From the IMG/VR virus record IMGVR_UViG_2568526230_000001, positions 1 through 4,110 of that record: DNA of 4,110 nt, one strand, 5' to 3'. Source of the DNA: a virus (lineage: Duplodnaviria > Heunggongvirae > Uroviricota > Caudoviricetes). The notes beneath the pieces are model-generated. The model made no database searches. It saw only the letters and a list, made by a program, of their open reading frames with translations, and had not been told where the DNA came from. Positions 1 through 4,110 of this stretch are shown here, in pieces (positions within the stretch are counted from its first letter, which is position 1; every line of letters begins with the position of its first letter). The translations under genes were made by a program, and so were the position numbers.

Positions 1-570
1 GTCTGAAACGCAGGCTGCAACGCCGAAAGCAGTAAAGGCCGCGTATGACCTTGCTAACGGTAAATATACTGCGCAGGATGCCAGCACGACGCGAAAAGGC
101 CTTGTCCAGCTCAGTAGCGCCACCAACAGCGCGTCTGAAACGCAGGCTGCAACGCCGAAAGCAGTAAAGGCCGCGTATGACCTTGCTAACGGAAAATATA
201 CTGCGCAGGATGCCAGCACGACGCGAAAAGGCCTTGTCCAGCTCAGTAGCGCCACCAACAGCGCGTCTGAAACGCAGGCTGCAACGCCGAAAGCAGTAAA
301 GGCCGCGTATGACCTTGCTAACGGTAAATATACTGCGCAGGATGCCAGCACGACGCGAAAAGGCCTTGTCCAGCTCAGTAGCGCCACCAACAGCACGTCT
401 GAAACGCAGGCTGCAACGCCGAAAGCAGTAAAGGCCGCGTATGACCTTGCTAACGCAAAATATACCGCTCAGGACGCCACGACGGCACAAAAAGGGATAG
501 TCCAGCTCAGTAGTGCCACCAACAGCACGTCTGAAACACTGGCCGCGACATCGAAAGCTGTTAAGGCGGT
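1..570 (+). repeat. Tandem direct repeats, 132-bp period, about 4.3 copies, in frame within the tail fiber gene (44-aa shaft repeat)
   Basis: The motif gtctgaaacgcaggctgcaacgccgaaagcagtaaaggccgcgtatgacc... recurs at 1, 133, 265, 397 and 529. Copies 1-3 are near-identical, copy 4 is diverged and copy 5 is partial. Frame 2 translation gives [44 protein letters not shown] per unit with no stops. This resembles the phage tail fibre repeat family (recalled from memory, not searched). Confidence 0.9.
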
Positions 571-1921
571 AATGGATGAAACGAACAAGAAAGCGCCCTT
601 AAATAGTCCTGCACTGACCGGAACGCCAACAACACCAACTGCGCGACAGGGAACGAATAATACCCAAATCGCAAGCACGGCTTTCGTTATGGCTGCGATT
701 GCCGCCCTTGTAGATTCGTCACCTGATGCACTGAACACGCTGAACGAGCTGGCTGCGGCGCTGGGCAACGACCCGAATTTTGCGACCACCATGACTAACG
801 CGCTTGCGGGTAAGCAACCGAAAGATGCCACCCTGACGGCGCTGGCCGGACTTACTACTGCGGCAGGCAAGTTTCCGTATTTTACGGGGAATGATGTCGC
901 CAGCCTGGCAACCCTGACAAAAGTCGGGCGGGATATTCTTGCGAAATCGACCGTTGCTGCCGTTATCGAATACCTCGGTTTACGAGAACTCGGCACAAGC
1001 GGGGAGAAAATACCGTTACTCAGTACAGCGAATACCTGGACTAATCGACAAACATTCAGCGGTGGCCTTTCTGGTGAACTATCCGGCAATGCTTCTACAG
1101 CTGCAAAATTAAAAACTGCCAGGAAAATAAGCAATGTGGCTTTTGATGGTTCCTCCGATATCACATTAAAAGCAAGTCATGTTGGTGCGTTTGCCTTAGG
1201 GAAAACAGGAAGCACCGTTGCGAATGATAAAGCAGTTGGATGGAACTGGAGTAGCGGAGCCTATAACGCAACTATTAGTGGTGCATCAACGTTAATTATT
1301 CATTTTTATATGGGAGAAGGAAGTTGTCCTGCAGCTCAGTTTCGGATTAATTATAAAAATGGCGGTATTTTTTATCGTTCAGCCCGTGATGGTTATGGTT
1401 TTGAAGCCGACTGGTCCGAATTTTACACCACCACCAGAAAACCTTCAGCAGGAGATGTTGGTGCACTGCCGTTATCTGGTGGTCAACTGAATGGTGCACT
1501 GGGTATCGGAACATCCAGTGCTCTTGGCGGTAATTCGATTGTATTGGGTGATAATGACACGGGCTTTAAACAAAATGGCGATGGTAATCTGGATGTTTAT
1601 GCTAATTACGTCCATGTTATGCGCTTTGTTCCCGGAAGCATTCAAAGTAATAAGACCATAAATATTACGGGGCGTGTTAATCCCTCGGATTACGGTAACT
1701 TTGATTCCCGTTATGTGAAAGATGTTCGACTTGGTTCACAGCAATATTATGGAGTGAACAACTGGCGAACATGGAATTTCCAGTGCCCTTCAGGTCATGT
1801 ATTGTCTGGTATTAATGTTCAGGATACAGGGTCTAACTCTGCCGATAATATAGCGGGTGTTTATTACAGACCCGTTCAAAAGTATATAAATGGCACCTGG
1901 TATAATGTAGCGAGCGTTTAA
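2..1921 (+). CDS. Side tail fiber protein, 5'-partial (constant shaft plus currently expressed variable C-terminal tip, cassette A)
   Basis: Frame 2 is open from the window edge to the TAA at 1919-1921. The ORF track starts at Met-572 only because that is the first ATG; the upstream frame is open and encodes the 44-aa repeats. The C-terminal half is AT-richer and ends in the conserved motif [17 protein letters not shown]. It resembles E. coli prophage Stf-family fibers (recognition from memory). Confidence 0.88.
589..1041. repeat. Left arm of long perfect inverted repeat (partner 3658-4110); coding, conserved fiber region
   Basis: The reverse complement of 3658-4110 matches 589-1041 base for base in every stretch compared by eye (590-690, 689-760, 761-1040). 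The first mismatch is at 1042 (ctaat vs ccaat). The outer boundary cannot be determined because the right copy runs off the window at 4110. Confidence 0.9.
963..988. other. Putative recombination (crossover) site for a Din-family serine invertase, left copy (gix/cix/pix/hix-like)
   Basis: TTATCGAATACC-TC-GGTTTACGAGAA is a 26-bp imperfect palindrome with 12-bp half-sites around a central TC. It matches Mu gixL (recalled as TTATCCAAAACCTCGGTTTACAGGAA in this orientation) at about 22 of 26 positions. It lies in the codons for VIEYLGLRE, so exchange is in frame. Confidence 0.7.
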
Positions 1922-1922
1922 T

Positions 1923-2450
1923 ATGATGCACTTAAAGAACATAAAAGCGGGTAATGCTAAAACACTGGAACAGTATGAGTTAACAAAGAAACACGGAGTT
2001 ATCTGGCTTTACTCTGAGGACGGAAAAAACTGGTATGAGGAAGTGAAAAACTTTCAGCCAGACACCATAAAGATTGTTTACGATGAAAATAATATTATTG
2101 TCGCCATCACCAGAGATGCCTCCACGCTTAATCCCGAAGGTTTTAGCGTCGTCGAGGTTCCCGATATAACGGCCAATCGTCGGACCGATGATTCCGGTAA
2201 GTGGATGTTTAAGGACGGAGCTGTGGTTAAACGGATTTATACGGCTGACGAACAGCAACAACAGGCCGAATCACAAAAGGCCGCATTGCTTTCCGAAGCT
2301 GAATCAGTCATCCAGCCGCTGGAACGCGCTGTCAGGCTGAATATGGCAACAGACGAGGAACGCACACGACTGGAAGCATGGGAACGCTACAGTGTTCTGG
2401 TCAACCGTGTGGATACGGCAAATCCTGAATGGCCACAAAAGCCTGAATAA
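1923..2450 (+). CDS. Tail fiber assembly protein (Tfa/U-like chaperone) cognate to cassette A
   Basis: A 175-aa ORF starting ATGATG one nucleotide after the fiber stop (TAA-t-ATG). The N-terminus [14 protein letters not shown]...[13 protein letters not shown] is typical of Tfa proteins of lambdoid/e14/Mu-type phages and is paralogous to the - strand ORF 2479-3012. Confidence 0.85.
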
Positions 2451-2455
2451 AAATT

Positions 2456-2475
2456 AAGGCCCGTTATCGGGCCTT
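2456..2475. terminator. Putative bidirectional intrinsic terminator hairpin between the convergent tfa genes
   Basis: A perfect 8-bp GC-rich stem (aaggcccg / cgggcctt) with loop ttat. On the - strand transcript it is followed by AAUUUUUAUU. On the + strand the downstream U tract is weak (gucucauu), so the call is stronger for the - direction. Confidence 0.55.
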
Positions 2476-2478
2476 GTC

Positions 2479-3012
2479 TCATTCAGGTTGTTCGGGAAAT
2501 GTTACTGGCAGGCTGGAGGTGTCTGTGGATTCGACTTTCTGCGCATAGAGCATCCACTCGGTTAATTTTTGTTTATTCTCGTCGGAAATGATGCCCAGCC
2601 GTAGCTGTGAGTCCCATAGCTGAGTTTTATCCCTGACAAGTTGCAACAGGCTCTGCTTTTCATTTTCCGCTTGTTGCCTCTGCTCTTCCTCGGTATAAGT
2701 TCGCTTTACCACTACGCCATCTTTGAACATCCATTTCCCCGAAATATCAGCCCGGCGATTTGCTGTAATATCAGGTAATTCAACGACGCTTGCGCCTTCC
2801 GGATTAATTGCTGAAACATCCTTTTCAATACAAATAATAACGCCGTTATGGTCATAGACCATTTTCAAAGTGTCTGGCTGGAAATTCTTTTGTTCCTCAT
2901 ACCAGTTTTTTCCATCAGCTGAATAAAGCCATTTGATGTTAAATTGCTTTGTTAGCTGGTATTGCTCTTTTGTTTTAGGGTTGCCAGCAGTAATGTTTTT
3001 TAAGTGCATCAT
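2479..3012 (-). CDS. Tail fiber assembly protein (Tfa/U'-like chaperone) cognate to cassette B
   Basis: A 177-aa ORF beginning MMHLKNITAGNPKTKEQYQLTKQ... The N-terminal roughly 110 aa are highly similar to the + strand Tfa and the C-terminal roughly 60 aa are divergent. A GGGGAG Shine-Dalgarno-like motif lies upstream of the ATGATG, which sits 2 nt after the stop of the upstream - strand fiber cassette. Confidence 0.85.
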   Translation of the reverse strand: MMHLKNITAGNPKTKEQYQLTKQFNIKWLYSADGKNWYEEQKNFQPDTLKMVYDHNGVIICIEKDVSAINPEGASVVELPDITANRRADISGKWMFKDGVVVKRTYTEEEQRQQAENEKQSLLQLVRDKTQLWDSQLRLGIISDENKQKLTEWMLYAQKVESTDTSSLPVTFPEQPE

Positions 3013-3014
3013 CG

Positions 3015-4110
3015 TTAAATACTCCCCGCGTTATACCACGTCCCATTAATGCAATACTGAATTGGCCTTGCCTGTGTTGTATCAATTAATTCATCACGGT
3101 TTCCGTTAACTGAACCCGTAACGACATAACCTGACCTGTCAGACCAGCCGGGACCATTCCATGTCTGAACAGATGACAGACCGCCAAGGCGAATACCTGT
3201 AATAAACCTTGAGTTACATTCTGTCCGCGTATATGCACCAACATCTCCCGCTGAAGGTTTTCGTGTCGTGGTATAGAAATCTGACCAACCTAATTCAAAC
3301 CCATAACCATCACGAGCCGACCTGTAGGAAATGCCACCATTTTTATAATTCACACGGAATTGTACGGCAGGACAGCTACCAGCATTTATATTAAAGTGAA
3401 GAATTAATGCAGATGCACCACCAATCATGGCGTTATATGCACCACTATCCCAATTCCATCCAACGGATGTATCACCATTAACAGTATTACCTGTTTGTCG
3501 GAGTGCAAATGCATTGACATTTTTGGCACTAATTGAAATATCGCTAGAACCATCAAAACCAACTCCAGCAATTTTTCGTGCTGTTTTCAGCTTTGTTGCA
3601 GTAGCGGCATTGCCGGACAGTTCCCCAGAAAGGCCACCGCTGAATGTTTGTCGATTGGTCCAGGTATTCGCTGTACTGAGTAACGGTATTTTCTCCCCGC
3701 TTGTGCCGAGTTCTCGTAAACCGAGGTATTCGATAACGGCAGCAACGGTCGATTTCGCAAGAATATCCCGCCCGACTTTTGTCAGGGTTGCCAGGCTGGC
3801 GACATCATTCCCCGTAAAATACGGAAACTTGCCTGCCGCAGTAGTAAGTCCGGCCAGCGCCGTCAGGGTGGCATCTTTCGGTTGCTTACCCGCAAGCGCG
3901 TTAGTCATGGTGGTCGCAAAATTCGGGTCGTTGCCCAGCGCCGCAGCCAGCTCGTTCAGCGTGTTCAGTGCATCAGGTGACGAATCTACAAGGGCGGCAA
4001 TCGCAGCCATAACGAAAGCCGTGCTTGCGATTTGGGTATTATTCGTTCCCTGTCGCGCAGTTGGTGTTGTTGGCGTTCCGGTCAGTGCAGGACTATTTAA
4101 GGGCGCTTTC
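3015..4110 (-). CDS. Alternative side tail fiber C-terminal cassette (cassette B, Sv'-like), 5'-partial, currently in the silent orientation
   Basis: The - strand frame is open from the window edge (4110) to the TAA at 3015-3017. The first roughly 150 codons in the window are identical to the + strand fiber (inverted repeat), followed by a diverged homologous region and then a unique tip. It ends in ...RPIQYCINGTWYNAGSI, conserved with cassette A. Met-4010 from the ORF track corresponds to internal Met-689 of the + strand gene, so it is probably not the true start. Confidence 0.8.
   Translation of the reverse strand, partial: KAPLNSPALTGTPTTPTARQGTNNTQIASTAFVMAAIAALVDSSPDALNTLNELAAALGNDPNFATTMTNALAGKQPKDATLTALAGLTTAAGKFPYFTGNDVASLATLTKVGRDILAKSTVAAVIEYLGLRELGTSGEKIPLLSTANTWTNRQTFSGGLSGELSGNAATATKLKTARKIAGVGFDGSSDISISAKNVNAFALRQTGNTVNGDTSVGWNWDSGAYNAMIGGASALILHFNINAGSCPAVQFRVNYKNGGISYRSARDGYGFELGWSDFYTTTRKPSAGDVGAYTRTECNSRFITGIRLGGLSSVQTWNGPGWSDRSGYVVTGSVNGNRDELIDTTQARPIQYCINGTWYNAGSI
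3658..4110. repeat. Right arm of long perfect inverted repeat (partner 589-1041)
   Basis: See the left arm. Coordinates pair as p and 4699-p. The arm extends to the window edge and may continue beyond it. Confidence 0.9.
3711..3736. other. Putative invertase recombination site, right copy (inverted relative to 963-988)
   Basis: TTCTCGTAAACC-GA-GGTATTCGATAA is the exact reverse complement of the 963-988 site. The central dinucleotide is identical to the left site in inverted orientation, as required for inversion rather than deletion. Confidence 0.7.

Follow-up and report, generated by a model that had tools for sequence, protein, structure and literature searches.

As far as the excerpted sources go, the Phage_fiber_2 (Pf2) repeat was first noted in the fibers of lambda (Stf), P1, P2, and Mu (Sandmeier, 1994, cited in PMC4134206; PMC3368898), and little is known about its structure (Ghosh et al., 2012, PMC3368898). 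The prophage Phi1 of Escherichia coli EC958 contains a 2,773-bp invertible segment, for which about 50% of the PacBio reads were found in each orientation, and the 5' crossover site of this segment (Phi1_5prime) is TTATCGAATACCTCGGTTTACGAGAA (Forde et al., 2014, PMC4134206, Table 3). The authors of the EC958 study also warn of assembly artefacts that result from mixed orientations (PMC4134206). In our search of the literature, we found no relevant work on P2-like prophages in which the number of fiber repeats varies, and essentially none on the structure of the repeat (Pfam PF03406).

In the present work, we have analysed a tail fiber gene with an array of such repeats in a stretch of 4,110 nucleotides of viral DNA (this whole stretch is referred to below as the window) and have compared it with the related prophages of E. 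coli. The account that we propose, to which we assign a probability of about 0.8 when it is taken as a whole, is that the gene contains a run of PF03406 modules in which whole units are gained and lost in frame, that the window carries an expanded allele of the G-type unit, and that the stalk of the fiber is presumably changed as a consequence. The features of the window are listed in Table 1 and the evidence that bears on the different parts of this account is discussed below.

Tandem Repeats Finder (TRF) identifies a single array in the window, with a period of 132, 4.3 copies, 94% matches, 0 indels and a score of 959, and the same 132-nt spacing was given again by a separate repeat search of the window. 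The units of this array were cut from base 1 of the window and their types (viz. G and A) were called at 14 diagnostic positions. Copy 1 is identical to both copy 2 and copy 3 at 131 of the 132 positions, while copies 2 and 3 are identical to each other at 130 positions. The identity of copy 4 to the first three copies is 117–118/132 (88.6–89.4%), and the last copy resembles the unit over only approximately its first 39 nt. Two substitutions distinguish the G-type copies from each other: a T to A change at window position 193, which is synonymous (GGT to GGA, Gly), and a change at unit position 131, where G is found at window positions 131 and 263 and A at 395 (GCG, Ala, to ACG, Thr). The three G-type copies thus represent three different sequences (viz. 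T61/G131, A61/G131, and T61/A131). The frame that begins at base 2 is open across the array up to the stop codon at 1919–1921, and each unit corresponds to 44 codons in this frame. These results agree with the preliminary description of this DNA, in which three of the roughly 4.3 132-bp copies were described as almost identical. The differences that it quoted (ggtaaatat vs. ggaaaatat and cagcgcg vs. cagcacg) are exact and correspond to window position 193 and unit position 131, respectively, and the array does reach the left edge of the window, as the TRF array begins at base 1. A chance origin of the array is ruled out by the TRF score together with the Pfam E-value (E = 1.3e-89). The 40-aa open reading frames that occur in another frame, one per unit (45–167, 177–299, and 309–431), are by-products of the repeat and give no sign of being genes. 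The divergence between the G and A units is bimodal, positions 1–59 being identical and 14 differences being found in positions 60–118 (window 397–455 vs. 456–528), and this distribution suggests an old conversion or crossover within the unit.

Table 1. Features of the window, with their positions and the basis or character of each assignment.
Feature	Position	Strand	Basis or remark
Tail fiber gene (P2 gpH / Mu gpS type)	2..1921	+	Open frame, Pfam; N-terminus off-window
Tandem array of 132-bp (44-codon) Phage_fiber_2 units	1..567	+	TRF and Pfam PF03406; array cut by left edge
Copy 1	1..132	+	G-type, G at unit position 131 (ends ...NSA); unit typing
Copy 2	133..264	+	G-type, A at unit position 61 (GGA), G at 131
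Copy 3	265..396	+	G-type, same as the lone G unit of the dominant allele (L002)
Copy 4	397..528	+	A-type; first 59 nt same as G type; present once in most alleles
Copy 5, partial and diverged	529..567	+	Leads into unique part of fiber
Left crossover site, 26 bp, TTATCGAATACCTCGGTTTACGAGAA	963..988	+	Left boundary of invertible segment
Invertible segment, two alternative fiber C-termini and two chaperones	989..3710		Both orientations among related loci
Tail fiber assembly protein, Caudo_TAP, 175 aa, of expressed tip	1923..2450	+	PF02413, E = 4.2e-38
Alternative tail fiber assembly protein, Caudo_TAP, 177 aa	2479..3012	-	PF02413, E = 3.6e-37
Alternative fiber C-terminal tip (Sv' equivalent), silent here	3015..3710	-	Open reading frame, weak gp37_C match
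Right crossover site	3711..3736	-	Exact inverted copy of left site
Perfect inverted copy of constant fiber region 589-962 (fold-back)	3737..4110	-	Occupies place of invertase gene in ordinary prophages

The repeated unit belongs to the Pfam family PF03406 (Phage_fiber_2), which matches the fiber in the window in 5 stretches with 293.9 bits against a gathering cut-off of 22, the best of them covering profile positions 1–42 of 42. A search of the 44-aa unit against the Pfam models of fibre repeats, which had been proposed earlier, has thus identified the family of the unit. The encoded fiber is 99% identical to a 740-aa E. coli "tail fiber protein," and its C-terminal tip in the present orientation shows a weak match to gp37_C. 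In a full-length relative (P0021, 740 aa, 99% identical), PF12571 is found at 6–153, PF03406 is found three times, and gp37_C is found at 502–576. Because the repeats of the full-length relatives are located between PF12571 and the C-terminal tip, the earlier wording "fiber shaft" is appropriate, and, judging from this domain order, the repeats may reasonably be called a stalk that would lie between the tail-collar attachment domain and the tip.

At the DNA level, window positions 222–3740 exhibit 99.7% identity to a prophage that is present in many E. coli genomes, ST131 strains included, and the fiber gene belongs to a P88/P2-like (Peduoviridae) prophage of the "Phi1" type found in the ST131 strain EC958. 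The closest isolated phages are members of Xuanwuvirus (viz. P88, P884B11, and Shae_phiSM), and the P2-type tail module of the related loci comprises the baseplate genes V, W, J, and I, the fiber, the chaperone, and then a resolvase-family recombinase. A gene for a 625-aa SASA/DUF6645 protein, annotated as a sialate O-acetylesterase, is found between the lysis and tail genes in four of the related loci (L001, L002 at 130–2007, L005, and L006) and is absent from six others (L003, L004, and L008–L011); it is possibly a cargo gene of the ST131-type prophage.

To compare the arrays of the relatives, the fragment of the fiber present in the window was used in a protein search, and the repeat regions of the best 120 sequences, which are mostly 98–99% identical, were parsed. 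Two full unit types are present in these relatives: a G-type unit that corresponds at the protein level to copy 3 of the window, and an A-type unit that corresponds to copy 4. Every parsed allele has a half-unit on the N-terminal side and ends its array with a partial unit, and an A unit is usually present once, so that it is the number of G units that varies. The dominant allele has one G unit (G1A1, 740 aa) and accounts for 63 sequences among the best 120, one of which is found on at least 1000 contigs, while the allele lacking a G unit (G0A1, 696 aa) is represented among the best 120 by 12 sequences on 36 contigs. Two G units (G2A1) are found in one sequence (P0002) of 780 aa, which is equivalent to 784 aa as its start is called 4 aa later, and three G units (G3A1) are found in one sequence (P0003) of 749 aa, which equals the 661-aa form with the alternative tip plus 88 residues. 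The window itself has at least three G units, a higher number than in nearly all of the related genomes. The fibers with 0, 1, 2, and 3 G units are 98–99% identical outside the array, and the length changes in this series are whole multiples of 44 residues. The DNA of the relatives' loci confirms the allelic series unit by unit. The two G units of one locus (L004) are identical to each other, and the three G units of another (L003) all have a private T at unit position 49 (49T), a substitution that neither the window nor L004 has.

The array is hence an in-frame coding VNTR, with a unit that is a multiple of three and a copy number that differs between near-identical alleles. The preliminary description had regarded it as an in-frame substrate for copy-number change, and a comparison of copy number in relatives had been set beforehand as the test of this idea. 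The idea has held up well: the number is not fixed, the relatives range from 0 to 3 G units, and the frame is kept every time. Two other in-frame rearrangements of this region were also observed, each of them on a single contig: in a protein of 900 aa (P0001), 160 residues are duplicated in tandem from a point within the G unit, and in a protein of 753 aa (P0070), 13 residues are duplicated inside the A unit.

The frequency of the expanded arrays was assessed by means of a diagnostic query for which a match of about 100% is possible only for arrays with two adjacent G units. Such arrays were found in 4 of approximately 400 complete E. coli genomes with a G unit (~1%). One of these genomes (EC361) has the G2A1 arrangement, and in the other three (HNSQ2209, TUM14668, and E423) a G unit is followed by a G/A chimera. 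Expanded alleles are thus present in complete-level assemblies, and their rarity argues against very high rates of copy-number change, such as would be expected of a contingency locus. A G-type unit with another full unit before it is also present in one metagenome contig and in one IMG/VR contig, and the isolated phages have one or two full units (one in Wphi gpH, one in Shae_phiSM, and G1A1 in P88). The junction between copies 1 and 2 of the window (units ending in ...AGCGC, followed by GTCTG) had no match in the GTDB species genomes, the JGI metagenomes or IMG/VR, and no array identical to that of the window was found in the complete E. coli genomes. As the exact allele of the window is found in no searched collection, its copy number rests on one record.

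The quality of this record has a bearing on the number of G units. Positions 589–1041 and the inverted positions 3658–4110 of the window match each other with 0 mismatches in 453 nt, and the window leaves the arrangement of the dominant-allele locus (L002) from position 3728 onward, at the crossover core. The right junction is the left junction of molecules of the opposite orientation read backwards, and the window hence most likely merges the two orientation states, i.e., both orientations of the invertible segment were assembled together. A true palindromic rearrangement, which would be unstable, is another possible source of the fold-back. Because of the fold-back, the exact copy number in this record should be viewed with caution.

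A more far-reaching possibility is that the extra copies in the window are themselves an assembly artefact and that the true array contains one G unit, through which the assembler looped. The presence of the fold-back at 3737–4110 in the same record is in keeping with such an error, as are the absence of the exact allele from every collection searched and the position of the left end of the window inside the array, where repeat-induced contig breaks occur. Mirror-image misassemblies of this locus also reach "complete" genomes. In one such E. coli chromosome (L001, NZ_CP170378.1, 23–15911), the whole prophage tail module is present as a mirror-image duplication of >15 kb that is centred on the invertible segment, with frameshifts on one arm only and with the region lying at the start of the record, and it looks like a fold-back misassembly that was deposited in RefSeq. 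However, an assembler that loops through a repeat duplicates existing sequence and makes no new combinations of SNPs, whereas the three G copies of the window are distinct, and alleles with two and three G units are found independently in other assemblies, complete chromosomes included. It is therefore unlikely, in our view, that looping produced the extra copies, and the copy-number polymorphism of the family as a whole does not depend on the allele of the window. One contig of a short-read metagenome (L016, ERZ857775 NODE-997, locus 1–128) likewise ends inside the array after a G unit, an example of how short-read assemblies break at this array. The combination of near-identical 132-bp units with an inverting segment makes the locus hazardous for assembly and annotation, leading to contig breaks, fold-backs, and mirror duplications.

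Both RecA-dependent unequal exchange and RecA-independent replication slippage can act on direct repeats of this size (~130 bp). The mechanism at this locus would be one or the other of these processes, which the sequences cannot separate. The differences among the alleles argue for repeated events of recombination or slippage within the array and against a single inherited event. Since the private 49T is found in all of the G units of L003 and is absent from the window and L004, the expansions are independent of each other. In three complete genomes (L009–L011), the second unit follows the G type up to diagnostic position 103 and the A type at position 118, a separate A unit is absent, and the array ends near locus position 5243; this G/A chimeric unit is the footprint of a crossover. 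Misaligned exchange in the stretch of 59 nt common to the G and A units would yield exactly the 696-aa G0A1 allele. The 61A variant of copy 2 is also found in two other loci (L008 and L017), and the array of the window is hence composed of pre-existing unit variants rather than of three fresh duplicates of a single unit. Exchange between different alleles or between co-resident prophages is plausible, given that the matching genomes have a median of 3 matching places each.

The near-identity of the G-type copies can be read in more than one way. The preliminary description noted that the innermost copy is the most diverged and took this to suggest homogenisation of the distal copies. The first of these points is correct, as is evident from the lower identity of copy 4, but homogenisation is better regarded as a minor rival than as the main reading, since the dominant allele contains only one G unit. 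Concerted evolution is itself driven by unequal crossing-over, and an old multi-copy array in which the distal copies were homogenised by gene conversion, with no recent gain of units, is in accord with the G and A units being the same over 59 nt before the 14 differences in positions 60–118, with the occurrence of G/A chimeric units in L009–L011, and with the state of copy 2 at position 61 (61A), which is the A-type state at that position. It is nonetheless a very improbable explanation, for it is unit number, and not sequence alone, that varies among the closest relatives (one G unit in the dominant allele and 0, 2, or 3 in the rarer ones), a long ancestral array is unsupported by the isolated phages of the group with their one or two full units, and the private SNP shared by all three G units of L003 is what the amplification of one unit predicts. 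We favour a recent amplification of one type of unit over homogenisation as the main source of the near-identity of the copies, because a single G unit is found in the dominant allele, the arrays of the group's phages are short, and the alleles differ in unit number.

In the mechanism that is suggested by these results, the near-identical 132-bp units would misalign, either when sister copies or co-resident copies undergo homologous recombination or by replication slippage. Since the units are 132 bp in length and nearly identical, recombination or slippage would add or remove whole 44-residue modules in frame. The window carries an expanded allele, with at least three G-type units compared with one in the common allele. 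Each module presumably adds one segment to a trimeric proximal stalk, which would extend between the baseplate-attachment domain and the switchable tip, and a change in copy number would be predicted to alter the length or flexibility of the stalk and not the receptor specificity, the latter being changed through the invertase-driven switch of the tip. Unit number would thus probably influence the length of the fiber. An AlphaFold2 single-sequence monomer model of residues 1–233 is of poor quality, with a mean pLDDT of 42, and a sequence search of the PDB matched only entries for Mu gpS, with a single motif each.

It may also be asked whether the array serves to tune the reach of the fiber, with hosts that have a thicker O-antigen or capsule selecting for extra 44-residue modules. 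If this were true, one gene would contain two independent systems of variation, the length of the stalk being varied by repeats and the receptor by inversion. Repeated, independent gains and losses of units agree with such tuning and equally with neutral slippage, and sporadic, nearly neutral events explain the rarity of expansion (~1%) no less well than a functional role does. We regard selection for reach as quite unlikely. The alleles with one to at least four full units do provide a natural series with which the role of this structurally uncharacterised repeat in the fiber can be tested.

The array belongs to the constant part of the fiber, the tip of which undergoes switching by a Gin/Cin-type invertase, and it is located just upstream of the invertible cassette. 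The 26-bp crossover sites have two matches in the window, where 0 are expected by chance, and they resemble the annotated cixR of phage P7. The relatives differ from the window in the outer half of the right crossover site (TTATTTAAAACC...), and next to this site they have the invertase gene, with Resolvase and HTH_7 domains; in L002 a recombinase gene is found at the matching place. No serine invertase gene was found in the window, and the inverted constant region of the fiber occupies the place expected for it. The silent tip shows 72–97% inverted similarity to positions 989–1465. The segment is in the (+) orientation in L002, L004–L007, and L009, and in the (−) orientation in L003, L008, L010, and L011. 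A comparison of positions 1042–1465 with 3234–3657 indicates that, beyond the perfect repeat, the similarity of the alternative tips is 97% over ~90 nt and then 72%, after which none is left; in terms of protein, they are alike in a graded fashion over their first ~160 residues. A P1-like reading, in which crossover sites would be found at the outer ends of a long inverted repeat, was considered and rejected, as the only sites are inside (963–988 and 3711–3736) and the sequence outside both of them is the constant region of the fiber.

The family of the repeat, the fiber gene, its prophage, and the invertible switch next to it had all been described before, and the behaviour of the array is ordinary for this repeat; only the high-copy allele and the explicit in-frame allelic series are new. 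These results indicate that the number of Phage_fiber_2 modules is polymorphic, in exact steps of 44 residues, in the fiber of a very common ST131-type prophage of E. coli. For the engineering of tailocin and phage fibers, they show where modules come and go in nature with the gene remaining intact, although their practical value is modest.

In comparison with the systems described previously, the fiber of the window is most similar to that of EC958 Phi1, which is the common 740-aa allele (Forde et al., 2014, PMC4134206). The DNA of the two is 99.7% identical over window positions 222–3740, and the left crossover site, both tips, and both chaperones are common to them, as are the G, A, and partial units. 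The Phi1 fiber has one G-type unit, however, where the window has at least three, and the invertase gene of Phi1 comes directly after a right crossover site with the other outer half, whereas the window has the inverted constant region of the fiber at this place. The members of PF03406 and the window are alike in having a repeat of ~42–44 residues with the motifs of the family, present in tandem in the constant part of the fiber. The copies in the family members are usually diverged, in contrast to the three copies of the window that are 98.5–99.2% identical in their DNA, and the prophage lineage of the window also departs from the usual picture of the family in that the copy number of PF03406 is polymorphic within one lineage. 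The G segment of Mu and the C segments of P1 and P7 (Gin/Cin) likewise have inverted 26-bp sites and two C-termini, each with a chaperone, and a resolvase-family invertase is adjacent to the segment both in Mu, P1, and P7 and in the relatives of the window. The DNA of the chaperone genes and the adjoining ends of the fiber tips is ~90% identical between the window and the segments of Mu, D108, P1, and P7. Unlike in Mu, P1, and P7, the host element of the window's segment is a P2/P88-like prophage and the repeat array is located outside the switch, in the constant part of the fiber. Lastly, the fiber-like proteins of EHEC prophages (Ghosh et al., 2012, PMC3368898) also include Pf2 repeats and have alleles whose lengths differ by multiples of a repeat period, but in those proteins it is the Gly-X-Y (collagen) and heptad (coiled-coil) repeats that vary, whereas in the lineage of the window it is the Pf2 module itself.

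Follow-up and report, generated by a model that had tools for sequence, protein, structure and literature searches.

The stretch of DNA analysed here (4,110 nt; hereafter the window) very probably represents the Gin-type tail-fibre switch of Phi1, a P2-like Escherichia coli prophage of the ST131 strain EC958. The locus is already known, having been published as the invertible segment of EC958 Phi1 (PMC4134206), and it is homologous to the G segment of phage Mu and the B segment of Shigella boydii. The window differs from the canonical element in its right flank, which is a mirror image of the constant fibre shaft; this mirror arm is probably a chimeric assembly path generated from a culture in which the segment was present both ways round.

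The segment is delimited by two 26-bp crossover sites, located at 963-988 (TTATCGAATACC-TC-GGTTTACGAGAA, core 975-976) and 3711-3736 (core 3723-3724), the latter being the exact reverse complement of the former. Both are imperfect dyads in inverted orientation, each with two 12-bp half-sites enclosing the same 2-bp core. The preliminary description had placed two inverted Gin/Cin/Pin/Hin-like sites at exactly these coordinates. This was borne out with a position weight matrix derived from the published hixL/R, gixL, cixL/R and pixL/R sites (PMC3241671, Table 3; bix sites excluded), under which only these two positions reached 32.2 bits, against 8.1 for the runner-up in the window. Maximum scores from 1000 dinucleotide-preserving shuffles averaged 9.2 (sd 2.6) and did not exceed 23.0 bits; both sites therefore lie far above the shuffled controls, and chance palindromes can be ruled out. 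In direct alignments the site was identical at 24 of 26 positions to bixL of S. boydii, at 23 to cixR and at 22 to gix of Mu (the letters of the latter taken straight from the Mu record), and its TC/GA core is that of gix and bix. The published 5' site of EC958 Phi1 (PMC4134206, Table 3) agrees with the left site letter for letter. According to the translations, both fibre frames read VIEYLGLRE through the site, i.e. the sites occupy the same codons of the two genes, as had been proposed.

The constant (shaft) part of the tail-fibre gene occupies positions 2-962 (plus strand), in a frame open past the left end of the window. It includes 4.3 copies of a 132-bp tandem repeat (1-567, plus strand), encoding a 44-aa "phage tail fibre repeat" (Pfam PF03406 Phage_fiber_2, five stretches, E = 1.3e-89); the first three copies are 99-100% identical among themselves, and for region 1-700 the best complete E. 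coli genome is just 93.5% identical. The repeat junction specific to the window (121-157, NSA|SETQ) had no exact counterpart in the related loci compared here, the GTDB representative genomes, IMG/VR or the JGI metagenomes. The shaft can be aligned up to the site with the 740-aa and 661-aa fibres of two related loci (L002 and L004, respectively), and the full-length fibres of the relatives, 740 aa with tip A and 661 aa with tip B, diverge only past this point.

Between the sites, the ORFs and Pfam domains agree with the gene content described previously, i.e. one tip and chaperone pair on each strand. The plus strand carries the variable fibre tip A (989-1921; 310 aa; PF12604 gp37_C), which shares 79% identity with tip B over its first 159 aa and is followed by the tail-fibre assembly chaperone gene tfaA (1923-2450; 175 aa; PF02413 Caudo_TAP, E = 4e-38). 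The minus strand carries tfaB (2479-3012; 177 aa; PF02413, E = 3.6e-37) and the variable tip B (3015-3710; 231 aa). A G+C-rich, terminator-like hairpin (AAGGCCCG-loop-CGGGCCTT; 2456-2475), with a T run on the minus strand, is situated between the convergent chaperone genes. The two alternative C-termini of the fibre, together with their respective chaperones, are thus in opposite orientation, and the crossover lies inside the fibre gene, with either tip in frame.

Comparison of closely related loci revealed both orientations of the segment. In L002 (O25b:H4) the order is shaft-A ... B'-invertase, while in L004 (JJ1886) and L005 it is shaft-B ... A'-invertase; each flank retains its outer half-site, and the inner base that marks A or B is swapped. 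Both junctions have 100% identical counterparts in many ST131 genomes, among them sibling isolates of differing orientation (1162C vs 1162T7, p4A vs p11A). When the best place of at least 99% identity was considered, the shaft-A junction was found in approximately 205 records and the shaft-B junction in approximately 126; counts obtained at 80% coverage or more do not distinguish the orientations, since the first ~500 nt of the two tips are 72-97% identical. Positions 960509-961409 of EC958 match the 901-nt shaft-tip B junction at 100% identity, and the site therefore falls at the published coordinates c961070..961095. In one culture of EC958, the 2773-bp invertible segment of Phi1 was represented in each orientation by about 50% of the PacBio reads (PMC4134206). 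A look-up of the exact TfaB protein returned only canonical A or B contexts, plus one odd locus (L009, see below).

In relatives showing 99.6-100% identity, a serine invertase is encoded directly past the right site; its gene starts 55 bp after the site, which would correspond to about position 3791 here. The protein (199 aa; PF00239 Resolvase and PF02796 HTH_7) matches the Gin structures 4m6f and 3uj3 (E = 3e-100) with the catalytic Ser9 aligned, and such a Gin orthologue adjoins the sites in every canonical copy examined. The location of a serine invertase to the right of the site, anticipated in the preliminary description, thus holds in these relatives and fails in the window, where 3737-4110 is mirrored shaft and no invertase ORF was found among the ORFs of the 4,110 nt. 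Of the first 240 nt of the relatives' invertase gene, 234 are identical to Mu gin; the Fis-bound recombinational enhancer, which acts in cis, is classically located in the 5' part of the invertase gene. The invertase of the relatives also contains K46/R47/K50 and Q150/R153/L154, the residues described as unique to Fis/enhancer-dependent invertases (PMC3798978). These features suggest that the switch may depend on Fis and an enhancer. The window contains neither an invertase gene nor an enhancer, and the function of this particular copy rests on its relatives and on supply in trans.

In the canonical element, the Gin-like serine invertase encoded just past the right site would bind as dimers to the two 26-bp sites and cut at the central TC/GA dinucleotide, after which half of the resulting tetramer would rotate by 180 degrees and flip the 2.77-kb segment. 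The shaft would then be joined in frame either to tip A and its Mu U-like chaperone or to tip B and its Mu U'-like chaperone. This tip swap would be expected to change receptor specificity, and is likely to affect the host range of the phage.

Among known systems, Phi1 of EC958 is the same element: it has an identical 5' site, the same spacing of the sites (2773/2774 bp) and a P2-like context that likewise lies between serS and dmsA, and it shares the 199-aa invertase with the relatives. It differs from the window in its right flank, composed of the invertase gene with a TTATTTAAAACC half-site instead of mirrored shaft with a shaft-type outer half-site, and the window contains at least two extra near-identical 132-bp shaft repeats. 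The G segment of Mu has the same layout (Sc-gixL-Sv-U / U'-Sv'-gixR-gin). Its chaperones are equal in length to those encoded here and highly similar to them (TfaA is 90% identical to U, and TfaB 97% identical to U'), the C-terminal 165 aa of tip B are 88% identical to S', and region 1859-3513 of the window is 88% identical to Mu DNA (1.66 kb). Tip A is only distantly similar to Mu S, with 51% identity over the C-terminal ~80 aa. The catalytic domain of Mu Gin is nearly identical to that of the relatives' invertase, whereas the C-terminal DNA-binding part has diverged; moreover, the host phage in the present case is P2-like and its constant shaft (Phage_fiber_2 repeats) bears no relation to Mu Sc. 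Of the published crossover sites, the closest are those of the S. boydii B segment (PinB/bix; GenBank D00660, sites according to PMC3241671): the outer half of bixL, GGTATTCGATAA, is identical, and the canonical right site of the relatives matches bixR at 23 of 26 positions. The bix inner half-site contains TTCCTG where TTCTCG is present here; the comparison with the B segment covers the sites. The C segment of P1 (Cin/cix) and the P segment of e14 (Pin; layout stfP-tfaP / tfaE-stfE-pinE) belong to the same Din family and similarly encode alternative fibre C-termini with chaperones, but their cores are AA rather than GA and the site identity is lower (18-23 of 26).

In the preliminary description, the locus was regarded as an invertase-driven switch bracketed by two 26-bp imperfect palindromes. 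The type of system has stood (a Din-family tail-fibre tip switch, with an invertase in the relatives), but the repeats are far longer: the sites form part of a 540-nt inverted repeat (589-1128 and 3571-4110; 97% complementary), which is perfect over 453 bp (589-1041), starts to diverge at 1042, reaches 374 nt outside the sites and ends only with the window. Since the repeat runs 374 bp outside the sites, the right flank is the mirror image of the constant shaft: 3737-4110 (minus strand) is a copy of 589-962 without a mismatch, and it sits where the relatives have the invertase gene. On the minus strand, at least 124 codons of shaft are thereby joined in frame to tip B, as the plus-strand shaft is to tip A, and the orientation that is expressed cannot be read from the window; the earlier statement that cassette A is expressed in the sequenced orientation was accordingly abandoned. 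The layout of the canonical relatives, in which a single constant region and the non-fibre DNA of the invertase lie on opposite sides of the segment, does not apply to the window, both of whose flanks are shaft, and the outer half of the right site is of the shaft type seen in bixL, whereas the canonical relatives carry the invertase-side type GGTTTTAAATAA. Inside the sites, an imperfect inverted repeat (989-1465, pairing with 3234-3710) covers the homologous N-terminal part of both tips. The C segment of P1 is associated with long inverted repeats (0.6 kb) that lie inside the cix sites, while in the window the perfect repeat extends outside the sites too; a P1-type reading was therefore rejected for the outer 374 nt. 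It does suit the inner repeat, the counterpart of the "508 bp imperfect inverted repeat" described in Phi1 (PMC4134206).

Such a mirrored layout was found in only one of 5426 complete E. coli genomes and in none of 118 matching phage records, and was absent from the five IMG/VR contigs carrying the chaperone intergenic region, among which L016 is a rearranged remnant. The single E. coli genome is a hybrid assembly that contains the arm three times, with frameshifts in two of the copies and a fold-back at the origin of the record. The shaft-A and shaft-B junctions are each normal in one orientation, and only their joint presence on one molecule is unusual; the mirrored layout is therefore undetectable by a test of single junctions.

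On balance, we favour the interpretation that the mirror arm is an artefact, in which a chimeric assembly path would have run through the shaft and tip A ... tip B and then into the reverse-complemented shaft. This is favoured because the outer arms are free of mismatches over 374 nt while divergence of the inner repeat sets in at position 1042, because the right site has a shaft-type outer half, and because the only complete genome with this layout has a misassembled look. Moreover, Forde et al. (2014) reported spurious alternate-orientation contigs at the Phi1 locus itself and warned of artefactual duplications (PMC4134206). If the arm is chimeric, its existence points indirectly to active flipping of the segment in the sample that was sequenced.

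It is less likely, though conceivable, that the mirrored layout is real and arose by recombination between two copies, the right site of the first being joined to the left site of an identical second prophage copy or of a sister chromosome. Such joining could occur by the action of the invertase or by homologous recombination through the flipped 2.7-kb segment, and would yield a shaft-segment-shaft' locus together with a reciprocal invertase-segment-invertase locus elsewhere. The junction does fall exactly within the crossover site, where the core meets the outer half-site. Fis/enhancer-dependent invertases, however, strongly prefer intramolecular inverted sites, which argues against such an event. 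ST131 genomes contain several related prophages (a median of three matching places per genome), and L009, which combines an invertase-type flank with a second, slightly different flank of the Phi4 3' type (TTATCTAAAACC, the Phi4 3' site in PMC4134206), is roughly the reciprocal type of product; flank mixes of this kind suggest that site recombination between different prophages may occur, and Forde et al. proposed a trans action of the Phi1 invertase on the sites of Phi4 (PMC4134206). Nevertheless, both arms of the window are of the Phi1 type and identical over 374 nt, so that two identical copies would be needed, the sole finished genome with this layout appears to be misassembled, and a duplicated arm could not be packaged in a P2-size capsid.

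We consider it improbable that the mirror is a genuine arrangement, consisting of one invertible segment between two complete convergent fibre operons with their arms joined head to head. In that case the phage would produce the two tips simultaneously, and the only effect of inversion would be to exchange them between the operons. Far less credible still is a pair of independent, static, convergent full-length fibre operons, whose palindromes would simply be conserved coding sequence (VIEYLGLRE) with no role in recombination: both frames are indeed open through the sites to the ends of the window, and the repeat is long and lies within coding sequence, but near-identical genomes differ exactly by inversion between the sites with unchanged flanks, switching has been documented at the level of reads in one culture (PMC4134206), the sites match the defined crossover sites of five systems far beyond chance, and a Gin orthologue accompanies them in all canonical copies examined.

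From the biological point of view, the locus brings nothing new, as invertase-driven switching of tail fibres has been understood since the work on Mu, P1 and e14. Its practical value is that of a caution: actively flipping segments generate mixed reads, from which assemblers can make mirror-image duplications; these are then annotated as extra full-length fibre genes, while the neighbouring invertase gene is lost from the assembly. A real mirror structure would represent a modestly interesting case of an invertase-mediated rearrangement that goes beyond simple inversion.

The 26-bp sequence at 963-988 reads TTATCGAATACC-TC-GGTTTACGAGAA, and its exact reverse complement is found at 3711-3736. 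When aligned with experimentally defined crossover sites (PMC3241671, Table 3; Mu gix was taken directly from the Mu genome record), it matches bixL of Shigella boydii in 24/26 positions, cixR in 23/26, gix in 22/26 and hixL in 21/26, and its central dinucleotide (TC/GA) is the same as that of gix (Mu) and bix (S. boydii). A scoring matrix derived from hix, gix, cix and pix sites (bix excluded) gave 32.2 bits at these two positions exclusively, the next best window position reaching 8.1; across 1000 dinucleotide-preserving shuffles, the highest score reached in each had a mean of 9.2 (sd 2.6) and never exceeded 23.0. The inverted pair of Din-type sites proposed in the preliminary description is thus confirmed in position, in its match to the defined sites and against every shuffle, as is, by translation, the motif VIEYLGLRE, which both fibre frames encode across the crossover site.

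The first of these frames (+ strand) belongs to a tail-fibre gene of which the window contains the 3' two-thirds; it is open at the left window end, is closed by a stop codon at 1919-1921, and comprises the constant shaft (2-962) and tip A (989-1921). The second (- strand) extends from the right window edge to 3015 (365 codons, no internal stop) and includes tip B (3015-3710). ORF and domain matches identify two Caudo_TAP chaperone genes, A (1923-2450, + strand, 175 aa) and B (2479-3012, - strand, 177 aa), and two convergent tip plus chaperone cassettes do lie between the sites, as had been claimed. A perfect 8-bp G+C-rich hairpin between the convergent chaperone genes (2456-2475) could serve as a terminator in either orientation. 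The record of the Mu-like phage D108 has two annotated terminators in the matched S/U/U'/S' part of its G segment.

Window positions 1-567 (+ strand) are made up of a 132-bp shaft unit repeated in tandem 4.3 times, which encodes a 44-aa Phage_fiber_2 repeat (PF03406, E 1.3e-89). Repeats 1-3 (1-396) are mutually 99-100% identical and bring the window at least two 44-aa repeats beyond those of the related 740-aa and 661-aa fibres, in which the repeats are about 92% alike. The closest complete Escherichia coli genome is just 93.5% identical over window positions 1-700, and the repeat junction NSA|SETQ (121-157) had no exact match in GTDB representative genomes, IMG/VR or JGI metagenomes. Either the repeat array expanded recently, or an assembler went round it more than once.

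By sequence comparison, the invertible segment is a homologue of the Mu G segment. Mu DNA is 88% identical to window positions 1859-3513, with Mu U 90% identical to chaperone A, U' 97% identical to chaperone B, and S' 88% identical to tip B over the last 165 aa of the latter; the likeness of Mu S to tip A is confined to the last ~80 aa (51%).

The window matches a P2-like E. coli prophage, typical of ST131, integrated between serS and dmsA. Canonical copies align contiguously from window position 222 to ~3740 with 99.6-99.7% identity (strain O25b:H4), the homology ending inside the right site, which there reads TTCTCGTAAACC-GA-GGTTTTAAATAA. A 199-aa "recombinase family protein" (WP_000905061.1) is encoded 55 bp past this site, followed by P2 gpU, tape-measure, tube and sheath genes. 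It contains Resolvase and HTH_7 domains, is matched at E 3e-100 by crystal structures of Gin (4m6f, 3uj3), with Ser9 aligned, and has K46/R47/K50 and Q150/R153/L154 (Gin numbering), which McLean et al. found to be uniquely conserved in Fis/enhancer-dependent invertases (PMC3798978). The first 240 nt of its gene are identical to Mu gin at 234/240 positions, and the protein looks like a Gin orthologue. By analogy with the position of the Mu enhancer, a putative enhancer would lie within the conserved 5' region of this gin-like gene.

Both orientations of the segment occur in relatives with identical flanks, bearing out the predicted inversion. The order is shaft-A-tfaA/tfaB-B'-invertase in strain O25b:H4, and shaft-B-tfaB/tfaA-A'-invertase in JJ1886 and a further relative (L005), with the same flanking genes and invertase. 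In side-by-side comparison the outer half-sites keep to their flanks, TTATCGAATACC always on the shaft side and TTATTTAAAACC always on the invertase side, while the first base to differ between A and B (54 nt inward of the site) changes sides, which maps the exchange to a ~70-nt interval containing the core. Each of the two shaft-tip junctions is matched over 901 nt, at 100% identity, by many ST131 genomes, among them apparent sibling isolates (1162C versus 1162T7, p4A versus p11A); by an approximate count of best places with at least 99% identity, the A junction is present in ~205 records and the B junction in ~126.

Forde et al. (2014, PMC4134206) described in prophage Phi1 of ST131 strain EC958 a 2773-bp invertible tail-fibre segment with sites gccgTTATCGAATACCTC|GGTTTACGAGAA (5') and gccaTTATTTAAAACCTC|GGTTTACGAGAA (3') and a 508-bp imperfect inverted repeat, ~50% of PacBio reads supporting each orientation. 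Our shaft-B junction query matched EC958 at 960509-961409 with 100% identity, so the window site lies at the published coordinates c961070..961095. The preliminary description had correctly recognized a system that is ordinary, well known and already in the literature.

Two further copies are altered. In GCA_005670925.1 (locus L008, 11236-11992) tip A is broken by a 755-bp insertion with an IS1-like terminal sequence (GGTAATGACTCCAACTTACTGATAG...). IMGVR_UViG_651053022_000007 (850-3438) is a rearranged relative with a gin-side-type site at ~850 and a shaft-like stretch of 93.5% identity; the crossover site and ~20 further nt are deleted, and tip A breaks off at window position 1719, where tip B takes over from 3624 on, apparently in frame. 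The copy seems to have decayed or recombined.

The window as given is a mirror-flanked version, not the canonical switch. Its sites are embedded in a 540-nt inverted repeat (589-1128/3571-4110, 97% complementary), overlooked in the preliminary description; the repeat has zero mismatches over 589-1041 and diverges from 1042, within the segment; a weaker continuation (1136-1465/3234-3563, 72%) corresponds to the homologous N-terminal part of tips A and B. The perfect repeat reaches 374 nt outside the sites, ended only by the window edge, and the sequence right of the right site (3737-4110) mirrors the shaft and shares the reading frame of tip B. Because of this layout, the invertase expected just right of 4110 is not where predicted, mirrored shaft occupying the place where relatives carry the gene, and expression of cassette A cannot be concluded from the window, as tip B is also fused to shaft.

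The mirror-flanked layout is probably an assembly artefact, and we consider it rather likely that the window is a chimeric path through a read set of mixed orientation. The 2.7-kb segment in one orientation would overlap perfectly with the reverse complement from the other, which would let an assembler walk from the shaft through A...B and back into the shaft. This reading is supported by the absence of divergence in the outer arms, by the right site being an exact copy of the left, by the published precedent (spurious contigs of alternate orientation; PMC4134206) and by the rarity of the layout: 0/118 matching phage records and 1/5426 complete E. coli genomes cover the window through to 4110. 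The single genome, NZ_CP170378.1 (hybrid assembly; 4757840-4775080 and 1-16043), has three copies of the P2-like baseplate-fibre arm, two of them with frameshifted genes; the inverted middle copy folds back in a DUF6645/SASA gene exactly at the record origin, just downstream of a normal invertase-bearing copy. The flipping segment probably caused this RefSeq "complete" record to be misassembled. A real rearrangement, which we regard as unlikely, finds some support in GCA_964045795.1, whose mixed flanks indicate that sites belonging to different prophages may undergo exchange. There (contig CAXJUO010000001.1; locus L009, 9277-12075), the same invertible segment has the Phi1 invertase gene and its site (TTATTTAAAACC) on one flank, and the other flank bears TTATCTAAAACC, the 3' site of EC958 Phi4 (PMC4134206), and then a methyltransferase gene, part of a chaperone gene and the trp operon; neither flank contains shaft. 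The layout points to sites from two different prophages having recombined, or having been misassembled.

The identity and geometry of the sites, the homology, the invertase beside the sites in relatives and the two orientations among genomes can be read from the sequences, and switching within one culture was reported for EC958 (PMC4134206). Serine invertases cleave DNA at the 2-bp core and exchange strands by subunit rotation, requiring a Fis-bound enhancer (PMC3798978, among others), and inversion here would presumably proceed in this way. Tips A and B may confer different LPS receptor specificities, tip B resembling Mu G(-).

Follow-up and report, generated by a model that had tools for sequence, protein, structure and literature searches.

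The stretch analysed here (the window, 4110 bp) carries two convergent tail-fibre cassettes, A on the plus strand and B on the minus strand, each with its own assembly chaperone gene, between two inverted 26-bp crossover sites. The plus-strand fibre gene runs off the left edge of the window, its longest ATG-started ORF being 572-1921. It has five Phage_fiber_2 repeats (E=1e-89) plus gp37_C by Pfam, and its homologue in the complete genome NZ_CP115324, 2223 bp long, is a tail-fibre gene of P2 type. The chaperone genes begin 2-3 nt past the fibre stop codons and score 130.9 and 127.9 bits for Caudo_TAP (Pfam PF02413; gathering cut-off 22.1), the family of Mu U, lambda Tfa and P2 G. The shaft repeats at 1-660 (repeat family D1) are context, outside the mosaic described below. 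The features are:

1-660, plus strand: tandem 132-nt (44-residue) Phage_fiber_2 repeats of the constant shaft, copies 94-99% identical
2-1921, plus strand: tail-fibre gene, constant part fused to cassette A (Phage_fiber_2, gp37_C)
964-989: left 26-bp crossover site for a Gin/Cin/Pin-type invertase, TTATCGAATACC-TC-GGTTTACGAGAA
973-1041, partner 3658-3726: native perfect inverted repeat, 69 bp, from alignment of the two arms of native locus L002
1040-1126, plus strand: cassette A connector, 29 codons (partner in B 3573-3659, minus strand)
1184-1465, plus strand: cassette A middle domain, Mu S' type (gp37_C-like), 94 codons, matching 8JU3
1438-1466, plus strand: junction motif, (R) plus 12 residues, gaaaaccttcagcaggagatgttggtgca, where A/B collinearity ends (partner in B 3233-3261, minus strand)
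1466-1702, plus strand: A-only glycine-rich shaft module, 79 residues, ending in NPSDYGNF, with no counterpart in B
1703-1918, plus strand: cassette A tip domain (Mu S / SfMu type); RLG and RPVQ enclose its hypervariable core
1883-1918, plus strand: C-terminal tail, 12 residues (partner in B 3018-3053, minus strand, CINGTWYNAGSI)
1923-2450, plus strand: tail-fibre assembly chaperone for A (Mu U type), Caudo_TAP, E=4e-38
2456-2475: GC-rich, terminator-like hairpin between the two convergent chaperone genes
2479-3012, minus strand: tail-fibre assembly chaperone for B (Mu U' type), Caudo_TAP, E=4e-37
3018-3215, minus strand: cassette B tip domain (Mu S' type), last 65 residues identical to 8JU3
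3234-3515, minus strand: cassette B middle domain (Mu S' type), 80% amino-acid identity to Mu S', dS 1.55
3710-3735: right crossover site, which in this contig repeats the left one exactly in inverted orientation
3736-4110, minus strand: second, inverted copy of the constant fibre part, likely an assembly path

Comparison of the two cassettes

The initial annotation described a graded mosaic between the cassettes, running from identical through diverged and unrelated sequence to a shared tail. The repeat, the homology and the shared end are real; the terms 'graded' and 'unrelated' had to be given up. Positions 1040-1468 align with 3659-3231 without gaps over 143 codons, in keeping with the roughly 140 homologous codons first noted, at 73% nucleotide and 76% amino-acid identity. 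All three shared protein blocks quoted at that time were found, as was the DNA motif gaaaaccttcagc[a/g]ggagatgttggtgca, at 1438-1466 and 3233-3261. The likeness is beyond chance for both the collinear part (BLASTP E=0.0) and the C-terminal part (E=9e-9). Counted from the equivalent Met, A has 449 residues and B 370, which reproduces the reported 79-residue difference, and the common tail is present as the 12-residue end of A and as CINGTWYNAGSI in B.

The modules are discrete, with discrete breakpoints. Synonymous divergence is 0 over 590-1039 and then, at 1041/1042, jumps to pS 0.55 (dS ~1) in the next 29 codons, those of the connector (1040-1126). The connector is 93% identical between A and B as protein despite a dS of ~1 (dN/dS 0.03). 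What looks like a gradient comes from unequal constraint on the protein. The connector has its homologue at the start of P7 Sv/Sv'. The shared 140-codon region had been taken for a scaffold, which covers it only in part: beyond the connector lies a folded Mu S'-type domain, seen in the 8JU3 crystal structure. In A this middle domain matches 8JU3 residues 321-417 (E=2e-49); its protein sequence is 84% identical to that of Mu S' and 76% identical to that of cassette B, and dS exceeds 1.2 in either comparison. Itself variable (76-84% identity), it could contribute to receptor binding.

The junction motif at 1438-1466 is a recurrent module joint, in which K134, P135, A137, V140, G141 and A142 are invariant even after an unrelated preceding domain. 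Identity of the window to Mu and P7 is at least 90% from about 2010 to 3270 and ~70% beyond, and identity to SfMu is 88-100% from 1710; for B the fall from at least 90% to ~70%, against Mu, P7 and SfMu, comes at 3270. After GDVGA the cassettes do not diverge completely, as had been thought; A has its 79-residue block, and a homologous tip follows. Residues 378-449 of A align with residues 299-364 of B (35% identity, E=9e-9), and thus the shared element is the whole ~70-residue tip domain, beyond the 12-residue tail. The last 17 codons have 65% amino-acid identity at a pS of 0.97; conservation of the tail is thus at the protein level, not at the DNA level.

The non-alignable region was previously assigned to a receptor-binding module that had been swapped. 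Across 27 homologues the A-only insertion hardly varies and is the most conserved module, and it is therefore not the specificity determinant. Nor is it a low-complexity linker, an alternative that had been allowed for, given its 79 residues with an entropy of 3.77 bits, its predicted beta strands (pLDDT 57-80) and its near-invariance. No solved structure covers it, neither 5YVQ nor 8JU3 nor any other, and its one structural match is a weak one to a distal long-tail-fibre subunit, PDB 6F45 (phage S16 gp37 shaft, E=7e-4).

The tip of A (residues 367-448) matches 5YVQ chain A residues 426-503 (E=1.2e-15), part of the tip that Tfa binds in that complex, with 93% identity to SfMu gp52 and 51% to Mu S (gp49). 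Residues 198-364 of B match 8JU3 residues 322-488 (E=1.6e-95; 88% identity over 165 residues). Against Mu S', the middle domain of cassette B has a dS of 1.3 and its tip one of 0.07, the latter value being found against P7 too. Tip and chaperone genes were thus swapped recently with Mu/P1/SfMu (dS ~0.07), and the middle domains diverged anciently (dS above 1.2). Judged by sequence, cassette B is Mu S' (gp52), the protein solved in 8JU3, with which it shares its last 65 residues unchanged, and cassette A is a three-part recombinant of an S'-type middle, the conserved shaft module rich in glycine and a tip of Mu S/SfMu type (5YVQ).

Concerted evolution would offer another reading, with a gene-conversion tract decaying from the crossover site, such that the paralogues are homogenised near the site and drift further off. 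The native 69-bp perfect repeat, made up of the inner part of the crossover site and 52 bp of coding sequence, does reach 52 bp past the 26-bp core site, and only 3 mismatches occur in the 51 nt that follow it. However, synonymous sites are near saturation already in 1040-1126 (pS 0.55), the middle domain of A is closer to Mu S' (84%) than to its partner B (76%) with all dS above 1.2, and the contrast between tip (dS 0.07 vs Mu/P7) and middle (1.3) in B requires horizontal exchange rather than conversion within the segment. We consider this account of the mosaic improbable; gene conversion may explain the 69-bp repeat at most.

The invertible segment and its relatives

The region is the interior of an invertible segment, a relative of the phage Mu G segment and an ordinary case of a known kind. 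Its left site, like the native right one, closely resembles Mu gix, TTATCCAAAACC-TC-GGTTTACAGGAA, and P7 cixR, TTATCCAATACC-TT-GGTTTAAGAGAA. The right site, as an exact inverted copy of the left, looks as it should once inversion has taken place; natively it reads TTATTTAAAACC-TC-GGTTTACGAGAA, with outer half-site TTATTTAAAACC and the invertase gene next to it. The two inverted 26-bp sites carry the family consensus and a 2-bp core, with a serine invertase adjacent. The constant N-terminal part of the gene lies outside the segment, and the alternative, promoterless C-terminal parts lie inside, each followed by its own assembly gene.

The invertase gene is absent from the window itself. In the native locus (L002 8569-9165) the recombinase is encoded directly outside the right site (Resolvase E=1e-50, HTH_7 E=4e-13), and the gene order there is fibre gene, tfa, tfa', Sv' and a 199-residue Resolvase+HTH_7 recombinase, within a P2-like tail module. 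At least 80% of the window is present in 103 complete E. coli genomes, the best matches listed being 99.6-99.7% identical. Both orientations exist in nature: A is joined to the constant part in NZ_CP115324 and B in phage 503458, which shows the real flipped state, and draft contigs beginning with the constant part joined to B also exist. Inversion of P2-like prophages in clonal E. coli cultures has been reported (PMC4272514).

The arms of the window, 589-1041 and 4110-3658, pair over 453 nt without a single mismatch, and the first one falls at 1042. This 453-nt repeat was rejected as a native feature; complete genomes have a perfect inverted repeat of 69 bp (window 973-1041). Such arms raise the possibility that the mirrored cassettes come from a mis-joined draft contig and do not lie on one molecule: the window is an entire 4110-bp draft contig, 3736-4110 duplicates the constant part in inverted orientation, and the inverted duplicate arm occurs in only 1 of the 103 complete genomes, inside a palindrome of over 7 kb that carries frameshifts and is itself suspicious. 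Yet the interior 222-3740, which includes the two cassettes and their chaperone genes, is matched collinearly at 99.7% by the remaining 102; their match to the window ends at 3740, and the right-hand crossover site is where complete genomes cease resembling the window. The layout is also the same in Mu, SfMu, P7 and phage 503458, leaving only the outer 375 nt suspect, and an artefactual origin of the cassette pair is very unlikely. Most likely, 3736-4110 is an assembly path through both inversion states. The span of the mosaic, 1041-3658, is untouched by the suspect outer 375 nt of the right arm.

Taken together, the locus is very probably an invertible tail-fibre segment of Gin/Cin/Pin type, carried by a P2-like (Xuanwuvirus-type) prophage of E. 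coli, with exchanged modules as its cassettes. Going by the arrangement in native genomes, the serine invertase just outside the window, of a family that acts with Fis and an enhancer, would recombine the two 26-bp sites (964-989 and its inverted partner), fusing the constant shaft either to cassette A and its chaperone or to cassette B and its chaperone, and would thereby switch the host-recognition end of the fibre.

The closest known systems are as follows. (i) The Mu G segment (S/U, S'/U', Gin, gix) likewise has two convergent variable ends, each with a Tfa, between inverted sites. Mu gix shares the central TC and 21 of 26 positions with the site here, Mu DNA is 88% identical to window 1859-3513, the B tip protein is that of Mu S', and one chaperone is of U type, the other of U' type. 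The carrier here differs, being a P2-like prophage and not a transposable Mu-like phage, and the constant shaft has lambda-Stf-like 44-residue repeats. In Mu itself, S and S' have no more in common than a short stretch following gix and the last ~75 residues, whereas both cassettes here additionally carry the S'-type middle domain; relative to Mu S, cassette A has its body replaced by the middle domain and the glycine-rich module, and its tip core is of SfMu and not of Mu type. (ii) The P1/P7 C segment (Cin, cix) has a homologous connector after the crossover; a run of 21 residues in the connector here is shared with P7 Sv and Sv'. P7 DNA is 89% identical to window 1877-3513, and the P7 cassettes repeat the pattern, with 82% identity over the first 71 residues, a rearranged middle, 38% over the C-terminal 71 and an INGTWYN end, but they are much longer (447-522 residues) with extra internal modules. 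P1 has inverted repeats of ~0.6 kb inside its segment, unlike the 69-bp native perfect repeat here. (iii) In Xuanwuvirus (Escherichia phages P88, 503458, 520873) an invertase also stands beside an invertible fibre segment in a P2-like tail module. Phage 503458 matches window 1862-4110 at 94.5%, with the B cassette fused to the constant part, and differs in the A-side cassette, whose tip core is of another type (TRVVQT). (iv) The solved Mu tips are direct homologues by sequence, 5YVQ (S with TfaMu) of the A tip (E=1e-15) and 8JU3 (S') of the B cassette as a whole (E=1e-95).

Tip domains and their chaperones

Within the tip, FDSRYVxDVRLG and RPxQKxINGTWYN enclose a hypervariable stretch of ~45 residues. 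Cores of at least four types occur between these conserved flanks, whereas the A-only insertion is nearly invariant. In an AF2 model, a monomer of a trimeric fibre with an overall pLDDT of 57 that supports tip secondary structure only, the A tip has a pLDDT of 70-88, and the frame motifs are predicted as beta strands, the most confident part (87-88); Foldseek with this model gave 8JU3 and 5YVQ as top hits. Strands of the frame (FDSRYVxDVRLG ... SGHV ... RPxQKxINGTWYN) would hold the ~45 hypervariable residues, which most likely carry receptor specificity, with the core as the presumed receptor-binding surface.

The chaperone of A is 87% identical to Mu U in its N-terminal part and 96% in its C-terminal part; that of B is identical (100%) to Mu U' in its C-terminal part and has 57% identity to the chaperone of A. 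The Mu structure 5YVQ shows Tfa on the tip of the fibre, and Mu Tfa is described as remaining there, with its N-terminal domain binding the fibre (North et al. 2019, as related in PMC9608196 and PMC8174754). The tip frame, including the INGTWYN tail, co-varies with Tfa type (rho 0.86 for the Tfa C-terminal part), a figure drawn from only some three independent lineages (U, U' and one of Salmonella type), and the tip core gives a rho of at most 0.36 with any part of Tfa. Among 57 U-type pairs, tip-core type tracks only Tfa residues 2-30, a relation confounded by physical linkage, the two being adjacent on the DNA. The initial proposal that the C-terminal element takes part in chaperone matching is therefore plausible, and frame and tail would be recognised by the separate Tfa chaperone.

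Its other proposal, an intramolecular chaperone, which would be cleaved off after trimerisation as in T5 pb1 or endosialidase tailspikes, might seem to suit an extreme C-terminal element conserved across otherwise different tips, but has next to no chance, since the conserved tail falls within the last 17 residues of a ~70-residue tip domain and aligns up to residue 503 of 504 in the deposited Mu S (5YVQ) and 488 of 488 in Mu S' (8JU3), Pfam finds no intramolecular chaperone family in either fibre (only Phage_fiber_2, gp37_C and a sub-threshold gp37_trimer), no auto-cleaved domain of ~100-150 residues was detected, and a dedicated Caudo_TAP gene follows each cassette.

Returning to the invertible segment with exchanged modules, each cassette is a series of modules that form trimers autonomously. 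They are a connector, a middle of S' type, in A only a glycine-rich shaft, and a ~70-residue tip. Mu-, P1- and P2-like phages would swap such modules by recombination at conserved motifs, among them KPSAGDVGA and the frame and tail adjoining the chaperone gene. Exchange at these junctions would yield the observed succession of identical, diverged, absent and weakly similar parts. Host-range switches built from shuffled, separately inherited protein modules are already known and are an ordinary construction. Perhaps, though we hold this only tentatively and think it rather doubtful, the conserved frame itself encodes chaperone matching, read by the C-terminal part of Tfa (U vs U'), with the core invisible save perhaps to Tfa residues 2-30. 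If so, a single chaperone could fold many receptor specificities, and it would be explained why the frame motifs serve as recombination joints.

Organization of the invertible segment

The two alternative fibre ends in the window, cassettes A and B, are those of an invertible host-range switch, an ordinary representative of the Mu G / P1 C class. The window is the entire draft contig KI929687.1 (assembly GCA_000522145.1), laid out as follows.

Features of the window
Open at the left end to 1921, plus strand: tail-fibre gene of cassette A, with a shaft of 44-residue Phage_fiber_2 repeats
1923-2450, plus strand: Caudo_TAP chaperone gene of the A side
2456-2475: GC-rich hairpin AAGGCCCG-ATAA-CGGGCCTT, inside the 28-nt gap between the convergent chaperone genes
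2479-3012, minus strand: second chaperone gene, of the B side, convergent with the first
3015-4110, minus strand: second fibre end, cassette B, running off the right end

The hairpin is terminator-like on the minus strand. Positions 1-660 hold tandem 132-nt (44-residue) Phage_fiber_2 repeats whose copies are 94-99% identical; the shaft is at least 1.7 units longer than in the homologous gene of NZ_CP115324, which suggests copy-number variation or an assembly effect.

At least 80% of the window is present in 103 of 5426 complete E. coli genomes, at 99.6-99.7% identity among the matches listed. The gene order in NZ_CP115324 is fibre gene, tfa, tfa' (minus strand), partial fibre end (minus strand) and then directly a 199-residue recombinase (Resolvase and HTH_7 domains), all within a P2-like tail module and annotated as tail fiber, tail fiber assembly and recombinase. 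Related phages include the Xuanwuviruses P88, 503458 and 520873, along with Mu, D108, SfMu, P1, P7 and D6. The crossover site at 964-989, TTATCGAATACC-TC-GGTTTACGAGAA, is nearly the same as Mu gix (TTATCCAAAACC-TC-GGTTTACAGGAA) and the P7 cixR site. The right-hand site in native genomes has a different outer half (TTATTTAAAACC), with unrelated DNA and the invertase gene beyond it, and the perfect inverted repeat there measures only 69 bp (window 973-1041).

In the window, 589-1041 and 4110-3658 match with 0 mismatches, the right arm running on into an exact inverted copy of the constant part of the fibre. Its junction has the form expected after inversion, and the flipped state is genuine in phage 503458, where the constant part is fused to B and the invertase adjoins A. 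The outer 375 nt of this repeat (3736-4110, mirroring 589-963) form a second inverted copy of the constant part; in 102 of the 103 complete genomes, the match spans 222-3740 and the invertase gene comes next. The outer stretch probably reflects an assembly path running through the two orientation states, because P2-like prophage segments flip in clonal E. coli cultures (PMC4272514), position 4110 is the exact start base of other draft contigs too, and the only complete genome with the window's arrangement (NZ_CP170378.1, record positions 1-16911) is itself suspect. That record starts with a palindrome of more than 7 kb, made up of mirror-image copies of the complete P2-like tail module on either side of the segment. 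Frameshifted genes abound in one of its arms, and the structure resembles an artefact that the invertible segment produced during hybrid assembly. Annotators should be aware that short draft contigs over invertible segments may display both junctions simultaneously, giving the look of a long perfect inverted repeat. The mosaic considered below, at 1041-3658, is untouched by this problem.

Modules of the two fibre ends

The initial annotation described a mosaic passing by degrees from identical through diverged to unrelated sequence, closed by a shared C-terminal motif. All that it quoted was recovered: a 143-codon ungapped alignment of 1040-1468 with 3659-3231, identical at 73% of nucleotides and 76% of amino acids, the three protein blocks, the 29-nt DNA motif, the 79-residue length difference and the INGTWYN tails ending both cassettes. 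The divergence is a step instead of a gradient: synonymous divergence is 0 through 1039 and then pS is 0.55 (dS ~1). Despite that pS, the 29 codons after 1039 encode protein that is 93% identical (dN/dS 0.03), and the seeming gradient in nucleotide identity is differing protein constraint. A pure gene-conversion gradient was among the readings rejected. The part said to be unrelated resolves into a 79-residue block of A (1466-1702, absent from B), which follows a GDVGA motif, and then homologous tips (A residues 378-449 against B residues 299-364: 35% identity, E=9e-9). The C-terminal motif is indeed shared, but as part of a whole tip domain.

Cassette B is Mu S'. Its residues 198-364 match the solved Mu S' structure 8JU3 with E=1.6e-95, the last 65 residues being identical, and 8JU3 covers B at 88% identity. 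Cassette A is recombinant. In its middle domain (1184-1465) it resembles 8JU3 residues 321-417, with 84% identity to Mu S' versus 76% to its partner B and every dS >1.2; in its tip (1703-1918) it resembles the tip of Mu S in the fibre-chaperone complex 5YVQ (E=1e-15), with 93% identity to SfMu gp52. Middle domains related to the S' type, with the motif SARDGYGFE, are also found in Xenorhabdus, Photorhabdus, Pectobacterium and Edwardsiella fibre genes. A scan of genome contigs with alignment A1 gave 20 loci, mainly such relatives; these were too few for a co-variation test, so IMG/VR loci were used.

The modular reading offered at first was right in spirit, but its assignments need revising. 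The shared 140 codons, taken for a scaffold or trimerisation region, are rather a connector plus a folded S'-type domain, and the segment taken for a swapped receptor-binding module is a conserved, putative shaft or spacer module found in A only. Across 27 aligned homologues from E. coli and Salmonella, this A-only block is the most conserved module, and the ~45 residues between the RLG and RPxQ motifs of the tip fall into at least four unrelated types. That variable core, inside the tip domain common to both cassettes, is probably receptor-binding. A low-complexity linker was also considered for the A-only block and rejected. Among solved structures, the block is weakly similar to the distal long-tail-fibre subunit of phage S16 (6F45, E=7e-4), and Foldseek gave weak matches to other 6F45 chains too; TM-scores were low because of the poor AF2 model, and the ranking alone is informative.

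The AF2 model covers the A cassette monomer (window 1040-1918, 28-sequence alignment) and, with mean pLDDT 57 and pTM 0.27, is usable solely for secondary structure of the tip. There the beta strands predicted with most confidence (pLDDT 87-88) are the frame motifs on either side of the core (FDSRYVxDVRLG and RPxQKxINGTWYN), and the core itself has a lower score; we infer that the core loops are the putative determinant of specificity. The middle domain varies as well, and what distinguishes the host range of SfMu from that of Mu S' maps to changes in both domains.

Similar sharing is seen elsewhere. S and S' of Mu and SfMu share only the tip (~36% identity) and a short post-gix stretch, and the P7 cassettes have in common 71 residues at each end (82% identity at the start, 38% at the C-terminal end) and an internal block. 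A conserved start, a rearranged middle and a weakly conserved tip ending in INGTWYN are therefore the norm of the family.

Tip frame and chaperone

Overall identity between the A (U-type) and B (U'-type) chaperones is 57%; it is ~72% across residues 1-108 and drops to 34% in the C-terminal part. Across 12 fibre/chaperone pairs, representing about three lineages, identity of the tip frame, tail included, tracks that of the chaperone C-terminal part (Spearman rho 0.86); the tip core tracked no part of the chaperone in these pairs (rho <=0.36). In keeping with this frame-chaperone tracking, the chaperone of a Salmonella fibre that combines an S'-like core with an S-like frame is U-like.

The IMG/VR sample, the best 80 loci, is all U-type (chaperones at least 88% identical to that of A) and informs on within-U variation only. 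The tips upstream carry SQQYY, TRVVQL, TRVVQT and rarer core types in one frame throughout, and the partner cassette nearly always has an S' tip. Among 57 distinct pairs, core type (SQQYY versus TRVVQ) is linked only to chaperone residues 2-30, with mutual information up to 1.0 of 1.55 bits, a value confounded by DNA adjacency; the association could reflect co-adaptation or simple linkage. These residues are encoded within window 1923-2012, and the remainder of the U-type chaperone is nearly invariant in the 57 pairs. Both the frame and the core results agree with published work on Mu: according to PMC9608196 and PMC8174754, which summarise North 2019, Mu Tfa remains attached to the tip of the fibre; the N-terminal domain of Tfa binds the fibre and the C-terminal one drives trimer assembly.

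An intramolecular chaperone, which the initial annotation had raised for the C-terminal element, was rejected: such a domain was not detected in the fibre proteins, separate chaperone genes are present, and the alignment of the tail reaches the final residues of the deposited 5YVQ and 8JU3 sequences. Over the last 17 codons, A and B share 65% protein identity with synonymous sites saturated (pS 0.97), and this stretch is conserved through selection on the protein. In one Salmonella locus (L032, 4300-6080), the partner cassette has a different tail (...YRPLQMWVGNGWRTING) and a distant Caudo_TAP chaperone of 172 residues, 30% identical to the A chaperone; thus the RPxQ...G.W motif persists over far more distant tip families.

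Breakpoints, history and use of the module map

Window DNA is 90-100% identical to Mu and P7 from ~2010 to 3270 and ~70% beyond, and 88-100% identical to SfMu from 1710. Because dS between B and Mu S' is 0.07 in the tip versus 1.3 in the middle domain, the unit tip, tfa, tfa' and tip' was transferred recently among Mu-, P1- and P2-like phages, and the lineages of the middle domains are old. In B the joint coincides with the KPSAGDVGA motif (3233-3261), where A/B collinearity also ends, and the residues of this motif are invariant even in a homologue with an unrelated preceding domain.

The segment occurs in ~100 sequenced E. coli genomes and its closest relatives have solved structures; it adds nothing unexpected to what is known of invertible host-range switches and mosaic tail-fibre genes. 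The resulting map runs through a connector, an S'-type middle domain, a glycine-rich conserved shaft and a framed hypervariable tip to a matched Tfa. The joints that it defines are KPSAGDVGA and the RLG / RPxQ frame. Re-engineering of Mu-, P1- and P2-like tail fibres or tailocin fibres at these sites could retain a single chaperone, a use of modest practical value.
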